From Dehalococcoidia bacterium (GTDB lineage: Bacteria > Chloroflexota > Dehalococcoidia > Lucifugimonadales > GCA-2712585), in the NCBI GenBank assembly GCA_965207845.1, contig CBDBNU010000003.1:52941-116940 (forward strand): a stretch of DNA of 64,000 bases, written 5' to 3'. The notes beneath the pieces are model-generated. The model was given only the letters and a program-made list of their open reading frames with translations, made no database searches and had not been told where the DNA came from. The position numbers and the translations under genes are program-made. Of this stretch, positions 1 through 64,000 are shown piece after piece (positions within the stretch are counted from its first letter, which is position 1; each line of letters starts with the position of its first letter).

Positions 1-921
1 ACGGGCCGCCACATCATAACCACCGCCGTGGAGCACCACGCGGTGCTCCACACCTGCCAGTACCTGGAGGACACAGGCTTCGACGTCACCTACCTTCCGG
101 TGGACGAGGACGGCCTCGTCACCCCTGAGCAGGTGGCGGAGGCCGTCACGGACGAGACGATTATGGCGTCCGTGATGACGGCCAACAACGAGGTCGGCTC
201 AATTCAGCCCATTGCGGAGATCGCCCGGGCGGTGAAGGAGCGGGCGCGGGAGCTGAAGCGGACCGTCGTCGTCCACACCGACGCGGTGCAGGCGGCGGGA
301 TTCCTGGACCTGAACGTGCGAGAGCTGGGCGTGGACATGCTCAGTCTATCGTCGCATAAGTTTTACGGGCCGAAAGGCGTGGGGCTTCTCTACATTCGAA
401 GAGGCACTCCCTGGCTGCCGCAACAGCTGGGCGGGAGCCAGGAGCGTGAACGACGCTCCGGCACGGAGAACGTGGCGGGCATCTGCGGGATGGCGATGGC
501 GCTCCACCTGGCGAACATCGAAAGGGAGCAGGTGAGCGCCCACTGCGCCGCCCTGCGGGACAGGATAATCGAAGGCGTGCGCGAGACCATCCCCAACGCG
601 CTGCTGAACGGGCACCCAGTCCGCAGGCTGCCCAACAACGTTAACTTTTCCTTCGAAGGGGTGGAGGGGGAGCCGATACTGCTGGGGCTGGACATGGCAG
701 GCATCTGCGCCTCCAGCGGAAGCGCGTGCTCCTCCGGCTCGCTGGAGCCTTCGCACGTGCTGCTGGCGCTGGGACAATCGGCGGATCTGGCCCGGGGGAG
801 CCTGCGCATCACCCTGGGCAAACACAACACAATCGAGGAGGTCGACTACCTGCTGAGCACCCTGGCAAATCTGGTGAATAGACTGCGCCAGATGCCTTCT
901 CTCAGCGCTACAGGTATGTGA
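1..921 (+). CDS. iscS: cysteine desulfurase (IscS/NifS class), 5' end cut by window edge
   Basis: Frame 1 is open from nt 1 ([14 protein letters not shown]...). PLP-lysine motif [17 protein letters not shown], active-site loop [10 protein letters not shown] and C-terminal [11 protein letters not shown] are all typical of group I cysteine desulfurases. Confidence 0.85.
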
Positions 922-937
922 TACCCTACTACACGCT

Positions 938-1843
938 ATGAAATATCTGAAGAAAACACCCGTAAAGCTAACGGCAATCATTCTGGGCCTGCTGCTGGCG
1001 TCCCTGCTCACGGCCTCATGCTTTGGGGGCACCTACGCCTTTCTGGGCCGCACCTACCAGGGCGCGATTCTGCAGCTGACGCTGGAGCAGATAGTGATTC
1101 TGGACGAGGTGGCCTTCACCGAACCCGTGCGGGTCCTTGTGTTCGAGCGGGACGGCGAGAGTGACGGCGACGAGTTGGCGGGCAGTTCCTGGACGCTACA
1201 GTCCCTGGGCGAGCAGGTCAACCAATCGCAGCCAATGGCAGGCGTTGACGTGACGCTGGAGCTCATGGAGGGCGGAGCCTTCAGGGGCCACGCCGGTTGC
1301 AACGAATATTTCTCCAACGACTACATCGCAGCGGGCGGAGTCTTCAGCGCGGGCGTCGTCGGCTCCTCAATGATGGCTTGCGAAGAACCCGCGGGCCTCA
1401 TGGACCAGGAAACCAGGTATTTGAAGCTGCTGGGCAACGCCGTAGCCTACTCCGTTGCCGATGACACGCTGACGCTGACGCTGACGGTGCCGGTGCAGGA
1501 CCACGTAATTCAACCTTCCAGCGAAGAGAACGACCTGATGGTGATTCGGACGCGGATAGGCAACCACGCCGCCACGCGCGCCCAGCTGGACATCGAGGGG
1601 CTCCCGCCGGAGCTGCGGATGGACACCGGCCGGTACAGGTCCATCAACACCTTTGCGAGGGGCGTACCCACCGAGGGTTTCCACGCCAACAAGAACGTCT
1701 ACATACCGCTCATCCGAGGCTCTCAGGCAGTAGAGAGAGGCTTCGAACTGGACGGCTGGATGGTCTTCGAAGTTCCCACGGGTTCCCAGGTTGAGTCCTT
1801 CAAGTGGGAAGCGGGCGGGGACGTCATCATCATAGACAACTAG
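938..1843 (+). CDS. membrane-anchored/secreted META (HslJ-like) domain protein
   Basis: N-terminal hydrophobic signal or anchor (LTAIILGLLLASLLTASC). META-type motif GHAGCNEYFSNDY...SSMMACEEP...ETRYLKLL...TLTLT. C-terminal beta-rich domain of unknown type. Confidence 0.6.
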   Translation: MKYLKKTPVKLTAIILGLLLASLLTASCFGGTYAFLGRTYQGAILQLTLEQIVILDEVAFTEPVRVLVFERDGESDGDELAGSSWTLQSLGEQVNQSQPMAGVDVTLELMEGGAFRGHAGCNEYFSNDYIAAGGVFSAGVVGSSMMACEEPAGLMDQETRYLKLLGNAVAYSVADDTLTLTLTVPVQDHVIQPSSEENDLMVIRTRIGNHAATRAQLDIEGLPPELRMDTGRYRSINTFARGVPTEGFHANKNVYIPLIRGSQAVERGFELDGWMVFEVPTGSQVESFKWEAGGDVIIIDN

Positions 1844-1929
1844 ACGGATACCGCAGCCGCCAATCTGGGGCTGTTTTCCCTCGCAAGGTCGCGGGGATCT
1901 ATGGGGTTGTGGAGCGTGGGGTTAGAGAG

Positions 1930-2019
1930 CTACCAGCCGATTCGCCGCTTGCCGCACTTCCTGCAAAACACGTCGCGCAGAGGGCCGTTCTCCGTACCAC
2001 AAGCATCGCAGATCCACAT
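1930..2019 (-). CDS. 29-aa zinc-ribbon mini-protein (MWICDACGTENGPLRDVFCRKCGKRRIGW)
   Basis: Below the ORF-track size cutoff. ATG is preceded by TAAGGAG with 9-nt spacing. Two CxxC pairs with a W-x-C-x2-C-x3-N...C-x2-C layout resembling RanBP2-type zinc fingers. Confidence 0.4.
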   Translation of the reverse strand: MWICDACGTENGPLRDVFCRKCGKRRIGW

Positions 2020-2229
2020 GAGACTCTACTCCTTACTCTTTATATTGCGCAGGGAACAGACGCCTGATGCCGCACCTGACCCCCGCAGGTACCAGCAAAT
2101 TGTACCAATCACGCCGAAAACTTGGCAACATTCGGTAGGGGAATCTCTGCGTGGAGAGAGTTCTTTGCATGACTGCTGAGACGGTCAAGTATGACGGCCT
2201 GTGACGGCTGTTGCCATAGCTAAATCAGG

Positions 2230-2630
2230 GGGTTCTGGATTCCGGTTTTCACCGGAATGACGGGTGAGGGAGGGGAATCACCCCTACCGGCTTGTGCCGA
2301 TGTTGGTAGGGAGTGGGTTGGGTGGTTTGTGGGTAGTGGGGGCAGGCGGTTCGCGAACCGCCCCTACGGAGGACTTCGGTAACGTGGATGGTAGGGCACG
2401 TCTTGATTCAGCGCGGAGAGTGGCCCGATTCCCGGGGCGAGATTCTTCATCGCGGGGCCTTTCTTCAGAATGACATGTGGGTTGTGGGGGGAGCGGACGA
2501 CCACAAGGGTCGCCCCTACGCGTGTGGGGATTATCACCCCCATCCCTTCGACAAGCTCAGGACAGGCTCAATCTTCCCCCATCGAGGGGGAAGAAGGAAG
2601 AGGGAAGGGGAAGGATGAAGAGGGTAGGGC
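2230..2630. repeat. array of GC-rich hairpin (REP/MITE-like) repeats downstream of ilvC
   Basis: Hairpins TTCCGGTTTTCACCGGAA and TTCCCCCATCGAGGGGGAA, plus the perfect 18-nt palindrome GGCGGTTCGCGAACCGCC. Motifs GACATGTGGGT and TTCGACAAGCTCAGGACAGG recur at 6240-6600 and 58379-58430. Confidence 0.75.
2538..2590 (+). repeat. dispersed repeat copy (TTCGACAAGCTCAGG-CAGG ... CCCCATCGAGGGG element)
   Basis: About 50 nt with roughly 85% identity (aligned by eye) to the reverse complement of 58379-58430. Confidence 0.7.
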
Positions 2631-2633
2631 GGG

Positions 2634-3632
2634 CTAGACCTGGTCTTTGAGCCAGGGCATCATTGCCCGCAGCTCTGAACCGACCTTCTCCAGCTGGTGG
2701 TCGGCGTCGGTCTTCCGCATCCGGTTGAAGCGGGGACGGCCTTCGTCGTTCTCGGTGATCCACTCCTTGGCGAAGGCTCCGCTCTGAATGTCGGCCAGCA
2801 CGCGCTTCATGTTTTCTTTCACGTGGTCGTCCACAACCTGGGGGCCGCGGGAGTAGTCCCCGTATTCCGCAGTGTCGCTGACGGAGTAGCGCATGTAGTC
2901 CATGCCGCCCTGGTACATGAGGTCGACGATGAGCTTGAGCTCGTGGAGCACTTCGAAGTAGGCCGACTCCGGCTGGTATCCGGCCTCGACGAGGGTCTCG
3001 AAGCCCGCCTTCACCAGCGAGGTGACGCCGCCGCAAAGGACGGCCTGCTCGCCGAAGAGGTCCGTTTCCGTCTCCTCCTTGAAGGTGGTGTCGAGCACGC
3101 CGGCGCGGGTGCAGCCGATGCCCTTGGCGTAGGCCAGGCCGATTTCGCGGGCGTTGCCGGAAACGTCCTGATGGATGGCCAGCAGTCCGGGGACGCCGGA
3201 GCCGCGGGTGAACACCTCTCGCATCCGGTGGCCGGGGGCCTTGGGAGCAACCATGGAAACGTCCACGTTCTCCGGCGGAGTGACCGTCTCGAAGTGGATG
3301 TTGAAGCCGTGGGCGAACATGAGGGTCTTGCCCTCGTGGAGGTGGGGCAGCACCGACTCCCTGTAGACCGACGGCTGGGTGGTGTCCGGGATGAGCAGGG
3401 TGATGATGTCCGAGGCCTGGGCAACCTCCGCGACGGTTGCCACCTCCAAGCCGTCGGCTTCCGCCTTGGCCTTGCTGGAGCTGCCCTCGTAGAGGCCCAC
3501 CATCACCTTGACGCCGCTGTCGTGCAGGTTGAGGGCGTGGGCATGGCCCTGGCTGCCGTAGCCAATGATACCGACGACCTTGCCGTCGAGGAGGGAAAGA
3601 TCAGCGTCGTTGTCGTAATACATCGTTGCCAT
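2634..3632 (-). CDS. ilvC: ketol-acid reductoisomerase
   Basis: 332 aa. N-terminus [41 protein letters not shown] is the class I KARI signature. It is the last gene of the ilvBNC run. Confidence 0.95.
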
Positions 3633-3685
3633 TGGATGCGAGTCTCCTTACTGTGCTTTTGGGCTGGGCCGACGGGTGCGGCTGG

Positions 3686-4210
3686 CTACATGGGGCCGGG
3701 GGTTGGTTCCTGGTGGTGGTTGCGGGCCATGCCCCGGACCATCGCCACGCGGCCGGTTCGGATCATTTCGGTGATGCCGAAGGTGGAGAGCAGGTCTTTC
3801 AGGGACTGGACCGTGTCTTCGTCTCCCGTCACTTCCACGATAAGGGAATCCGGGGCCACGTCGACTATGTTCGCGCGGTAGATGTCCACAATCTGCTGGA
3901 TCTCCCCGCGGTTCAAAGCGTCGCTGTTTACGCGGATGAGGGCGAGTTCCCGGGAGATCATGGCCCGCTCGGTGATGGGATGCACTTCCGCGACGTCGAT
4001 GAGCTTGCGAAGCTGCTTGATGACCTGTTCAACGGTGGCGTCGTCCCCGTTGACGACGAAGGCCATGCGGGACATCCCAGCCGTTTCCGATTGGCCTACG
4101 GCCAGGCTTACGATGTTGAAGTTCCGGCGTCGGAACATGCTGGATATCCGGTTGAGGACACCGGGCCGGTCTCGGACAAGGGCGACTATTGTCGATTCGT
4201 TTCTGGCCAT
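3686..4210 (-). CDS. ilvN: acetolactate synthase small (regulatory) subunit
   Basis: Starts at internal Met (MARNESTIVALVRDRPGVLNRISSMFRRRNFNIVSLAVG), an ACT-domain signature. The ATG overlaps the ilvB TGA by 1 nt (TGATG). The upstream Arg/Pro-rich ORF extension overlaps ilvB and is rejected. Confidence 0.9.
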   Translation of the reverse strand: MARNESTIVALVRDRPGVLNRISSMFRRRNFNIVSLAVGQSETAGMSRMAFVVNGDDATVEQVIKQLRKLIDVAEVHPITERAMISRELALIRVNSDALNRGEIQQIVDIYRANIVDVAPDSLIVEVTGDEDTVQSLKDLLSTFGITEMIRTGRVAMVRGMARNHHQEPTPGPM

Positions 4211-5886
4211 CAGACAGGCTCTTCCATAAGCTGGTCTATGGTGCCGCCGGCGGGGATCATGGGGTAGACGTTCTCTTCCTGGGCAATCCTGAAATCCACG
4301 ATGGCGGGACCGGGGTAGGCCATTGCCTCCTTGATGGCGGGCAGGACCTGGTCCTGGGTCTCCACGCGCGCGCCGTGGATGCCGTAGGCGTGGGCCAGCT
4401 TGACGAAGTCGGGGTTGCCAGTGTAGTAGGTGGAAACGTAGCTTTTTTCGTAGAAGAGGTCCTGCCACTGGCGAACCATGCCGAGGAACCCGTTGTTGAA
4501 GAGGGCGAACTTGACGGGGATCTGGTTTTCCACGAGGGTGGCGAGCTCCGACATGGTCATCTGAAAGCCGCCGTCTCCGGCGACGGACCAGACCGTCGCG
4601 TCGGGGCGTCCGACCTGCGCGCCGAGGGCGGCTGGGACCTCGAAGCCCATGGCTCCGAGGCCGCCGGAGGTGATCCAGCTATTCTGTTTGGTGAAAGTGT
4701 AGTGCTGTGCGGCCCACATCTGGTGCTGGCCCACGCCGGTGACGATGAGGGCCTCGCCCTGGGTGGCGTCGGAGAGGGCCTGCAGGATGGTCTGGGGACG
4801 CAGTTCGCCGGTGACCTTGGGTCGCATGAGGGGATGCTCTATCTTCAGTTCGGCGATGCGCTGCACCCACTCCTCGTGGGACTTGGGATGGACCATCGGG
4901 AGCAGCTGCTCCAGCACGTGCTTCAGGTCGCCGATGAGGGGGGCTGTTGCGCGCACGTTCTTGTGCACCTCGGAGGGGTCCACCTCAACGTGGATGACCT
5001 TGGCTTTGGGGGCGAAGTAGCGGGTATCCCCGGTTATGCGGTCGTCGAAGCGCATTCCGAGGCCAATAAGCAGGTCCGACTCTTCGATGGCGAGGCTGGC
5101 GTGGGCCATGCCGTGCATGCCGGGCATACCCACGCTGAGGGGATGGGTCTCCGGGAAGGAGCTTATGCCCAGCAGCGTGGTAATGACGGGGATCTGCGCC
5201 TTTTCGGCCAGCTCCATGAGCTCGGCGTAGGCGCGGGAGATGATGACGCCGTGGCCGGCGAGAATGAGGGGCTTATTGGCTTCCTGTATCAGCTGCGCGG
5301 CCTTGCGGACCATTTCCGGGTCCGCGCCGGTGGGGGGATGGTAGTTTGGTAGGTCCACCTCGTCCGGGTACTCGAACTCGCATCGTTCGACGAAGACGTC
5401 CTTGGGAATATCCACCAGGACAGGGCCGGGGCGGCCGGTGTTGGCCACGTAGAAGGCTTCCTTGATGGTCTCGGCGATCTCCGAGGCGTTCATGACGAGG
5501 TAGTTGTGCTTGGTGATGGGCAGGGTGATGCCCGTGACGTCGGTTTCCTGGAAGGCGTCCTTGCCGATGGCGTCGCGGGCGACCTGGCCGGTGATGAACA
5601 CGGTGGGCACGGAGTCCATCTGGGCGGTGGCGATGCCGGTGACGAGGTTGGTGGCGCCGGGGCCTGAGGTGCCGAAGGCGACGCCGACGCGTCCGGTGGC
5701 GCGGGCGTAGCCGTCGGCGGCGTGGGCGGCGCCCTGCTCGTGGCGCATGAGGATGTGCCGAAGCTGCGGGTATTCGGGGAGGTCCTGGTAGAGGGGGAGA
5801 ATAGCGCCGCCGGGAATGCCGAAGATAACCTCTACGCCCTCACGGATGAGGGATTCGCAAACTATCTGACCGCCGCTGAGCATCAT
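4210..5886 (-). CDS. ilvB: acetolactate synthase large (catalytic) subunit
   Basis: Start MMLSGGQIVCESLIREGVEVIFGIPGG is preceded by GGAAGGA 7 nt upstream. TPP-enzyme motifs are present (GAMGFEVPAALGA, AGDGGFQM). The gene lies downstream of the T-box terminator. Confidence 0.92.
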   Translation of the reverse strand: MMLSGGQIVCESLIREGVEVIFGIPGGAILPLYQDLPEYPQLRHILMRHEQGAAHAADGYARATGRVGVAFGTSGPGATNLVTGIATAQMDSVPTVFITGQVARDAIGKDAFQETDVTGITLPITKHNYLVMNASEIAETIKEAFYVANTGRPGPVLVDIPKDVFVERCEFEYPDEVDLPNYHPPTGADPEMVRKAAQLIQEANKPLILAGHGVIISRAYAELMELAEKAQIPVITTLLGISSFPETHPLSVGMPGMHGMAHASLAIEESDLLIGLGMRFDDRITGDTRYFAPKAKVIHVEVDPSEVHKNVRATAPLIGDLKHVLEQLLPMVHPKSHEEWVQRIAELKIEHPLMRPKVTGELRPQTILQALSDATQGEALIVTGVGQHQMWAAQHYTFTKQNSWITSGGLGAMGFEVPAALGAQVGRPDATVWSVAGDGGFQMTMSELATLVENQIPVKFALFNNGFLGMVRQWQDLFYEKSYVSTYYTGNPDFVKLAHAYGIHGARVETQDQVLPAIKEAMAYPGPAIVDFRIAQEENVYPMIPAGGTIDQLMEEPV

Positions 5887-5933
5887 TTCAAGGTCCTTCC
5901 GGTTCTTTCGAACCACAATGGCAACTGGCCAAG

Positions 5934-5970
5934 CAAAAAATAATCCGCCCCCCATGGAAGGGGCGGACGG
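5934..5970 (-). terminator. intrinsic terminator of the T-box leader
   Basis: CCGCCCC-TTCCATG-GGGGCGG hairpin followed by ATTATTTTTTG on the minus strand. Its 5' arm overlaps the T-box antiterminator region. Confidence 0.8.
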
Positions 5971-6175
5971 GATCCGCGGTACCACCCTTCTTGCCCGGGG
6001 CAAACCCCGGACCGCTCAAGTGCTGTAACGGGCATCCCGTCCGGCCTTACTACTACTTCAGACCGGCCGCTCCAGGGTGATGTAGCGGTTCTCCTTGCGC
6101 GGGGCTTCCACCTTATCCCCACTCTCTATAGCGGTGGAAACCGCATTGTCCCCTTCTCAGCGTTATTTTGTATTT
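5934..6175 (-). promoter_or_regulatory. T-box riboswitch leader of ilvBNC, probable Ile (AUC) specifier
   Basis: On the minus strand: AGAGAG bulge, GGTGGAA distal loop, F-box CCGTTA and T-box core GGGTGGTACCGCG (5974-5987). An intrinsic terminator follows. Candidate specifier AUC-A lies at 6079-6081. UGGU in the T-box bulge fits a discriminator A tRNA. Confidence 0.85.
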
Positions 6176-6184
6176 TCGGCGCTA

Positions 6185-6214
6185 ATTTTAGAGGATTTCG
6201 TAGCATCCGGTCAA
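6185..6214 (-). promoter_or_regulatory. putative sigma-70 promoter of the T-box/ilvBNC transcript
   Basis: Minus strand TTGACC (6209-6214), 18-nt spacer, TAAAAT (6185-6190), just upstream of the T-box stem I. Confidence 0.5.
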
Positions 6215-6239
6215 CAGTAAAGAACTGCGGCTAGGGGGC

Positions 6240-6600
6240 AAATACGACATTCGGAACGGTGGGGGGCGGGGGAGGGAGGGGGCGGTTGGGAGTGGGGGTC
6301 GGATATGGGCTCCTGCCTTCGCAGGAACAAGAGGTAGGAAGAGACGGGAAGATGGAGCGTAGGTGTCGGGGGAGGGCAGTTCGCGAACCTCCCCTACAGG
6401 GGAAGAGACCAGAGAAGGACTGCTACGGCAACGAGACCCTTCGGCTCCGCTGCGCTGCGCTCAGGGTGACATGTGGGTAGAGGGGGGAGGAAGAGTGGGC
6501 CCCCGCGTTCGCGGGGGAACGGGAGGGGTGGTGAGGCAACGGGGAGTGCGGGCCGTTGGCAGGATATTGGTTCCTGCCTTCGCAGGATCAAGAAGGGAAG
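6240..6600. repeat. array of GC-rich hairpin repeats upstream of the ilv promoter
   Basis: TCCTGCCTTCGCAGGA hairpin occurs twice (about 6312 and 6572). CCCCCGCGTTCGCGGGGG is present. GTTCGCGAACC and GTGACATGTGGGT are shared with the 2230-2630 array. Confidence 0.75.
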
Positions 6601-6603
6601 GGG

Positions 6604-9600
6604 TTAGATGGTTAGTTTGCGGTATAGCTGGGGGAGGCGCTGCGGGAGGGTCCAGATGTCTTCCAGCACCTCATAGCTCATGTCGCCGCACATGGCTTTC
6701 AGATAGTCGTGGCCGGACTTGTCCACGGTGAGGCAGAAGGGGGTGATGTCCAGCCGCTTGGCTTCTACGAGGGCCATGTGGGTGTCGTGGACGGCGTATT
6801 CCTTCTCCACGCCCTCGCGGCTGTAGCCCCTGTCCTGGGGACGACCGTCGCTGATCAGGAAGAGAATCTTGGTCTTGGCGTCCTGCTTTTCCAGCTTGGC
6901 GGTGGCGTGCCTGATGGCGGGCCCCATGCGGGTGGCGTGTAGGGGACTGATCTTGTCGATGCGGCGCTTCACCACGTCGGAGAGGTTCTCTTCCACGTCC
7001 TTGATGACGTAGAACTCGACGTTCTCCCGTCCGTAGCCGGAGAAGCCGTAGATACCGTAGATGTCGCCGATGGACTCGAGGGCCTGGAGGAGGAGGGCGA
7101 CGCCTTCCTTTTCGAGGTCGATGATGCGCTTGTAGTGGCGGCGCACGAGACCTTCGCGCCGGGAGCGGAGCCACATCATGTACTCCACCGGGTCCTCCGG
7201 GGCGTTCTGGTCGCCGAGGGAGGGACGGCCTTCGTCGATGGCCTCTGCGGTGGAGGCGCTCATGTCCAGCAGGAAGACGACGGCCACGTCGCGCTCCTGC
7301 TTGTTGCGGAACCAGTAGACCTTCTCGGAGGGGGTGATGCCGGAGCGGCGATCTATGACGGCTTCAATGGAAGCGTCCAGGTCGAACTCGTCGCCATCGG
7401 GCTGTCGGCGGACTTTGCGGAAGCTTTCGGGGATGACGAGCTCGAACTGGCGACGAACGTCGCTGACCAGACCGGCGTAGTTGCGCATGGTGTCGCCGAA
7501 AAATTGCAGGTCGCCCTGGTCGACGGTCTTTTCGCGGACTACGCACCACTTGGGCTTGTAGTCGGCGGCGCGGAAGTCCCATTCGTCGTAGACGAAGGTC
7601 TTGGGTTCGCGGGCTTCGAGCTCGCCGCCCTGCTCGTCCACGTGGACCATGGGGCCGTAGCCCTGACCGGCGGTGGGCATGGGAGAGGTGGCGCCCGCTT
7701 CCTTCATGAGATTCTGGGCGAACTCGGCCATGGCCCCCTCGTCCTCACCCTGCTCGTCGCCGTATTCCGCGCTCTCGCGCAGCATCTGCTCCAGCATATC
7801 CTGGGTGAGTTCACCGGAGCCGTCGGTGTTTTCCGGCATGTCGCCGGAGCGCATGCGGTTGAGGGTCTGCACCAGTTCCGGCTTGAAGTCGCCGCGGAAG
7901 TCCACGTCCTCGGGGGACTCGTAGGGGTCCTGTTCGTCGGAGCCCTGGGCCTCAGTGGGCGGGCCCATCTCCTTCAGGATTTCGGCCAGTTCCTCGTCAG
8001 AGAATTCATCCTCGGTGTCGAAATCCTGGCTCTCCCACTCTTCCTGCTCTTCCTGCTGATTGGGGATGCGAGAGAGGATGTCGTAGGCGCGGAGGGTGGC
8101 CTCGGCGGTGTCCTCGACGGTGGCTTCGACGCTGCGGAGGCGGCGCTGGATCTTGGCCAGAACACTGACGGCCTTGGCGTAGCGCTTGGGGGTGGGCAGG
8201 CCGCGATACTGCTCCAGGCTGAAGCGGACGAGCATTTCCACAAGGGCCTGCCGCAGGGGCATTTCCATGAGGGCGGGACGGCCATCGAGGGCGTCTTCCT
8301 GGACGCGGTTGTAGAAGCGCTTCATGCCGGGGTATTCGACCTTGACGCGGTAGTCGAGGCGGCCGTCTTCCAGGATGGTGAAGAGGTCCAGGGCAAGTTT
8401 ACGGTCGGCGAGGAGGGAGAAGCAGCGGGTGATGTCCGTGACCCAGCCCGTTTCGGCGCCGCGGGCGTAGGCCTTCATTTCCTCGTCTTCCGTTACCTGA
8501 GAGGTAAGCGCCTCCTCCCGGGATACGCGCGTGTCTTCAAATAGGGCGGAGGGGCGTTCGAACTCGAACAGGAAGCTGCCGAATTCGAGGTGGGCGACCT
8601 GGTGGGTGGAGACTACCTTGAACCAGCCAAAGTTTTCGTCCTTGCTGGGATAACGGTCGATGATGAGGGGCAGGAACACCTTGGTGCCCTCCGTGGTGGC
8701 GTGGCCTTCGGAGACCCAGCCGATGCCTTTGCCGACGAGCTGGTCGCTTTCGGTAACCTCTATGTCGAAGCCGCAGAGGGCGCGGCAGTAGAGCATGAGA
8801 ATGCCCTTGACTCGCTCCAGTTCCAGGCTGGAGGAGAGGCTTTCGATGACGGCCTCGGAGGTGGAGGACTCCACCTTGAAGAAGGCGAGACCGCCGTCCG
8901 GGTTCTCATGGATGAGGCGAAGGCCGTGGTCGAACCAGGAGTCGAGCTGGGGCAGGGTGATTCTGGACAGGACGGACTCCAGGCTGTTCAGCAGGGCGTG
9001 GACGGCCGGAGGAGAGACGACCATGAGGGTGTCGCAGAGGTCCAGCACGTGCTGCTGGGCCTGGGGGCGAATCTTGCCGAGGGCGGCGGAACCGCTGACG
9101 ATAAACAGGGATATCTCCCGCGAGCCCTCGCGGGCCAGGTGGTCCGCCAGCCTCAGAAAGCGGCTGCGCTGGCTCTCCTCCACCTGGGGGAGGGAGCGTC
9201 CAACGACCTGGAAGCAGGCCTTGACCTCGCGCCAGCTCGCGCCGGTGAGGGTGCGGCAGAGGGCGAGGAAGGGTTCCCGCTCCCGGGACATGCGGGGGAG
9301 CACCTCGCTGCCCATGACGAGGCACTCGGTGGCCACGTCGTAGGACTTGGCGGAGAGGCCTTCGATGAGATTGGCGGTGACCTCCACGTCCCAGAAAGAG
9401 AGGTTTTTGACAAGAGTGGGGCTGGTCTCGAAGAACTTGGCCGCGAGGGTGCTGGACTTCCAGGTGCCCTTGTAGAGGCTGCGGCCAAGGCCGGCCCAGC
9501 GGGCGATGTGCTGGGGTCGCAGGTCGGCGACGATAGCCGGGGAGGCGCGGAAGTAGGACACGGCGAGGGTGGGGGAATCCTGGGATAGATAGGCGCCGCA

Positions 9601-9858
9601 GCGGGTCCACTGGGTAAATGAGGCGAAGGAGAGGTACTTGGCCACCTCTCCGCAGGCTTTCAGATATTCGATGCCCGCTTCCCATGACCGCGGGGTGCGG
9701 GAGGAGATGGTGATGGCTTCCCTGGCCCAGGAGGACATTTCGTCTTCCTTGAAGATGAAGCCGAGGGTCTCCTCAGTCTTGCGGAACTCCTCCTGGAAGG
9801 AGTGGGGCAGCTTCTCCAACTCCTCCTGATGGGCGGTGAAGGCAGCGCCGTGGTCCAT
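6604..9858 (-). CDS. 1084-aa vWA-domain protein (CbbO/NorD-like partner of MoxR-type ATPase)
   Basis: C-terminal vWA domain with MIDAS motif DMSAS (VVFLLDMSASTAE) and ILFLISDGRPQD. About 800 aa N-terminal region of unknown fold includes an acidic low-complexity stretch (QQEEQEEWESQDFDTEDEFSDEE). The start is 1 nt after the Nudix stop. Confidence 0.75.
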   Translation of the reverse strand: MDHGAAFTAHQEELEKLPHSFQEEFRKTEETLGFIFKEDEMSSWAREAITISSRTPRSWEAGIEYLKACGEVAKYLSFASFTQWTRCGAYLSQDSPTLAVSYFRASPAIVADLRPQHIARWAGLGRSLYKGTWKSSTLAAKFFETSPTLVKNLSFWDVEVTANLIEGLSAKSYDVATECLVMGSEVLPRMSREREPFLALCRTLTGASWREVKACFQVVGRSLPQVEESQRSRFLRLADHLAREGSREISLFIVSGSAALGKIRPQAQQHVLDLCDTLMVVSPPAVHALLNSLESVLSRITLPQLDSWFDHGLRLIHENPDGGLAFFKVESSTSEAVIESLSSSLELERVKGILMLYCRALCGFDIEVTESDQLVGKGIGWVSEGHATTEGTKVFLPLIIDRYPSKDENFGWFKVVSTHQVAHLEFGSFLFEFERPSALFEDTRVSREEALTSQVTEDEEMKAYARGAETGWVTDITRCFSLLADRKLALDLFTILEDGRLDYRVKVEYPGMKRFYNRVQEDALDGRPALMEMPLRQALVEMLVRFSLEQYRGLPTPKRYAKAVSVLAKIQRRLRSVEATVEDTAEATLRAYDILSRIPNQQEEQEEWESQDFDTEDEFSDEELAEILKEMGPPTEAQGSDEQDPYESPEDVDFRGDFKPELVQTLNRMRSGDMPENTDGSGELTQDMLEQMLRESAEYGDEQGEDEGAMAEFAQNLMKEAGATSPMPTAGQGYGPMVHVDEQGGELEAREPKTFVYDEWDFRAADYKPKWCVVREKTVDQGDLQFFGDTMRNYAGLVSDVRRQFELVIPESFRKVRRQPDGDEFDLDASIEAVIDRRSGITPSEKVYWFRNKQERDVAVVFLLDMSASTAEAIDEGRPSLGDQNAPEDPVEYMMWLRSRREGLVRRHYKRIIDLEKEGVALLLQALESIGDIYGIYGFSGYGRENVEFYVIKDVEENLSDVVKRRIDKISPLHATRMGPAIRHATAKLEKQDAKTKILFLISDGRPQDRGYSREGVEKEYAVHDTHMALVEAKRLDITPFCLTVDKSGHDYLKAMCGDMSYEVLEDIWTLPQRLPQLYRKLTI

Positions 9859-9859
9859 C

Positions 9860-10447
9860 TCAGGCCCTCCCGTTGAGATTGGCCTGGTCCACCACGTCCA
9901 GGAATTCCCGGATGACCTTGGCGGTGGCGCCGTATATTATGTGAGGGCCGTAGACGTAGGAGTGGGAGGTCGTGAGCGCGTCGTTCTCCCATCGCGCCTC
10001 TTCCCGCCAGTTTGCGGGGTCCTGGAGGACCTTCAGAGGCACGTCGACGACTTCGTCCACCTCCTGGGGGTTGGGCATGTATGCGTAGGGTTGGGGAATT
10101 GTTCCCACAAAGACCTTCATGGAAAAACCGGTGCGGGTGGGCGTGTCGTTCAGCCTGCCCAGAATGGTGACGTCCGCCGGGTTGATGTTCTCCTCTTCGT
10201 GGGCTTCGCGCAGGGCGGTAGCCAGCAGGTCCTGGTCCTGGGACTTTGGCTTGCCGCCGGGGAAGCAGGCCTCGCTGGCGTGACTCTTCATATGGCGGGA
10301 GCGCTTCTGCACGTGGACGTAGTACTGTCCGTTCCTGGGGAATACGAGGAGAAGCACGGCGGCGGGGCGAACGTCGTGGCCGTTCAGGGACTTGGGCGGA
10401 CGGCTAGCGAGGAGGGACTTCAGTTCGCCCAGCAGGGTGTCTTTCAC
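9860..10447 (-). CDS. Nudix hydrolase, CoA-pyrophosphatase-like
   Basis: Nudix box GGKPKSQDQDLLATALREAHEEENI. The upstream RS-RHM-K-SHA-S-EAC-FPGG nearly matches the NUDIX_CoA signature R-[SA]-x3-[RK]-x3-G-x3-FPGG, with a single G to S change. Confidence 0.75.
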   Translation of the reverse strand: MKDTLLGELKSLLASRPPKSLNGHDVRPAAVLLLVFPRNGQYYVHVQKRSRHMKSHASEACFPGGKPKSQDQDLLATALREAHEEENINPADVTILGRLNDTPTRTGFSMKVFVGTIPQPYAYMPNPQEVDEVVDVPLKVLQDPANWREEARWENDALTTSHSYVYGPHIIYGATAKVIREFLDVVDQANLNGRA

Positions 10448-10455
10448 GGGGGTCT

Positions 10456-11343
10456 CTATTCGAAGATGGATGAGACTACCTCTTGAATGCTTCTCTGCAA
10501 TTCATGGTCGTCTGTGATGCCCCAGACCACGGCCACGTGACAGGCGCGGCGGGCGGTGATGCCGTGGGACATGAGCTTGCCGGCGTATATGAGGACGCGG
10601 GTGCTTGCGCCCTCCTTGAGGCCGTGATCGTGGAGGTTGCGGATCTTCTCGCCCAGCTTGGCGAGGGCGAGGGACTGTTCTTCGGTGCAGCCGGACTCCT
10701 GCTTGATTATCCTGGCCTCCTCCTCCGCGGGAGGCGGGCTGAACTCGATGGCGATGAAACGCTGCCGGGTGCTCTCCTTGAGGTCTTTCAGGGCGCTCTG
10801 GTAGCCCGGGTTGTAGGAGATGACCAGCTGAAAGCCCTTCTTGGCCTCCAGCACCACGCCCTGCTTCTCCACGGGGAGAACGCGCCGGTGGTCGGCGAGG
10901 GGGTGTATGAGGACGGTGGTGTCCTTGCGGGCTTCGACGATTTCGTCGAGATAGCAGATGGCGCCGGACTTGACGGCGCGGGTGAGAGGGCCGTCTATCC
11001 AGCGGGTGCCCTCGGCGTCCAGCAGATAGCGCCCCACCAGGTCGCTGGCGGTCAGGTCTTCGTGGCAAGCGATGGTAATGAGGGGAATGACGCGGTCGCC
11101 GCCGCCGTTGGCTGAGCCGGCGCTGACCTTCACCATCGGGCGGCTGAGCTTCCAGGCCATGTACTCGACGAAGCGGGTCTTGCCGGTGCCGGTTGGGCCT
11201 TTGAGCAGGATGGGCACGTTGGCGGCGTAGGCGGCTTCGAAGAGTTCCACCTCGTCCCGGACGGGGAGGTAGAATGGCTTCTCTTCCACCACGTATTCTT
11301 CGATGGTGAACTGGTTGTAAAGGGAATTGGAGATTTTGGCCAT
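10456..11343 (-). CDS. CbbQ/NirQ/NorQ/GvpN-family AAA+ (MoxR-class) ATPase
   Basis: Walker [14 protein letters not shown] and Walker [14 protein letters not shown], length about 295 aa. The start is uncertain: ATG at 11343 (MAKISN) or GTG at 11379, which would overlap the coaE end. Confidence 0.8.
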
Positions 11344-11360
11344 TTCTATTCGGCGCTTTC

Positions 11361-11951
11361 CTAAATTAGGCGTCGCCACAGAGTTTGAACCCTGTCACGC
11401 AGAGCTTCCAGGGTGGAGGCGTTTTCTATAGGTACGTAACCTTCCTTGAGCCGTTCCTCGAAGGGGATCTGGGCTTCTATTCTACGATCGATTTCCTCCA
11501 TGGTCAGACCGTCCCTCAGCTTTAGCCTTTGGCGGACCAGGTCTCTGGGGGCATGGGTTACCCACACCTCGTCCACCAGAAAATCCCAACCGGCTTCCAC
11601 CAGAACGGCGGCTTCAAGGATTATTGTATCAGTTTCTTCCTTGCGAAGGGTCTCTAATTGCTGTTGGGCTAGTTTGGCAATCTGCGGCCACGCTATGGCG
11701 TCCAGCCTGGCCTTGGCGCGTGGATCGGAGAAGACTATGCCACCGAGGCGCTTTCTATCGATCTCTCCTTCAGGGCCTACGACTTCCGGGCCGAAGGCAT
11801 CCACAATCTGCTGCCAGGCTTCCGTTTTCGGCAAGTACGCCTGATGTCCCAGGAGGTCGGCGTTGACGACGACGGCGCCCAGTTCTTCCAGGATGAGGGC
11901 CACCTGGCTCTTGCCTGTGCCGATACCTCCGGTGAGTCCAATTACCCGCAT
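11361..11951 (-). CDS. coaE: dephospho-CoA kinase
   Basis: [18 protein letters not shown]-loop at the N-terminus, 196 aa, typical CoaE length and layout. Confidence 0.88.
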
Positions 11952-12003
11952 GATTCAAGACGAACGGAAACCCACGGTATTCTAGCAACAGGCCAGAAAG
12001 GGG

Positions 12004-12828
12004 TCAAGGTAAAGGGGCTCGGGAGGCCCGGTCGATGACGTGGCCCGCTTCCTCCACAATTGCCCTTGCTCTGGCCATGAGGTCTTCCGCCTGGCTGCGG
12101 GGGAAAAGTTCGTAGGGGGCTACCTGCATGTCATCGATGGGGTAGCGACTACTGATATAAACCTGGTCAAGTAGACAGGCTGAGTCCCTATGAGGGGCCA
12201 GGGACGGGTGTTTCTCCTCAAGCTGCTTGACGAGGTGAAGGCATGAATGGCCCAGGACCTGTCTAGCGCCGCCCAGGTACGCCAACCCCTTAAGGGCCTT
12301 CTCCGCGGCCTGCTGAGCATGGAAACAGACCTGCTCAAAGTATCCGCCCTCAAGCAAACCAAGAGAGGATCCAAGTTCTCTTCTGGCCTGACCGAGCCAA
12401 CTTCGAGCTGCAATTTCCGGGTTTTGCTTCATCACATCTTCCCCTTTCTCAACCAGGGCGGCCTGCTGCTCCCACCAATTTCCAAATACAGGGTCGCTGT
12501 CATATATGGTAACTCCCTCCTCAAGGACGACAGGTAGCAGAACGCTTCCCCTCTCCATCATGCGGCGGACTTCTTCCGGGGTGTAGGCAAGCAGGTCCAT
12601 CGATTCAACAGGACATTCGCTTCGCAGACCGGGGATTATGTCAAAACGCTTAAGGAAGGGGAGGTCCGTCTTGACGATAACCATCAGGTCCAAGTCACTT
12701 TGGATATCAGCGTCGCCCCTCGCATAGGAGCCAAACACAACGGCTTTGAGGACGCCGGCTTTCTTGAGAGCCGGCTCCAATGCTTCTCTAATCTGCGAAA
12801 TGGTGACGGGCCGTGTAGCTTGTGTCAT
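12004..12828 (-). CDS. fused nucleotidyltransferase (MNT-type) and HEPN domain protein
   Basis: N-terminal half has GSYARGDADIQSDLDLMVI (pol-beta NTase G-S ... D-x-D). C-terminal half has the HEPN pattern AQQAAEKALKGLAYL...ARQVLGHS (R-x4-H)...YISSRYP. It starts 2 nt after the eno stop and has lower GC than its neighbours. Confidence 0.75.
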   Translation of the reverse strand: MTQATRPVTISQIREALEPALKKAGVLKAVVFGSYARGDADIQSDLDLMVIVKTDLPFLKRFDIIPGLRSECPVESMDLLAYTPEEVRRMMERGSVLLPVVLEEGVTIYDSDPVFGNWWEQQAALVEKGEDVMKQNPEIAARSWLGQARRELGSSLGLLEGGYFEQVCFHAQQAAEKALKGLAYLGGARQVLGHSCLHLVKQLEEKHPSLAPHRDSACLLDQVYISSRYPIDDMQVAPYELFPRSQAEDLMARARAIVEEAGHVIDRASRAPLP

Positions 12829-12830
12829 TG

Positions 12831-14120
12831 CTATGCCGGCTCCAGGTGGGCGTAGGCGGACATGCCGGCGTACTCGGCGTTTTCGCCCAGTTCCTCCTCG
12901 ATGCGGAGGAGGCGATTATACTTTGCCAGGCGCTCGGAGCGACAGGGCGCACCGGCCTTTATCTGGCCCGCGCCGAGGGCAACGGCCAGGTCCGCGATTG
13001 TAGTGTCCTCGGTCTCGCCGGAGCGGTGGCTGACCACGGCGCCCCAACCCGCTCGACGCGTTTCCTGGAAGGCCTCGACGGTCTCGGTGATGGTGCCCGC
13101 CTGGTTCAGCTTGAGAAGGACGGCGTTGCTGGCTTTCAGCCCTATCCCCTTGCGGATGCGTTCGGAGTTGGTGGTGTAGAGGTCGTCGCCCACCAGCTGC
13201 ACCGTGGGGCCGAGAACTTCGCAGAGACCCTGCCATCCGGACCAGTCATCCTCTGCCAGACCGTCCTCGATGCTGATGATGTGGAACTCGCGACTCCAAC
13301 CTCGGTAGAAGTCCGTCAGACCCTCGGCGTTCAGGGTTATGCCGTCCCGGCGGAGATGATATCTGCCGTTTTCCATGAACTCGGTGGCGGCGGGATCCAG
13401 GGCCAGGTAGCAGTCCTGACCCAGCACGTATCCGGCTTGCTCCACGGCCTGCGCAACCAGTTCCAGCGCCGACCGGTTGGATGGAAGCTGGGGGGCGAAG
13501 CCGCCTTCGTCGCCCACCTGGGTGCTCAACCCGCGATCACTGATGATGGACTTCAGCGTCTGGTAGATTTCGGCGCCGGCGCGGAGAGCCTCGCCGAAGC
13601 TGTGAGCTCCGGCGGGCGCCACCATGATTTCCTGCACATCTATGGAGTTGGAGGCGTGGGCGCCGCCGTTGACGATGTTGAACATGGGGACGGGCAGGGT
13701 GACCTTGTCGCTCAGCGCCAGGTATCGATACAGGGGCACGCCTTTCGACGCAGCGGCGGCGTGGGCAACGGCGAGGGAGGCGGCGAGCATCGCGTTGGCG
13801 CCCAGGTTTGCCTTGTTGGGGGTGCCGTCCAGCTCCAGCAGCAGGCCGTCTACTTTCGACTGGTTGAAGGGCGAACGGCCTTGCAGGGCGGGAGCTATGC
13901 GCCGGTGTATGTTATCGACGGCTTTCAGGACGCCCCGTCCGCCAAACCGGTGGGGGTCTCCATCGCGGAGTTCGAGGGCTTCGTGGGTGCCGACGCTGGC
14001 TCCCGAGGGCACGGCGGCGATACCCACGGAGCCGTCGGTCAATCGAGCTTCGGCCTCGACCGTGGGGCTGCCGCGGGAGTCGAGGATCTCCCGCGCCCGG
14101 ATGTCTGCGATCAGGGTCAA
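12831..14120 (-). CDS. eno: enolase (phosphopyruvate hydratase)
   Basis: [25 protein letters not shown]-terminus, 429 aa, SHRSGETED motif. Confidence 0.97.
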
Positions 14121-14647
14121 GTGCGCCTTTGGGGATTGATAGGCTTCGTCGTTCGCGCCCTGGCGGCGGCCAAGGCCTTGGCGACGGCGTCGGCCGGGTC
14201 CGTGGCGCGGATGATGGGGTCTTCGACCTGGGCGTCGGAGTCGTTGGAGAAGTTCCAGGTGTCCAGCCCGATGACGGGTATGTCCTCCGCGAGGGCGTGG
14301 CCGATCTCCGACATGGTGCCGAAGGAGCCGTCGACGGCGATGACGGCGCGGCCCGTCTTGACGACGACCATGTTGCGGGCGTACATGATGCCGGTGCAGA
14401 TGGGGAGGTCGACGTAGGGGTTGGCGGCCTCGGGGTCGTCGCCGGGGAGGATGCCGATGGTGAGGCCGCCCTCAGACTTTGCCCCCTTGCAGACGGCCTC
14501 CATGACGCCGATAAGGCCGCCGCAGGCAACGGCGGCGCCGTTTCGGGCCAACTCTCGACCAACTTCCTCGGCGTAGTCGCGGGCCTGCGGGGATGGGTAA
14601 CGTCCACCAATGACGGAGATGATTAGGGGTCTGCTGGCGGTATCCAT
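14117..14647 (-). CDS. TIGR00725-family (LOG/DprA-like Rossmann) protein
   Basis: IISVIGG...[28 protein letters not shown]...[10 protein letters not shown] pattern. Its end overlaps the eno start by 4 nt. Confidence 0.7.
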
Positions 14648-14721
14648 GAGGTTCGGCCTCGCGGTTCAGGGTGAAGGTATTATAGCAAACTCGCCGCGGG
14701 GGAGATGGGGGGTGCCGCCCT

Positions 14722-15108
14722 CTAGAGACTATCTATGTCCAAGTCCTCATCCAGCCAGTCCATTTTGCGGGCAATTATGACCCACAATTGTCTGGTTTGC
14801 CGGTTGAAGCGCTTACTCTCCTGAAGCTCCTCGCGGTGTAGTTTCAGCTCCTCGTTTTGCGCTCTCAGAATCTCCGTTACTTCGAGTTGGATTAACGACA
14901 GCCTTTCGGTTTGTTGTCTAATCTCCAGGATTTCCTCGCGTTGTCCCTTCAGTATCTCCAGGACATCGCCTTGCATAGTCGTAAGCCTATCCTGGCTGTC
15001 TTCAACGCTTTCCAATCGCTTTTCCATGATATCCACTCGTTGCTCGATCGAATCCATAGATTTCTTCCGGCCATCTCCATCTATCGTCTGTTCTATTAGC
15101 TGAATCAT
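14722..15108 (-). CDS. coiled-coil protein of unknown function (128 aa)
   Basis: Internal Met start (MIQLIEQTIDG...). Heptad-like E/L/Q/R-rich sequence throughout. The longer ORF version would overlap the PIN gene. The ribosome-binding site is weak. Confidence 0.45.
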   Translation of the reverse strand: MIQLIEQTIDGDGRKKSMDSIEQRVDIMEKRLESVEDSQDRLTTMQGDVLEILKGQREEILEIRQQTERLSLIQLEVTEILRAQNEELKLHREELQESKRFNRQTRQLWVIIARKMDWLDEDLDIDSL

Positions 15109-15173
15109 ACCCAGTCTTCGTTGTCTATGCAAATCCCCTGAAAAGTGGGGAGATGGGGGAGTACCGCAGCGAG

Positions 15174-15671
15174 CTAGAACAGTTTTGGCTGGGGCGTGTA
15201 GGGCATAATGATTTTGAAGTCTGGAACTTGCGACCATCGAAAGAGCTGGGAATCATAGGAGTGAAACTCATCGACGACAAGACTTCGATCGGATAGCCAT
15301 TTGGCCGTTGCCAAGTGGATGGCGTCCAGGGGTTTCAAACTCCAACCCTGTGTAATGGCCCCTCTGATTAGCTCTCTGGCAGAGTCTGCAATACCATCAT
15401 GAAACTCAACAACCACAACCGCGTCCGGATCGCTCCAGAGGCTTTCGATGCGCTTCTCTATCTCCGGATCCAAGGCCTTCTTGTTTTGTTCAGTTGCCGA
15501 AAATGCTACCTCGACTCTTGAGAGAGCGGACGTATACAAACGGATGCCTCCACTATCACCACTACTGGCATCCAGCAGAGCATCCAGTACTGCCAAACGG
15601 TCCGGAATAGCGTTTATGTAGGAGAGCCAGCAGTTAGCGTCCCAATAGATTGCCTTGCGGCTGTCAGGCAT
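15174..15671 (-). CDS. PIN-domain nuclease (VapC-like)
   Basis: Conserved acidic positions in IYWDANCWL, SRVEVAF, PLDAIHLATA and VVDEFHSYD, 165 aa. The ATG lies inside the last codons of the upstream gene (8-nt overlap, translational coupling). Confidence 0.7.
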   Translation of the reverse strand: MPDSRKAIYWDANCWLSYINAIPDRLAVLDALLDASSGDSGGIRLYTSALSRVEVAFSATEQNKKALDPEIEKRIESLWSDPDAVVVVEFHDGIADSARELIRGAITQGWSLKPLDAIHLATAKWLSDRSLVVDEFHSYDSQLFRWSQVPDFKIIMPYTPQPKLF

Positions 15672-16398
15672 CTCTCAACTGGCGAATAATTTCTTCGGGC
15701 ATCTTGTCTCCGGAACTCCACGGCACGGCGCCCTTGGCCAGTTGATACGAACCTGGCGGAGAGTCTTCAAGAATTTCAACATCCAGAATCTCTCGTATCG
15801 TTAGAGGCCTGCCCGTTGGTTGTTCCCTCGTAATGCTGCCGCTGACGCGGGCGCGCCGCCCCCAGGCTTCACGCATGAGTGCTTCCTGCCCTTGGCGCAG
15901 ATAACATCCGACTGCGCGGTCATGGACGACATCGTACAAGTTGAACCTCAATCCGCCCCGGTTGCTCAATGTCTGGATTCTACCGGTGATGGCGCCCATG
16001 CTCTTCGAAAGAGTTCGGTTTTTGGCCTGACCGTTCCCATAGATGGTGTAGTCATCATTCGGAGTTTCAAATCGTACAAAGTCAACGGTTTGAGCCAGGC
16101 TCTTAATGGCGTCGGCGGCATGGTCAACCCGCCTGCCGTAATTCAGTCTCTCCCGACGTTGCAGACGACCACCGATATCGGCGTAATCGTTTACGATGCG
16201 TTCAGCTATTGCGGGATTGTCACATTCGCCGCGAAGGGTGGCAACGGCACTGCCAGACTGGAGATCGTCGACAACCCACGTGACTTTGTCAGAGCCTGTG
16301 AGAGCGCCAATGAGTCGCTGAAGAGCATTAACTCCTTCAGCCAGCTTGTCGATATCAACTCGCCCGCCAAGGGCGAATGTGACTGTGTTGCCCGCCAT
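15664..16398 (-). CDS. unknown 244-aa protein translationally coupled to the PIN gene
   Basis: ATG at 16398 (MAGNTVTF) is preceded by GGGGAG. The GTG at 16440 has no ribosome-binding site. I recognised no family. It sits where an antitoxin would but is about 3x the usual antitoxin size. Confidence 0.55.
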   Translation of the reverse strand: MAGNTVTFALGGRVDIDKLAEGVNALQRLIGALTGSDKVTWVVDDLQSGSAVATLRGECDNPAIAERIVNDYADIGGRLQRRERLNYGRRVDHAADAIKSLAQTVDFVRFETPNDDYTIYGNGQAKNRTLSKSMGAITGRIQTLSNRGGLRFNLYDVVHDRAVGCYLRQGQEALMREAWGRRARVSGSITREQPTGRPLTIREILDVEILEDSPPGSYQLAKGAVPWSSGDKMPEEIIRQLRDA

Positions 16399-16571
16399 TG
16401 TCTCCCCGGGACGCCATGCTTGGATTTGCAAAAGGGCCACTCTCGAGCATTAGTTTAGATGCAGAAGGTGCTTCTGGCAAGAATGGTGGAGGTTCGTGCG
16501 CACATGGCAAGAATCACAGGCCGCACGAAATCAGAGCTGCTTTGCGAAACCGAAACGGGGGGTGAAGCCGG

Positions 16572-18077
16572 TTAGGCGGCGCCGAGGAGGGCGCTGGCGG
16601 CGGCCTTTATGGCCTGCAGGAGGGGGAAGGGGTAGATGCCTACGAAGATGACGCCCAGAGTGAGGGCGGCCAGCACCCCTACTATCAGCTTGGAGGGCTT
16701 GCCGGTCGTCGCCTGTTCGTCGTAGGCGGCTTCTTCTTCGCCGTCATTCTCCTCCTTGGCCCATGCAGGGGCGGGCTCGATGTACATCTGTCGCACCACC
16801 ATCAGGTAGTAGTAGAGGGATATGAGGCTGCTGAGCATGGCCAGACCGGAGAGCCAGAGCAGGCCCTGGGTGGCCGCGGCGGTGAACAGGTAGAACTTGA
16901 TGGTGAAACCCGCGAAGAAGGGCAGTCCGGATAGGGAGAAGAGGCCGATGGCGATGGCCGCGGCGATGAAGGGATGGCTGTCTGCCAGCCCGCCGAGATC
17001 GGAGATATCATCGCGGCCAGTGACGTTGAAGAAGGCAATCAGTCCAACGAATACGGCCATGCTGGTTATGGCGTAGCCGATCATGTACAGGATGAGCGAC
17101 TCCGCGCCGATGTGGGAGAGAGCCGCGATGCCGAGGAGCATGAACCCCACGTGGCCGACGCTGGAGTAGGCCAGCAGTCGTTTCATATTGCGCTGGGCGA
17201 TGGCGACGACGTTGCCGAGAATCATGGATATGGCCGCGAGGACGGCCACCAGCAGCTGCCACTGTTCGATGGTGGGCATGAAGCCCTCGCCAAAGAGGCG
17301 CAGCAGCAGGGCGAAGGCGGCAACCTTGGAGCCGACGGAGAGGAAGGCCGTCACCGGGAGGGGCGCGCCCTCGTAGGTGTCGGGCGCCCACATGTGGAAG
17401 GGAACGGCGGCGATCTTGAAGCCCAACCCCACCAGAATCAGCGCCAGGCCCACCCAGAGGGTGGGGGAGACGGCGTCGGCGTTGGCCATCGCGGACGCGA
17501 GGGCGGCGGAAATCTCGTTGTAGTGGGTGACGCCCACCGCTCCGTAGAGGAGGCTGACGCCGTAGAGGAGGATGGCGGAGGAGAAGGCGCCGATGAGGAT
17601 GTACTTTATGCCCGCTTCGTTGGACTTGGGGTTGTTCCGGCCGTAGGCGACCATGATGTAGAAGCTGAAGCTCATCAGCTCCAGAGAGATGTAGGCCGTC
17701 AGCAGTTCCACGGACGCGGCCATGAGGGACATGGCCAGCACCGCAAACAGGACGATGGCGTAGAACTCGCCGGGGCTGCGGAAATGCTTCTTGACGAAGT
17801 CTACGGCGGAGAGGATTACCACGCCGCCGAGGACATAGAAGAAGACCTTGAACAGCAGCGAGTAGGCGTCCGTCTTAATCAGCCCGCCGTAGAGGGAGAT
17901 GTCCTTCCCCCAGAGCATGAGCAGGGCGAGGACCAGCAGTCCAACCAGGCCCGCGACGCTGAGCCACGCGAGGAGGTGCTTCCGGCCGGCGGGGAGGAAG
18001 AGGTCCACGCCCAGCACCAGAATGGCTAGGGCGGCCAGCAGGAATTCCGGCAGCAGCAGATGTAGATTGTCGGTCAT
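16572..18077 (-). CDS. nuoN: NADH-quinone oxidoreductase subunit N
   Basis: 501-aa polytopic antiporter-like protein, last in the nuo run. Overlaps the nuoM end by 4 nt. Confidence 0.9.
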   Translation of the reverse strand: MTDNLHLLLPEFLLAALAILVLGVDLFLPAGRKHLLAWLSVAGLVGLLVLALLMLWGKDISLYGGLIKTDAYSLLFKVFFYVLGGVVILSAVDFVKKHFRSPGEFYAIVLFAVLAMSLMAASVELLTAYISLELMSFSFYIMVAYGRNNPKSNEAGIKYILIGAFSSAILLYGVSLLYGAVGVTHYNEISAALASAMANADAVSPTLWVGLALILVGLGFKIAAVPFHMWAPDTYEGAPLPVTAFLSVGSKVAAFALLLRLFGEGFMPTIEQWQLLVAVLAAISMILGNVVAIAQRNMKRLLAYSSVGHVGFMLLGIAALSHIGAESLILYMIGYAITSMAVFVGLIAFFNVTGRDDISDLGGLADSHPFIAAAIAIGLFSLSGLPFFAGFTIKFYLFTAAATQGLLWLSGLAMLSSLISLYYYLMVVRQMYIEPAPAWAKEENDGEEEAAYDEQATTGKPSKLIVGVLAALTLGVIFVGIYPFPLLQAIKAAASALLGAA

Positions 18078-19615
18078 ACGCCTGGGAACCTGCTCAGGAG
18101 TTCAGCGACGCCGCTGTTTATGACATCCATGAGGGGAAGCGGCCACACGCCGACGAAAATGAGAATGAACACGAGCATTGCCGCCGCGCCCATTTCTATC
18201 CGGCCACCGTCGCTGAGGTGCTCCCAGCGTGGGTCCAGGGGGCCGAAGAAGGCCCGCGCCAGCAGCCTGAGGATGTAGACGGCGGTGATGGCCGCGCCGA
18301 CCACGCCGAGCACGGCGAGGTACCAGTATTCCTGGAATGCGCCCATGAAGATAAGCACTTCCGCTACGAAGCCACTCAATCCGGGCAGTCCGAGGGACGT
18401 GAGTCCCGCGACGGCAAAGAAGGCGACGGTGAGGCCCATCTTCTTGGACAAGCCGCCAAGGACGGTGATGTCGCGGGTGTGTGTCTTTTCGTAGATGACG
18501 CCGACGACGGCGAAGAAGAGGGCCGTCATGATGCCGTGCGAGAACATCTGCAAAACCGCGCCGCCCACCCCGAGGGGGTGGAGGGTGGCAATGCCCATGA
18601 GCACCAGCCCCATGTGGCTGACGCTGGAGTAGCCGACGACGTATTTCAGGTCCTTCTGGGAGAGGGCGGAGATTGCACCGTACATGACGTTCACTGTGCC
18701 GAGGCCGATGAGGACGGGCATCCAGGCCTCCGCGCCCTCGGGCAGGAGAGTCATACCGACGCGGATGATACCGTAGGCGCCCAGCTTCATCAGGACGCCG
18801 GCGTGGACCATGGATACTGCCGTCGGAGCGGCCACGTGGCCGTCGGGAGACCAGGTGTGGAAGGGCCAGAGTCCGGCCAGGACGCCAAAGCCCACCATGA
18901 AGAACGGGAAGAATAACAGCTGGAAGTTGCGGCTGAAGGCCCCTTCCTCCCCGAGGGTCTCCAGAAGCTCGATGGAGAATCCCGCCTGCGCAGTGGCGGC
19001 GTCGCCAAGGAAATCGCTGGCGGCAACGTATAGGGCGATGATGCCAATCCAGACCAGTATGCTGCCCGCGACCAGGTACAGGGTCAGCTTCATGGCCCCG
19101 TATTCCTTGGTGCGGAGGAAGTTGCCGAAGTTGGTGCTGCTGCCCCAGATGCCTATGAGGGGGAACATGGGCAGCACTGCGAGTTCGTAGAAGAAGAACA
19201 GGAAGAAGAGGTCCCGGACGACGAACACACCAAAGACGCCCGCCACCAGGAACATGAACAGGACGAAGAAGTCCTTGGAGCGGGGGGCCACGTTCCAGGA
19301 GACGAGGGCGCCGGCGAACATGACGATGCCCGTCAGCAGCACCATTGGCGCGGAGATGCCGTCGATGCCCAGGCTGAAGTCGATGTTGAGGGGCTGGTCC
19401 AGCCATCGCCAGGCGTTGACGAACTGGTAGCCGCCTTCGCCGTAGTCGTACATGGCGAAGATTACGATGGTCAGCGCGAGGGTGAGCGCGCCTGCCAGGA
19501 CCGCAAGGGACTTGATCGCCATGGTCTGGCTGCGCGGCATGAACACCAGCAGCGTACCCGCTCCGGCGGGCAGCAGGATGGTCAGCAGAAGGGCTATGCT
19601 CTTGAAATCTGCCAT
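18074..19615 (-). CDS. nuoM: NADH-quinone oxidoreductase subunit M
   Basis: 513-aa antiporter-like subunit (WPFHTWSPDGHVAAPTAVSMVHAGVLMKLG), in the conserved order L-M-N. Confidence 0.9.
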   Translation of the reverse strand: MADFKSIALLLTILLPAGAGTLLVFMPRSQTMAIKSLAVLAGALTLALTIVIFAMYDYGEGGYQFVNAWRWLDQPLNIDFSLGIDGISAPMVLLTGIVMFAGALVSWNVAPRSKDFFVLFMFLVAGVFGVFVVRDLFFLFFFYELAVLPMFPLIGIWGSSTNFGNFLRTKEYGAMKLTLYLVAGSILVWIGIIALYVAASDFLGDAATAQAGFSIELLETLGEEGAFSRNFQLLFFPFFMVGFGVLAGLWPFHTWSPDGHVAAPTAVSMVHAGVLMKLGAYGIIRVGMTLLPEGAEAWMPVLIGLGTVNVMYGAISALSQKDLKYVVGYSSVSHMGLVLMGIATLHPLGVGGAVLQMFSHGIMTALFFAVVGVIYEKTHTRDITVLGGLSKKMGLTVAFFAVAGLTSLGLPGLSGFVAEVLIFMGAFQEYWYLAVLGVVGAAITAVYILRLLARAFFGPLDPRWEHLSDGGRIEMGAAAMLVFILIFVGVWPLPLMDVINSGVAELLSRFPGV

Positions 19616-19621
19616 GACGCT

Positions 19622-21517
19622 TTAGCCGGCCGCCACCATTGCCCACCATGCGACGCCGAGGCCCAACGCGCCCAGCACCATGACCAGGGCGTAGTTGTAG
19701 ACGCGGCCAGTCACGTGGCGGCGAAGGTTGAAGGCGGATCGCTTGACGGAGTTAGCGGGGCCGTCGACGCCGGTGTCGTTGACTACCACGCGGTCGAAGA
19801 AGCCCAGGAAGCCGGAGAAGACGAGGATCACACGGTCGATGGTCCACTGATAGACGTGGTCGAAGAAGTAGCCGCGCTCGGCGAGGGCGGGGAAGGGAGT
19901 CGTCAACGACTTGAGGGTTGAGAGATATGGCTTGCCCTTCAGATAGGAGGACCAAGCGAGGAATACGGCCAGCAGGGCCAGGGCGAGGGAGCCAACGGCG
20001 AGGGCGACGTTGAATTCGAAACCGTGGGCCTTGTCGAAGAAGAGGAAGGACCCGATGCCTTCGAAGCCGCCGCCCCATTCGAAGGCGATAAAGCCGAAGC
20101 CCGCCGCCAGCACAGCCAGCAGCAACATGGGCAGCGCCATGGACGTGGGGGCCTCGTGGGCGGTGCGGTTTTCCTCCTTGAGCTCGCCGCGGAAGGCGAT
20201 GAAGTAGGCGCGGGCCATGTAGAGGGCGCTGAGGAAGACGGCAAGCATGGTGAAGGCGAGGAAGACCCAGTGCCGATTCTCAAGCACGGCCAGCAGGATT
20301 TCGTCTTTGCTCCAGAAACCGGCGAAGATTGGTATTCCTGCCAGCGACAACGCGCCTATGGCGAAGGTGAAGGATGTCAGGGGCATAACCTTGGCGAGGC
20401 CGCCCATCTTGCGGATGTCCGTCTGATCGGCGCCGTGCATGACGCTGCCCGCACCGAGGAAGAGCAGGGCCTTGGAGAAGCCGTGGGCCATGAGGTGGAA
20501 GATGGCGGCGGTGTAGCCGAAAGCGCCCAGAGAGAGCATCATCAGTCCCAGGTGGCTCACGGTGGAATAGGCCAGAATTCGTTTCAGGTCCGTGGCGGCG
20601 AGGGCCATTGTCGCCGTCACCAGCGTGGTTGCGAGTCCGACGATGGCCACCACCAACAGGGCGTCGGGGGCCGCTTCGAAGAGGGTGAAGGTGCGCGCCA
20701 CCAGGAACACACCGGCGACGACCATGGTGGCGGCGTGGATGAGGGCGCTGACCGGGGTGGGGCCTTCCATGGCGTCGGGGAGCCAAACGTGGAAGGGTAT
20801 CTGCGCGGACTTGCCCATGGCTCCCACGAAGAGCAGCAGCGCCGCTGCCAGGGCCGTGCCGCTGGAGAGCAGGCTGTCCTCGCCGGCCATCAGCAGTTCC
20901 GCCTGATGGAAGGTCTCCATCATGCTGAATGTCCCCACCTCCCGGAACAGGAGCAGGATGCCAACCAGCAGGGCAACGTCGGCGAGCCGGGTGGTTACGA
21001 AGGCCTTCTTGGCGGCTTCAGCCGCGGACTGCTTCTCGTACCAGAAGCCGATGAGCAGGTAGGAGCACACGCCGACCAGCTCCCACGCCACGTAGAGCAG
21101 CAGGAAGTTGTCGGCGAGAACAAGGGCCAGCATGGAGGCGGCGAACAGGGAGTGGAGGGCGAAGTACCAGCCGTAGCGGGGGTCGCCCTTCATGTATCCG
21201 ATGGAGTAGACCTGGACCATGAGGGCAACGAAGGTCACGAGGCCCAGCATGACGACGGTCAACGGGTCGACGATTATGCCCCAGGTGAAAGTCGCGCTGC
21301 CCGCCTGGAACCATTCCCGGGTGAAGACGTCCAGGCCCGTCGCGCCCTGGTCAATCCTGTCGAAGGCGACGAAGAGGAAGAGGACGAATCCCGCGGCGAT
21401 GGCCAGGATGGCCAGGAAGGAACCCTTGCCTGGTAGGAACCGCCCGAAGATGGCGATGATGGGAAAGGCTACGAAGCATAGCGCGGGGATGAGCCATGCC
21501 CATTCCATAGTCGGCAT
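19622..21517 (-). CDS. nuoL: NADH-quinone oxidoreductase subunit L
   Basis: 631 aa, the longest antiporter-like subunit (WLPDAMEGPTPVSALIHAATMVVAG), with the C-terminal extension expected of NuoL. Confidence 0.9.
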   Translation of the reverse strand: MPTMEWAWLIPALCFVAFPIIAIFGRFLPGKGSFLAILAIAAGFVLFLFVAFDRIDQGATGLDVFTREWFQAGSATFTWGIIVDPLTVVMLGLVTFVALMVQVYSIGYMKGDPRYGWYFALHSLFAASMLALVLADNFLLLYVAWELVGVCSYLLIGFWYEKQSAAEAAKKAFVTTRLADVALLVGILLLFREVGTFSMMETFHQAELLMAGEDSLLSSGTALAAALLLFVGAMGKSAQIPFHVWLPDAMEGPTPVSALIHAATMVVAGVFLVARTFTLFEAAPDALLVVAIVGLATTLVTATMALAATDLKRILAYSTVSHLGLMMLSLGAFGYTAAIFHLMAHGFSKALLFLGAGSVMHGADQTDIRKMGGLAKVMPLTSFTFAIGALSLAGIPIFAGFWSKDEILLAVLENRHWVFLAFTMLAVFLSALYMARAYFIAFRGELKEENRTAHEAPTSMALPMLLLAVLAAGFGFIAFEWGGGFEGIGSFLFFDKAHGFEFNVALAVGSLALALLAVFLAWSSYLKGKPYLSTLKSLTTPFPALAERGYFFDHVYQWTIDRVILVFSGFLGFFDRVVVNDTGVDGPANSVKRSAFNLRRHVTGRVYNYALVMVLGALGLGVAWWAMVAAG

Positions 21518-21567
21518 GGCCTAGTCTTTCTCCCCTTGGTTCAATGTCCTGCCTAAACGCAACTAAG

Positions 21568-21876
21568 CTATCCTTTCATCAGGTCTATTTCGTCCAGGTT
21601 TACGGTGGCGCGGTTGCGGAATATGCGCAGGACTATGGCGAGGGCCAGCCCCACCTCCGCCGCGGCCACGGTAATTACGAAGATGGCGATTATCAGTCCG
21701 GTGAAGCGGGTCGGGTCCAGGAAGGCCGCCGACGCTATCAGATTCAGGTTCACGGCGTTGAGCATGAGCTCAATGGACATGAGCACCAGCACCGCGCTGC
21801 GGCGGGCGAGTACGCCGTAGAGCCCAATGGCGAAAAGGGCGGCGCTGACAATCTGGAAGAAGGCCAGGTCTATCAA
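21568..21876 (-). CDS. nuoK: NADH-quinone oxidoreductase subunit K
   Basis: 102 aa with 3 TM helices, in position between J and L. Confidence 0.88.
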   Translation of the reverse strand: MIDLAFFQIVSAALFAIGLYGVLARRSAVLVLMSIELMLNAVNLNLIASAAFLDPTRFTGLIIAIFVITVAAAEVGLALAIVLRIFRNRATVNLDEIDLMKG

Positions 21877-22361
21877 CCCCGCCTCCTGTCTTCCCGGGCA
21901 ATTACGATGGCGCCCACCAGGGCGATGAGCAGCACGATGGACGCAATTTCGAAGGGCAATGCCCAGTCGGTGAACAGGGAGTGGCCCAGGTCGGTGAAGG
22001 CCACGCGGGTGCGTTCATCCGCTTCCGGCCGGTTGACCAGGAAAGCGAAGGTAAGCAGCCCGAATAACAGAAGTCCGGCCACCGCCGCAAAGGGCCACTG
22101 GGCGTTGTCGGAGATGCGGGGATATTCCCGGGAGCGGGTGAGCATGATTGCAAAGAGGATGACGATGATAATCGCGCCCCCGTAGATGAATATCTGCACC
22201 AGTGCGAGGAATTCCGTCAGCAGCAGCACGTAGAGTCCGGCGACGGCCAGGAGGGAGAGGAGGAGAAAGAGGGCGGAATGGACCACGTTTCGGGCCGCAA
22301 CTACGCCCAACCCACCACCCAAGGCCATAGCGGACATGAGGAAGAAGAAGAACCACGTCAT
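21873..22361 (-). CDS. nuoJ: NADH-quinone oxidoreductase subunit J
   Basis: 162-aa membrane protein (IFIYGGAIIIVILFAIML), in the conserved position. Confidence 0.85.
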   Translation of the reverse strand: MTWFFFFLMSAMALGGGLGVVAARNVVHSALFLLLSLLAVAGLYVLLLTEFLALVQIFIYGGAIIIVILFAIMLTRSREYPRISDNAQWPFAAVAGLLLFGLLTFAFLVNRPEADERTRVAFTDLGHSLFTDWALPFEIASIVLLIALVGAIVIAREDRRRG

Positions 22362-22368
22362 TTCAGAA

Positions 22369-22929
22369 TTAGGCCTTTGGCTTGGCCTTCTCCTCCTGCG
22401 CTGCGTTCTTGGTCGGACGGGGCTTGCGGGCCGCCGGTCTGCGGCGGGGCGCGGCCTTCTTCTTGAGAGTCGAGGGCGGCACCCAGTTCTGATCTTCCTG
22501 GTACCGCTTGCCCATCTCCAGAAGTTCGATGAGGTCCACCCGGTCGCCGTTGCGCTCGTAGACGCTCATCTCGTGCTCGTGGCTCATGACGATTGCGTCG
22601 AAGTTGCAGACGTTGACGCAGATGCCGCAGAGGATGCAGCGGTTCAGATTAATCTCAAAGGTGTCGACAATCTTCCGGCGCTTACTCTTGCCCTCTGCCT
22701 GCAGGGGGTTGTCCTTCATGGTGGCGCTCATGCACTGGGTGGGGCACTGGCGAATGCAGACCATGCAGGAGGTGCAGTAAGGCTCCTCCACGTCGAAGTC
22801 CCAGGTCAGGGCGGGGAAGCCCATGTACCTGTCCTGGAGCTTCCGCGGCTTGTTGGGATACTGGTCCGTGACGGGTTTCTTGAACACGGAGACCAGGGTC
22901 AACACCATCCCCTTCATGCTAGCTAACAT
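22369..22929 (-). CDS. nuoI: NADH-quinone oxidoreductase subunit I (2x[4Fe-4S])
   Basis: Two ferredoxin motifs, CTSCMVCIRQCP and CILCGICVNVCN. Start chosen at MLASMKGMV because of GGGAGG 6 nt upstream. Lys/Arg/Pro-rich C-terminal tail. Confidence 0.88.
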   Translation of the reverse strand: MLASMKGMVLTLVSVFKKPVTDQYPNKPRKLQDRYMGFPALTWDFDVEEPYCTSCMVCIRQCPTQCMSATMKDNPLQAEGKSKRRKIVDTFEINLNRCILCGICVNVCNFDAIVMSHEHEMSVYERNGDRVDLIELLEMGKRYQEDQNWVPPSTLKKKAAPRRRPAARKPRPTKNAAQEEKAKPKA

Positions 22930-24082
22930 TTCCAACCCTCCCGGGACGCCTTCCATAGAGCTTTGCCAACCGCTGCACCGGCTGGGTGAACTTTCGATAC
23001 AGCCAATATCCTACCACACCCAAAACGGCCAGAGACATGACGGTCATGGTCCAGGCGGGCCAGTCGTAGAAGCGGTAGACGGCGCTGATGACCACTCCCA
23101 CGAAGGAGAGGGGAATCATCGCCTTCCAGCCGAATGCCATGAGCTGGTCCACGCGGAGACGGGGGAACGTGCCCCGAATCCAGAAGATGACGACAACGAC
23201 GGCGTAGGTCTTCAGCAGGAACCACATCCACTCCGGCAGGAAGGGCCCGTACCAGCCGCCAAGGAAGAAGAGGGCGGTCAGCGCTCCGACGAGGAAGGTG
23301 TTTATGTATTCGGCGAGGAAGAAAACGGAGAAGTGGGCGCCGCTGTATTCGACGAACGGCCCGCCCACGATTTCAGATTCTGCGAAATAGATGTCGAAGG
23401 GGATGCGCCCAACTTCTGCCAGTCCGGCGATGAGGAACAGGACCATGCCCAAGGGGAAAATGAGAATCAGGGGGACGCCGATGTGATTGAAGGTCTTGCC
23501 GGCGTCGGCGGCCTCGTTGAGGATATCCTCGCCGACGCTGAGGGGCACCTGGCTGGCGGCGATTACGCGGAGGTCCAGGGACTCGGCCAGGATGGCCACG
23601 GAAACGACGACCATGACGAGGGGCACTTCGTAGCTCACCAGCTGCGCCGCAGACCGGAGGCCGCCGAGGGCGCCGTACTTGTTTGCCGAACCCCAGCCCG
23701 CAAGCAGCAGTCCGAGGATGGAGACAACGAGCAGGGCGACGATTACGAAGAGGCCCAGGTCCAGGTTGTGCAGCACCAGGTTCTTGGCGGCGGGGATGGT
23801 CACCCATATCATGAAGCTGGGGATGAGCACCAGCAGGGGCGCGACCCAGAAGATGGCCTTGTCCGCCCAGGAGGGGATCAGGTCTTCCTTCAGCACCAGC
23901 TTGATAGCGTCGGCGACGGGCTGGAGAAGACCGAACGGCCCGGTTCGGGTGGGGCCGAGCCGCCGCTGCAACCGGCCCAGGAACTTCCGCTCGATCCAGA
24001 TCATGGAGATGACCACGATGGATAGAGCCGTGAACAGTATCAGCAGGGCGATTATCAGCAGCAGGATATCAAGCAGGTTCAC
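22919..24082 (-). CDS. nuoH: NADH-quinone oxidoreductase subunit H
   Basis: 387 aa, ERKFLGRLQRRLGPTRTGPFGLLQPVADAIKL is the NuoH/ND1 signature. Confidence 0.93.
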   Translation of the reverse strand: MNLLDILLLIIALLILFTALSIVVISMIWIERKFLGRLQRRLGPTRTGPFGLLQPVADAIKLVLKEDLIPSWADKAIFWVAPLLVLIPSFMIWVTIPAAKNLVLHNLDLGLFVIVALLVVSILGLLLAGWGSANKYGALGGLRSAAQLVSYEVPLVMVVVSVAILAESLDLRVIAASQVPLSVGEDILNEAADAGKTFNHIGVPLILIFPLGMVLFLIAGLAEVGRIPFDIYFAESEIVGGPFVEYSGAHFSVFFLAEYINTFLVGALTALFFLGGWYGPFLPEWMWFLLKTYAVVVVIFWIRGTFPRLRVDQLMAFGWKAMIPLSFVGVVISAVYRFYDWPAWTMTVMSLAVLGVVGYWLYRKFTQPVQRLAKLYGRRPGRVGNVS

Positions 24083-25191
24083 CGGTCCACCTCACCGAGA
24101 ACGATGTCCAGGGAACCGAGAATGACCACTGCGTCGGCGATATATGAGTCCTTTACCAGGTGCCGCAGGGCGCTAAGGTTGCAGAAGGAGGGCGGGCGGA
24201 CTTTCACGCGGTAGGGCTTGTCCGTACCGTCGCTGACCAGATAGACGCCGATTTCGCCGCGGGGGTTTTCGGCGCGGACATAAACGTCCCCCTTGGGCGG
24301 ACGGATGAGGCGGCGGCCGACGGAGTTGACCTCGCCCTCGGGCATGCCTTCCAGGGCCTGGTCGATGATGCGGAGGGACTCGTACATCTCCAGCACGCGG
24401 ACGAAGTATCGGTCCCAGCAGTCGCCGTCGCGGGCCACGGGGACGTTGAACTCGAACCTGTCATAGATGGAATAGGGTTCGGCGCGGCGAACGTCGTACT
24501 CCATGCCGCAGGCGCGGAGGCAGGGGCCGGTCCAGCCGTAGTCGATGGCCGTTTCGAGGTCGATAGCGCCGATATCCTTGGACCGCGCCACGAAGACCTC
24601 GTTGAAGCTCAGGAGGCGGTCGCACTCCTGAACGTCGGCGCGAATGTCCTTGAGGAGATCCGCCATCATCTGCTTGAAGTTGGGGGGAACGTCTTCCTTG
24701 ACCCCGCCGACGTGGACGTAGTTGTGCATCATGCGGGCGCCGCTAACGCCTTCGAAGAGGCCTTGGATGCGCTCCCGGCCGCGGAAGGCGAACATCACCG
24801 GCGTCATCGCTCCGGCGTCGAGGCCGAAGGTGCCGAGGAATAGCAGGTGGCTGGCGATGCGGTTCAGCTCGCCGAGGATGACGCGGATGTACTCGGCGCG
24901 CTCCGGGACTTCGACGCCCATGAGCTTCTCGACGGCGCGGCAGAAGACCCACTCGTTGTTGAAGTTGCTGATGTAGTCCATCCTGTCGAAGAGGGTGACT
25001 ACCTGGTGGTACTGTTCGCCCTCGGCCAGCTTCTCCGACCCGCGATGCAGGTAGCCGATGTGGGGTTCGGCGTCGATGATGACCTCGCCGTCGACGCGCA
25101 GCAGCATGCGGAAGACGCCGTGGGTGCTGGGGTGCTGAGGCCCCATGTTCATCAACAGGTCTACTTGCTGGCCTTCATCCACCGTGGTCAT
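24079..25191 (-). CDS. nuoD: NADH-quinone oxidoreductase subunit D
   Basis: 370 aa, NMGPQHPSTHGVFRM motif. Directly abuts nuoH, so no nuoE/F/G lies between them. Confidence 0.93.
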   Translation of the reverse strand: MTTVDEGQQVDLLMNMGPQHPSTHGVFRMLLRVDGEVIIDAEPHIGYLHRGSEKLAEGEQYHQVVTLFDRMDYISNFNNEWVFCRAVEKLMGVEVPERAEYIRVILGELNRIASHLLFLGTFGLDAGAMTPVMFAFRGRERIQGLFEGVSGARMMHNYVHVGGVKEDVPPNFKQMMADLLKDIRADVQECDRLLSFNEVFVARSKDIGAIDLETAIDYGWTGPCLRACGMEYDVRRAEPYSIYDRFEFNVPVARDGDCWDRYFVRVLEMYESLRIIDQALEGMPEGEVNSVGRRLIRPPKGDVYVRAENPRGEIGVYLVSDGTDKPYRVKVRPPSFCNLSALRHLVKDSYIADAVVILGSLDIVLGEVDR

Positions 25192-25466
25192 GGCTGCTGC
25201 TCTTCTTCGTCGTCAGAAAAGATGAGGTAGATCTCCGTGTACTCGTCCACGTTCTCGTAGCCGGCGTCGATGAGTTCCTTCTCCAGGATGCCCTTCTCCT
25301 CCCGGGACTCGGCCCAGTTGCGGAAGTCCCGAACCAGGCGGCTTTCGGCCTCCTCGGCGGTGTCGCCGTAGGAGACGAGGGGGAGGCGGTCGACCGTGGC
25401 CAGGAACGCCTCTCCCTGACTGATGACGGCGCCTCGGAGCACGAGGGGTTTCGGCTCGACCTTCAT
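25188..25466 (-). CDS. 92-aa HicB/UPF0150-fold-like protein embedded between nuoC and nuoD
   Basis: EAFLATVDRLPLVSYGDTAEEAESRLVRDFRNW resembles the HicB-like motif (x-A-x-x-P-x-L-P-x-x-x-x-G-x-T-x-EEA). Acidic tail DDEEEQQP. Host-like high GC3. 4-nt overlap with the nuoD start and 21-nt gap after nuoC. Confidence 0.55.
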   Translation of the reverse strand: MKVEPKPLVLRGAVISQGEAFLATVDRLPLVSYGDTAEEAESRLVRDFRNWAESREEKGILEKELIDAGYENVDEYTEIYLIFSDDEEEQQP

Positions 25467-25487
25467 GACAACGTCACCGGCTTTGAA

Positions 25488-26012
25488 TTAATACTCTTCA
25501 TATTCGTGGAAGGGGAACTCTTTCAGTCCGGGATGTCCCTCAAAGCCCTCGTAGAGGAGCAGGGGGGCGAGGTCCGGGTGTCCTTCGAACTCCACGCCGA
25601 ACAGGTCGTGGGCCTCCCGTTCGTACCAGTCGGCGGCGCGCCAGAGCGAGGTGAGGGTTGGTAGCTTGGGGTTTTCGTAGGGAAGGTCCGTCTTGATGGC
25701 GAGGGTCTGCTCCTCCTGGCTGGAGTGGAGCATGTAGACCATCTGGATGCGGTCTTTGTAGTCCACGGCGGCGACGCAGAGGAGAGTCTTGAAGGCGGTG
25801 TCCGGGTTTGTCTTGAGGGCGCTGCAGACGTCGGCGATGTCCGACGGTTCGATGGAGATGCGGGGCCTGTCGAGAACTGCCCCCGTCTCGACCTTGCGGT
25901 CGCCGAGGGCCTGGGTGATGACGTCCAGAATACGCCGACCCTCCGGCGAAAGGGCCGCCATCTCGTCGACGGGTTCGGGCTCAGCCCTGCCCCTAGCTGC
26001 GCGCCGGTTCAC
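25488..26012 (-). CDS. nuoC: NADH-quinone oxidoreductase subunit C
   Basis: 174 aa, C-terminal [19 protein letters not shown] signature. The start may be GTG at 26012 or ATG at 25961. Confidence 0.88.
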
Positions 26013-26517
26013 CCTTCGCGTCCTGCACTATCTTTTCCTGTAGCCTGAGTATCCCCTGCATGAGCGCCTCGGGACGGGGCGGACAGCCGGGAACGTAGAC
26101 GTCCACGGGCACGATGTGGTCGACGCCCATGACGACGGAATAGGAGCGGTAGTAGGGGCCGCCGTTGGTGGCGCAGCTGCCCATGGCGATGACCCACTTG
26201 GGTTCCGGCATCTGCTCGTAGAGCAGGCGGATGGGATCGGCCATCTTCTTGACCACGGTGCCGGCGACAATCATCACGTCGGACTGTCGCGGGGAGGGCC
26301 AGGTGACGACGCCGAACCGGTCGAAGTCGTGATGGGCCATGTAGGTGGACATCATTTCGATGGCGCAGCAGGCGAGGCCGAAGGTCATTGCCCAGAGGGA
26401 AGACTTGCGGGCCATGGCGAATAGCTGCTCGGATTGGGCGGTAATGACGCCCGGCATGCCTTTGTTCAGGAGGTTGGGGCCCGGCAGGTTGCCGGGATTG
26501 GGTTTTACCTCCGCCAT
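25993..26517 (-). CDS. nuoB: NADH-quinone oxidoreductase subunit B
   Basis: [11 protein letters not shown] and [10 protein letters not shown]...PGCPPRP cluster-N2 motifs. AAGGAG lies 7 nt upstream of the ATG. Confidence 0.93.
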
Positions 26518-26873
26518 TCAAGGACTCCTTTCTTCCAACCGTACAGGATGGCAAAGAAGAGTACCGCCAGGAATATCATCATGGCGTAGAAGGCGATGTT
26601 GTTGCCCATGAAGACCACCGCCCAGGGGAATAGGAACACGGCTTCCACGTCGAATATAAGGAAGAGGATGGCAAAGATGTAGTAGCGGATGCTTATCTGG
26701 GAGAAGGAGTAGGGAGTGGGGAGGATGCCGCATTCGTAGGGTGTCGACTTGATTTCGGACTTGCGCTTGGAGGAGATGAGGAAGGAAGCGGCGAACATGA
26801 TGGCGATGGCCACAAAGGCGATGATGCCCGCAAAGAGCAGGGCCAGCCAGTTTTCCGCCAAGACTTCCGGCAT
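26505..26873 (-). CDS. nuoA: NADH-quinone oxidoreductase subunit A
   Basis: 122 aa with 3 TM helices, YECGI motif, GGGAG ribosome-binding site. First gene of the operon. Confidence 0.9.
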
Positions 26874-26938
26874 ATTTTCTCCCTTGAAGGCGCAGAGAGT
26901 CAGAGTCTACGAAGGTTCAGGGCCTATCACCAAGGTAA

Positions 26939-26968
26939 ATTATAGCATTGCGGTTTCAGCAGCGTCAA
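26939..26968 (-). promoter_or_regulatory. putative sigma-70 promoter of the nuo operon (extended -10)
   Basis: Minus strand: TTGACG (26963-26968), 18-nt spacer, TGcTATAAT (26939-26947), about 65 nt upstream of the nuoA ATG. Confidence 0.55.
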
Positions 26969-27000
26969 CGAATTCCGCCGTTTCAGCCAAATGCGGGGAC

Positions 27001-27029
27001 CTCACATTTGCCCGCGGGTCCGGTAGAAT
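27001..27029 (+). promoter_or_regulatory. possible promoter for the low-GC islet genes
   Basis: TAGAAT at 27024-27029 with a weak -35 (CTCACA) 17 nt upstream. Divergent from the nuo promoter. Confidence 0.3.
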
Positions 27030-27066
27030 ATCCGCCGAACACTATTTCTTGAGGGAGGATTGAACG

Positions 27067-27351
27067 ATGGGTTTGGATGTTGGGACAGTACGATTTGACT
27101 ACTCACATTCTCCGAAGGGCGCATGCGTGAAATTCGCCTGGCATCTGGCGGAAAGCTACGATGACGCCGATTGGGGTCTTGCAGAGGGCGAAAACGTAAT
27201 CGCGGAATACACCCTTGAATCATTGGTGGGTTTCGCCAAGAGCTACGGTACATCGGCAGGGCTAAGCGATTCAGACAAGGCCGAGATTGACGGCTGGATA
27301 CGCGGACTGCCGTGGCGGGACGGGTTTGTGGCGCTTCACTTTGGGTGGTGA
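27067..27351 (+). CDS. hypothetical 94-aa protein
   Basis: ATG preceded by GAGGGAGGA. No recognisable motif. First ORF of the islet. Confidence 0.45.
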   Translation: MGLDVGTVRFDYSHSPKGACVKFAWHLAESYDDADWGLAEGENVIAEYTLESLVGFAKSYGTSAGLSDSDKAEIDGWIRGLPWRDGFVALHFGW

Positions 27352-27464
27352 TGGGGAGGGAGGAACTCGCTTGGTGGAATGTCAGATTAGTTGCCTCTAT
27401 ACTTGTAGAGCGCAGTCAGATTCGGATTTGCATCTTCCGATACTTGATTGCTTGAGGGGATGAC

Positions 27465-28088
27465 ATGGTACAAACAAAGCCGCCCGCCCGGGCACCGTAC
27501 GAGACTATCAGCTATGACGATTTGGTGACCTATGTGGTTTACGTACTGACAGCTGGGAACGGTACCCGAACTACTTTTGAAGACATTGTTGCCAAGGCCT
27601 TCGAATTATTCCCCAAGAGATTCAGCCTACGAGGATATCCTCACTGGCCGGATTCCGCGGTGGTAAACAAGAGTTGGCTGAGATCTAGAACCGACAAGAA
27701 GTACATCGTTGGCAGCGTCAAGGACGGTTTCAGACTAACCCAGCGTGGATTACAGGTCGCAAGAAAGGTTGAGCGCAATCTGAAGCGCAAGCCAGCGAAA
27801 GGCAGTCAGAAATTACAGAGCGAACTGCGCACAATTTCCGGTAGGCTGCTAAGGTCAATTGAAAACTCTCCCCAGTTTAAGGGATTCAGGAAATCTGGTT
27901 CGCTTGAGCACATTAAAGAATCGGATCTCCTCGACGTTCTTCTCGCGCTTCCCGACGCCACACCTCGTAGACTATCCAGAAATCTGGCCCAGTTCAGAGA
28001 TGCGGCGAACCTGTACGAGCGTGAAGACATTGAGCGTTTCTTGGAAGCATTGGAGAGCGAATTCCCGCATAGGCTTCAGGTGCCTTAG
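27465..28088 (+). CDS. hypothetical 207-aa protein (possible N-terminal winged-helix)
   Basis: GAGGGGA ribosome-binding site. Lower GC. Basic central linker (KVERNLKRKPAKGSQK). No family recognised. Stops 13 nt before the GHKL gene. Confidence 0.55.
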   Translation: MVQTKPPARAPYETISYDDLVTYVVYVLTAGNGTRTTFEDIVAKAFELFPKRFSLRGYPHWPDSAVVNKSWLRSRTDKKYIVGSVKDGFRLTQRGLQVARKVERNLKRKPAKGSQKLQSELRTISGRLLRSIENSPQFKGFRKSGSLEHIKESDLLDVLLALPDATPRRLSRNLAQFRDAANLYEREDIERFLEALESEFPHRLQVP

Positions 28089-28101
28089 AGCGGTCGCTCA
28101 T

Positions 28102-30006
28102 ATGGCAACTCGCGTATCTAGACGCCTCGAATTCGCCGACCGCTTTGCCCGTCAGCAAGCTGATCAAGCAATAAAGAAGGATATTGTACGTGCGCTAGTA
28201 GAGCTAATTACAAATAGCGACGATAGCTACAAGAGGTTAGAGAGCCGCGGTATTTCCACCAATGGCCAAATAATCGTTGAGATTCTGAGGAAGCATCGAG
28301 GTTCAACCATTTCAGTTTCCGACCTCGCCGAAGGAATGGATGGAACTCAAATGGACGATGCCGTTGGCATATATGCCGGAGAGACGAGTGGGTTTTCAAA
28401 GGGAGCACAAGTGCGAGGTTACTTTGGAAGAGGTCTAAAGGACGCTATTCTAGGTTTAGGCGAAGGTGTCGTAACAGGAACTGTCAACAACAAAATTCAC
28501 CAAGCCTCGCTCACTATTAGGAATAGCTCTCCCTTCTACGAGGCTCAACAGCCCGTCCCACTCCTGGGTTTTGACAACTCCAATGGAACTAGTGTCGAAA
28601 TCACTGTTACACGAGAAGATATTCGCATTTCGTTCTTCGACAACATTCGGGGGCAACTTTCCCTACACTATGCCCTGCGGGATATTCTGTCCAGCGAGAA
28701 TCGCACGATAATTCTCAAGAACAGGAATGCACGAAGCCTACAGGAATCTTCTTTGGCCTACCTGTTTCCTACCGGCAAACTAATGGCGCGAACCGCCATC
28801 CCTGTAGGCAATGCTGGGAAGAAATGTGATGTAGAACTATTTCGATCAGATTTCCCGCTGGATACTCCTCGAGAAAGTGGATACATGGCCCAGGCTGGCC
28901 TATTGATCAAGAGCGGGACTGCGATTCTGGACAATACTTTACTTGGATTCGACAATGATCCAAACGCGCAGAGGTTCTATGGCTCGATTCTTTGTCCACA
29001 CCTCAACGAATTGCTGCTAAATGATGAACAGATTGTAACAGCTACCCGTGATGGATTAGACCGGTCCCACCCCTTTGTATCTGAGCTGTTCAGGGTATGC
29101 GAAGAATTTCTAAAGGAATTCGTTGAAAAAGAGACTCTTCGAGCAAGAGCTACCCAGCAACGGACCAGGAGCAGAGAACTTCAACAGAAACTTAATAGTG
29201 CCATTAGCAAATTGAATGATATCGCCAGAGATGAATTGGCGGAGCTTGACCAAACTGACAATTCTGTCGAAGAACCTCTGGTTCCACCAAGTGGATTCGG
29301 ATTTGTGCCTGAATATGCTTCATTATATTCGACGCGAAAGAAGAATCTCTTATTGCGTGCCACGGCTAACCTAATCCCAGAGGGCACTCTCGTCACCATC
29401 AACTCCGATTCCCCTAACGTGAGAGTTCTTACACCCAGAGTAGTCCTACAACCAAGAGAAGATCACCAATGGTTGAACGAGACGAAAGTAACCTTAGAAG
29501 GCATTCAGGTGGGTGCGGAGGCAATTATTACAGCTGCCTGCGAAGGTCTTACAGCTGAGTCGTTGGTGAGAGTAATTGCACGCAGAGAACCCTCAGACAA
29601 TAACGATGACACGCCACGCAAGAGGAGAGGCCTGTTTAACGACATTCAGTTCAGTCCCGAATCCAATCCCAGACAAAGGGTCAGATACGATCGCCAATCA
29701 AAAGACGTAGTTATCGCAATTAACCACGCAACTGTGAGTCCATATATCTACGACTCGACAGGAACCGGCAGCGATTCCCCACAAGGCCAGGTAATCCTCG
29801 CAGAATTAATCTCAGAGGCGGTTTGCGATACAATTGCTAGAAATGGTGTTGAATCAGGGAAATTCCCCGTTCTAGTGGGCGAGAAAGCTGAGGCGATTCA
29901 AGTACAACAGCTACGCTTACAGAATGAATACTCTGGACTCATACATGAAGCACTGGTATCACCTGAATTCCGTACGCCAAATTCACCTATCGCAGCAGGA
30001 GGTTAG
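28102..30006 (+). CDS. 634-aa GHKL/Bergerat-fold ATPase (HATPase_c_3-like)
   Basis: N-box ELITNSDDSY (E-x3-N-x2-D), G1 box VSDLAEGMDG (D-x-G-x-G) and G2/ATP-lid RGYFGRGLKDA. About 430 aa of unrecognised C-terminal sequence. About 47% GC on a sampled line. Confidence 0.7.
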   Translation: MATRVSRRLEFADRFARQQADQAIKKDIVRALVELITNSDDSYKRLESRGISTNGQIIVEILRKHRGSTISVSDLAEGMDGTQMDDAVGIYAGETSGFSKGAQVRGYFGRGLKDAILGLGEGVVTGTVNNKIHQASLTIRNSSPFYEAQQPVPLLGFDNSNGTSVEITVTREDIRISFFDNIRGQLSLHYALRDILSSENRTIILKNRNARSLQESSLAYLFPTGKLMARTAIPVGNAGKKCDVELFRSDFPLDTPRESGYMAQAGLLIKSGTAILDNTLLGFDNDPNAQRFYGSILCPHLNELLLNDEQIVTATRDGLDRSHPFVSELFRVCEEFLKEFVEKETLRARATQQRTRSRELQQKLNSAISKLNDIARDELAELDQTDNSVEEPLVPPSGFGFVPEYASLYSTRKKNLLLRATANLIPEGTLVTINSDSPNVRVLTPRVVLQPREDHQWLNETKVTLEGIQVGAEAIITAACEGLTAESLVRVIARREPSDNNDDTPRKRRGLFNDIQFSPESNPRQRVRYDRQSKDVVIAINHATVSPYIYDSTGTGSDSPQGQVILAELISEAVCDTIARNGVESGKFPVLVGEKAEAIQVQQLRLQNEYSGLIHEALVSPEFRTPNSPIAAGG

Positions 30007-30009
30007 GGG

Positions 30010-31404
30010 TTGACGGTTCCTTCTAAGCAGTACCAGGTGGCCGTTGTTGGCGCGGGGCCGGGCGGGTACGTGGCCGCCATTCGGGCCGCCCAGCTGGGCC
30101 TTTCGACTGTCGTCATCGAGCGGGAGGCGCTGGGCGGCGTCTGCCTCAACTGGGGGTGCATCCCCTCCAAGGCTATTCTGCGCAACGCCGAGGTGGTCAG
30201 CCTGTTTCACCGGGCCCAGGAATTCGGCGTCTCGTTCGACAACTTCACCGCCGACTACTCCAAGGCGATCTCCCGCAGCCGCCGCGTCGTCAACCGGATG
30301 GTGCGGGGCATCGCCCACCTGCTGCGGAAGAACGGCATCGAGCACGTGACGGGAGAGGCCCGGTTCGTCGACGCCCACACCCTCCGTGTTTCGCCCGACG
30401 ACAGCGTCATCTCCGCAGAGAACGTCATCATCGCGACGGGGGCTCGGCCGCGGACTATCCCGAGTCTGCCCATCGACGAAAAAGTTGTCATCTCCAGCCG
30501 TCAGGCGTTGGAGCAGACGGACCTGCCCACCAAGGCCGTGGTCCTCGGCGGCGGGGCTATCGGCGTCGAATTCGCGTCGGTGTACAACTCTTACGGCGTC
30601 AACGTGACCATCGTGGAGATGATGCCGCGGCTGCTGCCCAACGAAGACGCGGAGATAAGCAGGCTGCTGGAGCGGTCCCTGAGGCGGAAGGGCATCGGCA
30701 TCATGACCGGCGCCAAGGCCTTCGCCTTCGAGCGGGACGGCGACGGCGCAGTGCTGAAGGTGGAGACGGAGTCCGGCGAGGTGGACGTTCACTGCGGTCG
30801 CGTACTTGTCGCCATCGGCGTTCAGGGCAACGTGGAAAACCTGGGCCTGGACTCCATCGGCGTGACGCCCGAGAGGGGTTTCATTCCCGTGGACGACGAC
30901 CTGGCCACGTCGGCCCCCGGCGTCTACGCCATCGGCGACGTAAACGGAAAGCTGCTGCTGGCCCACGCCGCTTCCGCCCAGGGGGTCTACGTGGTGGAGC
31001 GGCTGGCCGGCCGGAACCCACCTGCCCTGAATTACGTGGACATGCCCAAGGCGACGTACTGCACCCCGCAGGTGGCGAGCATGGGGCTGACGGAGGAGCA
31101 GGCGCGGGCGGAAGGGCACGACGTCAAGATCGGGAAGTTCCCCTTCATGGCCAGCGGGAAGGCCGCCGCGATGGGGGAGTCGGAGGGGATGGTGAAGCTG
31201 GTGGCCGACGCCGCCTACGGCGAGATTCTGGGCGCCCACATGATTGGCGCCGACGCTACGGAGCTGCTGGCGGAGGTTTCCATGACGCGGATGCTGGAGG
31301 GCGGCATAACGGAGCTGGGCTGGATGGTCCACGCCCACCCGACGCTTTCGGAAGCGCTCAAGGAGGCTTCCCTGGACGCCGCGGGAGCATCGCTGCACAC
31401 CTGA
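30010..31404 (+). CDS. lpdA: dihydrolipoyl dehydrogenase (E3)
   Basis: VVGAGPGGYVAAIRAAQLG FAD motif, redox disulfide GGVCLNWGCIPSK, C-terminal HAHPTLSE. TTG start only 3 nt after the stop of the GHKL gene. Confidence 0.93.
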   Translation: MTVPSKQYQVAVVGAGPGGYVAAIRAAQLGLSTVVIEREALGGVCLNWGCIPSKAILRNAEVVSLFHRAQEFGVSFDNFTADYSKAISRSRRVVNRMVRGIAHLLRKNGIEHVTGEARFVDAHTLRVSPDDSVISAENVIIATGARPRTIPSLPIDEKVVISSRQALEQTDLPTKAVVLGGGAIGVEFASVYNSYGVNVTIVEMMPRLLPNEDAEISRLLERSLRRKGIGIMTGAKAFAFERDGDGAVLKVETESGEVDVHCGRVLVAIGVQGNVENLGLDSIGVTPERGFIPVDDDLATSAPGVYAIGDVNGKLLLAHAASAQGVYVVERLAGRNPPALNYVDMPKATYCTPQVASMGLTEEQARAEGHDVKIGKFPFMASGKAAAMGESEGMVKLVADAAYGEILGAHMIGADATELLAEVSMTRMLEGGITELGWMVHAHPTLSEALKEASLDAAGASLHT

Positions 31405-31441
31405 TGCGCGCCGAACGCCTTACCCGACCCTGGAGGAAGAT

Positions 31442-32422
31442 TTGCCCGTATCCATAAACCTTCAAATGCCCCAGCTGGACGAGGAGATGGAAGAGGGTAT
31501 GGTCGTCCGATGGCTGAAGGCCGCCGGCGATCCCATCACCCGGGGCGAGGTGGTTGTCGAGATCGAGACGGAAAAGGCCATCGTCGACCTGGAGTCGCCG
31601 GTCAACGGCACCCTGCAAAGCATCCACATTCCGGCTGGAAGGGCGGCCTCCGTGGGAGCGACGCTGGGCGTCATCGAAGCGACCGGGGCGGATGCGGACG
31701 ATCCCTCCGACGGAGCGGCTCCATCGACCCCAGAAGACGACGAGCATTCCGTTGCCCTCAGCCCCATGCGGCGGCTCATCGCGGCCCGCACGTCGCGCAG
31801 CATGCGGGAAGCGCCCCACTTCTACGTGACCACGGAGATCGACATGACCCGCGCCACGGAATTCCGGCGCGAACTCAACAAGAAGCTGCCCCAGGGGGTA
31901 CGCGTCAGCGTCAACGACCTGATAATCAAGGCCTGCGCGCTGACCATCGAGAAGCACCCCGCATTCAATTCCCACTTCCAGGACAACCAGCTCGTCAGCA
32001 GCCCCCACGTGAACATCGGCATCGCCGTTGCGCTGGACGAAGGGCTCATCATTCCGGTCATACCCGACTGCCAGAATCGGGACCTGGTGAACATCAGCAA
32101 CGCTAGCCGGGACCTGATTCAGCGTGCCCACGGGGGCGTGCTCACCCCCCAGGAATACGGCGGCGGGACCTTTGCCATCAGCAACATGGGGATGTATGAC
32201 GTGGACATGTTCACGGCGATTATCTATCCGCCCAACGCGGCGGTGCTGGCCATCGGATCGGTGAAGGAGAAGCCGGTGGTGAAGAACCACGAAATTACTA
32301 TTGCGCGGATGATGAAGGCGACGCTATCCGTCGACCATCGGGTGGTGGACGGGGCGGGCGGGGCACGGTTCCTGCACGACATGAAGCGCCTGCTGGAACA
32401 CCCCAACAGCTTGAGGGATTAG
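31442..32422 (+). CDS. 2-oxoacid dehydrogenase E2 acyltransferase, short form (lipoyl plus catalytic domain)
   Basis: Lipoyl domain with VVEIETEKAIVDLES. Catalytic SVDHRVVDGAGGARFL. 326 aa with only a short acidic linker, so no obvious peripheral-subunit-binding domain. TTG start with a GGAGG ribosome-binding site. Confidence 0.85.
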   Translation: MPVSINLQMPQLDEEMEEGMVVRWLKAAGDPITRGEVVVEIETEKAIVDLESPVNGTLQSIHIPAGRAASVGATLGVIEATGADADDPSDGAAPSTPEDDEHSVALSPMRRLIAARTSRSMREAPHFYVTTEIDMTRATEFRRELNKKLPQGVRVSVNDLIIKACALTIEKHPAFNSHFQDNQLVSSPHVNIGIAVALDEGLIIPVIPDCQNRDLVNISNASRDLIQRAHGGVLTPQEYGGGTFAISNMGMYDVDMFTAIIYPPNAAVLAIGSVKEKPVVKNHEITIARMMKATLSVDHRVVDGAGGARFLHDMKRLLEHPNSLRD

Positions 32423-32589
32423 TCTCTCCGGACTGCCATTTTCGCCATTGCCGCATATGCCATTCCCCTGCTACCATCTGCCCATGAACAGGACTGTCGC
32501 GACCATTTCCCATTGCCTGAAGCTGACACATCTGCCTTGGCCGATACAATTTCTCATTCCAGCGGGCAATTTTCCGCCAAAATTCGCAA

Positions 32590-32722
32590 AAACGAGTACC
32601 GGGCCTAAATTCATCCAATTTCACGCCTGTAACTCACAAAAAGCTCCGTCACTCGTTTGCAAAAGCGAGTCCCGCCCACGCCTGTCATATCTGAAACGAG
32701 TCACTCGTTTCCCTACTCGTTC
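32590..32722. promoter_or_regulatory. cluster of ACGAGT/ACTCGT half-sites including the palindrome AAACGAGT-C-ACTCGTTT
   Basis: Half-sites at 32592, 32651, 32665 (GCGAGT), 32696, 32703 and 32715. The inverted repeat at 32694-32710 lies about 90 nt upstream of the ThyX-like start. Confidence 0.4.
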
Positions 32723-32795
32723 TAGATATCCGCTATCAACAAAACAGGCGACACTCCTCCCCATTGCGGCCCCTTAGCATGACGACAGATTCCCC

Positions 32796-34214
32796 ATGAA
32801 CCCCACCGATCATCCTCGCCGCGTCTATCCCCTGAGTCCCCGCGACCTGACTGAAGAGCAGTTGGCGGTGGTGTTCGCCATGACGTCGCGGCGGCCGGAG
32901 CCCTTCGACGAAATCGCCCAGCAGGTGACCGAAGAGCGGGCCGCGGGGTTTCACGAGCGGTGGGTGCTGGGCTACGGCCACGCCTCCGTGGCGGAACACG
33001 CAGTGCTGCACCTGGCCGTGGAGAACGTCTCCCGGCTGGCCTGCGACACGCTGGAGGACAACCGGCTGGGCTCCTACACGGAGAAGTCTTCCCGGTTTCA
33101 AATTATGCCTTCGGACTACTTCCACGTCCCGCAGGAGCTTGACGAAGATGCGGAGTTGCGGTCGGTGTACGTTGAGACGTGCCGGAGTCTGTTCACGGCA
33201 TACGAGGAACTGCTGGATGGTTTGCGTGCGTATTTGCGGGAGGCGCAGCCGCGTCGGGAGAAGGAACGGGTCGGGGCGTTCAACCTGCGCGTCCGTCGAG
33301 CGGCCATCGACAGCTGCCGGTTCATCCTGCCGGCGTCGACGCTGACCAACGTGGGGGTGACGATGAACGCCCGCAGCATGGAGCACGCCGTCACCAAGCT
33401 GCTGTCGGCGTCGACGCTGGAGGAGCGAGAGCTGGGCGAGGAGTTGAAGGAGAAGGGACGTCAGATAACGCCGACGCTGGTGAAGTACGCAGACTACAAC
33501 CCGTACATCGCGGGCACGAGGGAGTGGCAGGAGGGGCTGGCGCCTGCTGCGGACGGAGAGTCTTCTTCAGAGGGGGAAATAAGTGCGCGGCTGGTTTCCT
33601 TCGACGCGGAGGCCGACGTGACGCTGGCGGCGGCGCTTGCTTACCGTTTCGCCGACGGGCCGCACGAGTCGGTGATGGAGCACGTGCGAGGACTGTCGGC
33701 GGCGCAGCGGCATGAGATCGTCGCCCGCAGTCTGGAAAATCTGGGGCCTCACGACCCGTTGCCGCGGGAGTTTGAGCTGGTGGACTACGTTATCGAGCTG
33801 GTGATGGACTATGGGGCGTACCGGGAATACAAGCGGCACCGGATGCAGAGTTATTTCCCCCAACCTCTGACAGTGGCGCACGGCGCGGTTACGCCGTCGC
33901 TCATCAACGAAGCGGGACTGTCGGAGCGGTTCAACGAGGCGGTGGAAGTGTCGGAGACCGCGTTCCGACGGCTGCATGATTCGATGCCCGCCGTGGCGTC
34001 CTACGTAGTGACCCATGCCCACAGACGACGGGCGTTGGTGAAGCTGAACGCGCGTGAGTGCTTCCACCTGTTCAAGCTGCGGACCCAGCGTCAGGCCCAC
34101 TTCACCATTCAGCAGGTATCGGAGGCGGCGCTGAAGCTGGCGGTGGAGGCGCATCCGTGGCTGTTCCGGCACCTTTCGCTGCGGGACTTTCCGTCCTGGT
34201 GGCCGTTTGACTGA
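32796..34214 (+). CDS. ThyX-like FAD-dependent thymidylate synthase, double-domain (472 aa) form
   Basis: The N-terminal half has GHASVAEHAVL and R-LG-S-YTEK-S-S-R-F, which is the ThyX R-x2-S-x4-S-x-R-Y motif with RHR changed to DNR. The C-terminal half has YKRHRMQS. Confidence 0.6.
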   Translation: MNPTDHPRRVYPLSPRDLTEEQLAVVFAMTSRRPEPFDEIAQQVTEERAAGFHERWVLGYGHASVAEHAVLHLAVENVSRLACDTLEDNRLGSYTEKSSRFQIMPSDYFHVPQELDEDAELRSVYVETCRSLFTAYEELLDGLRAYLREAQPRREKERVGAFNLRVRRAAIDSCRFILPASTLTNVGVTMNARSMEHAVTKLLSASTLEERELGEELKEKGRQITPTLVKYADYNPYIAGTREWQEGLAPAADGESSSEGEISARLVSFDAEADVTLAAALAYRFADGPHESVMEHVRGLSAAQRHEIVARSLENLGPHDPLPREFELVDYVIELVMDYGAYREYKRHRMQSYFPQPLTVAHGAVTPSLINEAGLSERFNEAVEVSETAFRRLHDSMPAVASYVVTHAHRRRALVKLNARECFHLFKLRTQRQAHFTIQQVSEAALKLAVEAHPWLFRHLSLRDFPSWWPFD

Positions 34215-34268
34215 CTTCAACCACCGGCGTTCGGACTCTTCCTAGCCAGCCCCGGGGCAACATAAGTG

Positions 34269-34297
34269 TTGACATCAACAAAAGTGTTGCGTATTCT
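34269..34297 (+). promoter_or_regulatory. putative promoter with operator-like repeats upstream of hicB-like gene
   Basis: TTGACA (34269-34274), 17 nt, TATTCT (34292-34297). Direct repeat AAGTGTTG x2 and inverted repeat GTTGA-CA-TCAAC overlap the -35. Confidence 0.5.
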
Positions 34298-34366
34298 TTC
34301 AAGGAATGAATGCAGGAGAGCTTCGTCGCTGGCTGCGAAGATCAAAAAAGACCTAGGGTTGAGTTG

Positions 34367-34828
34367 ATGCTGGCATATCCCATTCTGCTGGAAGATGACG
34401 ACAGGACAGTCATGGCGACGTCGCCGGACTTCCCGGAATTGACCACCTTCGGTGACGACCGGGAGGAGGCGATTGCCCGCGCCGTTCACGCCCTGGAGGA
34501 GGCCATAGCCGCCCGCATCCACGACCGGAGAGATATTCCTGCTGCGTCGCAGGGCGAGACCTGCGCCTTCCTGCCGACGCTTACCTCAGTGAAGGTGATG
34601 CTCTACCGGGGTATGCGGGAGCAGGGGGTGGGCAAGGCGGAGTTGGCACGTCGATTGGGGTGGCACCTGCCACAGGTGGACCGGGTGTTGGACGTTCAAC
34701 ACAATTCAAGGCTCGACATGATGGACGCAGCTCTGCGGGCCATCGGGCAGCGGCTGCAGGTGAACGCCGTCGCCGAACCCGGCCCGACTTACACCACCTC
34801 CAGGGACAGGTCAGACCGCACCCTGTAG
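34367..34828 (+). CDS. HicB-family antitoxin-like protein with C-terminal HTH
   Basis: MLAYPILLEDDDRTVMATSPDFPELTTFGDDREEAIARAVHALEEAI is the HicB N-domain pattern. The C-terminal GVGKAELARRLGWHLPQVDRVLD is HTH-like. I found no hicA on either side. Confidence 0.65.
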   Translation: MLAYPILLEDDDRTVMATSPDFPELTTFGDDREEAIARAVHALEEAIAARIHDRRDIPAASQGETCAFLPTLTSVKVMLYRGMREQGVGKAELARRLGWHLPQVDRVLDVQHNSRLDMMDAALRAIGQRLQVNAVAEPGPTYTTSRDRSDRTL

Positions 34829-34829
34829 C

Positions 34830-34952
34830 CTACGGGTCCGAACAATCCCTCGTGTAGCCGCAGTTGCGGCATCGCAGCTTGCACTGAACGTCGTCCATTG
34901 GCGCGCCACAGAGGTCGCAGCGCGGCGGTTCTCGTCGCTTCATGGCAAACAT
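34830..34952 (-). CDS. small zinc-ribbon protein (about 40 aa)
   Basis: CDLCGAPMDDVQCKLRCRNCG has two CxxC pairs. The start at MFAMKRRE avoids overlap with the amidohydrolase 3' end. Confidence 0.35.
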   Translation of the reverse strand: MFAMKRREPPRCDLCGAPMDDVQCKLRCRNCGYTRDCSDP

Positions 34953-34992
34953 CCCCCGGGTCTCACTGCGTTCCCACCAGGCCGTCGGCGTC

Positions 34993-36336
34993 TTAAACGT
35001 CGCCGTCGGGGGCGGTGTAGAGCTCCTCTTTGGCAAGGCTGCGCATCAGCTTCAGGTATTCGTCCTTAGTCATCGCGGGCTTGTGGTTGGCCAGGACTTT
35101 TCCCGCCCCCTCTGCGCCTTCGGCCAGCAGGTCTACGACGGTGTCGGCGAGGGCCTTGGCCGCAGTGACAACGGCCAGGCCGTAGTCCTGCACCACGTAG
35201 TTGTTGCCATGGCCGAGACCCGTCGCGCCGCCCACGTATGGGTGGATGGCGGGCATGAGCTGGCTCACGTCGCCCATGTCCGTGGAGCCGGTGCCGTGGC
35301 TCCTGACGCCCATGCCGGATTCGCCCACCAGGGAGACGGCGTTGGCGCGGTACATCTCGTTCATCATGTCGTCCTGGTCGAGGGGGAGGTAGCCGGGGAT
35401 GGTGGTAATCTCAACCTGCCCGCCGACTGCCAGAGCGCCCGCCCTCAGGGCGCGATCCACTTTGCGGTTGGCGTCAACAATGGCCTCGACCGAAGCGCCG
35501 CGGACGAAGGTCTCCATGCGAACGTCGGCGGGCACGGCGCTGACCGCCTCGCCGCCCTTGGTGATGATGGGATGAACGCGAACGGTATCGGTGTCCAGGA
35601 AGGTCTCGCGGTTGGCGTGGATTGCCATCAGCGCGAGGGATGCGGCGTTCAGCGCGTTCACGCCCAGGTGGGGCGCACCGCCGGCGTGGGACGCTCTGCC
35701 AAGGAACCGGATCTTCTTGGCGAGGGTGCCGTTGTTGGTGCCGCTGATGCACAGCTGCTTCTCCGAGGCGATGCTGGTGGTGTGGCACATCAGCGCCATG
35801 TCCACGTCGTCCAACTCGCCCAGCCGGATGAGTTCCGGCTTGCCGCCAAGGAACTCCAGCTTGCCGTCGCGACGCAGCTCGTCCCTGTACTCGATTTCGA
35901 TGTACTCTTCGGCGGGCACGGCAAAGAGGGCCACCCTTCCGCCCAGCTGGTCCAACACCCCGGAGGAGACAAGCCCGCCGGCCACGCCCAGCATCATGCC
36001 TATCTGGGCGTGGTGGCCGCAGGCGTGGGCCGCCGCCGTTTCCGAGTCCGCGTGGGGGTGCTCCGAGACGATCAGGGAATCCAGCTCGCCGATGACGCCC
36101 ACCGTCGGTCCCGACGCGCCGCCTTCGACCATGCCCTTCACGCCGGTGAGGGCGAGGCCCGTTCGGTGGTTGATGCCCCATTGGCTGAGGACGTCCGCGA
36201 CGAGCTTGGCGGTCTTCACCTCCCTGAATCCCGCTTCCGGGTTTTCCAGGATGGTCCTGGACGCCCGGACAATCTCGTCCGCCTTTTCGTCGATGGCCTG
36301 TCGTACCAGGGCCTTGAGTTCCTGCTTGGAAGTCAT
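34993..36336 (-). CDS. M20-family amidohydrolase (AbgB/hippurate-hydrolase-like)
   Basis: Start MTSKQELKALVRQAIDEKADEIV. Motifs VGVIGELDSL, HACGHH and the dimerisation-domain pattern. The 138-aa upstream extension in the ORF track is rejected. Confidence 0.75.
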   Translation of the reverse strand: MTSKQELKALVRQAIDEKADEIVRASRTILENPEAGFREVKTAKLVADVLSQWGINHRTGLALTGVKGMVEGGASGPTVGVIGELDSLIVSEHPHADSETAAAHACGHHAQIGMMLGVAGGLVSSGVLDQLGGRVALFAVPAEEYIEIEYRDELRRDGKLEFLGGKPELIRLGELDDVDMALMCHTTSIASEKQLCISGTNNGTLAKKIRFLGRASHAGGAPHLGVNALNAASLALMAIHANRETFLDTDTVRVHPIITKGGEAVSAVPADVRMETFVRGASVEAIVDANRKVDRALRAGALAVGGQVEITTIPGYLPLDQDDMMNEMYRANAVSLVGESGMGVRSHGTGSTDMGDVSQLMPAIHPYVGGATGLGHGNNYVVQDYGLAVVTAAKALADTVVDLLAEGAEGAGKVLANHKPAMTKDEYLKLMRSLAKEELYTAPDGDV

Positions 36337-36421
36337 GCCGCTCCTCCCTTTGCGCCACGTTAATGATGGGATTCTAGCAAAGGGAGGGGATTGAATAAAC
36401 CACGTTGTATAATTTGGCGTC

Positions 36422-37564
36422 ATGCGAGTAGTGATTGCGCCACAGTCTTTCAAGGGGAGCGTTTCCGGGCCGGATGCCGCCCGGGCCATTGAGGAGGGGG
36501 TTCTCCGCATATTTCCCGAGGCGGAAACAGTGCTGATTCCCGTGGCCGACGGCGGCGACGGGACGCTGGACGCGCTAGTCGACGCCACCGCGGGCCGGAC
36601 CTTCACCAACCGGGTGAACGGGCCGCTCCGAGGCCGGGTCCGGGCAAGGTGGGGCGTCATGGGCGACGGGAAGACGGCCGTAATCGAGATGGCCCAAGCG
36701 TCGGGGCTGGCACTGCTTGCGTACAAGGACCGTAACCCGCGCCACACCACAACCTACGGCACAGGCCAGCTCATCAAGCGCGCTTTGGAGAGGGGCTACC
36801 GGCGCATCATCGTCGGCATGGGAGGCAGCGCCACCAACGACGGCGGGGCGGGGATGGCGTGGGCATTGGGAGCGCGATTCTATGACGCGAAGGGCCTACC
36901 GCTGCCCCCCGGAGGGGCGGGTCTCTCTCGCCTGGCTACTATCGACGTATCGAGGCTGCACCCCGCCCTGAAGCGGACGGAAATCATCGCCGCCTCCGAC
37001 GTGGAGAACCCCCTCTGCGGCCCGGAAGGTGCGTCCGCCGTCTACGGCCCTCAGAAGGGAGCAAGCGCCAGAACGGTGCAGTCGCTGGACAAGGCCCTGC
37101 AACACTACGCCACCGTCATCCATGATTCCCTGGGCCTGGACGTGGCCGACCGGCCCGGCGCGGGGGCCGCCGGAGGGCTGGGCGCCGGACTCATGGCTTT
37201 CTGCGGCGGACAGGTGCAGTCCGGTATTGACATTGTCTGTGAAGCGGTGGACTTCGACGCCCGCCTGAGGGGGGCGGACCTGGTCATCACCGGCGAGGGT
37301 CGAACCGACGCCTCCACTGTATACAACAAAGCCCCGGTGGGTGTGGCCCGCCGCGCCGCGCCGCTGGGGATACCCGTGATTGTGCTTGCGGGGAGCCTGG
37401 GCAGGGGGTTCGAAGCCGTCTACGAGCACGGCATCACCGCGGCGATGAGCATCGTCGATAGGCCCCTGTCCATGAGGGTGAGCGTGGCCAGGACCTCCGA
37501 GATGCTGGCGGCGGCTGCGGAGCGGGCCATGCGCCTGCTGGCCATACAGATTCCGGTCAGCTAA
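36422..37564 (+). CDS. glxK: glycerate kinase
   Basis: MRVVIAPQSFKGSVS N-terminus, GGSATNDGGAGM, ITGEGRTDASTVYNKAP. 380 aa. Confidence 0.88.
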   Translation: MRVVIAPQSFKGSVSGPDAARAIEEGVLRIFPEAETVLIPVADGGDGTLDALVDATAGRTFTNRVNGPLRGRVRARWGVMGDGKTAVIEMAQASGLALLAYKDRNPRHTTTYGTGQLIKRALERGYRRIIVGMGGSATNDGGAGMAWALGARFYDAKGLPLPPGGAGLSRLATIDVSRLHPALKRTEIIAASDVENPLCGPEGASAVYGPQKGASARTVQSLDKALQHYATVIHDSLGLDVADRPGAGAAGGLGAGLMAFCGGQVQSGIDIVCEAVDFDARLRGADLVITGEGRTDASTVYNKAPVGVARRAAPLGIPVIVLAGSLGRGFEAVYEHGITAAMSIVDRPLSMRVSVARTSEMLAAAAERAMRLLAIQIPVS

Positions 37565-37570
37565 AAAGAA

Positions 37571-37606
37571 CGCCGCCTCCCCGGGAATGCCCTTGGGGAG
37601 GCGGCG
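37571..37606. terminator. bidirectional intrinsic terminator between convergent genes
   Basis: 12-bp stem CGCCGCCTCCCC / GGGGAGGCGGCG with a 12-nt loop. CTTTGCGTT follows on the plus strand and TTCTTTTT on the minus strand. Confidence 0.7.
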
Positions 37607-37631
37607 CTTTGCGTTCGACTTGAGGTTGGTA

Positions 37632-38564
37632 TTAGGAGCCGGTGGTGAAGGTGAGGTCCTGCTGCATGAGAAGATTCAGGAGGCTCACGTTGGCATCGAA
37701 GGGGACCATTTCAGCCGCCTGAACTCCTGCGCCATCGATCCATGCGTAGAAGTTGACAGTTTCGCCACCAAACAGTATGGAAGGCGGTTCAACCTTCAGC
37801 TGGGCGTAATTGCCTCCGCTGGTTAGCGCGGACTGCGTTGCGTATATTGCGCCGTCCTTCACTATCTCCGCATAGATTTCGATACCGTCTTCCGGCGATT
37901 CGCCGTCGATGGTGACCGTTCCATTGTAGATGTTAGGGAAGGGCGGCGGCGATATGGCGCCTTCCGTGGACGGGGGCAGCGGCGTAGGAACGGGTCTGCC
38001 CGTCATCACGGGGGTGGGCTCCGGCGTCGGCTCAGGTGTAACCTCCGGTGTGGGTTCCGGCGTTGGGTCGGGGGTGGGCTCCGGCGTCGGGTCAGGTGTG
38101 GGTTCGGGGGTGGCAGTGGGAGGGGCCGCAGGCGTCGGGTCAGGCGTCGGAGGCGCAACCTCGCAGACCACGCCGTCGTTGTCGCTGTCGACTACGTTTA
38201 CCAATACGGAGGGGAAGCCAATCCCGGTGCCAACGTTCCCTCGCAGGCGCCGCTCACCTGCCTCTTCAGCTTCGAAACACGTCTGATATTTGAACTGCGT
38301 CCCCGGGTCAGGAGTGGGGGTTGGCTCGGGGGTTGGGGGCGGTGTGGGCTCGGGCGTGGGGGCCGGAGTCGGGGCAGGCGTTGGCGCGGGTGTGGGGGCC
38401 GGAGTGGGCGCGACCGTGGGTGGAGGCGCGGGCGTGGCCGCCACGATGGTTGGCTCGGGGGTGGCTGTCTCTTCTTCTCTGTCCCCGCAAGCGACCACAG
38501 CCAGAGCCATGAGCGCGAGGGCCAGCACGATTAGATATCTCAATTCAATTACTCCTTTGGACAA
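37632..38564 (-). CDS. secreted Pro/Thr-rich protein with Excalibur Ca-binding motif, probable lipoprotein
   Basis: Signal with LAVVAC lipobox-like site. Two PT/PE-repeat linkers. DSDNDGVVCE (DxDxDGxxCE). C-terminal beta-rich domain. Confidence 0.7.
   Translation of the reverse strand: MSKGVIELRYLIVLALALMALAVVACGDREEETATPEPTIVAATPAPPPTVAPTPAPTPAPTPAPTPAPTPEPTPPPTPEPTPTPDPGTQFKYQTCFEAEEAGERRLRGNVGTGIGFPSVLVNVVDSDNDGVVCEVAPPTPDPTPAAPPTATPEPTPDPTPEPTPDPTPEPTPEVTPEPTPEPTPVMTGRPVPTPLPPSTEGAISPPPFPNIYNGTVTIDGESPEDGIEIYAEIVKDGAIYATQSALTSGGNYAQLKVEPPSILFGGETVNFYAWIDGAGVQAAEMVPFDANVSLLNLLMQQDLTFTTGS
37975..38455. repeat. low-complexity coding repeats (PTPEPTP/PTPAPTP linkers)
   Basis: Imperfect GGnTCnGGnGTnGG periodicity on the plus strand, matching the Pro/Thr linkers of the minus-strand gene. 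Confidence 0.6.
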
Positions 38565-38760
38565 CGACCGGCAAGCGCAGGCCGAGGTCGTAGATTATGT
38601 AAGATAAGTATACAAAGGCGTTCTGATAGTTTTCTACAGATTTTCGACTGATTGCCGCGATGTTGCGCCCTGACCATCCTCACAAGAGAATACGACAATA
38701 GGGCTAGAATCGTTCCATTTCCCCACAAATCTCGTAGTTGTTGACTAAGAACGCGCCGAC

Positions 38761-39582
38761 TCAGTTCCTCAACAGCAGTCCCGGTTGACAACGGCGGCAG
38801 TAGCTGGTGATGCGCTGGTTGCTGCCTATCTGCGTGATGGCGGCGCCGCACCGGGGGCAGGGATCGCCCCCCTTGTTGTGCACCCTGAGGAAGTCCCTGA
38901 TCTTGCGATGGATGTTGGAGCCCACCCTTGGCCGCAACTCCTCCATGGCCCAACGTACAACGGCGGGGGCGGCCTCCAGCAGACGCCGCCTTTCGTCCTG
39001 CGACAGATCGCGTTTCTTGCGGAAGGGATAGATTCCTGCTTCGAAAAGAATCTCGTCGGAGTAGGCGTTGCCGATGCCGGAGAGCACCCGACCGCGGGTG
39101 AGGATGCCCTTGATCTCGCCATAGAAGGGACGGAGCAATTCTTCGAATTCCTCAAGGGAGACGTCATCCAGAACGTCGGGGCCCTGTTCGGCCAGACTTG
39201 GCACATGGGCCATGGCCTGTGCGTCCACGTAGTAGACGCGCCCCATCTGGCGCTGGTCCAGGTAGCGCAGGTCCCAACCGTCGGAAAGGGTGATGACGAA
39301 GCAGACCCGCTTGAAGAGCTTGTCCGTCGACAGGCAGTGCTGAAATGCGCCGGTGAGCATGGGGTTGACCACCAGCGAAGTGCCGCCGCTGAAGGACGCC
39401 AGGAGGAACTTTCCCCTGCGTTTCACGGTTTCCAGCCGGCGACCCTGGACGTCTTCGGCGAATTCGGCGTGGAGGGAGCGGACCACGGTGGGCTTCAATA
39501 CGCGCGCAGCAACGATTTCCCGGCCCGCTGCGGCGTCGTTCAGGTAGTCCTTGATTATCTCCAGGTCCGGCGCTTCGGGCAT
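38761..39582 (-). CDS. mutM: formamidopyrimidine/endonuclease VIII-family DNA glycosylase
   Basis: N-terminal MPEAPDLE (catalytic Pro2/Glu3). H2TH region. C-terminal zinc finger CPRCGAAI...CRRCQ. Confidence 0.85.
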   Translation of the reverse strand: MPEAPDLEIIKDYLNDAAAGREIVAARVLKPTVVRSLHAEFAEDVQGRRLETVKRRGKFLLASFSGGTSLVVNPMLTGAFQHCLSTDKLFKRVCFVITLSDGWDLRYLDQRQMGRVYYVDAQAMAHVPSLAEQGPDVLDDVSLEEFEELLRPFYGEIKGILTRGRVLSGIGNAYSDEILFEAGIYPFRKKRDLSQDERRRLLEAAPAVVRWAMEELRPRVGSNIHRKIRDFLRVHNKGGDPCPRCGAAITQIGSNQRITSYCRRCQPGLLLRN

Positions 39583-39642
39583 TTTCCTTCCCTCAACCGG
39601 ATTTCAGGTGGGGGGGCGTTTCTCGGCAAGCTCACAGAGAGC

Positions 39643-40035
39643 CTACTCAGACTGCTCCAACGGCACGGCGAGCCACGAGATTATCTTGCGAAGGGAATCG
39701 TAGGCTTCCAGGCGCGCTTCCTTGGTGCCCCGAGCTTCCGCCTTCTCCATCACGTCCTGCATCTGACGCACCACCCTGGGGCCGATCTCCAGCAGCCCGT
39801 CGCTGCCGGAGGAGGCCCACTTGGCGATGATGAAACGGGCCAGAGCGCCCACGGGTATGTCCTGGCTGCGGCTCATCCTGTCCAGGGTGGACATGGGGTC
39901 CGACTTGCTGTAGATAGCCACCTGCTGCTTGAAGTTGGCGTTCCTGTCGTCCTCCGCCCAGGGGCCTTCGAAGGGCTGAAGCAGCACCCACCGGCCCTCC
40001 GGTTCCGGTAAATCACTCGTGTTCCTACAATCCAC
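39643..40035 (-). CDS. hypothetical 130-aa protein
   Basis: Host-like composition, no recognisable motif. Position of the start is uncertain. Confidence 0.45.
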   Translation of the reverse strand: MDCRNTSDLPEPEGRWVLLQPFEGPWAEDDRNANFKQQVAIYSKSDPMSTLDRMSRSQDIPVGALARFIIAKWASSGSDGLLEIGPRVVRQMQDVMEKAEARGTKEARLEAYDSLRKIISWLAVPLEQSE

Positions 40036-40126
40036 AATGTCCCTCGCACTCGTTGATGAATCCGTTTACCTCTTGCTCAGTCACATCCAACTTTACCGCC
40101 TCAGCAAGAGGCAGTCGGCCGTAACG

Positions 40127-43100
40127 CTAGCGCCGCCGCATAAAGAATATCGCGGCTGCAGCACCAATTGCCAGAGCCGCAGATACCCCTGCTGCAATTG
40201 AAACCAGCAGGGGATTGAAGCCCTCCTCATCCCTATCGTCAAACGTGGGAATTACCGGAGCCTGTGATGAACTCTGGGACAAATCCCTGGGTTGGTTGCC
40301 AAATTCCTCCCAACCCGACTGGCCATCGCCGTTGAAGTCCACCTTCAGGGCCGGGTACTGACTGCTTGTTCCAAAGTCCCAAGCCTTGGCTATGTCCTCG
40401 GTAATCGGGTATCCGTAGTATCTTACGCCCTCTAATAATTGTTTCCAACCGGCATATATGCCCGAATAGTCCGTAGGTTCTTGCAATTCTGAAGTGGTTT
40501 TGCCGATGACTTGAACTTCGCCATCCCACCACGGAAGAGGGAAATGGGCTTCATTAGACGGGTCGCTCTCTCCCGCTCCTGCGAGTTCTCCGGTTGCTTC
40601 GGTATCCCAAAAGCTCTCTATCACGGCCCCACGAATTCTCCCAACGAGCCCTCCCACCTTTTCTTCGCCGACTACGCTCGCTGTCGCAAGACAGTTGATG
40701 ATTGCAGCCGGGCTCTCCGCGCCGCCGTTCCATCCAACAAGGCCACCTACAAATCGCTTGCCAGCCACGCTGCCCGCGGAGTAACTGGCGAGGACATTAC
40801 GGTTATTGTCTCCGACCAGTCCGCCAACGGATTTGACACCTGCCACGCCGGCGTTGGCGTAGCTGGTTTCTACAATGCCCGAGTTCCATCCCGCGAGACC
40901 CCCTACGGATTCTCTTCCCGACACCTGGCCTGTAGCATAGCTGGTCCTCACGGTGGACACGTTCCCACCAATGAGCCCACCTACACTCCTATCCCCTTTA
41001 GTTGTACCATTGGCGTGACTGGCATTGACCAATCCGTGGGAATATCCTACGAGACCGCCTACATAGTGCGTTCCGTTTACATTCGCCTCCGAAAAACTGA
41101 ATGCAATTGGGCATTCACTGTCTTCGTTGCACAACGGAAGGTGCCATCCCACAAGCCCGCCGGTGTGGAAGTTTCCGGATATGTTTCCGCTGGCGTAACT
41201 TCCGCTGACAGTTCCCCCATTTATTCCCACCAGGGACCCAACGTCACGGCCGCCGACGATGTTCACGTCCCCCAGTTTTACTCCTCGGATGATGGAGTCA
41301 GGACCCGTGTATCCAAAGAGCCCCGTTGCTCCTGCGTCGTCCAAGATAGTGGTTCGGTGAATATACAGGTTGCTGATTGTGTAACCGTTTCCCTCCAAGG
41401 TGGCGTTGAACGTGTTCTCGATTTCCTCAATTCCAATGGGAAGCCAGCCGCTGCCCGTCATCCATAGAGGGTTGGGCATGCCGGATGCATAGCTGTCGGA
41501 AACCTGGAAGTCCAGAGGGCGGGTCAATTCATAGCCGGTACATTGGTCACAAGCACCGGTGGCGGGGGCGTGAAAGGCCAGGGCGTAGATTGCGGCCCCA
41601 TCATCATCGGGCGATCCATCGCCATCCAGATCGTATCGAATAGCGTTCAACTGCTCCAGATTAGAGATTTCGATCAGTCCATCGGAGTCGCTATCTAGGT
41701 TGACGCCGTCTTGGGACGAAGGCGTTGGGGCAGGCGTAGGCATGAGGGTTAGAGAAGCCGGAGCCGTCGCCAAGGAAGGATCTCTACCCTGATTGCCGAA
41801 CTCCTTCCACGTCGGAACACCATTCTCGTCGAAGTCAGCCACGAGGGCCGGATACTGGCTGCCTGTGCCAAAATCCCAGAAATCGCCGCTGCCTGTTTCC
41901 AGGGTGAAGTCCCCGTCGGCATTGTCCAAGTCAATGTTCCAAATGTCGTATATGCCGTTGAATCCCGTGGGCGATTGCATTTCGGTGGTGGTCTTGCCTG
42001 GCTCCACCGGCGGATTGCCTTCGCCAGCGCCATTATTCTGTGCAGAGGTGTTAATGTCCCAGAAACTGGAGATGATTCTGCCGGGATTTCTGCCCGCCAG
42101 TCCGCCAACCACGCTTTCGCCGGTTACTCCGCCGGTAGCATAGCTGGATATCACAGTGCCCGGGCCGCCCTCATCCCTCCGGTCTACCCAAGGCATTGAG
42201 TTGTCTCCGATCAGCCCTCCAATCACCCTGGTCCCTGACACGCCACCGGTAGCATAGCTGGCCACGATACTGCCCGAATTGCCTCCCGCCAAGCCACCAA
42301 CAACGCTGTCTCCCATCACGTTCCCCGTTGCATAACTGGCTATAACGTTACTGGGATAGAAGTCGTACTCGTTGACCCCGACCAGACCGCCCACGCTTGA
42401 TTCGCCGGTCACGTTGCCCATTGCGTAGGTGGAAACGATCAGTCCCTCTTCATTCCGCCCGACAAGCCCACCTACTTCCAGATCCCCGGACACGTCGCCG
42501 GATGCATAGCTGAATTCGACTGCACATGCCTTGTGGTCGCTTTCCTTGTGGCTCCATCCGACCACTCCTCCTACTGACTTCTCGCCGGATACTGTTACCA
42601 CGGCGTAGCTGAACCTGACCACGCCATTGTTTATACCTGTCAGCCCTCCCACGTTATCTTTGCCGTTTACCTTCCCGGTAACGTACGAGTTGATTATCTC
42701 ACCTTCATTCCGCCCCACCAAGCCGCCTACGTTGTTTTCTCCTTTGACATTTGCGTTCCTCAGTCCAACATTTCGAATCACGCTGTCCATTCCGGCCCAG
42801 CCGAAGAGGCCCGCAACAGAGAAGTGTGGAAGCTCGTGCTTTATACCTCTGGTATTGAGATTGCTGATGGTATGCCCATTCCCTTCGAATTCCGCAGAAA
42901 AGCGGCTCCTATTCGCGCCAACAGGAAGCCACCCTCTATCTGTTCCTGAAACGTAGCTATCGGGATCTTTGAAGTCCAAGTCCCTTGCCAATTCGTACCC
43001 ACCGCAAGGTTCCGCGCACGCAGCTTCCAGAGCCGTGCGGTCAAAAGCCTCATAGTAAGCGCCATTGTCATCTGGATTGTCAGGGATGCCGTCGCCATTT

Positions 43101-43333
43101 AGATCATGGCGCACGGCATCCAACTGTTCTATGTAGAGAATCTCAATAAGGCCGTCGTCATCCGGGTCGTAGCTTCGATTGTTTGCTTCGACGCTGATGG
43201 CGTCGTGAGGTTGAGTCCCGTCGCGAGTTAGTGTAAGGCTGGAAGAGTCCTCGTCACTATTGTTGCAAGTGAGCACGAAGGAAAGAGTGAGTACCACGCC
43301 GATTGACCACATTACTATTTTGGACAATTTCAT
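40127..43333 (-). CDS. 1068-aa cell-surface GLUG-repeat protein with signal peptide and C-terminal TM anchor
   Basis: Dozens of VGGLVG/VGGLAG (GLUG) repeats. Two copies of a module: DxDGDGLIEI...QL.A.R.DL.GDG, then GNG(H/Y)TISNL, then GLUG run, then WDFGT(G/S)SQYPAL. Ends with a hydrophobic helix plus RRR. Confidence 0.8.
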   Translation of the reverse strand: MKLSKIVMWSIGVVLTLSFVLTCNNSDEDSSSLTLTRDGTQPHDAISVEANNRSYDPDDDGLIEILYIEQLDAVRHDLNGDGIPDNPDDNGAYYEAFDRTALEAACAEPCGGYELARDLDFKDPDSYVSGTDRGWLPVGANRSRFSAEFEGNGHTISNLNTRGIKHELPHFSVAGLFGWAGMDSVIRNVGLRNANVKGENNVGGLVGRNEGEIINSYVTGKVNGKDNVGGLTGINNGVVRFSYAVVTVSGEKSVGGVVGWSHKESDHKACAVEFSYASGDVSGDLEVGGLVGRNEEGLIVSTYAMGNVTGESSVGGLVGVNEYDFYPSNVIASYATGNVMGDSVVGGLAGGNSGSIVASYATGGVSGTRVIGGLIGDNSMPWVDRRDEGGPGTVISSYATGGVTGESVVGGLAGRNPGRIISSFWDINTSAQNNGAGEGNPPVEPGKTTTEMQSPTGFNGIYDIWNIDLDNADGDFTLETGSGDFWDFGTGSQYPALVADFDENGVPTWKEFGNQGRDPSLATAPASLTLMPTPAPTPSSQDGVNLDSDSDGLIEISNLEQLNAIRYDLDGDGSPDDDGAAIYALAFHAPATGACDQCTGYELTRPLDFQVSDSYASGMPNPLWMTGSGWLPIGIEEIENTFNATLEGNGYTISNLYIHRTTILDDAGATGLFGYTGPDSIIRGVKLGDVNIVGGRDVGSLVGINGGTVSGSYASGNISGNFHTGGLVGWHLPLCNEDSECPIAFSFSEANVNGTHYVGGLVGYSHGLVNASHANGTTKGDRSVGGLIGGNVSTVRTSYATGQVSGRESVGGLAGWNSGIVETSYANAGVAGVKSVGGLVGDNNRNVLASYSAGSVAGKRFVGGLVGWNGGAESPAAIINCLATASVVGEEKVGGLVGRIRGAVIESFWDTEATGELAGAGESDPSNEAHFPLPWWDGEVQVIGKTTSELQEPTDYSGIYAGWKQLLEGVRYYGYPITEDIAKAWDFGTSSQYPALKVDFNGDGQSGWEEFGNQPRDLSQSSSQAPVIPTFDDRDEEGFNPLLVSIAAGVSAALAIGAAAAIFFMRRR

Positions 43334-43404
43334 TTCTTATGTCCAAGCTAGTTTCATTCAACGCCTCCGTCATTTCTCGATATAATCATTTCCCCCCGCG
43401 GGGG

Positions 43405-44406
43405 TCATTCCTCGTCCCTTGGGGCGAGGGCTTCTATGGCGGCGCGGTAAGAGTTCAGCGCGCCGCCGGCGGAGAAGGGGGCGATGACGGGCATCTGGAT
43501 GCCCAGGGCGCGTCGACGCTGGATCTCGCTCCGGCAGTGTTCCATGCCGCCGACCACGGCCAACGTGCCCTGCATCTCGTCGGTGACGGACTTGGCCGCC
43601 GCCGCCCGGTTGCCCTCCGCCAGATAACGCCCGATGGCCTCAGCTTCGTCCGGGAAGCCGGTGTCGGCGAAGAAGTTCCGGTAATACTCCATGCCGCAGT
43701 AGCGGAGAATCTGCTGCACCAGGGGGGTGCGCACCAGGTTCCTGTCCGGCGTGACGGCGACGCGGATGTAGCAGGCCACGTGGATTTCGTCGAGGTCTCG
43801 ACCGGCCCGCGCCGCGCCGATGTCCAGGTGCTCCAGGGCGCGCTCCAGGTACGCAGGTGCCGCCCAGTTCAGCAGCACTCCGTCGGCCAGCTCTCCCGCA
43901 AGTTCCAGCATCTGCGGGCCAAGGGCGGCGATGTAGATGGGAACGTCGCACTCGCCGCCGAAGCCGAGGCTGCCGTCCTTCACGTTGAACATCTTACCCT
44001 CGTAGTTGACGCGCTCTCCCTGAAGCAGCTTGCGAACCACTTCCACCGTCTCCCGGATGCGGGTCATGGGGCGACGGAAGGGGACTCCGTGGGTGCCCTC
44101 GGCGGAGCCGCGATGTCCCACGCCCAGGCCAAGGGTGAAGCGGCTGCCGGAGACGATGTCCATGCCGAGGGCCGTCATTGCGGTGAGGCCCGGGGTGCGG
44201 GCGAAGACGGGGAGAATGCCGGTGCCAAGCCGCACGGTGCTGGTGGCGCCGGCGAAGGCGGACAGCCGGGTGATGGAATCGGAACCGCCGCCTTCGGGCA
44301 CCCAGATCATGTCGTAGCCGAGAGACTCGGCCAGCTGAGCGAGCCCGATGGAATCTTCGAAGTTGATGTATGGGATGGGATCCAGCCGAACACCCAATGA
44401 ATCCAT
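43405..44406 (-). CDS. LLM-class (luciferase-like) flavin/F420-dependent oxidoreductase
   Basis: 333 aa. LAESLGYDMIWVPE, FTLGLGVGH and IAPFSAG patterns are typical of the LLM family. Confidence 0.8.
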   Translation of the reverse strand: MDSLGVRLDPIPYINFEDSIGLAQLAESLGYDMIWVPEGGGSDSITRLSAFAGATSTVRLGTGILPVFARTPGLTAMTALGMDIVSGSRFTLGLGVGHRGSAEGTHGVPFRRPMTRIRETVEVVRKLLQGERVNYEGKMFNVKDGSLGFGGECDVPIYIAALGPQMLELAGELADGVLLNWAAPAYLERALEHLDIGAARAGRDLDEIHVACYIRVAVTPDRNLVRTPLVQQILRYCGMEYYRNFFADTGFPDEAEAIGRYLAEGNRAAAAKSVTDEMQGTLAVVGGMEHCRSEIQRRRALGIQMPVIAPFSAGGALNSYRAAIEALAPRDEE

Positions 44407-44510
44407 TTTTCTGCCCCCTTCATCCTGTCTGAACGTCTCGGAAAAGCGAGACGACGCGGGAGTGGTTGCGAAAGGCCGTACAGGTACGAATGTGGGAGAA
44501 CCCTCGCTGG

Positions 44511-44546
44511 CTTTACCCTACTTCAAAGGCGGAAGGACGGCAAGGC
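44511..44546 (+). repeat. 36-nt direct repeat, copy A (CTTTACCCTACTTCAAAGGCGGAAGGACGGCAAGGC)
   Basis: Matches 46743-46778 (GTTTACCCTACCTGAAAGGGGGAAGGGCGACAAGGC) at about 30 of 36 positions in the same orientation. Confidence 0.7.
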
Positions 44547-44597
44547 TTTGGGGCGTGGGCTTGTCTGCTGCCGATTGGGTCACGCCGTAAATGGAAA

Positions 44598-44617
44598 GCC
44601 CCCATTTCAGAGGGGGC
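44598..44617 (-). terminator. putative terminator of the mini-protein cluster
   Basis: GCCCCC-N8-GGGGGC hairpin followed on the minus strand by TTTCCATTTA, about 50 nt downstream of the last mini-gene. Confidence 0.45.
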
Positions 44618-44665
44618 ATCGGATGTGGGAGTTGGGGATGGCGAGGGGGAGGGGCGAGGGAAGGA

Positions 44666-44941
44666 CTATGACCAACCTTCCGTGGGAGGCTTGCTCCGAT
44701 TCCAGAACTGCCACCAGCTACGGTCCTTCTTGGATGTTGAGGCTTTGTCCTTTTGCTTCTGTTCGTCCAGGGCACGGGCGCGCCGTTCGATCTCCTTACG
44801 GATATCGCTCTCGAAACTTGACCGGAACTGCTTCTCGACTTTTGCCATGCGATCCGGTGGCTGACGACGCCCGGTTCGCTTAGCTTCTCGCTGGTCTATG
44901 TAGGATTTTGAGAGCTCCCTGGGGTCCCGAACTCTATTCAT
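44666..44941 (-). CDS. charged mini-protein paralog 4 (91 aa, degenerate tail KKDRSWWQFW plus 11 aa)
   Basis: AAGGAGGGG ribosome-binding site 8 nt upstream. E/K/R/Q-rich. Tail DNA GAACTGCCACCAGC is related to the other three paralogs. Confidence 0.6.
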   Translation of the reverse strand: MNRVRDPRELSKSYIDQREAKRTGRRQPPDRMAKVEKQFRSSFESDIRKEIERRARALDEQKQKDKASTSKKDRSWWQFWNRSKPPTEGWS

Positions 44942-45027
44942 GTGCTACCCCTCCTTGGGCTGCGCAGAATTCAGTGCTCTGGATTATCTGACTCAAGATG
45001 GGCTTTGTCTGGCTGCCGCTGGCCGTC

Positions 45028-45252
45028 CTACAACCCTATGAAGAACCGCCACCAGCGGCTTTTTTTCTTCAATGCTTCCCTCTTCTGTTTCTGCTCCTCT
45101 AGAAGCCTGGCTTGTTCTTCCTTCTCTGCTGCTTGAGTGTGTTTACTCATTTCAAATTTGCGCAGCGCCTCTTCGTGCATACGCTGATTTTCGCGCGTGG
45201 TCTCAAGGCGCCCCACGTAATCGTCTGCCGGGCCTGTCGTTCTAAATCCCAT
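45028..45252 (-). CDS. charged mini-protein paralog 3 (74 aa, tail KKKSRWWRFFIGL)
   Basis: GGAAAGGA ribosome-binding site. N-terminal TGPADDY motif shared with paralog 2. No TM helix or signal peptide. Confidence 0.65.
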   Translation of the reverse strand: MGFRTTGPADDYVGRLETTRENQRMHEEALRKFEMSKHTQAAEKEEQARLLEEQKQKREALKKKSRWWRFFIGL

Positions 45253-45341
45253 AATCGAATCCTTTCCACCTGCTCAAGATAGAGTGGCAAATGTGAGCAG
45301 ACTCATGATAACTACTGGGCTGGCTAACGCCAGCTTGCCAA

Positions 45342-45572
45342 CTACCCAATAAAGAACCGCCACCAGCGCCCGCGCTTCTTCTTGGCCTCTGGAAAGTTCT
45401 CCACAGGCACCTGTTCCTCGTACGCTACTGGATAGTCTTCATCCTCCTCCGGGTAATTCGAATCCTCCATCGCCTGAATGTGCCGCTGCATTTCCTCCCG
45501 CTGCTGTCTCTCGTAATCGGCTGCACGACGGCTCTTGTATTGATCTGCCGGTCCACGTCCAGTAAGACTCAT
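45342..45572 (-). CDS. charged mini-protein paralog 2 (76 aa, tail KKKRGRWWRFFIG)
   Basis: AGGAGGAGG ribosome-binding site. N-terminal RGPADQY. Acidic middle section. Confidence 0.65.
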   Translation of the reverse strand: MSLTGRGPADQYKSRRAADYERQQREEMQRHIQAMEDSNYPEEDEDYPVAYEEQVPVENFPEAKKKRGRWWRFFIG

Positions 45573-45655
45573 AGCTACGCCTCCTCCTGATCACAACAAA
45601 ATCCAGTATACCAGCAATCTCAAGATATTCTCCCGGCTGGTAGTTGTATGCCGGG

Positions 45656-45916
45656 TTACTCCCCAAAGAAGAACCGCCACCAGCGTCGGCGCTTCTTCTT
45701 TGGACCTTGCTTCTGTTCTTGACTCTCAGGCCTCTTGTAGTATCTAACCTGCTGAACGTCGGACTCGTGCTCGAGGGGCCCCTGCTCCTCCGAAGACTGG
45801 GCATACTTCCCCTGTTTCATCTCAAGATCGTATGCCTGCTGCTTCATCTCCGCCTCACGCTGCCTCTGCTCCGCCAACATTCGCGCCTGGTGTTCGTTGA
45901 ATTGCATGGTCTTCAC
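45656..45916 (-). CDS. charged mini-protein paralog 1 (86 aa, tail KKKRRRWWRFFFGE)
   Basis: TAAGGAAG ribosome-binding site. Q/E/R-rich helical sequence. Same C-terminal tail. Confidence 0.65.
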   Translation of the reverse strand: MKTMQFNEHQARMLAEQRQREAEMKQQAYDLEMKQGKYAQSSEEQGPLEHESDVQQVRYYKRPESQEQKQGPKKKRRRWWRFFFGE

Positions 45917-46077
45917 TTCCTTACATCGCCCAGCCTCAAGAAATTGCCGATGGTCGATTCCCCCAACCCCGGAGGGGGAATTGGCGAAATCTCGGCTATC
46001 CCCGACTGTGCAGCGGATGATGACTCCCTTGTGGACTCCTTCAGGTTAGTCACCGCATTATCCTCAATGCAATAGGA

Positions 46078-46653
46078 TCATCGGAGAATTATCGGAGTTC
46101 TAAAACCACCTTCCCCGCTGCCGGAAAGGTCAAGGCCGCCGGTCAAGCCCAATACGATGAAGTTCAGGATGACAACCGGTATGAACGCGAGCAGTATCAC
46201 GAATACAGCCCTTAGTGTGGACGTGTAGTCCAGGCTCTGCCGAACGGCAACCACCATGCATACAAAGGTCCACGCAAACGTAACGAGATAGACTATCCCG
46301 CCGACGGTGGGTATGAAAATAAGGAAGTTGAGTATTCCGGGTGCCTGCGCGTACCCGGTGGTCCTTGCCAGCTGTCCCCAGTCGGCATCCGTGTCCACAA
46401 CGTCGAAGGCTATTTCCCCAACGGCCCAGGTGAATAGCGCCCAGGCAGCCCAGCTCGCCATTCCTCGGATGACGCCCCTGATCAGCGTCCACCACAGCCC
46501 CGTCTCCTGCCCCGAAAGAAGTTCGCCGCCTACGGTGGCCGCGGAGACCAGTACCACGATGATTACAGCTTGCCAGATTGCACTCTTATCATGCTCTATG
46601 TCCTCGTAGGTCGCGGACCTCAGACGGAGGGCGCCAATCATTCTTAACAGCAT
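46078..46653 (-). CDS. Yip1-family integral membrane protein
   Basis: 191 aa. Short cytosolic N-terminus (RLRSATYEDIEHDKSAIWQA) followed by about 5 hydrophobic helices, which is the bacterial YIP1/DUF1282 layout. AAGGAGG upstream. Confidence 0.65.
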   Translation of the reverse strand: MLLRMIGALRLRSATYEDIEHDKSAIWQAVIIVVLVSAATVGGELLSGQETGLWWTLIRGVIRGMASWAAWALFTWAVGEIAFDVVDTDADWGQLARTTGYAQAPGILNFLIFIPTVGGIVYLVTFAWTFVCMVVAVRQSLDYTSTLRAVFVILLAFIPVVILNFIVLGLTGGLDLSGSGEGGFRTPIILR

Positions 46654-46742
46654 CGGATGATCGAACCTCCTTGGGTTTGTGGAGCACCGACGGGTAGTCG
46701 TGGAGAATCTTGTCTAAGATAAATCAGATGAACCCCGACGGT

Positions 46743-46778
46743 GTTTACCCTACCTGAAAGGGGGAAGGGCGACAAGGC
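46743..46778 (+). repeat. 36-nt direct repeat, copy B
   Basis: See copy A at 44511-44546. The two copies bracket the Yip1 plus mini-protein cluster. Confidence 0.7.
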
Positions 46779-46892
46779 GTGACTGAAGGGGGTTGAGGGA
46801 TGGTGCGAGTGCGCTTCCTGCAATTCTCGCCAATTTGACGTCCCTTCGTCGCGTGGTGATAATCGCAACAACTATTCCTGCGGAGCGAGGAT

Positions 46893-48086
46893 TTGCCCAA
46901 AACTGCCGATGTAGTCGTGATTGGGGCCGGCGTAGTCGGCTGCTCCGTCGCCTACTATCTGGCCCGGGAAGGCGTGGACGTCATCCTGCTTGAGAGGGAA
47001 GCCATCGGCAGCGGGGCTTCCGCTCACGCCACCGGCTCCCTGAGCCTGCTGGGGGCGGAGTTCACGCCGGGGCCTTCCTTTGAGATGGCCCGGGCCTCTT
47101 ACGCCGAGTTCAAGTGGCTAGTGCCGGAGCTTGAAGCCGCCACCGGCATGGACCTGCTCTACCAGCGTCGACCGTCGCTCCGGTTGGCCCTCGAAGACGA
47201 AGAAGCGGAACTTATCAGGAGCATGCTGGTGTGGCAGCAAGACCACGTTAAGATGCGCTGGATCGACGCCGAAGAAGTCCACTCCATCGAACCTCGTCTG
47301 TCCTCCTCTATCGTCGGCGCGGTGTATGAGGACGAGTCGGCGCAGTTGGACAGCTACCGCTTCAACCTGGCGCTGGCCCGCGCCGCGGAACTCAAGGACG
47401 CGGAAATCCTGTACCGCGAAGTGACGGGCCTGATCAAGAGGGGTGGACGCATAGTCGGTGTCAAGACCGCCGCGGAGGAGATTCACTGCGGCACGGTGGT
47501 TGTGGCCGCGGGCTCGTGGAGCCACGCCTTCGCTCCCTGGCTGGGATTTCCCGTCCCCGTTAGACCGATGAAGGGTGAGCGGCTGCTGCTGAACTACCCC
47601 GGCGAACCCCTTCAGGTGCTGATAAGCTCTCCCAGGCGCGGGCACATGATCAGCCGGACGGACGGCTTTCTCAGCGTCGGCAGCACCGGCGGCCGCGACT
47701 ACGACCGGAGGGAGCTTTTTCTGGGGGAGGAGTTCGACCGACAGCCGACGGAATCCGCCCGGCTGGAGCTACTGCAGCGCGCCATCGACGTGTTTCCGGA
47801 CCTGGAGCGGGCCGAACTTGTCCAGCAGCTTGCCGGTTCCCGGCCTCTGAGCCCCGACGCCAAGCCGATCATCGGCCCTGTGCCGGGGCTGGAAGGGGCG
47901 CTGCTGGCGACCGGCCACGCCACCAAGGGTATCCACCTGGGGCCGATCACCAGCCGCATCATCGCCGACTACGTCTGCCGGGGTTCGACCAGCGCCGTCT
48001 CCGACATGGCCCAATTCCTCCCGGACCGCTTCGCGGGGGCGACTGACGGGGATTTTCTGGCGGCGGCGGAGCGGGTGGAGGAGTAG
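46893..48086 (+). CDS. FAD-dependent oxidoreductase (DAO/sarcosine-oxidase-beta-like)
   Basis: ADVVVIGAGVVGCSVAYYLAREGVDVILLE dinucleotide-binding motif. 397 aa. TTG start with GGAGCGAGGA upstream. Confidence 0.8.
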   Translation: MPKTADVVVIGAGVVGCSVAYYLAREGVDVILLEREAIGSGASAHATGSLSLLGAEFTPGPSFEMARASYAEFKWLVPELEAATGMDLLYQRRPSLRLALEDEEAELIRSMLVWQQDHVKMRWIDAEEVHSIEPRLSSSIVGAVYEDESAQLDSYRFNLALARAAELKDAEILYREVTGLIKRGGRIVGVKTAAEEIHCGTVVVAAGSWSHAFAPWLGFPVPVRPMKGERLLLNYPGEPLQVLISSPRRGHMISRTDGFLSVGSTGGRDYDRRELFLGEEFDRQPTESARLELLQRAIDVFPDLERAELVQQLAGSRPLSPDAKPIIGPVPGLEGALLATGHATKGIHLGPITSRIIADYVCRGSTSAVSDMAQFLPDRFAGATDGDFLAAAERVEE

Positions 48087-48285
48087 GGGGTGGGGGCTTA
48101 AACCAACAGACGTGGCACCCAGCTATGGGAGACCAACATTTTGGAGGCCCTTGGTTGAGCTATCCCTCTTCAAGTCCGTGAATTCCGCAGAACGACAATC
48201 TCCAGTGGTACGCATCATTAACAGACCAAATCAATAGTAATTCACCGACGTTGTCTTTAGAAAATTGTCCTACTCACTGGAAGGT

Positions 48286-48774
48286 TTAGCGTTTCGAGGT
48301 TCCAGCGAGTCTATCATGAACTTGCCGGAGCGTGGGAAAACTTTCAAACGTATCCTTCTGTACCGTCGTGGTTGTGTACAGCAAGAAATATCTTGGTCCT
48401 CGGGCGTTAGCAATCTCGTTGGAAATCTGATCAAGCTTATTGACCAGCATTCTTAGTATGTCCTTTAGACTCGCATTTCGTTGAATTGATGCTTTCCTGT
48501 TTCGCCTCTCATGTGTCAATCCACGTATCCAGACTACACTAATACTTGCTGCCGCCAACAGGCCTTCATGTCGTATCTTGGCACGATCGTCCTTTGTGAT
48601 CCATACCTGATCGCGCCGCCCCATTTCAGGAATAAGATCTTCGTCCCTCGTCCCCTTGGAGGCTAGAACGACAGGGAAGCCGACGGCTTTAAGGGTTTTA
48701 CCTATGATGAGCGGTAAACACTCATCATAGCAGTAAGAAACCCGCTTAACTTGCGAGTCTGTTTTCCCAGGCAA
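48286..48774 (-). CDS. DUF5615/Mut7-C-type PIN-like protein (putative toxin)
   Basis: N-terminal CYDECLP...KTLKAVGFPVV...DEDLIP...WITKD resembles DUF5615. TTG start with a GAGG ribosome-binding site. 29-nt overlap with the upstream DUF433 gene. Extra C-terminal region of about 70 aa. Confidence 0.55.
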   Translation of the reverse strand: MPGKTDSQVKRVSYCYDECLPLIIGKTLKAVGFPVVLASKGTRDEDLIPEMGRRDQVWITKDDRAKIRHEGLLAAASISVVWIRGLTHERRNRKASIQRNASLKDILRMLVNKLDQISNEIANARGPRYFLLYTTTTVQKDTFESFPTLRQVHDRLAGTSKR

Positions 48775-49444
48775 TCGCCGCCTCTACTTGTTTAACAGGC
48801 AATTCATAAGCCCAAGCCAGTCTTTCTGGAGGATCACCGGCCTTGGCCATTGACCAAAGGACTTGTGTAGCAATTCTAGTTCCCTTGATGCACGGTTCCC
48901 CAAAAGCAACCTTAGGATCAAGGACAATGTCTTCCTCTGGCTCCCAAGTCGTTGGGTGCTCATTCTTGTCAAACACCAAGTTGTGCATTGGTCCAACGAA
49001 GAGTTCCACAAAGTTAAAGGCCGCCTGCCAGTTTCTCGTAATGGCGATGGGGATATCGCTATCCTGAATATAGATGCGCAGTCCTGATATCCAAATTGGC
49101 TCCATGGCAAATGGGTGAGCCCACCCCCTTGTCCTCTGGAGTTCGTCATGTGCGAGGCGTATTTCCGTTGATGTAACTCCATGCGCCCTGAAAATCGCAA
49201 TTAGCCTTAGGCTAATCAGATCTAGAAAAGTAAGGGCCACGTCGTTTCCTCTGAGGCCAGTGAGGTACTGTCCAGCCAGTCCGTCTCGAACCCATCGGAA
49301 TACATGGCGGGAAGTTACCTTCATGGAAGAATGGCAGACAATTGCCTGCTCATTTGCCTGCGGCGAGGTAGCTTGGATCAGTGACACAGCATCTATCACT
49401 GGGTAAACGCCAGAGTGTGTTGGTCTACTGAAAGTTGTGACCAT
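48746..49444 (-). CDS. DUF433-domain protein with about 170-aa N-terminal extension (putative antitoxin, VapB45-like layout)
   Basis: C-terminal DPKVAFGEPCIKGTRIATQVLWSMAKAGDPPERLAWAYELPVKQVEAAIAWE is the DUF433 pattern. ATG at 49444 is preceded by GGGAGG 6 nt upstream. Confidence 0.65.
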   Translation of the reverse strand: MVTTFSRPTHSGVYPVIDAVSLIQATSPQANEQAIVCHSSMKVTSRHVFRWVRDGLAGQYLTGLRGNDVALTFLDLISLRLIAIFRAHGVTSTEIRLAHDELQRTRGWAHPFAMEPIWISGLRIYIQDSDIPIAITRNWQAAFNFVELFVGPMHNLVFDKNEHPTTWEPEEDIVLDPKVAFGEPCIKGTRIATQVLWSMAKAGDPPERLAWAYELPVKQVEAAIAWENRLAS

Positions 49445-49727
49445 AAATGACCTCCCTTCCCCTACCACTTAGCCCTAGGAAAGATGGGCGAACTTGATTG
49501 AATCTTATCCCGTTTAGCTAGCTACCGTCAAAGTCTTCCCTTCTAAGTTTTCGAAATATTGGTGATTCTCGCTGTGCTAGTCGTGATGAGACTTTTTTCA
49601 ATTGGATTGAGGCGTGACAATTCCATCGGTCAAGCCTGACTTCACGAAGGATCAATGCAGCGGCGTCACATCTCTAGTATTATCATTTCCAAAGTCCAAA
49701 GGCACCCGATTGCCACACCCCATCCCC

Positions 49728-51257
49728 CTACACCGCCCAGCGGGGCCGGTACTGCAGCGCCTCAGCCAGGTGCTGCACCTCGATGGAGTCGGAGGCGGCG
49801 AGGTCTGCGATGGTGCGGGAGAGTTTCAACACCCGGTGGAAGGCGCGGGCGCTCAGGTTCAGCTGGTTCATGGACGCCTGCAGCAGCTTCTGACAGTCCT
49901 GCCCCACCTGGCAGAAGTCCCAGACCTCCGCGGGGCCCATTTCCGCATTCGTGGTGAATGGCATCTCGTCGAACCGGCGACTCTGCACCTCGCGGGCCTT
50001 CTCCACCCGGACCTGCACGTTGGCCGAGCTCTCGCCGTCGGCGTCGTCCATCAGCTTTTCGTACTCCACCGCGGGAACCTCTACGAACATGTCCATCCTG
50101 TCCATGAGGGGGCCGCTGATGCGACGCTGGTACTTCGACACCATGCCGTGACTGCACCTGCACTCCTTCTTGGCGTCGCCGTAGAATCCGCAGGGGCAGG
50201 GGTTCATGGCGGCGAGCAGCATGAAGTTGCACGGAAACGTGACGTTCCACTGGGCGCGGCTGATGGTCACCACGTGGTCTTCCATCGGCTGACGCAGCGA
50301 CTCCAATACATTGTGTCCGAACTCCGGCAGCTCGTCTAGGAACAGCACGCCCCGGTGGGCCAGGGTGATTTCTCCCGGACGGGGGGTGCGTCCGCCGCCG
50401 ACCAGGCCCGCGTGGGAGGTGGTGTAGTGGGGCGACCGGAAGGGACGCTGCCGGATGAGGGGCTGGTCCGTCGGCAGCATGCCGGAGATGCTGTAGACCT
50501 TGGTCGCCTCCAACGCCTCCCGGGGGTCCATGGCCGGCAGCACGGAGGGCATGGTGCGGGCAAGGAGTGTCTTGCCGCTGCCCGGCGGCCCGGTCATCAT
50601 CAGGTTGTGCATGCCGGCGGCGGCTACCTCCATGGCGCGCTTCGCGTTCTCCTGCCCCCGAACGTGGGAGAGGTCCGGCCCCACATATGGCAAGGAGTCC
50701 TTGGCCAGCATCAGGTTGTCGACGGGGCACGGCTCTATGGCGGAATCTCCCCGGAGGTGGGAGACCACTTCCCCCAGGGACGAGACCGGCATGACGGTGA
50801 CGCCCTCCACCAGCGCGCCTTCTTTGGCGTTTTCGGTAGGAAGGAAGACGTGGTCGAAGCCCGCGTCCTTGTCCATGGCGACCATGGGGAGGATGCCCTT
50901 GGTATGGCGTGTAGCGCCGTCGAGAGAAAGCTCCCCCAGGAAGAGAACGGTGCTGGACTGCTCCTCAAGCTGGCCCGAACTGGCGAGGATGCCGATGGCG
51001 ATGGGCAGGTCGTAGGAGGGGCCTTCCTTCTTCATGTCGGCGGGCGCGAGGTTGACGGTGATGCGGCGCATGGGGAACTCGCAGCCGGAGTTTCGGATGG
51101 CGGCGCGGACCCGCTCCCTAGCCTCCTGCACCGCCGCGTCGGGCAGGCCGACGATGTTGAAGCGGGGCAAGCCGGGGGAGATGTCCACCTCCACCTCGAT
51201 GATCGCGCCCTCCAACCCGAAGATGGCGCAACTCTTGACTTTGGTCAGCATGGGCAT
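49728..51257 (-). CDS. comM: YifB/ComM-family Mg-chelatase-like AAA+ protein
   Basis: N-terminal LTKVKSCAIFGLEGAIIEVEVDISPGLPRFNIVGLPDAAVQEARERV. Walker A GPPGSGKT. GVLFLDELPEF. 509 aa. Confidence 0.9.
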   Translation of the reverse strand: MPMLTKVKSCAIFGLEGAIIEVEVDISPGLPRFNIVGLPDAAVQEARERVRAAIRNSGCEFPMRRITVNLAPADMKKEGPSYDLPIAIGILASSGQLEEQSSTVLFLGELSLDGATRHTKGILPMVAMDKDAGFDHVFLPTENAKEGALVEGVTVMPVSSLGEVVSHLRGDSAIEPCPVDNLMLAKDSLPYVGPDLSHVRGQENAKRAMEVAAAGMHNLMMTGPPGSGKTLLARTMPSVLPAMDPREALEATKVYSISGMLPTDQPLIRQRPFRSPHYTTSHAGLVGGGRTPRPGEITLAHRGVLFLDELPEFGHNVLESLRQPMEDHVVTISRAQWNVTFPCNFMLLAAMNPCPCGFYGDAKKECRCSHGMVSKYQRRISGPLMDRMDMFVEVPAVEYEKLMDDADGESSANVQVRVEKAREVQSRRFDEMPFTTNAEMGPAEVWDFCQVGQDCQKLLQASMNQLNLSARAFHRVLKLSRTIADLAASDSIEVQHLAEALQYRPRWAV

Positions 51258-51396
51258 TGCCGTGAGATCGGATAGGTCCTAGATCGAATGCCCCGGCATT
51301 GAATAGTGCGGTACTCTGGTTCCGTGTAGATGGCTATTGCTTTAATCATAGGGGACATTATAGTCTAAACATGCATCAAATAGAACAGACACACGG

Positions 51397-51759
51397 TTGC
51401 ATTTTGCACACAGATTGGCTCACATCGACAGGGTGCCTGAGCAGGTGATTGTCAACGAGTACCTGCCCGGACAGGGAATCGCGATGCATACGGACCACCG
51501 GGGTTTCGGCCTCACGGTCTGCACCATATCTCTCGGCGACGATTGGGAGATGGATTTTTCCGAGAATTGGGACGAAAAACGGCCCGCCCTGCTACATCGT
51601 CGCTCTCTGGTGCTTCTGACCGGCGAGGCCCGGTCGGTCTGGCAGCACGGAATCGCCCCCAGGAAGTCCGAACCCGCGAAAGGCGGACGGCGGAATCGAC
51701 GTCGACGCCTGTCTCTAACCTTCCGCACCGTCCTCAACCGGGACGGCGTCAACGACTGA
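51397..51759 (+). pseudogene. N-terminally short AlkB-like 2OG-Fe(II) oxygenase (probable remnant)
   Basis: Contains the core NEYLPGQGIAMHTDH (H-x-D), WQHGI and RLSLTFR. It is only 120 aa with a TTG start, and only about 140 nt of AT-rich DNA lies upstream, so the usual 60-90-aa N-terminal region is absent. Confidence 0.5.
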
Positions 51760-51777
51760 TTTTCGTTGGCGAGGCTT

Positions 51778-53007
51778 CTAGAGGGAGTTGACGAACTCCT
51801 CGCCGCCCTTCATCACCAGCTTGATGCGCTGCTTGTCGAGAAGGCAGGTGACGTCTGCGAGGGGATCGCCATCCACCACAACCAGGTCCGCCAGCTTCCC
51901 TTTGGCGATGGTGCCCAATTCTTCTCCCTGCCCCAGAAGCTCCGCGGCGGTTCCCGTGGCGGAAACGAGGGCCTGCATGGGCGTCATTCCGGCTTCCTCC
52001 ACCATGCACTTCAGCTCACCGGCATTGTCGGGGTGGCCCCAACCGCCCGCGTCGGTGCCCGCCACAACTTTGACGCCTGCGTCGAGGGCCTGCCGGATGC
52101 TGTCCAGGTGGTCGGCGTGGAGCGTTCGTGCCCGGGCCTTCACGTGGTCCTGCACGTTCTCCCGGTGGTAGACGTACACAAGCAGGGTGGGCACGTAGAA
52201 GATGCCCTTCTCGGCCATCATGGGAATCAGATCCGGGTCTTCGTTCAGGTACGTACCGTGCTCGATGCTGTCGACGCCGACTTCCAGGGCGAGGCGAAGG
52301 CCGGAGCCGCCGAGGGCGTGGCACATCACCCGCCGACCCAGGTCGTGGGACTCGTCCACCAGGGCCTGCATCTCCTCGCGGGTGAACTCGCGGTCGAAGG
52401 GGCCGTGGCCCGGGCGGGAGCTGGCCCCGCCGGTGGAGGCGCACTTGATTACCGTCGCGCCCATGCGGCATAGCTCCCGCACCTTGGCGCGGATGGCGCC
52501 CGGGCCGTCGGCGACGCCGGAGGGGAGGTTGAGGTTCATCGGCGGCGGGCAGCAGTGGCCGGAGGGGCTGCGAACGTCAGAGAGGCCGCCGGTGGGGGAG
52601 ATGAGGGAAATGCTGAGGGTCAGGCGCGGGCCGGGGATCAGCCCCTCGTCCACCGCCAGCTGGAAGCCGTGGTCCAGGCCTCCGGCGTCGCGGACGGAGG
52701 TGTAGCCCATCTCCAGGGTGTCCTGGAGCACTTCGGCGGTGCGCAGGTGGCGCAGGCTGGCGGGGGCGTCCAGTTCCCAGCGGTCCATGAGGCCGTAGCC
52801 GGTGTGTCCCAGGTGGTCGTGGCAGTCGATGAGGCCGGGTAGGAGGGTCATGCCGGAGAGGTCTACCACCGACGCGCCGGCCGGGGTGGGGACGGCGTTG
52901 GCCGCGCCCGCTTCGACGATACGCTCGCCATCGACGACGACGGCTGCGTTGGGGATGGGGTCTCCGCCCGTACCGTCGATGAATGTTGCGCCCTTGAGAA
53001 CCTTCAT
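51778..53007 (-). CDS. amidohydrolase-superfamily metal-dependent hydrolase
   Basis: MKVLKGATFIDGTG...VVVDGERIV...LPGLIDCHDHL (H-x-H), later HA and D motifs. 409 aa. Confidence 0.8.
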   Translation of the reverse strand: MKVLKGATFIDGTGGDPIPNAAVVVDGERIVEAGAANAVPTPAGASVVDLSGMTLLPGLIDCHDHLGHTGYGLMDRWELDAPASLRHLRTAEVLQDTLEMGYTSVRDAGGLDHGFQLAVDEGLIPGPRLTLSISLISPTGGLSDVRSPSGHCCPPPMNLNLPSGVADGPGAIRAKVRELCRMGATVIKCASTGGASSRPGHGPFDREFTREEMQALVDESHDLGRRVMCHALGGSGLRLALEVGVDSIEHGTYLNEDPDLIPMMAEKGIFYVPTLLVYVYHRENVQDHVKARARTLHADHLDSIRQALDAGVKVVAGTDAGGWGHPDNAGELKCMVEEAGMTPMQALVSATGTAAELLGQGEELGTIAKGKLADLVVVDGDPLADVTCLLDKQRIKLVMKGGEEFVNSL

Positions 53008-53146
53008 GGCCCGCCTCCCGTGAAGACTAGGCCCAACTTATTCCGAAGGGGGACGGCTGTCAAGGATGGGGGGAGGCGGCCCTTTCTACCTGCACCGAAT
53101 TTGGGGTATAATCCCTCTCTAATTCACGCCAAAGGGGAGTCCTGCC

Positions 53147-53665
53147 GTGCGCGTACTGTTTCTGGAAGACGTTATCAACGTGGCCAACGCCGGGGAGATC
53201 AAGGAAGTGAAGAACGGCTTTGCCCGCAACTACCTGCTGCCCAAGAATCTGGCCACCATCGCCACACCGGAGCAGATGAAGCGCATCGCCAAGCTGCAGA
53301 AGGTAGCGGAGGAACGCCGCGTCCGTGAGACGGGCGACAAGCAGGCCCTGGCCCGCATTCTGGAGGGCACCACCCTGGAGATTCCGGGCAAGGTCGGCCC
53401 CACCGGTCGCTTCTACGGAGCCATCTCCGTCACCCGCATCCTGGAGGAGTTGGAGACGGCTACGAACCAGAGAGTCGCGCGCCGCATGGTCGAGTTGAGC
53501 GAACCCATCCGGGAGCCGGGCGACTACCGCATCAACCTGCGGCTGCACCAGAACGTGTCGGCGGAGATCACCGTCATCGCCCAGGGAGAGGGCCAGGAAG
53601 ACTACGAGGCCGAAGACGAGCCGGAAGCGGAGGCGCCGGTCTCCGAAGTTTCCGAAGAGGAATAG
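53147..53665 (+). CDS. rplI: 50S ribosomal protein L9
   Basis: (GTG)RVLFLEDVINVANAGEIKEVKNGFARNYLLPKNLA. 172 aa with an acidic C-terminal extension. AAGGGGAG ribosome-binding site. Confidence 0.92.
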   Translation: MRVLFLEDVINVANAGEIKEVKNGFARNYLLPKNLATIATPEQMKRIAKLQKVAEERRVRETGDKQALARILEGTTLEIPGKVGPTGRFYGAISVTRILEELETATNQRVARRMVELSEPIREPGDYRINLRLHQNVSAEITVIAQGEGQEDYEAEDEPEAEAPVSEVSEEE

Positions 53666-53735
53666 GGCCGGGGAATCACCCCGCCCTTGTTTCCAGTCCC
53701 GCCCTAAACAGGGCGCAAAGAACAGGGTACGCATT

Positions 53736-53767
53736 GGGGCAGGCTTCAGACCTGCCCCTCTTTCTTG
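53736..53767 (+). terminator. putative terminator/attenuator after rplI
   Basis: GGGGCAGG-CTTCAGA-CCTGCCCC hairpin followed by TCTTTCTT. Confidence 0.45.
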
Positions 53768-53784
53768 AGGAGGTTTTACGTCCT

Positions 53785-55173
53785 GTGTATGAAGAGAGAC
53801 TCTTACCCAATAACATAGAGGCTGAAGAAGCCGTCATCGCGTCCCTGCTCATCGACGGGGAGTCCATCCTGAAGGTGGCCGGACGTCTGACCCCGCAGGA
53901 CTTCTACCGGGACCGGAACTCCTACTGCTACGAGGCGTGCATCGCCCTCTTCGAGCGGCGGGAGGCCATCAACCAGGTCACCGTCACCAACGAACTCAAC
54001 CTGAAGGAGCGGCTGGAGATGGTGGGCGGCGCCGCCTACCTGAGCCACCTGGTGTCCAGCGTTCCCACCTCGACACACATAGTCCACTACGCCACCGTGG
54101 TCGGGCGGGCCGCGATTATGCGACGGCTCATTGGCGCCGCTTCGGAAATCGCCAGCATCGGCTACCAGGGCACCGACGACGAGGAGGCCGCGCTCAGCCA
54201 GGCGGAGAACCTGCTGTTCAATCTCCGCACCGGACGCTCCACCCGCGAGTTTGTGCCCATCCGGGAGGTGCTGGACCAGTTTCTCGAAGACCGCACCGCC
54301 GTTGCGGAGCCACTGGCCGACGCCAGCTCGGTCATCATGAGCGGATTCTCCACCTTGGACGACCTGCTTGGCGGTCTCCAGCCCTCCGACCTGATTATCC
54401 TCGCCGCGCGCCCCAGCGTGGGCAAAAGCACCCTGGCCGTCAACATGGCCGTGAACGCCGCCCAGAACGGCTCCAGCGTCGGCATCTTCAGCCTGGAGAT
54501 GAGCCGGGAACAGCTGGCAATGCGGATTCTGGCCAGCGAAGCCAAGGTGGACTCCCACCGGCTCCGACTGTGGCTGCATCCCGGGTTGGACCTCTCCGCC
54601 CCTGAGGAGGAGCGGATCATCGACGCGGTGGGTTCCCTTTCGGAACTCTCCCTCTATATTGACGACACGCCCTTGCAGGGCATCGTGGAGATGCGGAGCA
54701 AGGCGCGCCGCCTGCACCTGGAGCGCAACCTGGACATGCTGGTGGTTGACTACATGCAGCTCATCGAAGGCGGGCGTCGTCTGGGCAATCGGGTGCAGGA
54801 GATAAGCGAAATCTCCCGTTCACTCAAGGGGCTGGCCCGGGATCTGAACATCCCCGTCCTCACCGTGTCCCAGCTCAGCCGCGCCGTGGAGATGCGGCCC
54901 TCCCACCGTCCCCAGCTTTCCGACCTGCGGGAGAGCGGGAGCATCGAGCAGGACGCGGACGTGGTGATGTTCATCTATCGCGAGGACATGTACACCACTG
55001 AGGAGGAGTGGCTCAACCGCTTTCCCGAAGGGCCGGAGTACCCTCGCAACGTGGCGGAGATTATCGTGGCCAAGCACCGCCACGGCCCCATCGGGAACAT
55101 CAAGCTGCTGTTCCACAACAGGCACGTTCGCTTTGAGCCCGCGCCCCTGGACAGGGAGTTCGCGACTACATGA
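53785..55173 (+). CDS. dnaB: replicative DNA helicase
   Basis: LPNNIEAEEAVIASLL N-terminal motif. Walker A ARPSVGKST. LVVDYMQLI. GSIEQDADVV. GTG start after GGAGG is preferred, because the alternative TTG at 53734 would include the hairpin. Confidence 0.9.
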   Translation: MYEERLLPNNIEAEEAVIASLLIDGESILKVAGRLTPQDFYRDRNSYCYEACIALFERREAINQVTVTNELNLKERLEMVGGAAYLSHLVSSVPTSTHIVHYATVVGRAAIMRRLIGAASEIASIGYQGTDDEEAALSQAENLLFNLRTGRSTREFVPIREVLDQFLEDRTAVAEPLADASSVIMSGFSTLDDLLGGLQPSDLIILAARPSVGKSTLAVNMAVNAAQNGSSVGIFSLEMSREQLAMRILASEAKVDSHRLRLWLHPGLDLSAPEEERIIDAVGSLSELSLYIDDTPLQGIVEMRSKARRLHLERNLDMLVVDYMQLIEGGRRLGNRVQEISEISRSLKGLARDLNIPVLTVSQLSRAVEMRPSHRPQLSDLRESGSIEQDADVVMFIYREDMYTTEEEWLNRFPEGPEYPRNVAEIIVAKHRHGPIGNIKLLFHNRHVRFEPAPLDREFATT

Positions 55174-55874
55174 ACCCCAAGTCGCTTCCTTCGACCACCA
55201 CGTTCACGCCTGTGCCAGATCCCCTGCTTGGCGACGTGCTGAAAAGCATCGACAGCCTGGCGGAGTTGAAGTGCATCCTCCGGGCATTGTGGCACATCCA
55301 CCGGAAGAAGGGCGTCCTCCGCAGCGTATCCCTGGGTGAACTGAGAGACGATCCGGTTCTTCGGGACGAGCTGGAACCGGAACAGATTGAGGACGCCATG
55401 AACGGCGGAGCGAGGCGGGGCATCTTCGCCAAGGGAATTGTGGCAACCGGTCGGGGGAAGACGCCAATCTTTGTGCTCAACCAGGAGAATCACCGCGCCG
55501 CGCTCCGGCGGGCTGTGGCCGGTGAGATTACGCTGCCCGTGAGCGACGAGGATTGGACGGTGGAGCCGGCAAAGACAGCGGCGCGCCCCAACCTTTTCGA
55601 CCTGTACGAGCAGGAAATCGGAATGATTACACCAGTCGTCGCCGACGAGTTGAAGGTGGCGGAGAGAGAGTATCCGAAGGAATGGATAGAGACCGCCGTG
55701 CGGGAAGCGGCCCTGGGCGGTAAGCGAAGCTGGCCTTACGTGAAGGCCATCCTCCGACGGTGGAATAGAGAAGGCAGATCTGATGGAAAGTTTGGGAGAG
55801 ATTCTAAAGCGCGTGACCCAAAGCGCTACATCGAGGAATATGAACGGAGACGGGGGATCCCGTCTGGAAGCTGA
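55170..55874 (+). CDS. DnaD-domain replication/primosome protein
   Basis: C-terminal NLFDLYEQEIGMITPVVADELKVAEREYPKEWIETAVREAALGGKRSWPYVKAILRRWNREG matches the DnaD/DnaB_2 domain pattern. 4-nt overlap with the dnaB stop. Confidence 0.7.
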   Translation: MNPKSLPSTTTFTPVPDPLLGDVLKSIDSLAELKCILRALWHIHRKKGVLRSVSLGELRDDPVLRDELEPEQIEDAMNGGARRGIFAKGIVATGRGKTPIFVLNQENHRAALRRAVAGEITLPVSDEDWTVEPAKTAARPNLFDLYEQEIGMITPVVADELKVAEREYPKEWIETAVREAALGGKRSWPYVKAILRRWNREGRSDGKFGRDSKARDPKRYIEEYERRRGIPSGS

Positions 55875-56616
55875 GGAGCCTGGAGACCGCTGCCCCATTT
55901 GCGACGGCTACGGCTGGGTAGAGCGAAGGGTGCCCCTGGGACACCCCGACTTCGGCGAGCTATTTCCCTGCCGGTGTCGCCAGCAGGCAACGGAGGGAGA
56001 ACGGTTCCAGCGATTGCAGCGGTATAGCGGCCTGTCGGAAGAGATGCTGCGCCGCATGACCTTTGAGTCCTTCGACACGAAGCGCTTTGACACCGACCGC
56101 ACCGGTAGGGGCTACCTGGAGAACGCCTACAATGCCGCGACCAACTTTGCCATGCAACCGGACGGATGGCTGCTCATCACGGGCGCCCACGGCAGTGGCA
56201 AGACCCACCTCGCGGTGGCGGTCCTGGAGCGGTGCATCAGCAACGGAGTCCTTTCTCACTTCGCCTTCGTGCCGGACCTGCTGGACCACCTGCGAGCCGC
56301 CTTCAACCCGAACAGCCCCGTGCAGTACGACCAGCTCTTTGAGCAGGTGAAGTCGGTGCCGCTGCTGATTCTCGACGACCTGGGGGCGGAGAGCACCACC
56401 GCCTGGGCCAGGGAGAAGCTATACCAGATAGTGGTCCACCGTCACAACGGCCGGCTACCCACGGTGATAACCACCTACATCACCATGGATGAGATGGAAG
56501 AAACCCACCCGCGGCTGTACTCCCGACTGATGGACTCCTTCATCACCTGGGTGCCGATCAGCGCCCCGGACTACCGGGACAATCGGCGGGGCCGGCCCCG
56601 CCGACGGGACATCTAG
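55783..56616 (+). CDS. DnaC/DnaI-type helicase loader ATPase
   Basis: N-terminal zinc motif CPICDGYG...CRC. Walker A ITGAHGSGKTHLAVA. Walker B LLILDDLGAE. The start is uncertain: 55783 gives a 92-nt overlap with the upstream gene and ATG at 55840 gives 35 nt. Confidence 0.8.
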   Translation: MESLGEILKRVTQSATSRNMNGDGGSRLEAEEPGDRCPICDGYGWVERRVPLGHPDFGELFPCRCRQQATEGERFQRLQRYSGLSEEMLRRMTFESFDTKRFDTDRTGRGYLENAYNAATNFAMQPDGWLLITGAHGSGKTHLAVAVLERCISNGVLSHFAFVPDLLDHLRAAFNPNSPVQYDQLFEQVKSVPLLILDDLGAESTTAWAREKLYQIVVHRHNGRLPTVITTYITMDEMEETHPRLYSRLMDSFITWVPISAPDYRDNRRGRPRRRDI

Positions 56617-56619
56617 CCG

Positions 56620-56949
56620 ATGCCGAAGGACTGCATCTTCTGCCAGATAATCGCCGGTGAAGCCGAAGCCACCTTCTACCGGCGGGAGGATGACTTCATC
56701 GTCATCAAGAACAAGCTGAACTGGGTGCCGGTGATGCTGCTGGGGATACCCACCACCCACCTCAGCCAGCAGGAGCTTTGGCAGTCTTCCGTCTTACCCA
56801 GGATAGGCAAAGCGCTTCAGGAATTAGGGGAAGAAAAAACGCCGGGGGGCTTTCGGGTACTTTCCAACTTCGGCCGGGACGCCATGCAGAGCCAGCTTCA
56901 CGGACACGTGCACCTGATTGGCGGCCTTCACCTGGGCCCCTACGCCTGA
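56620..56949 (+). CDS. HIT-family (histidine triad) protein
   Basis: CIFCQIIAGE N-terminus and HGHVHLIGG triad. 109 aa. Confidence 0.88.
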   Translation: MPKDCIFCQIIAGEAEATFYRREDDFIVIKNKLNWVPVMLLGIPTTHLSQQELWQSSVLPRIGKALQELGEEKTPGGFRVLSNFGRDAMQSQLHGHVHLIGGLHLGPYA

Positions 56950-57785
56950 GGGTTGGCTATCTGCCAGTAGCGTCGTCCCTCCGACGTCATAATTCGGCCG
57001 AAGTGGGCGCCGGTGGGGAAGTGTCCCGCGGCGACCAGCATATTCTCTTGCTGAATACGCTCCACCATCGCCAGCCGCGTTTTCCGCGCCTCGTCGAAGT
57101 CCACGTCGGCCCGCGAACCCCACTCCGGCTTCATCACCTGCACCACGCTCTGGATCAGGTCGCCCGTGACCAGGCCACGCTGACCCTGCGACGCAATCAT
57201 CACCGTCTGGTGCCCCGGGGTGTGTCCGGGGGTTGGCAGCGTTGTCACCTCGTCGGTTATCGTGTGCTCTCCCTCCACCAGGTCCATGACCCCCAGCGGT
57301 TCCAGCGGCTCAACGCTTTCAGCGACGAAGGGCGCGGTGGGGGCAACTTCTGGCTGCCTGAAATACTCCCAGTCGGCCCTGGGGGCCAGGTAGCGGGCTG
57401 AGGTGAAGGTGGGGTTGCCTTCTGCGTCCAGATTCCAGCCCACGTGGTCGCCGTGGAGATGGGTATGCACCACGAAGTCCACGTCCTCCGGCGGCAGTCC
57501 TTCTTCCCTCATGCGCTGGACCAGCTCGCCCCGGCGATTGCCCCGTTCCGGGTGCGGGCCGGGCCCCATGCCCGTATCCACGAGAATCAGCTTCCCGTGG
57601 GATCGGATGGCGAAGCAGCCGTAGTAGAGCTGGAGATTGCCGTCCACGTCCAACACGTCCTTGCGGTAGGGATCCCACCAGTCCAGCGGGATGCTGGGGA
57701 AGAAGTCGTCGGGAGGATAGGCGGGCGGGATCATATCCAGGAGCGCCCAGACTTCCACGCCGCCAACGTTGATTTTCTCTGTCAT
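56940..57785 (-). CDS. MBL-fold metallo-hydrolase
   Basis: VVHTHLHGDHVGWN (HxHxDH) and later TPGHTPGH. 281 aa. Confidence 0.85.
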   Translation of the reverse strand: MTEKINVGGVEVWALLDMIPPAYPPDDFFPSIPLDWWDPYRKDVLDVDGNLQLYYGCFAIRSHGKLILVDTGMGPGPHPERGNRRGELVQRMREEGLPPEDVDFVVHTHLHGDHVGWNLDAEGNPTFTSARYLAPRADWEYFRQPEVAPTAPFVAESVEPLEPLGVMDLVEGEHTITDEVTTLPTPGHTPGHQTVMIASQGQRGLVTGDLIQSVVQVMKPEWGSRADVDFDEARKTRLAMVERIQQENMLVAAGHFPTGAHFGRIMTSEGRRYWQIANPQA

Positions 57786-57795
57786 TGGTTGCCCC

Positions 57796-58308
57796 CTAGT
57801 AAGTAATCAGGCTGGAAATCTCGTAGCCCTGCAGCTTCCTGCGGCCCTCCAGGAAGGAAAGCTCAACCACCAGTGAGAGCACGTCGACGGTCGCGCCCGC
57901 TTTCTCCACCAGCTGGCAGGCCGCCTCAAGAGTGCCGCCCGTGGCCAGAACGTCGTCCACCACCGCCACCCGCTGACCCGCCGCAACCCCGTCCGTGTGC
58001 ATCTCAATGGAGTCCTCGCCGTACTCCAGAGTGTAGGTGACGGAAATAACGTCGTAGGGGAGCTTTCCCCGCTTCCTGACGGGCACGATGGGGAGCCCAA
58101 GCTCGTAGGCGAGGGCGGCGCCGAAGAGAAACCCCCTCGCGTCGACGGCAATCAACGCATCAAGGCCCCGGCTGCGAAGGGGCACCGCCAATCTGTTGAC
58201 CGTCTCCCGGAAGGCCTCCGGGGCTCTCAGCAGGGGGGTGATATCCTTAAAGATGATGCCGGGCTCCGGAAAGTCCGGGATGTCTCTGATGAAGTCCTCT
58301 AATCTCAT
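57796..58308 (-). CDS. apt: adenine phosphoribosyltransferase
   Basis: Internal Met start MRLEDFIRDIPDFPEPGIIFKDITPLL with a GGAGG ribosome-binding site. PRPP motif VAVVDDVLATGGT. Confidence 0.9.
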   Translation of the reverse strand: MRLEDFIRDIPDFPEPGIIFKDITPLLRAPEAFRETVNRLAVPLRSRGLDALIAVDARGFLFGAALAYELGLPIVPVRKRGKLPYDVISVTYTLEYGEDSIEMHTDGVAAGQRVAVVDDVLATGGTLEAACQLVEKAGATVDVLSLVVELSFLEGRRKLQGYEISSLITY

Positions 58309-58378
58309 TTGCGCCTCCACGCGCCCATTATACCCACCCCGGCGGCATCCGTTCCAACCCACCCTTCAGAACTCCTTA

Positions 58379-58430
58379 CCCCTTGATGGGGAAAGACTAA
58401 CCCTGCCCTGAGCTTGTCGAACGATGGTGG
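58379..58430 (-). repeat. dispersed repeat copy (TTCGACAAGCTCAGGGCAGG ... CCCCATCAAGGGG), inverted relative to 2538-2590
   Basis: The reverse complement CCACCATCGTTCGACAAGCTCAGGGCAGGGTTAGTCTTTCCCCATCAAGGGG aligns with 2538-2590. Confidence 0.7.
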
Positions 58431-58760
58431 CGAATACTAACCCTCACAACCCACCCGAGTGACATTTGGCCTATTGCCCTTATTCATCCTCACCTGCTAC
58501 CATGCCTCCCATGAAAACATTTCTTCGCCATCGCTCAAATTCTCCACCCCCATTCGCCTCCGTGTGAGGATTCCTCTCCCCATTTTCTTAAAACGAATAG
58601 ACCATAATTTTTTCAGGCACGAAAATTCTGGTTTTGGCCCGTATTTGATTTCCAAATCGAATCCTCCACCGTCGGAATGTCCCGCCCCGGCTCCCGGAAC
58701 CGACTCTGGTAGAATAAGCCCAACCACAACCCATAGAACACGCAGCCCAGGGAGAGAAAA

Positions 58761-59810
58761 ATGAAACGCATAGCCATCTTTGGAGCCGGAGCCGTGGGAA
58801 GCTACCTGGGGGCCTTCATGACCCGCGAGGGAGAGGACGTAACCGTCATCGACCAGTGGCACGAGCACGTGGAGGCGGTCAAGGCCAACGGGATGAACGT
58901 CACCGGCACCCAGGGCCCCTTCAACGCACCCGTGAAAGCTGTGCACATTCATGAAGCACAATCCTTCGGGCGGGTGTTTGACGTGGCGTTCATCGCCGTG
59001 AAGTCCTACGACACCCTCTGGGCTGCGACGTTCATGGAGCGGTATCTGAAGCCGACGGGGTACATGGTCTCCTCCCAGAACGGCATCAACGACGAGACTA
59101 TCGCGTCGGTGGTGGGCATTCGCCGCGCCATCGGCTGCGTCATGTCCAACATCCAGGTTGCGCTCTGGACGCCGGGCGAGACCCACCGGGGCGGTGAATT
59201 CGGGCGGGATCGCGGACACGACGTGTTTCGCGTCGGGCATATCGACGGGGCGGTCACCGACGCCGTGCTGCGGGTGGTCGAGCTGGTGTCCAGCGTCGAC
59301 GGGGCAAAGGCCACAACCAACCTGGCGGGGGAGCGGTGGGCCAAGCTGGCCGCCAACTGCATGGGCAACCCGGTCGGCGCAATGTCAGGCCTCGGCTCCC
59401 ATGGCCAGGCCGACTCCGCGGAGGCCCGCCGGCTGAAGATCCACATCACCCGCGAGGTGGTTCAGGTGGCCACGGCCCTGGGGCATCGCGTGGAGGGTAT
59501 CAGCGGCGTGAGCGCCGAGACGTGGCTTCTGACGGATAGGGGCGACGTGCTGGAGGACCTGGACGCCCGGCTGCGGGGCAAGGGTCGCGTGGACTGGCAT
59601 TCTTCGATGGGGCAGGACGCGATCAAGGGGCGGCGGTCGGAGATTGACCACCTGAACGGCCTCGTGTGTCGCCGCGGCGCGGAGGCGGGGGTCCCCACGC
59701 CCTATAACGACAGCGTGGTCGCGCTGATGCGAAGGGTGGACGCGGGGGAGCTGCAGCAGTCGCCTGACAACATCAGCCGGGCGTTGGAGACCGGCGACGC
59801 TGCGTCCTAA
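58761..59810 (+). CDS. ketopantoate reductase (PanE/ApbA) family oxidoreductase
   Basis: MKRIAIFGAGAVGSYLG Rossmann N-terminus, SQNG and family-like C-terminal domain. 349 aa. Confidence 0.75.
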   Translation: MKRIAIFGAGAVGSYLGAFMTREGEDVTVIDQWHEHVEAVKANGMNVTGTQGPFNAPVKAVHIHEAQSFGRVFDVAFIAVKSYDTLWAATFMERYLKPTGYMVSSQNGINDETIASVVGIRRAIGCVMSNIQVALWTPGETHRGGEFGRDRGHDVFRVGHIDGAVTDAVLRVVELVSSVDGAKATTNLAGERWAKLAANCMGNPVGAMSGLGSHGQADSAEARRLKIHITREVVQVATALGHRVEGISGVSAETWLLTDRGDVLEDLDARLRGKGRVDWHSSMGQDAIKGRRSEIDHLNGLVCRRGAEAGVPTPYNDSVVALMRRVDAGELQQSPDNISRALETGDAAS

Positions 59811-59822
59811 CCCTACAGCCGT

Positions 59823-60803
59823 CTATCGCGGCGCGTTGAAGCGTCGCCTTCCCAGGCTGAGTCCCACAATGCCGACGATAAGACCCGCAATGGACAAGTC
59901 AGTCCGGCTGGGCGATATTCCGCAACCACCGCCGCTATCCTGTGCGAGAGTAGGTGCAGGTGTCGTAGGCGTGGGTGTGGGTGCCGTCGCCATGTACGTG
60001 GAAGTGGATGGGATAGGCGTGGGTGTTTCTTTCGTGGGTTGCTCAGTACCCACCTCTGGCGTTGGTCTGGGTGTGGGTGTTTCTTTCGTGGGTTGCTCAG
60101 TACCTGCCTCTGGCGTGGATCTGGGCGTGGGTGTTTCTTTCGTGGGTTGCTCAGTACCCACCTCTGGCGTTGGTCTGGGTGTGGGTGTTTCTTTCGTGGG
60201 TTGCTCAGTACCCACCTCTGGCGTTGGTCTGGGTGTGGGTGTTTCTTTCGTGGGTTGCTCAGTACCCGCCTCTGGCGTGGGCGTGGGTGTGGATGGGGCT
60301 GAGGCGGGTTTCTCCTCTTCTTCCGGCTCAGATTCTAGCTCAAGCGGAGGAAAAAGGGTCCCCGGAATCGGCGTATCTCCCTCGCCGAGCTCAGCCAGAT
60401 CTTCAGCAGCTTCGGCAATCAGGCGTGTACGGCTGTGAAGCGAATCCTCTTCACCGTCGTAAGAGTAGACAACGTATTCTTGGCCTATCTGGAACTTCCG
60501 CCCACAAATTGATTCGCTGTCTCTAGTTCTTATCATCCTCTTCTCTGCCAATGGCCCCTTCCATACAGTAGTAACAATAAATTCGTATATCGTTTCCTTA
60601 TATTCATATCCTCGGTCCAACGGCTCAGCCGAGGTCGCTTCTCCAAGAAATACTGAGTCGAACCTTTCCAACTCTTCTAATGGTGAACCGATAGGGATAG
60701 GCTCACAGCCGTATGTGCGCTCTGGATGCAAGAAAGACAGCAAGCCAGTAATCAAGACTGCCAGAGCCACGCCAACTGCAATCTGACCATAGCGGATAGC
60801 CAT
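59823..60803 (-). CDS. secreted TIMP/NTR-like domain protein on a Pro/Thr tandem-repeat stalk with Cys-containing C-terminal anchor
   Basis: Signal peptide ending TYG|CEP. The pattern CEP...FDSVFLGEA...YEFIVTTVWKG...ICGRKFQIGQEYVVY parallels the TIMP N-domain (C-x-C...VIRAKF...YEIKMTKMYKG...VCG). 5x TPE(V/A)GTEQPTKETPTPR(P/S). C-terminus GGGCGISPS plus TM helix plus RRR. Confidence 0.65.
   Translation of the reverse strand: MAIRYGQIAVGVALAVLITGLLSFLHPERTYGCEPIPIGSPLEELERFDSVFLGEATSAEPLDRGYEYKETIYEFIVTTVWKGPLAEKRMIRTRDSESICGRKFQIGQEYVVYSYDGEEDSLHSRTRLIAEAAEDLAELGEGDTPIPGTLFPPLELESEPEEEEKPASAPSTPTPTPEAGTEQPTKETPTPRPTPEVGTEQPTKETPTPRPTPEVGTEQPTKETPTPRSTPEAGTEQPTKETPTPRPTPEVGTEQPTKETPTPIPSTSTYMATAPTPTPTTPAPTLAQDSGGGCGISPSRTDLSIAGLIVGIVGLSLGRRRFNAPR
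60021..60290. repeat. 54-bp tandem repeat x5 (coding, 18-aa unit)
   Basis: Units start at 60021, 60075, 60129, 60183 and 60237. Three copies are identical and two differ at a few positions. Confidence 0.9.
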
Positions 60804-60951
60804 GAGGTCCCTTTCGCGCCAAGACTAGAATCAGTGTACAACATCGTCGTAAGGGGTAACCACTTGGCTTGATTCTGACTCCGACAACCGCCCCAGGCAT
60901 CGTTCAGGCGTGAAAACTGGCGAAAACACGTCATACGCCGCAGCCTAAGCT

Positions 60952-60981
60952 CAGGCGTGGACAGGCGTGACGTGGTATAAT
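60952..60981 (+). promoter_or_regulatory. putative gyrB promoter (extended -10) with tandem CAGGCGTG repeats
   Basis: TGgTATAAT at 60973-60981. CAGGCGTG at 60952 and 60962 (10-nt phasing) occupy the -35 region, with a third copy at 60905. Hairpin AGGGGCG-TTCCG-CGCCCCT in the leader. Confidence 0.5.
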
Positions 60982-61052
60982 CACAATATGTAAATTAGGG
61001 GCGTTCCGCGCCCCTCGCCAAGACGGCCTTAAATAGGATTTGGGAGACCTGC

Positions 61053-62993
61053 TTGATGACCACCGAAACGCAGACCAGATACACCGCCAAGGACATCGTT
61101 GTCCTTGAAGGACTGGAGGCCGTTCGCCGCCGCCCCGGCATGTACATCGGCAGCACGGACCAACGGGGCCTGCACCATCTTATCTACGAAATTGTCGACA
61201 ACGCCGTGGACGAAGCCATGGCCGGATTCTGCACCAGCGTGGACATCATTCTCCGGGAGGACGGGGCCGTTTCCGTCACCGACGACGGTCGCGGCATCCC
61301 CGTGGACATTCACCCGACTACGGGCAAGACGGCCCTCGAGACCGTCATGACCACCCTTCACGCCGGCGGCAAGTTCGGCGGCGGGGCATACAAGGTCTCC
61401 GGCGGCCTCCACGGCGTCGGCGCCTCTGTCGTCAACGCCCTTGCCAGCGACCTGGAGGTGGAGGTGAGAAGGGAAAACGCCCTCTACCGCCAGACCTTCA
61501 GTCGCGGCGACGTGTTGACGGAAATGACTCGAGAGATGAACTTCGGCACAACGGGCACCCGCATCACTTATACGCCAGACTCAGAGATCTTCCCAGAGCT
61601 CAACTACGACTTCAACGTCATAATCGATCACCTGAAGCAGGTGGCCTACCTGAACCGGGGCCTGGCCATCAAGTTCGTGAGCGAGCGTCACGCCAAGCAG
61701 CGGAAGGGCGACGTGGAGCGCTCTTACTACTTCGACGGCGGCATCAGCGACTTCGTGCGCAACCTGAACCGGGGTCGCAAGACCTTGCAGGCCGCGCCCT
61801 TTTACTTCGAAAAGACCGTCGAAGGCACCGTCGTAGAAGTCGCTCTGCAGTACAACGACAGCGCCTACGAGAACATCTACACCTTCGCCAACTGCATCAA
61901 CACGGAGGAGGGCGGCACCCACCTGACGGGCTTCCGCGCCGGTCTGACCCGCGGCGTAAACGACTACGCCCGCAGGTCCAAGCTCATCAAGGACGACCAG
62001 CCAAACTTCTCAGGCGAAGATGTGCGGGAGGGGCTGGCGGCTGTCGTCAGCGTGAAGATTGAGGAGCCGCAATTTGAAGGGCAGACGAAGACCAAGCTGG
62101 GCAACGCCGAGGTCAAAAGCATCGTCGAATCCTCCCTGGTGGAGGCCCTCAGCCAGTACCTGGAGGAGCACCCCAACGAGGGCAAGCAGATAATCGCCAA
62201 GTCCACGGTCAACCAGAAGGCCCGGGAAGCGGCCCGCAAGGCCAGGGCGCTGGTCCTCCGCAAGAACGCTCTCGACGGCAGCTCCCTGCCCGGCAAGCTG
62301 GCGGACTGCTCGGAACGCAATCCCGAGCTTTCGGAACTGTTCATCGTCGAGGGCGAGTCGGCGGGCGGCTCCGCCAAGATGGGCCGGGACCGCCGATTCC
62401 AGGCCATCCTCCCCATCAAGGGCAAGATTCTCAACGTGGAGAAGGCCCCCCGCGACCGGGTCATCGCCCATGAGGAGATTCGCGCACTCATCGCCGCCCT
62501 GGGCGCCAATGAGGGGGAGGAGTTCGACGCCGAGAAGCTACGCTATCACAAGATAATCATCATGACGGACGCCGACGTGGACGGCTCCCACATCCGCACC
62601 CTGCTGCTGACGTTCTTCTTCCGCGGCATGGAAGACCTGATCAAGGGCGACTATCTCTACATCGCCCAGCCTCCCCTCTACCGCATCCAGGTGGGCCGCA
62701 AGGTGACCTACGTGTACACGGAGGAGGAGAAGGACGAGTTTGTAGCGGGGGTCAACGGCAACCGCAAGGTGAACCTCCAGCGGTACAAGGGACTCGGAGA
62801 GATGAACCCCGAGCAGCTCTGGGAGACGACCATGGACCCGGAGAAGCGCAGCCTGCTGAGCGTGGTGATGGAGGGCGAACAGAACCGGGAAGAGGCCAGG
62901 CGTGCCTTCTCCGACCTGATGGGCGCCGACGTAGCCCCCAGGAAGCGTTGGATTCAGGCAAACGCCCGCAACGTGAAGGAACTGGACGTTTAG
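61053..62993 (+). CDS. gyrB: DNA gyrase subunit B
   Basis: YTAKDIVVLEGLEAVRRRPGMYIGST, GGLHGVGASVVNALS-type motif, TOPRIM EGESAGGSAK, and IMTDADVDGSHIRTLLLTFFFR. 646 aa. Confidence 0.97.
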   Translation: MMTTETQTRYTAKDIVVLEGLEAVRRRPGMYIGSTDQRGLHHLIYEIVDNAVDEAMAGFCTSVDIILREDGAVSVTDDGRGIPVDIHPTTGKTALETVMTTLHAGGKFGGGAYKVSGGLHGVGASVVNALASDLEVEVRRENALYRQTFSRGDVLTEMTREMNFGTTGTRITYTPDSEIFPELNYDFNVIIDHLKQVAYLNRGLAIKFVSERHAKQRKGDVERSYYFDGGISDFVRNLNRGRKTLQAAPFYFEKTVEGTVVEVALQYNDSAYENIYTFANCINTEEGGTHLTGFRAGLTRGVNDYARRSKLIKDDQPNFSGEDVREGLAAVVSVKIEEPQFEGQTKTKLGNAEVKSIVESSLVEALSQYLEEHPNEGKQIIAKSTVNQKAREAARKARALVLRKNALDGSSLPGKLADCSERNPELSELFIVEGESAGGSAKMGRDRRFQAILPIKGKILNVEKAPRDRVIAHEEIRALIAALGANEGEEFDAEKLRYHKIIIMTDADVDGSHIRTLLLTFFFRGMEDLIKGDYLYIAQPPLYRIQVGRKVTYVYTEEEKDEFVAGVNGNRKVNLQRYKGLGEMNPEQLWETTMDPEKRSLLSVVMEGEQNREEARRAFSDLMGADVAPRKRWIQANARNVKELDV

Positions 62994-63002
62994 GAGCCCC
63001 CC

Positions 63003-63683
63003 ATGCCCAACGCTGAGTCCATGCCCGATTCCACCCCCGGCAACGATGTCTTTCCCCAGTTCGCTACTCTCTATGACCTGGTGGCGCCGGAGGTGGAGGG
63101 ACTCACCGACGCGCAGCTGGACTGGGACTCCCAGCAGTGGGGCTGGGCCAACTGGAGCATCCGCCGCCAGGTGAGCCACATGGCGTCGTTCATTCCAGGC
63201 TGGCTGCTACGCCAGTGGGGATCCCGGCTCTTTCCCGACGGTTTCGAGGAGCTGGACGACTTGCAGCCACTTGTCCCCGAACCTTCCGAAGGGATCGTCC
63301 GCTGGCTTGACGAGACGGAGTTCCGCGACATGGACGACATCCTTGCCCGGCTGGGCAAGTCGCTGGCGCTGGCCCGCTACGTGCTTTCCAGGGAGACGCT
63401 TGGTTCCATGAAGGTGAAGGAAGTCCCCAGGCCGAACACGCCACCTCACTGGCCCCAGTTCGTCAAGGCCCACCCCAGGGGCGTAAGGTGGCACGAGACG
63501 GAGACGTTGTTCACCTACGTCACCCTGGAGGCCACCTTCCGACACCTCTACTTCGAGGTGATCACCCACCTGTACAACGTGCAGCGGCTCAAGCGCGCCC
63601 AGGGAATTCCCACCGTGGTTGAGGTGCCCTACGAAGGCTATTGGGCGCTCCCCGACTGGGACCGCAGCGAAGCGACAGACTAA
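63003..63683 (+). CDS. hypothetical protein (weak DinB/YfiT-like helical-bundle resemblance)
   Basis: LTDAQLDWDS...WSIRRQVSHMA resembles the DinB-family helix 1-2 region. Host-like composition. 9 nt after gyrB. Confidence 0.45.
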   Translation: MPNAESMPDSTPGNDVFPQFATLYDLVAPEVEGLTDAQLDWDSQQWGWANWSIRRQVSHMASFIPGWLLRQWGSRLFPDGFEELDDLQPLVPEPSEGIVRWLDETEFRDMDDILARLGKSLALARYVLSRETLGSMKVKEVPRPNTPPHWPQFVKAHPRGVRWHETETLFTYVTLEATFRHLYFEVITHLYNVQRLKRAQGIPTVVEVPYEGYWALPDWDRSEATD

Positions 63684-64000
63684 GACCCGTCCAGGCCCGG
63701 TACGGGCTGAATCTTCCCCTCCGGCGTGGCCTCCAGCAGGCAACGAAAGTCGTAACCCCGGCGTCGGAGCTCCTCAGAACCGCCCTGATGGCGGTCCAGG
63801 ATCGCCAGCACAACCACCACCTGGTGCCCGCCGGCTTCTGCCGCGTCTACGGCATGAAACAGGGAAGCTCCCGTGCTGCAGGCGTCGTCCACGATGGCGA
63901 CGCTGCTCGTCGGCTCCAGCGGGCCTTCGATGAGGTTGCCCATGCCGTGCTGCTTCCCTTCTTTCCTGACGATGAAGGCGCTGATTGGCCTTTTCTCAAG
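63680..64000 (-). CDS. pyrE: orotate phosphoribosyltransferase, 5' end beyond window
   Basis: The frame stays open to nt 64000 (LEKRPISAFIVRKEGKQHGMGNLIEG). PRPP motif VAIVDDACSTGAS. Confidence 0.85.
   Translation of the reverse strand, partial: LEKRPISAFIVRKEGKQHGMGNLIEGPLEPTSSVAIVDDACSTGASLFHAVDAAEAGGHQVVVVLAILDRHQGGSEELRRRGYDFRCLLEATPEGKIQPVPGLDGS

What the first reader, a model, noticed from the sequence alone, without database searches (positions are those of the whole stretch)
27067..30006. Low-GC three-gene islet encoding a 634-aa GHKL ATPase, wedged between the nuo promoter and lpdA
Three co-directional genes (94 aa, 207 aa, 634 aa) have clearly lower GC than both flanks, about 47% versus about 60-65% on sampled lines. 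The large protein has the full Bergerat-fold motif set near its N-terminus: ELITNSDDSY, DLAEGMDG and GYFGRGLKDA. These are followed by about 430 aa I cannot assign. The 207-aa partner stops 13 nt upstream and may start with a winged helix. The islet stop codon is 3 nt from the lpdA start, so the insertion apparently fused into the lpdA-E2 transcription unit. Stand-alone GHKL (MORC/HATPase_c_3-like) ATPases with small partners occur in conflict and defence systems. This particular two- or three-gene arrangement is not one I can match to a named system.
Basis: partly seen in the sequence, partly recalled or inferred. Interest (0 to 1): 0.7.

Follow-up and report, generated by a model that had tools for sequence, protein, structure and literature searches.

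The report
Swappable GHKL ATPase pair in hotspot
A conserved, uncharacterised gene pair (a DNA-binding-type helper plus a MORC/MutL/Topo VI-B-like ATPase) sits in a slot that sister genomes fill with known anti-phage genes, so it is a good candidate for a new defence-type system, though its function is untested.

Summary
Three co-directional ORFs (94, 207 and 634 aa) lie between nuoA and lpdA in the lowest-GC stretch of the window. GC3 is 0.44-0.59, against 0.80-0.88 in the flanking genes.

The 634-aa protein is an intact GHKL ATPase followed by a transducer domain, a long helix, a beta domain and a helical C-terminus. It has no nuclease-like signature. The 207-aa protein is a winged helix plus a helical bundle. 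It is the upstream neighbour of the ATPase in about 70 of 83 loci across at least seven lineages. Neither protein matches PADLOC, NCBIfam or PHROGs. Only a sub-threshold HATPase_c_3 match is found in Pfam.

Sister genomes with the same nuoA|p94|…|lpdA-E2-Thy1 synteny carry other cargo in this slot: a type II R-M system, a RosmerTA-like pair, an AIPR protein or a PIN pair. Two of them retain relics of the GHKL module. The pair is therefore an old occupant of a core-flanked defence hotspot. The 94-aa gene stays whatever the cargo, so it is not specific to the pair.

In Anaerolineales the pair has native composition, co-diverges with its flanks, and the partner carries a histone-H1-like basic insert.

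Best reading: an ATP-driven DNA clamp with a DNA-binding adaptor, probably acting against mobile elements. Function is untested.

The parts
27067..27351 (+). p94: small conserved gene divergent from nuoA. It anchors the hotspot and is not specific to the GHKL pair.
   Evidence: An intact 94-aa ORF with a good Shine-Dalgarno sequence. There are 20 homologues, nearly all exactly 94 aa. It is present next to nuoA with GHKL cargo (L167, L168), PIN-pair cargo (L169, L171), RosmerTA-like cargo (L170), R-M cargo (L173) and AIPR cargo (L174). Paralogues also accompany the pair at other loci (L001, L003, L004, L007, L008). No hit in any family library.
27352..27464 (+). Conserved intergenic leader, probably the promoter region, of the 207-aa/GHKL pair.
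   Evidence: About 72% identical over 193 nt to L169, which has lost the rest of the module. It aligns in the window, L167, L168 and L169. Promoter function is inferred.
27465..28088 (+). Partner protein (207 aa): N-terminal winged helix (about residues 17-105) plus a C-terminal helical bundle (114-204).
   Evidence: AF2 pLDDT 90.7. Foldseek gives only wHTH-level matches to MntR/DtxR, the Rio2 winged helix and MukF, with E >= 0.03. The motif FPxRFxLxxYPxWPDSAVVNKSWLRxRTDK is almost invariant. It lies upstream of the GHKL gene in about 70 of 83 loci.
28102..28611 (+). GHKL (Bergerat-fold) ATP-binding domain with an N-terminal strap, residues 1-170.
   Evidence: Motifs I-III are invariant: E34, N38, D74, G78, G109, R110, G111, K113. 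HATPase_c_3 match. Foldseek matches Topo VI-B, Hsp90/HtpG, GyrB, MORC3 and SMCHD1 at E 3e-13 to 4e-10.
28624..29061 (+). Transducer (S5-fold-like) domain, residues about 175-320, ending in the invariant R316-x-G318.
   Evidence: In the AF2 model (pLDDT 89.3), structural alignments of 370-430 columns cover GHKL plus transducer of GyrB43, MORC3, TRAP1 and SMCHD1. The proposal that R316 senses the gamma-phosphate is inference only.
29071..29238 (+). Single long helix, residues 324-379 (about 56 residues).
   Evidence: DSSP on the AF2 model. It is analogous to the long transducer helix of Topo VI-B or the coiled coil of MORC. This comparison is inference.
29284..29955 (+). C-terminal module: beta-rich domain (residues 395-540) plus a two-helix domain (560-618). 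It is unassigned and is probably a dimerisation or binding platform.
   Evidence: Confident in AF2. No Pfam, PADLOC or PDB sequence match. Only R526, E568 and H615 are (nearly) invariant polar residues, with C575 at about 85%, so there is no nuclease-like D/E cluster. The beta domain is duplicated in a 725-770-aa subfamily.
30010..31404 (+). lpdA (context): right-hand core flank of the hotspot, probably transcribed by read-through from the islet.
   Evidence: Pyr_redox_2 plus Pyr_redox_dim. A TATAAT-containing promoter-like element upstream of lpdA is present in L167 and L169-L171 but absent in the window, L168 and L173, where the GHKL 3' end abuts the lpdA ribosome-binding site. No terminator-like site was found on the + strand between 28102 and 30010.
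26505..26873 (-). nuoA (context): left-hand core flank of the hotspot.
   Evidence: Oxidored_q4. The same flank is found in L167-L174.

Best explanation
The functional unit is a two-gene module. It consists of a 207-aa dimeric-type DNA-binding adaptor (winged helix plus helical bundle) and a 634-aa GHKL ATPase built like the clamp ATPases MutL, Hsp90, Topo VI-B and MORC. The ATPase has an N-terminal ATP-gated dimerising GHKL domain, a transducer, a long helix and a C-terminal domain.

Proposed mechanism (inferred): the partner binds DNA and recruits or loads the ATPase. ATP binding closes the N-terminal gate, so the dimer clamps or loops DNA and blocks replication or expression of the bound molecule. 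No nuclease is involved.

In this genome the module occupies a core-gene-flanked hotspot (nuoA|p94|cargo|lpdA). Sister genomes carry recognised anti-phage genes in that slot. Its most likely role here is therefore defence or conflict against mobile DNA. It has become the upstream part of the lpdA-E2 transcription unit.

Shown: anatomy, conservation of the pair, hotspot exchange, relics and composition. Inferred: DNA clamping, partner-ATPase contact and the defence role.
For: Pair conservation:
- The partner lies directly upstream of the GHKL gene in Dehalococcoidia, Anaerolineales, Acidobacteriota, Xenobia, Chthoniobacterales, Lentisphaerae, Ignavibacteriae and Nitrospiraceae.
- The family comprises 803 clusters at 50% identity with E <= 1e-30.

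ATPase anatomy:
- The catalytic motifs are invariant.
- AF2 gives pLDDT 89.3, with a GHKL-plus-transducer fold matching Topo VI-B, Hsp90, GyrB, MORC3 and SMCHD1.

Link to DNA:
- The partner is a winged-helix protein.
- Anaerolineales partners carry Lys/Pro-rich H1-like inserts of 100-380 aa.
- One relative has sigma70_r4 and DnaA_C HTH domains fused to the ATPase (P0335).

Link to conflict:
- At the same nuoA|p94|…|lpdA slot, L173 has a type II R-M system (MTase_II at 1.9e-49 plus RE_EcoO109I).
- L170 has RmrA (4.9e-54) plus a 198-aa gene.
- L174 has a 591-aa AIPR protein.
- L169 and L171 have a 260-aa protein plus a PIN protein.
- All four cargos measured (L174 was not measured) are low in GC3.
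- L169 keeps the first 30 codons of the partner gene (E 1.6e-10). L173 keeps the last ~25 codons of the GHKL gene.
- The module evolves faster than its flanks: 66-74% identity against 75-96%.
- A mixed-phylum clade in the GHKL tree indicates transfer between phyla.
- One relative is fused to a polymorphic-toxin-type DSP-PTPase (P0334).
- L001 and L004 sit beside HEC-01A/AriA-like or OLD-like ATPases.
Against: - No effector domain (nuclease, TIR, SIR2, protease or transmembrane) is recognisable.
- There is no hit to any PADLOC, PHROGs or NCBIfam model.
- No relatives were found in IMG/VR viral contigs.
- Only 3 of 144 neighbouring ORFs in 12 non-Anaerolineales loci are defence-type ATPases, and most neighbours are housekeeping genes.
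- In Anaerolineales the pair has native GC3, semi-conserved synteny with PolX, Prs and malic enzyme, and co-diverges with its flanks (r 0.56-0.73). It is as conserved as those genes. This is the profile of a resident chromosomal function rather than a patchy immune gene.
- Interaction between the two proteins and binding to DNA are not shown.
Confidence: 0.5

Rival explanations
1. Resident nucleoid or chromatin factor. The pair would be a bacterial counterpart of MORC plus a linker-histone-like adaptor that compacts or silences chromosomal DNA. Its presence in the hotspot would be incidental, or would reflect silencing of foreign DNA rather than classical immunity.
For: In Anaerolineales, GC3 of the GHKL gene is equal to or above that of the flanks. 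Synteny with housekeeping genes is semi-conserved. Pairwise identity is 63-98% and correlates with PolX, Prs, DMT and other flanks at r 0.56-0.73. The partner there carries Lys/Pro/Val-rich basic inserts of 100-380 aa between the winged helix and the C-terminal domain, an architecture like histone H1. There is no nuclease or other effector.
Against: In the window's lineage the pair is dispensable. It is replaced by R-M, RosmerTA-like, AIPR or PIN cargo in sister genomes. It is compositionally foreign and evolves faster than its flanks. It is transferred between phyla. The compact 207-aa partner in this window lacks the basic insert.
Confidence: 0.25
2. Selfish toxin-antitoxin or addiction-type pair. 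The ATPase would be a growth-arresting toxin held in check by the small DNA-binding partner, which would also autoregulate the operon. The pair would persist because loss is costly.
For: The arrangement is two genes, small upstream and large downstream, separated by 13 nt. The partner has a transcription-factor-like architecture resembling MntR/DtxR. The slot also hosts PIN and RosmerTA-type modules. VapBC-like pairs flank the module in four phyla.
Against: GHKL clamp ATPases are not known toxins. The recognition-helix motif of the partner is nearly invariant across phyla, which fits a common ligand rather than diverse operators. Long-term stable inheritance with housekeeping-level conservation in Anaerolineales is unlike typical TA turnover.
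Confidence: 0.1
3. Regulator of the adjacent 2-oxoacid dehydrogenase genes, for example a PDK/BCKDK-like GHKL kinase acting on the complex encoded by lpdA-E2.
For: The GHKL gene ends 3 nt before lpdA here and overlaps it in L168. PDK and BCKDK are GHKL proteins that dock on E2; this point rests on background knowledge.
Against: The association with lpdA is confined to one lineage. Elsewhere the pair sits beside unrelated genes. In sister genomes the slot holds R-M, Abi or TA genes. The fold is GHKL plus transducer as in MutL, Hsp90, Topo VI-B and MORC, and the top structural matches contain no PDK.
Confidence: 0.02
4. Divergent type IIB topoisomerase (Topo VI/VIII-like), with the 207-aa protein as a reduced A subunit.
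For: The best Foldseek match is M. mazei Topo VI-B (E 3e-13). The ATPase has a long transducer helix followed by a beta-rich C-terminal domain. The partner begins with a winged helix, as Topo VI-A and Spo11 do.
Against: The scores for Hsp90, GyrB and MORC are equivalent, with TM only about 0.36. The partner has no Toprim domain and is only 207 aa. No H2TH domain was detected.
Confidence: 0.03

Closest known systems
Prokaryotic MORC / paraMORC GHKL ATPases of restriction-modification-type conflict systems (Iyer, Abhiman & Aravind 2008, PMC2292703)
   Same: A stand-alone GHKL domain with all ATP-binding motifs, followed by an S5/transducer domain and a family-specific C-terminal extension. Distribution is sporadic, with lateral transfer outside one home lineage. 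It is found in a defence-type genomic slot.
   Different: The MORC signature GhXhhpXXRhl is not kept: the sequence here is GLLIKSGTAIL, with Ala in place of Arg. There is no conserved linkage to SF-II helicases, nucleases or methylases. The constant partner is instead a winged-helix/helical protein. There is no fused RE-fold or TIR domain, unlike paraMORC3 and paraMORC4.
GHKL-Shedu (VcSduA; type I-D Shedu; PMC12137116)
   Same: An N-terminal GHKL ATPase with a clamp-like middle domain in an anti-phage context.
   Different: VcSduA is a single protein whose effector is a C-terminal DUF4263 PD-(D/E)xK nuclease. Here there is no DUF4263 or SduA hit, the C-terminus is a beta domain plus helices, and a separate partner gene is obligatory.
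Topo VI-B / MutL / Hsp90 clamp ATPases
   Same: The GHKL-plus-transducer fold, an N-terminal strap, a long helix and a C-terminal domain. Foldseek E values are 3e-13 to 1e-10.
   Different: Sequence identity is 10-15% and TM is about 0.36. There is no Toprim/5Y-CAP partner and no MutL endonuclease motif. It is not housekeeping in this lineage, because it is replaced in sister genomes.
Core-gene-flanked defence hotspots (P. aeruginosa cDHS, PMC10250203; E. coli hotspots, PMC10121019)
   Same: A fixed slot between conserved core genes holds different defence cargos in related genomes, with no integrase or tRNA at the site.
   Different: This is a different phylum and different flanks (nuoA/lpdA). 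A small conserved gene (p94) persists at one edge. In-situ relics show that replacement breakpoints lie inside the previous cargo.

Membership tests
GHKL (Bergerat-fold) ATPase superfamily | Motif I (ExxxN), motif II (DxxxG), motif III (G-rich ATP lid) and the Bergerat fold. | tested here: met
   E34/N38, D74/G78 and G109-R-G111 are invariant in 68 sequences. HATPase_c_3 matches 60 of 68 members. The AF2 model matches GHKL structures at E down to 3e-13.
GHKL + transducer (S5-fold) clamp class (MutL, Hsp90, type II topoisomerase B, MORC) | A second alpha/beta domain after the GHKL domain that aligns with the transducer/S5 domain. | tested here: met
   Foldseek alignments of 370-430 columns cover GyrB43, the MORC3 ATPase, the TRAP1 N+M domains and SMCHD1. 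This is based on a predicted model, not a solved structure. The role of R316 as phosphate sensor was not tested.
MORC family sensu Iyer et al. 2008 | The GhXhhpXXRhl motif in the S5 domain. | tested here: not met
   The corresponding segment is GLLIKSGTAIL, and the family consensus is GGLLIxSxxAIxD. The Arg position is Ala. The positional equivalence was judged by eye, not by structural superposition.
MORC / paraMORC R-M-type operons | Conserved linkage to an SF-II helicase, nuclease or DNA methylase, or a fused RE-fold or TIR domain. | tested here: not met
   The only conserved neighbour is the winged-helix partner. Pfam and PADLOC scans of 144 neighbouring ORFs show no recurrent helicase, nuclease or methylase.
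paraMORC1-5 (sequence membership) | Membership of one of the five sequence families. | not testable with these tools
   No profiles or alignments of paraMORC1-5 are available in the libraries searched.
Shedu type I-D (GHKL-Shedu) | A C-terminal DUF4263 PD-(D/E)xK nuclease. | tested here: not met
   No DUF4263 or SduA hit in Pfam or PADLOC at E <= 1. The C-terminus is an all-beta domain plus two helices.
Topoisomerase VI/VIII | A partner or fused A subunit with a 5Y-CAP winged helix and a Toprim domain, and an H2TH domain in B. | tested here: not met
   The partner is 207 aa, a winged helix plus a helical bundle, with no Toprim domain.
Any named or candidate system in PADLOC-DB v2.0.0 | An HMM match of at least one component. 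| tested here: not met
   There were 0 hits at E <= 1 for all three proteins. Newer DefenseFinder or PADLOC releases could not be run.
Defence-hotspot cargo | The same core flanks, different cargo in related genomes, and cargo that includes recognised defence systems. | tested here: met
   The cargos are the GHKL pair (window, L167, L168), a type II R-M system (L173), a RosmerTA-like pair (L170), an AIPR protein (L174) and a PIN pair (L169, L171). Relics of the GHKL module remain in L169 and L173.
PDK/BCKDK-type GHKL protein kinases | An N-terminal four-helix-bundle domain before the GHKL domain, and functional linkage to 2-oxoacid dehydrogenase. | tested here: not met
   The GHKL domain starts at the N-terminus after a short strap. 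Linkage to lpdA is restricted to one lineage.

The most novel reading that the evidence does not exclude
The family would be a bacterial MORC-like chromatin machine with a linker-histone-like adaptor (winged helix plus a Lys/Pro-rich tail). It would be native to Anaerolineales as a nucleoid compaction or silencing system. Its compact, mobile form, as in this window, would work as a nuclease-free immune system that entraps and silences invading DNA. That would be a prokaryotic counterpart, and a possible evolutionary model, of MORC-mediated transposon silencing.
Probability: 0.2. Interest if true: 0.85.

Novelty: new variant of a known kind. Interest (0 to 1): 0.62.

Why it matters
If the pair protects against phages or plasmids, it would add a widespread family to the defence repertoire. 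The family has at least 800 clusters at 50% identity, mostly in Chloroflexota, which are poorly studied for immunity. Its only enzymatic part is a GHKL clamp ATPase with no recognisable nuclease or toxin domain, which points to a DNA-entrapment or silencing mechanism.

The contrast within the family offers a natural experiment on how a chromosomal DNA-organising machine and an immune module relate to each other. The pair is resident and carries an H1-like tail in Anaerolineales, but is mobile, AT-rich and replaceable elsewhere. This is the same question raised by eukaryotic MORCs.

The nuoA-lpdA slot is also a clean example of a core-flanked defence hotspot outside Proteobacteria, with breakpoint relics that document in-situ cargo replacement.

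Tried and rejected
- Family libraries (Pfam, NCBIfam, PHROGs, PADLOC) gave nothing for all three proteins beyond a sub-threshold HATPase_c_3 match.
- PDB sequence searches, with the single sequence and with a profile, matched only GHKL motifs I-II of Hsp90, GRP94, TRAP1 and MORC3/4 at E >= 0.006.
- Foldseek of the partner against PDB and the viral library gave only generic winged-helix matches at E >= 0.03.
- A viral-contig scan with the GHKL profile found no relatives.
- A metagenome scan with LpdA, intended to find empty-site relatives, returned only distant hits (<= 59% identity) without nuo synteny, so it was uninformative. The empty-site question was instead settled through p94 homologues.
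- The MutL endonuclease motif DQHA(x)2E(x)4E was looked for by eye in the conserved C-terminal helix (QGQVxLAELxxE) and does not fit, because the His is missing.
- A PDK-like regulator of lpdA-E2 and a Topo VI-like enzyme were considered and rejected (see the rival explanations).
- A simple 'recent un-ameliorated insertion' explanation for the low GC was rejected. Four-fold sites are saturated between the three carriers, yet all three share the same flat base composition.
- No tRNA gene was found in the window; no integrase or flanking direct repeats were specifically searched for.
- The literature searches found no named system with this architecture.


Full report
**1. Observation**

The ORF listing and translation confirm three co-directional ORFs on the + strand:
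- 27067-27351, 94 aa, called p94 here.
- 27465-28088, 207 aa.
- 28102-30006, 634 aa, starting with ATG.

The 207-aa and 634-aa genes are separated by 13 nt. The 634-aa stop is 3 nt from the TTG start of an LpdA-type gene at 30010. The flanks are NuoA/NuoB on the - strand, and LpdA, an E2 acyltransferase and a tandem Thy1 on the + strand.

The GC dip is real:

| Gene | GC | GC3 |
|---|---|---|
| GHKL | 0.476 | 0.44 |
| 207-aa | 0.51 | 0.56 |
| p94 | 0.554 | 0.59 |
| flanking genes | 0.63-0.67 | 0.80-0.88 |

The islet is the lowest-GC 2.5-kb stretch of the 64-kb window (z = -3.7).

**2. The proteins**

The 634-aa protein scores just below Pfam's cut-off for HATPase_c_3 (24.4 against 25 bits). 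Nothing else is found in Pfam, NCBIfam, PHROGs, PADLOC or the PDB by sequence. It has hundreds of full-length homologues of 616-670 aa. An exhaustive profile search finds 803 clusters at 50% identity with E <= 1e-30.

In an alignment of 68 homologues, the residues E34, N38, D74, G78, R105, G109, R110, G111 and K113 are invariant, so the ATPase site is intact.

An AF2 model built on that alignment is confident (pLDDT 89.3). It shows, in order:
- an N-terminal strap;
- the GHKL domain (residues 1-170);
- a second alpha/beta domain (about 175-320);
- one helix of 56 residues (324-379);
- a beta-rich domain (395-540);
- two long C-terminal helices (560-618).

Foldseek against the PDB aligns the first ~400 residues with GHKL-plus-transducer modules. 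Matches include M. mazei Topo VI-B (E 3e-13), HtpG/Hsp90, GyrB43, MORC3 and SMCHD1. Identity is 10-15% and TM about 0.36, and no one family is clearly preferred.

The C-terminal 240 residues match nothing by sequence. They hold few invariant polar residues (R526, E568, H615), so no nuclease-like centre is apparent.

The 207-aa protein also gives a confident model (pLDDT 90.7). It has a canonical winged helix at about residues 17-105. The near-invariant motif WPDSAVVNKSWLRxRTDK forms the putative recognition helix. A helical bundle follows at 114-204. Structural matches are only at the generic wHTH level (MntR/DtxR, Rio2, MukF; E >= 0.03).

p94 has no detectable family.

**3. The pair is conserved; p94 is not specific to it**

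Neighbourhoods were recovered through exact-protein look-ups and a scan of one genome per species. They give 83 distinct loci. The partner is detected upstream of the GHKL gene in about 70 of them.

The loci span Dehalococcoidia, Anaerolineales (the majority), Acidobacteriota, Xenobia, Chthoniobacterales, Lentisphaerae, Ignavibacteriae and Nitrospiraceae.

In many Anaerolineales the partner is 300-600 aa. It has the same two domains, split by a Lys/Pro/Val/Ala-rich basic insert of 100-380 aa that is often repetitive. This architecture resembles a linker histone.

p94-family genes accompany the pair only in the Dehalococcoidia-like clade, sometimes duplicated or placed downstream.

**4. The locus is a hotspot and the pair is an old occupant**

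Relatives with GHKL identity of 74% (L167) and 66% (L168) carry the module at exactly the same place: nuoA(-)|p94|207|GHKL|lpdA-E2-Thy1. Flanking proteins are 75-96% identical, and the order of similarity matches that of the module.

Four-fold degenerate sites of the GHKL gene are at random-level identity between the three genomes (25-32%). All three still keep the same flat base composition, while lpdA has 4-fold GC of 0.79-0.94. The low GC is therefore persistent and is not an un-ameliorated recent insertion.

Searching with p94 uncovered sister genomes with identical flanks but different cargo:

| Locus | Cargo in the slot |
|---|---|
| L173 | type II methyltransferase (PADLOC MTase_II, 1.9e-49) + RE_EcoO109I |
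| L170 | RmrA-type HTH/M78 protein (4.9e-54) + 198-aa gene, RosmerTA-like |
| L174 | 591-aa AIPR protein |
| L169, L171, L172 | 260-aa protein + PIN protein |

All four cargos measured (L174 was not measured) are low in GC3 (0.43-0.60).

Two of these genomes keep relics of the GHKL module:
- L169 retains the upstream leader and the first 30 codons of the partner gene (80% amino-acid identity, E 1.6e-10).
- L173 retains the last ~25 codons of the GHKL gene directly before lpdA (90% DNA identity over 41 nt to L167).

The pair was therefore ancestral at this slot and has been displaced in situ by other defence-type cargo. No tRNA gene lies in the window. This is the pattern described for core-gene-flanked defence hotspots (PMC10250203, PMC10121019).

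**5. Transcription context**

L167, L169, L170 and L171 share a C-rich, TATAAT-containing element just upstream of lpdA. The window, L168 and L173 lack it, and the GHKL 3' end abuts the lpdA ribosome-binding site. In L168 the two genes overlap by 4 nt. No + strand terminator-like site lies between the GHKL gene and lpdA. Read-through into lpdA-E2 is therefore plausible, but it is an inference.

**6. Two evolutionary regimes in the family**

Across 74 loci, GC3 of the GHKL gene is 0.12-0.35 below the flanks in the Dehalococcoidia clade and in the non-Chloroflexota carriers. In Anaerolineales it equals or exceeds the flanks.

In Anaerolineales the pair sits in semi-conserved synteny with PolX, a methyltransferase, a GT39-like membrane protein, Prs, OsmC and malic enzyme. 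GHKL pairwise identities there (63-98%) correlate with those of the flanking genes (r 0.56-0.73). They are as high as for PolX or Prs.

A neighbour-joining tree separates four groups: a large Anaerolineales clade, a partner-less clade, a mixed-phylum clade (evidence of transfer between phyla) and the Dehalococcoidia clade that contains the window.

Outside Anaerolineales the neighbourhoods include VapBC-like pairs, OLD- and HEC-01A-like ATPases, a Fic protein and a transposase. Most neighbours are housekeeping genes.

**7. Fusions in relatives**

A 725-770-aa subfamily duplicates the beta domain. One relative carries a C-terminal DSP-PTPase of the 'polymorphic toxin system' type (P0334). Another carries sigma70_r4 plus DnaA_C HTH domains (P0335). 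The first fusion points to conflict biology. The second points to DNA as the substrate.

**8. Interpretation**

The anatomy is that of the clamp class of GHKL ATPases: ATP-gated N-terminal dimerisation, a transducer, a long helix and a C-terminal platform. The constant companion is a DNA-binding-type protein. In some lineages DNA-binding capacity is increased by basic tails or by fused HTH domains.

The most economical mechanism is an adaptor-loaded, ATP-driven DNA clamp or loop-former without nuclease activity. In this window's lineage the biological role is most likely defence or conflict. The module shares a replaceable slot with R-M, RosmerTA-like, AIPR and PIN modules, is AT-rich and evolves fast.

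The Anaerolineales data keep a resident chromatin-type role open, and the two roles are not mutually exclusive. A TA-like reading, a PDK-like regulator of lpdA-E2 and a Topo VI-like enzyme are less likely, for the reasons given under the rival explanations.

**9. Comparison with known systems**

The closest described kinds are the prokaryotic MORC and paraMORC ATPases of R-M-type operons (PMC2292703) and GHKL-Shedu (PMC12137116).

This family shares the GHKL-plus-S5 engine. It differs in four respects:
- It lacks the MORC S5 motif (Arg replaced by Ala).
- It lacks any linked helicase, nuclease or methylase.
- It lacks DUF4263.
- It has its own obligatory winged-helix partner and its own C-terminal module.

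Membership of paraMORC1-5 could not be tested. I rate it a new variant of a known kind, conditional on newer defence catalogues not already listing it.

**10. Unexplained**

- Why GC3 stays low in vertically related carriers.
- What p94 does, and why it survives every cargo exchange while also travelling with the pair elsewhere.
- What the C-terminal module of the ATPase binds.

Noticed in passing
window 25188-25466 (-): A 92-aa ORF is wedged between nuoC and nuoD inside the nuo operon and has no Pfam hit. A gene of 92-98 aa occupies the same position in L167, L169, L170, L171, L173 and L174, so it looks like a lineage-specific extra nuo-operon gene.
   Followed up: partly
window 5956-6167 (-): A T-box leader (RF00230, 108.8 bits) is the only Rfam hit in the window.
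   Followed up: no
window 30010-32422 (+): lpdA is followed directly by an E2 acyltransferase with no E1 genes nearby. In distant relatives (L087, L088), 2-3 kb separate LpdA from E2.
   Followed up: no
window 32796-34214 (+): Thy1 (ThyX) is 472 aa with two Thy1 stretches, a tandem-domain form. It is conserved in the sister genomes.
   Followed up: no
L169 8396-8485; L173 8038-8112: These are relics of the displaced GHKL module: the first 30 codons of the partner gene in L169 and the last ~25 codons of the GHKL gene in L173. They mark the breakpoints of cargo replacement.
   Followed up: yes
L169 8501-9773; L171 6496-7780: An unannotated pair of a 260-aa protein and a PIN protein occupies the same hotspot slot. 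It has no PADLOC hit and could itself be an undescribed TA or defence pair.
   Followed up: partly
L001 1050-6315: Two HEC-01A/AriA-like AAA_21 ATPases, one with a DUF4276 partner, lie immediately upstream of p94-p97-209-GHKL. There is also a third, partial p94-like fragment at 4070-4153.
   Followed up: partly
L059 6186-7988 (partner gene), and other Anaerolineales partners: The basic insert of the partner is a tandem repeat of about 40 residues (…PVREEKA…PVTVKPVQKPEIK…). Insert length varies from about 100 to 380 aa between species.
   Followed up: partly
P0334 (943 aa), P0335 (941 aa): These GHKL-family relatives are fused at the C-terminus to a polymorphic-toxin-type DSP-PTPase (P0334) or to sigma70 region 4 plus DnaA_C HTH domains (P0335).
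   Followed up: partly
L041, L069, L086 (upstream of the GHKL gene): A clade of GHKL genes has no detectable winged-helix partner. It has instead a conserved pair of about 130-aa and 288-aa genes, the latter with an N-terminal transmembrane segment and an acidic low-complexity region. A RecD2-like helicase is often nearby.
   Followed up: no
L003, L004, L008 (downstream of the GHKL gene): A second fixed locus for the module exists in another Dehalococcoidia group, between ProS and an SbcD/Mre11-like Metallophos gene followed by a redoxin and folate genes. It may be a second hotspot.
   Followed up: no

Follow-up and report, generated by a model that had tools for sequence, protein, structure and literature searches.

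A Yip1-family gene linked to tandem small proteins with a shared polybasic-aromatic C-terminal tail: a possible tail-tethered membrane module in one uncultured Dehalococcoidia lineage

Many bacteria and archaea have proteins with a Yip1 domain, and to our knowledge almost nothing is known about their function in these organisms. Eukaryotic YIPF proteins bind the C-terminal tails of prenylated Rab GTPases. In polybasic-aromatic membrane effector domains, of which MARCKS-ED is an example, a Lys/Arg cluster combined with the insertion of aromatic residues gives reversible binding to acidic membranes. Multi-peptide leaderless bacteriocin loci, for example those of aureocin A70 and garvicin KS, encode peptides of 30-50 aa that are amphiphilic or hydrophobic, and are linked to ABC exporters. 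Membrane targeting by the C-termini of MinD and FtsA is reportedly the subject of studies by Szeto (2002/2003), Hu and Lutkenhaus (2003), and Pichoff and Lutkenhaus (2005).

According to works in the reference list of PMC6803595, the C-terminal membrane-targeting sequences of MinD and FtsA are amphipathic helices. Trp/Arg-rich antimicrobial peptides, which include the lactoferricin sequence RRWQWR, are among the subjects of PMC2937036, and the references of that paper contain an NMR study of the hexapeptide RRWWRF (‘Combi’) bound to micelles. For the Yip1 family, YknW of B. subtilis is a member of the SDP-toxin efflux system YknWXYZ (PMC4887032).

The locus described here lies in the window, by which we mean the whole 64-kb stretch of Dehalococcoidia DNA that was analysed. 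It consists of a Yip1-family gene followed by four tandem genes for small proteins, here called minis, each of which ends in a version of the same short tail. Our main reading, to which we give a probability of roughly 0.5, is that this is a lineage-specific operon of one uncultured Dehalococcoidia clade, encoding a Yip1 protein and one to four paralogous small proteins that are tethered to the membrane by their tails. The mini-protein family is new; the type of mechanism is already known. The features are as follows.

46730..46778, minus strand: promoter-like element, copy 1 of a 49-nt direct repeat, upstream of the Yip1 gene (TTGTCG, 17 nt, TAGGGT)
46078..46653, minus strand: gene for the Yip1-family polytopic membrane protein, 191 aa
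45656..45907, minus strand: mini-protein 1 (type 1), 83 aa from the ATG at 45907
45342..45572, minus strand: mini-protein 2 (type 2), 76 aa
45028..45252, minus strand: mini-protein 3 (type 3), 74 aa
44666..44941, minus strand: mini-protein 4 (type 4), 91 aa
44588..44617, minus strand: terminator-like hairpin after mini 4, GCCCCC UCUGAAAU GGGGGC (8-nt loop), then T-rich UUUCCAUUUA
44498..44546, minus strand: copy 2 of the 49-nt repeat, promoter-like, upstream of the luciferase-like monooxygenase gene
43405-44406: luciferase-like monooxygenase gene (Pfam match), downstream of the module

The arrangement of five ORFs, all on the minus strand, stands as the preliminary description gave it, and so does the claim that every mini has its own Shine-Dalgarno site, since these sites can be read straight from the sequence. 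Mini 1 had been taken as an 86-aa ORF (45656-45916); its most likely start is the ATG at 45907 (MQFNEHQ, 83 aa), because the homologues begin there and an AAGGAAG Shine-Dalgarno sequence lies 7 nt upstream. The spacing of 83-89 nt that had been given for the array applies between the minis (83, 89 and 86 nt), but the gap from Yip1 to mini 1 is 170 nt. Similarly, the module does have a lower GC content than its flanks and the window mean, although at 0.548 rather than the ~47% first estimated (mini 3 is lowest, at 0.511; window mean, 0.609; flanking genes, 0.66-0.67). GC3 is 0.59-0.73 for the module genes versus 0.82-0.84 in the flanks. Several mini ORFs have been missed by gene finders in related contigs.

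The two copies of the 49-nt repeat (repeat D3; 78% identity) bracket the module and are the only ones in the 64 kb, where none is expected by chance; the copy at 44498..44546 marks the module’s downstream boundary. The repeat is kept 5' of both the Yip1 gene and the luciferase-like gene in the window and in the related loci L005 and L001, and is absent upstream of Yip1 in L006. A promoter-like function is suggested by its hexamers, and the repeat looks like a duplicated promoter; loci with another arrangement have it at their luciferase-like gene as well. The reduced GC of the module and the direct repeat on either side of it raise horizontal transfer or an island origin as a possibility. The terminator-like hairpin that had been proposed after mini 4 is present (GCCCCC-N8-GGGGGC, 44617-44598), as a consensus match only, and its RNA fold retains a 6-bp GC stem. 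Small hairpins also occur 3' of the mini 1 and mini 2 stops.

The assignment of the 191-aa protein to the Yip1 family is confirmed by a match to Pfam PF04893 above the gathering threshold (E=4e-9; 37 bits, cut-off 28.6; profile positions 7-169 of 173), and its homologues are precomputed as PF04893 and carry the NCBI name ‘YIP1 family protein’. The AlphaFold2 model (pLDDT 83.5, pTM 0.78) contains long helices at residues 25-45, 53-82, 104-113/117-140 (kinked) and 146-170, and the hydropathy segments agree with these, so that the protein is polytopic with about five helices, as originally suggested. A Foldseek comparison of the model with the PDB gave nothing better than E=1. The acidic parts of the protein are the N-terminus (YEDIEHDK) and the loop at 80-92 (EIAFDVVDTDADW, net -5). 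The topology, and hence the side of the membrane on which the acidic loop would lie, is predicted from hydropathy and charge alone. This TM2-TM3 loop has a net charge of -5 in the mini-carrying Yip1 clade, versus 0 to -3 in the mini-less clade of 55-61% identity. The correlation is imperfect, in that Yip1 proteins of the L010 and L067 types (70-75% identity, loop -5 or -4) occur without minis.

The minis had been portrayed as very hydrophilic proteins with no signal peptide or TM segment and of no recognised family, and both parts of this picture hold. All have GRAVY values of -1.3 to -1.8, 37-45% charged residues and no hydrophobic segment, and none has a double-glycine leader or a hydrophobic N-terminus. 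Against Pfam and NCBIfam no mini reaches a curated cut-off (best E 0.04, 14.6 bits; cut-off 27.8), PADLOC yields one weak match (E=0.019, 11.8 bits), and there are no matches to PHROGs, PDB sequences or Rfam.

The four bodies are distinct. Mini 1 has a conserved N-terminal helix (NEHQARMLAEQRQREAEMKQ...), then a disordered linker and the tail. In its AlphaFold2 model, a helix at residues 5-40 has pLDDT values of 74-84 and the remainder (linker and tail) is of low confidence, which is as expected of a tethered, largely disordered protein. The N-terminal body is the longest conserved stretch of type 1, and is under purifying selection. Mini 2 (orthologues P0004, P0007, P0019, P0029 and P0030) combines an N-terminal GPADQY motif with a very acidic body (net -9) and a tail of +6, and mini 3 (orthologues P0005, P0017 and P0028) has an N-terminal GPADDY motif; the GPAD-Y motif noticed earlier as common to these two is kept in the homologues P0005 and P0028-P0030. 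Mini 4 has a net charge of +11, with a body of +8.

The mini-ORFs are real genes under purifying selection, because the dN/dS values of mini orthologues of types 1 and 4 are 0.15-0.53 (0.23-0.44 for type 4), there is a third-position excess, and the tail codons vary synonymously between loci (Arg, Gly, Phe and Ile codons), with W8 and F10 of the tail invariant. With homologues in related genomes and dN/dS well below 1, the view of the minis as genuine paralogues is upheld, and none of the outcomes that the preliminary description had named as refuting it was seen. These same values argue against an explanation in which the ORFs do not function as proteins, and the tail is instead a DNA/RNA repeat or a ribosome-arrest or regulatory peptide for the next cistron. 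What speaks for it is a 17-nt stretch, CGCTGGTGGCGGTTCTT, of which the window contains three identical copies, together with the small hairpins after the mini 1 and mini 2 stops. However, the RNA folds of the intergenic spacers have z-scores of -2.45 to +0.76, and just the mini2-mini3 spacer is better than shuffled sequences, so there is no convincing conserved RNA structure in the spacers, and Rfam has no matches. In addition, the last mini has no downstream cistron, and the minis have none of the N-terminal signal or TM segments that known arrest peptides use. We consider this explanation highly improbable.

The tails of minis 1-3 are nearly identical, as was first noted, and have the consensus KKK(R/S)xRWWRFF(I/F)G. 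They are KKKRRRWWRFFFGE in mini 1 (codons 45659-45700), KKKRGRWWRFFIG in mini 2 (45345-45383) and KKKSRWWRFFIGL in mini 3 (45031-45069), and the variant tail of mini 4 is KKDRSWWQFWNRSKPPTEGWS (44669-44731). Within the 64-kb window, the motif is present at the four mini ORF ends only. Tail identities are 9-11 of 13 residues among minis 1-3 and 5-6 of 13 between mini 4 and the others, compared with 17-33% for the bodies of the window paralogues; at W8, F10 and the K-K-K run the paralogues hardly differ. Types 1-3 have 0-1 residues after the WWRFFIG core, and type 4 has an extension of 10-11 residues. The preliminary description regarded the fourth tail (WWQFW plus 11 residues) as decayed, but it is a conserved variant, since the pattern WWQFWKRxKxxTEGW(D/S) is kept among mini-4 orthologues; the extended type-4 tail is also found in L001, L004, L006, L008, L012, L016, L017 and L066. 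Homologues in general keep the tail in their protein sequence, with the synonymous codon variation given above. Its net charge is +5/+6 in types 1-3, the Wimley-White interfacial sum of its aromatic and hydrophobic residues is -6 to -8.5 kcal/mol, and its best 8-mer hydrophobic moment is 0.72-0.94. In the AlphaFold2 model of mini 1 the tail contains only a 3-residue helical turn (pLDDT ~60), so an amphipathic helix here is putative. From the composition of the tail, that is, its charge, its Wimley-White energy and its identity to RRWWRF, we infer that it binds membranes.

Like MinD and FtsA, the minis would be soluble cytoplasmic proteins with a short basic and hydrophobic peptide, often Gly-ended, at the extreme C-terminus. 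Measured against the membrane-targeting sequences of MinD and FtsA, the mini tail has a computed interfacial energy (-6.3 to -8.5 kcal/mol) that is comparable or larger and a hydrophobic moment (0.72-0.94) that is at least as high. Unlike MinD and FtsA, the minis have no body homology or ATPase, and the tail, whose membrane binding is putative, is Trp-rich, has a K3-R run ahead of it and shows much stricter conservation. MARCKS-ED differs from the mini tail in being eukaryotic, unrelated in sequence, internal in position and regulated by phosphorylation. The tail also does not have the layout of an LPXTG, PEP-CTERM or GlyGly-CTERM sorting signal, as its hydrophobic stretch comprises 5-6 residues and is preceded by the basic cluster, and there are no sortase or exosortase genes near the mini loci.

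RRWWRF occurs verbatim in mini 1, with GRWWRF in most homologues, and the motif WWRFF is absent from 8 million full texts searched. By composition, the tail shares with the Trp/Arg antimicrobial peptides a cationic and aromatic design for the membrane interface. The synthetic RRWWRF peptide originates from a combinatorial library rather than from nature, and unlike ‘Combi’, the mini motif forms the C-terminal end of proteins of 74-91 aa that look intracellular; unlike secreted antimicrobial peptides, the minis have no secretion signal. The identity to a known antimicrobial hexapeptide favours a reading of the minis as precursors from which a cationic, Trp/Arg-rich peptide, antimicrobial or membrane-active, would be released as the C-terminal 13-14-mer, with the body as a neutralising pro-region and Yip1 as an immunity or export component. 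In the same direction point the charge of the mini 2 body (-9, versus +6 for its tail), the role of a Yip1-family protein in protection from a peptide toxin (PMC4887032), and the tandem, multi-copy small genes, which recall bacteriocin loci. In particular, the aureocin A70 and garvicin KS loci likewise have tandem ORFs for small, cationic, Trp-containing products beside a membrane protein, but the minis are extremely hydrophilic and have no linked exporter, and their GRAVY values (-1.3 to -1.8) are unlike those of known leaderless bacteriocins. The minis also carry no signal peptide or leader peptide. Genes for a transporter, a protease or a modification enzyme are not kept together with the module, and its surroundings are different in L006 and L066. 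Purifying selection conserves the N-terminal body in type 1, and the mini 4 body, with its net charge of +8, neutralises nothing. A precursor function is improbable on this evidence.

The mini family is small, with 26 matches in 5.8 billion proteins and 11 in 1.84 billion, all of them in one Dehalococcoidia lineage. At the DNA level, the pattern KKK-x3-WWRF was found in 42 JGI metagenome stretches, one of which is a true member (L027, with Yip1 upstream). The other stretches were rejected as out-of-frame or chance matches. A single viral-contig match is an unrelated phage protein.

Yip1 adjoins the minis in 15 of the 16 mini-carrying loci (the window, L001-L006, L008, L011, L012, L014, L016, L017, L027 and L066). 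The linkage proposed from the window alone is thus borne out, including in two loci with differing flanks or arrangement: L006 has Yip1 and minis among unrelated flanking genes, and L066 has a Yip1 of 64% identity with minis on both sides and on both strands. Across loci (L001-L005 versus L006 and L066), Yip1 is the only conserved partner. The number of minis ranges from 1 to 4 and varies between close relatives. The linkage is one-way, as many homologues of Yip1, at 55-75% identity, occur without minis. In L015 minis are present without Yip1, and in L011 and L014 a mini lies beside a Yip1 gene that looks pseudogenised, with two stop codons in each locus from apparent TGG-to-stop changes. Recoding of the genetic code was rejected for these stops, since they are TGA in one locus and TAG in the other. 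Given these three loci, a cognate Yip1 may not be a strict requirement for the minis.

The retention of minis where Yip1 is broken would suit a role as membrane-tethered, hydrophilin- or LEA-like protectants against membrane stress (osmotic, desiccation, temperature), related to Yip1 by co-regulation only. Such a role would also agree with the extreme hydrophilicity (37-45% charged residues), the predicted disorder of the central region and the copy number of 1 to 4 among close relatives. We regard it as unlikely, because it leaves unexplained why the minis stay beside Yip1 after the L066 rearrangement, and why four body types are kept up, with conserved motifs of their own.

The linkage bears in addition on the possibility that the tail is a short linear recognition motif for a protein partner (Yip1, or for example a protease or chaperone), with lipid binding incidental and the minis acting as ligands, regulators or substrates. 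Generic membrane-targeting helices are usually far less strictly conserved than this tail, which sits on bodies that are 17-33% identical, and both the strict linkage to Yip1 and the acidic Yip1 face are consistent with such a motif. However, minis persist where Yip1 has stop codons or is missing, a binder of the lipid interface would require just such a composition of the tail, and the neighbourhood (L001-L005 versus L006 and L066) conserves no partner besides Yip1. We consider a pure recognition motif rather unlikely.

In our main reading, that of a tail-tethered operon, each mini would begin with a hydrophilic body, helical or charged, continue through a disordered linker and end in a C-terminal anchor of 13-14 residues, in which three to six Lys/Arg are followed by W-W-R-F-F/W-I-G. 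The basic residues of the anchor would bind anionic lipid head groups and its Trp/Phe cluster would enter the membrane interface, and these contacts together would tether the minis to the cytoplasmic face of the membrane. There they may act at, or dock onto, the co-encoded Yip1, as the tight gene linkage and the unusually strict tail conservation suggest; in Yip1 the N-terminus and the TM2-TM3 loop, both predicted to be cytoplasmic, are strongly acidic. A single membrane platform might then use body types 1-4 as alternative peripheral subunits or adaptors. It is in this sense that we infer a cytoplasmic location, membrane binding, Yip1 docking and a biological role for the minis. The role proposed for Yip1 resembles that of YknW, as an accessory or assembly partner rather than an enzyme. 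Unlike YknWXYZ, the module has no adjacent genes for an ABC transporter or membrane-fusion protein, and unlike the setting of eukaryotic YIPF proteins, it has no Rab-like GTPases. Small tailed proteins as partners of any Yip1 protein are not described in the literature searched.

The reach of these findings is set by a mini family that occurs in no more than a handful of genomes, all from uncultured Dehalococcoidia. The cluster nevertheless illustrates how much conserved small-protein biology goes overlooked. Its tail is a natural occurrence of RRWWRF, so far known only as a laboratory-selected membrane-active peptide, and the tail might find use as a tool, should its 13 residues prove to act as a compact membrane tag. 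For one Yip1 protein, the linked partners that share this tail lead to a concrete, testable hypothesis. As a tentative proposal, which we think rather unlikely to hold, Yip1 could be the membrane receptor of small proteins that form a dedicated set and are recognised via their polybasic-aromatic C-terminal tail. If true, this would give prokaryotic Yip1 proteins their first class of ligand and a first handle on their function, and would be a prokaryotic counterpart, through convergence or deep ancestry, of the way in which eukaryotic YIPF proteins engage the membrane-anchoring tails of Rab GTPases.

The module consists of five consecutive minus-strand ORFs, the Yip1 gene and the genes for four small charged proteins 3' of it (minis 1-4), followed by a terminator-like hairpin:

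44666-46653, minus strand: five consecutive ORFs, by ORF reading
46078-46653, minus strand: Yip1-family protein, 191 aa, Pfam PF04893
45656-45916 (ATG start 45907), minus strand: mini 1 ORF, by ORF reading and homologues
45342-45572, minus strand: mini 2 ORF, by ORF reading
45028-45252, minus strand: mini 3 ORF, by ORF reading
44666-44941, minus strand: mini 4 ORF, by ORF reading
44617-44598, minus strand: terminator-like hairpin, 3' of mini 4

On reading the sequence we found all of the elements listed in the preliminary description, including a purine-rich Shine-Dalgarno sequence before every mini (AAGGAAG, AGGAGGAGG, GGAAAGGA and AAGGAGGGG), and the assignment of the 191-aa protein to the Yip1 family also held (37 bits against PF04893, with a gathering cut-off of 28.6). 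The reported gaps of 83-89 nt apply between the minis (83, 89 and 86 nt), while the gap between Yip1 and mini 1 is instead 170 nt. Mini 1, given as 86 aa, has 83 aa (MQFNEHQ...), because its homologues begin at the ATG at 45907 rather than at the upstream GTG. The module is indeed lower in GC than its flanks, although the computed value is 0.548 and not 47% (window mean, 0.609; two flanking genes, 0.66-0.67), and its GC3 is 0.59-0.73, versus 0.82-0.84 for the flanks. With these minor corrections the observation as a whole is confirmed, and none of the outcomes named beforehand as speaking against it was observed.

The mini ORFs are genuine genes. Every window paralogue possesses orthologues of its own (types 1-4), the commonest being type 1 (MQFNEHQARMLAEQRQREAEMKQ...KKKRGRWWRFFIG(D/E/G)), and orthologue codon alignments give dN/dS values of 0.15-0.53 with a clear third-position excess of changes, which bears out their description as real, paralogous genes. 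The four-mini profile matched 26 proteins among 5.8 billion, in a search where just 72 had enough common 5-mers for scoring; HMMER, run exhaustively over 1.84 billion representatives with a profile built on the 26 family sequences, returned 11 proteins, every one from the same family. Matches to Pfam and NCBIfam were sub-threshold only, PADLOC gave one weak match (E=0.019), PHROGs, PDB sequences and Rfam gave zero, and the string WWRFF was absent from the ∼8 million full texts searched. Judged by these comparisons the minis are, as had been supposed, of no recognised family, and form a new one outside all those described.

The C-terminal tails are, in order, KKKRRRWWRFFFGE, KKKRGRWWRFFIG, KKKSRWWRFFIGL and KKDRSWWQFWNRSKPPTEGWS. 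Among the window paralogues, the 13-residue tails of minis 1-3 are identical at 9-11 of 13 positions and that of mini 4 shares 5-6 of 13 with the others; identity of the bodies is just 17-33%. No further ORF in the 64-kb window ends in the motif. The mini 4 tail had been called decayed, but its extended form, WWQFWKRxKxxTEGW(D/S), is kept across type 4 orthologues and is therefore a maintained variant. From locus to locus the Arg, Gly, Phe and Ile codons of the tail differ synonymously, while Trp-8 and Phe-10 are invariant, so the motif is preserved among homologues at the protein level and not as a DNA repeat. This synonymous variation, the dN/dS values, the empty Rfam search and spacers lacking convincing conserved structure make it very improbable that the mini ORFs are DNA/RNA repeats or arrest peptides.

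An unrelated phage protein, hydrophilic, helical and 94 aa long, has a C-terminus that is exactly ...EELKKKTTRWWRF* (L065, 1021-1305, plus strand, IMGVR_UViG_3300045988_089093; also L043, ERZ834769 NODE-4532; L numbers denote loci found by database searches), and is followed by a 110-aa ORF (1392-1724) that contains a hydrophobic, membrane-like segment. A polybasic-RWWRF tail at the C-terminus may have been adopted here by convergence, but the case is no independent evidence, because the search pattern required the motif.

The related loci were found in MAGs of uncultured Dehalococcoidia and in metagenome assemblies, among them a TARA marine scaffold. Sixteen distinct mini-bearing loci were examined (the window, L001-L006, L008, L011, L012, L014-L017, L027 and L066), which carry from one to four minis; types 1 and 4 are the common core, and types 2 and 3 are variably present and at times recombined. 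A Yip1 gene, 64-100% identical to that of the window, directly adjoins the minis in 15 of the 16, and L015 has two minis amid gene fragments with no Yip1 within 4 kb. The same block, Yip1 and three minis, lies amid wholly different flanking genes in L006, and in L066 four minis flank Yip1 on either side and are spread over the two strands; these two arrangements argue for a linkage that would be functional, beyond mere inheritance. The linkage is one-way only: no minis were found at Yip1 homologues of 55-75% identity (L010, L013, L019-L022, L067 and L068), and Yip1 homologues number >500 versus ∼30 minis. Our literature search found no paper connecting Yip1 domains and Dehalococcoidia.

Tandem mini paralogues undergo recombination and decay: P0031 (5759-5917 in L002-L004) is a 40-aa chimera in which an acidic, type-2-like body bears the tail of type 1, WWKFFIGE, and P0027 is a type-1 protein with its C-terminal half frameshifted. 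Type order also varies (1-2-3-4 in the window, 1-3-2-4 in L008). L011 (OZ250180.1) and L014 (ERZ25067264 ctg574822) each have one short mini beside a Yip1 gene with two in-frame stops, at 4163 and 4274 in the former (TGG to TGA, twice) and at 3253 and 3475 in the latter (TGG to TAG, twice). All four sit at conserved Trp codons, and the neighbouring genes are intact. Recoding is ruled out because the stop codons differ between the loci; these are probably pseudogenes formed through G-to-A transitions, and errors in the long-read consensus (coverage 5x and 16x) could also account for the stops.

Further features lie around the module or in related loci:

46730-46778 and 44498-44546, minus strand: 49-nt direct repeat, two copies, 78% identical
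L005 4804-4828 and 6716-6740, L003 6715-6739, L012 7857-7881: the repeat in other loci
40127-43333, minus strand: 1068-aa protein with many GLUG-motif repeats, Pfam PF07581, E=1.4e-22

The repeat (core CCTTCCsCCTTTsArGTAGGGTAAA; two copies in 64 kb, zero expected) encloses the entire module; one copy precedes Yip1 by 77 nt and the other precedes the luciferase-like monooxygenase gene by 92 nt. The repeat resembles a promoter (TTGyCG, 17 nt, TAGGGT), and would reflect either promoter duplication at module insertion or co-regulation of the module and the luciferase-like unit. The GLUG protein has a signal-like segment at its N-terminus and, at its C-terminus, a hydrophobic anchor whose last residues are RRR; its gene stands where related loci have DUF6027 and Fpg after the luciferase-like gene, and synteny therefore breaks immediately downstream of the module's neighbour. 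Two more stretches are low in GC (∼27000-29500 and 48100-49600; 0.45-0.51, versus the window mean of 0.61). In the second, a DUF433-containing ORF (48746-49468) overlaps a 162-aa ORF (48286-48774) with no Pfam match; these two ORFs may make up a toxin-antitoxin-like system, or else a small island. Within the module, the Yip1-mini 1 spacer of L001, L008 and L017 (alignment A7) has a conserved TTGATGCAATGGAGCATCGGGAATATGATGA with sigma-70-like TTGATG, 17 nt, TATGAT, a possible internal promoter of the minis that is badly preserved in the window itself.

As first described, the minis are extremely hydrophilic and without a TM segment (GRAVY -1.3 to -1.8; 37-45% charged residues), and sequence and hydropathy reveal no hydrophobic segment. 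Body net charge runs from -9 (mini 2) up to +8 (mini 4), and the tails of types 1-3 carry +5 or +6. The minis might be hydrophilin-like protectants tethered to the membrane, a role that we consider improbable. AlphaFold2, given the family alignment, models mini 1 as a single N-terminal helix (residues 5-40, pLDDT 74-84), a low-confidence linker and, in the tail, a helical turn of three residues. The Yip1 model is a long-helix bundle (pLDDT 83.5, pTM 0.78) with no structural neighbour in the PDB; two of its segments are strongly acidic, YEDIEHDK at the N-terminus and the loop EIAFDVVDTDADW, which follows the second long helix. Loop net charge is -5 in the mini-carrying clade versus 0 to -3 in the mini-less 55-61% clade, an imperfect correlation, because L010-like and L067-like Yip1 proteins have a likewise acidic loop without minis.

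We propose, with a probability of roughly one half, that the minis are cytoplasmic proteins that a C-terminal anchor would hold against the membrane's inner surface and that, so tethered, would act at, or dock onto, Yip1, with the four body types as alternative peripheral partners. Docking taken alone is plausible, at less than that figure, and the Rab analogy for it is speculation. In the anchor a polybasic run precedes a W-W-R-F-F/W-I cluster; the tail's aromatic and hydrophobic residues amount to -6.3 to -8.5 kcal/mol (Wimley-White interfacial scale) and its 8-mer hydrophobic moment is 0.72-0.94, at least equalling the MinD and FtsA membrane-targeting sequences. These C-terminal sequences (references in PMC6803595), with polybasic-aromatic effector domains, are closest in mechanism, and the synthetic Trp/Arg peptides are closest in sequence: RRWWRF of mini 1 exactly matches the synthetic antimicrobial hexapeptide "Combi" (PMC2937036, which cites an NMR study of it on micelles). 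That match, the small genes in tandem, the acidic mini 2 body and the part that YknW, a member of the Yip1 family, plays in SDP-toxin efflux (PMC4887032) would suit Trp/Arg-rich antimicrobial peptides made as pro-forms, Yip1 then being an immunity or export factor; however, the minis have no leader, no transporter or protease is kept alongside, the type-1 body is strongly conserved in itself and the mini 4 body is basic, and we give this reading little credence. Tail conservation is far stricter than lipid binding alone needs, and the mini genes remain beside Yip1 where loci have been rearranged, which together suggest that membrane-anchored minis would act at or dock onto Yip1; a tail that serves in protein recognition alone is unlikely.

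The minis are thus a new family using a variant of a known device, and not a categorically new system. The module is limited to a narrow, uncultured lineage and is decaying in some members. It is real, conserved and undescribed; the tail offers a neat connection to RW peptides, and the module gives a testable idea on prokaryotic Yip1 proteins.
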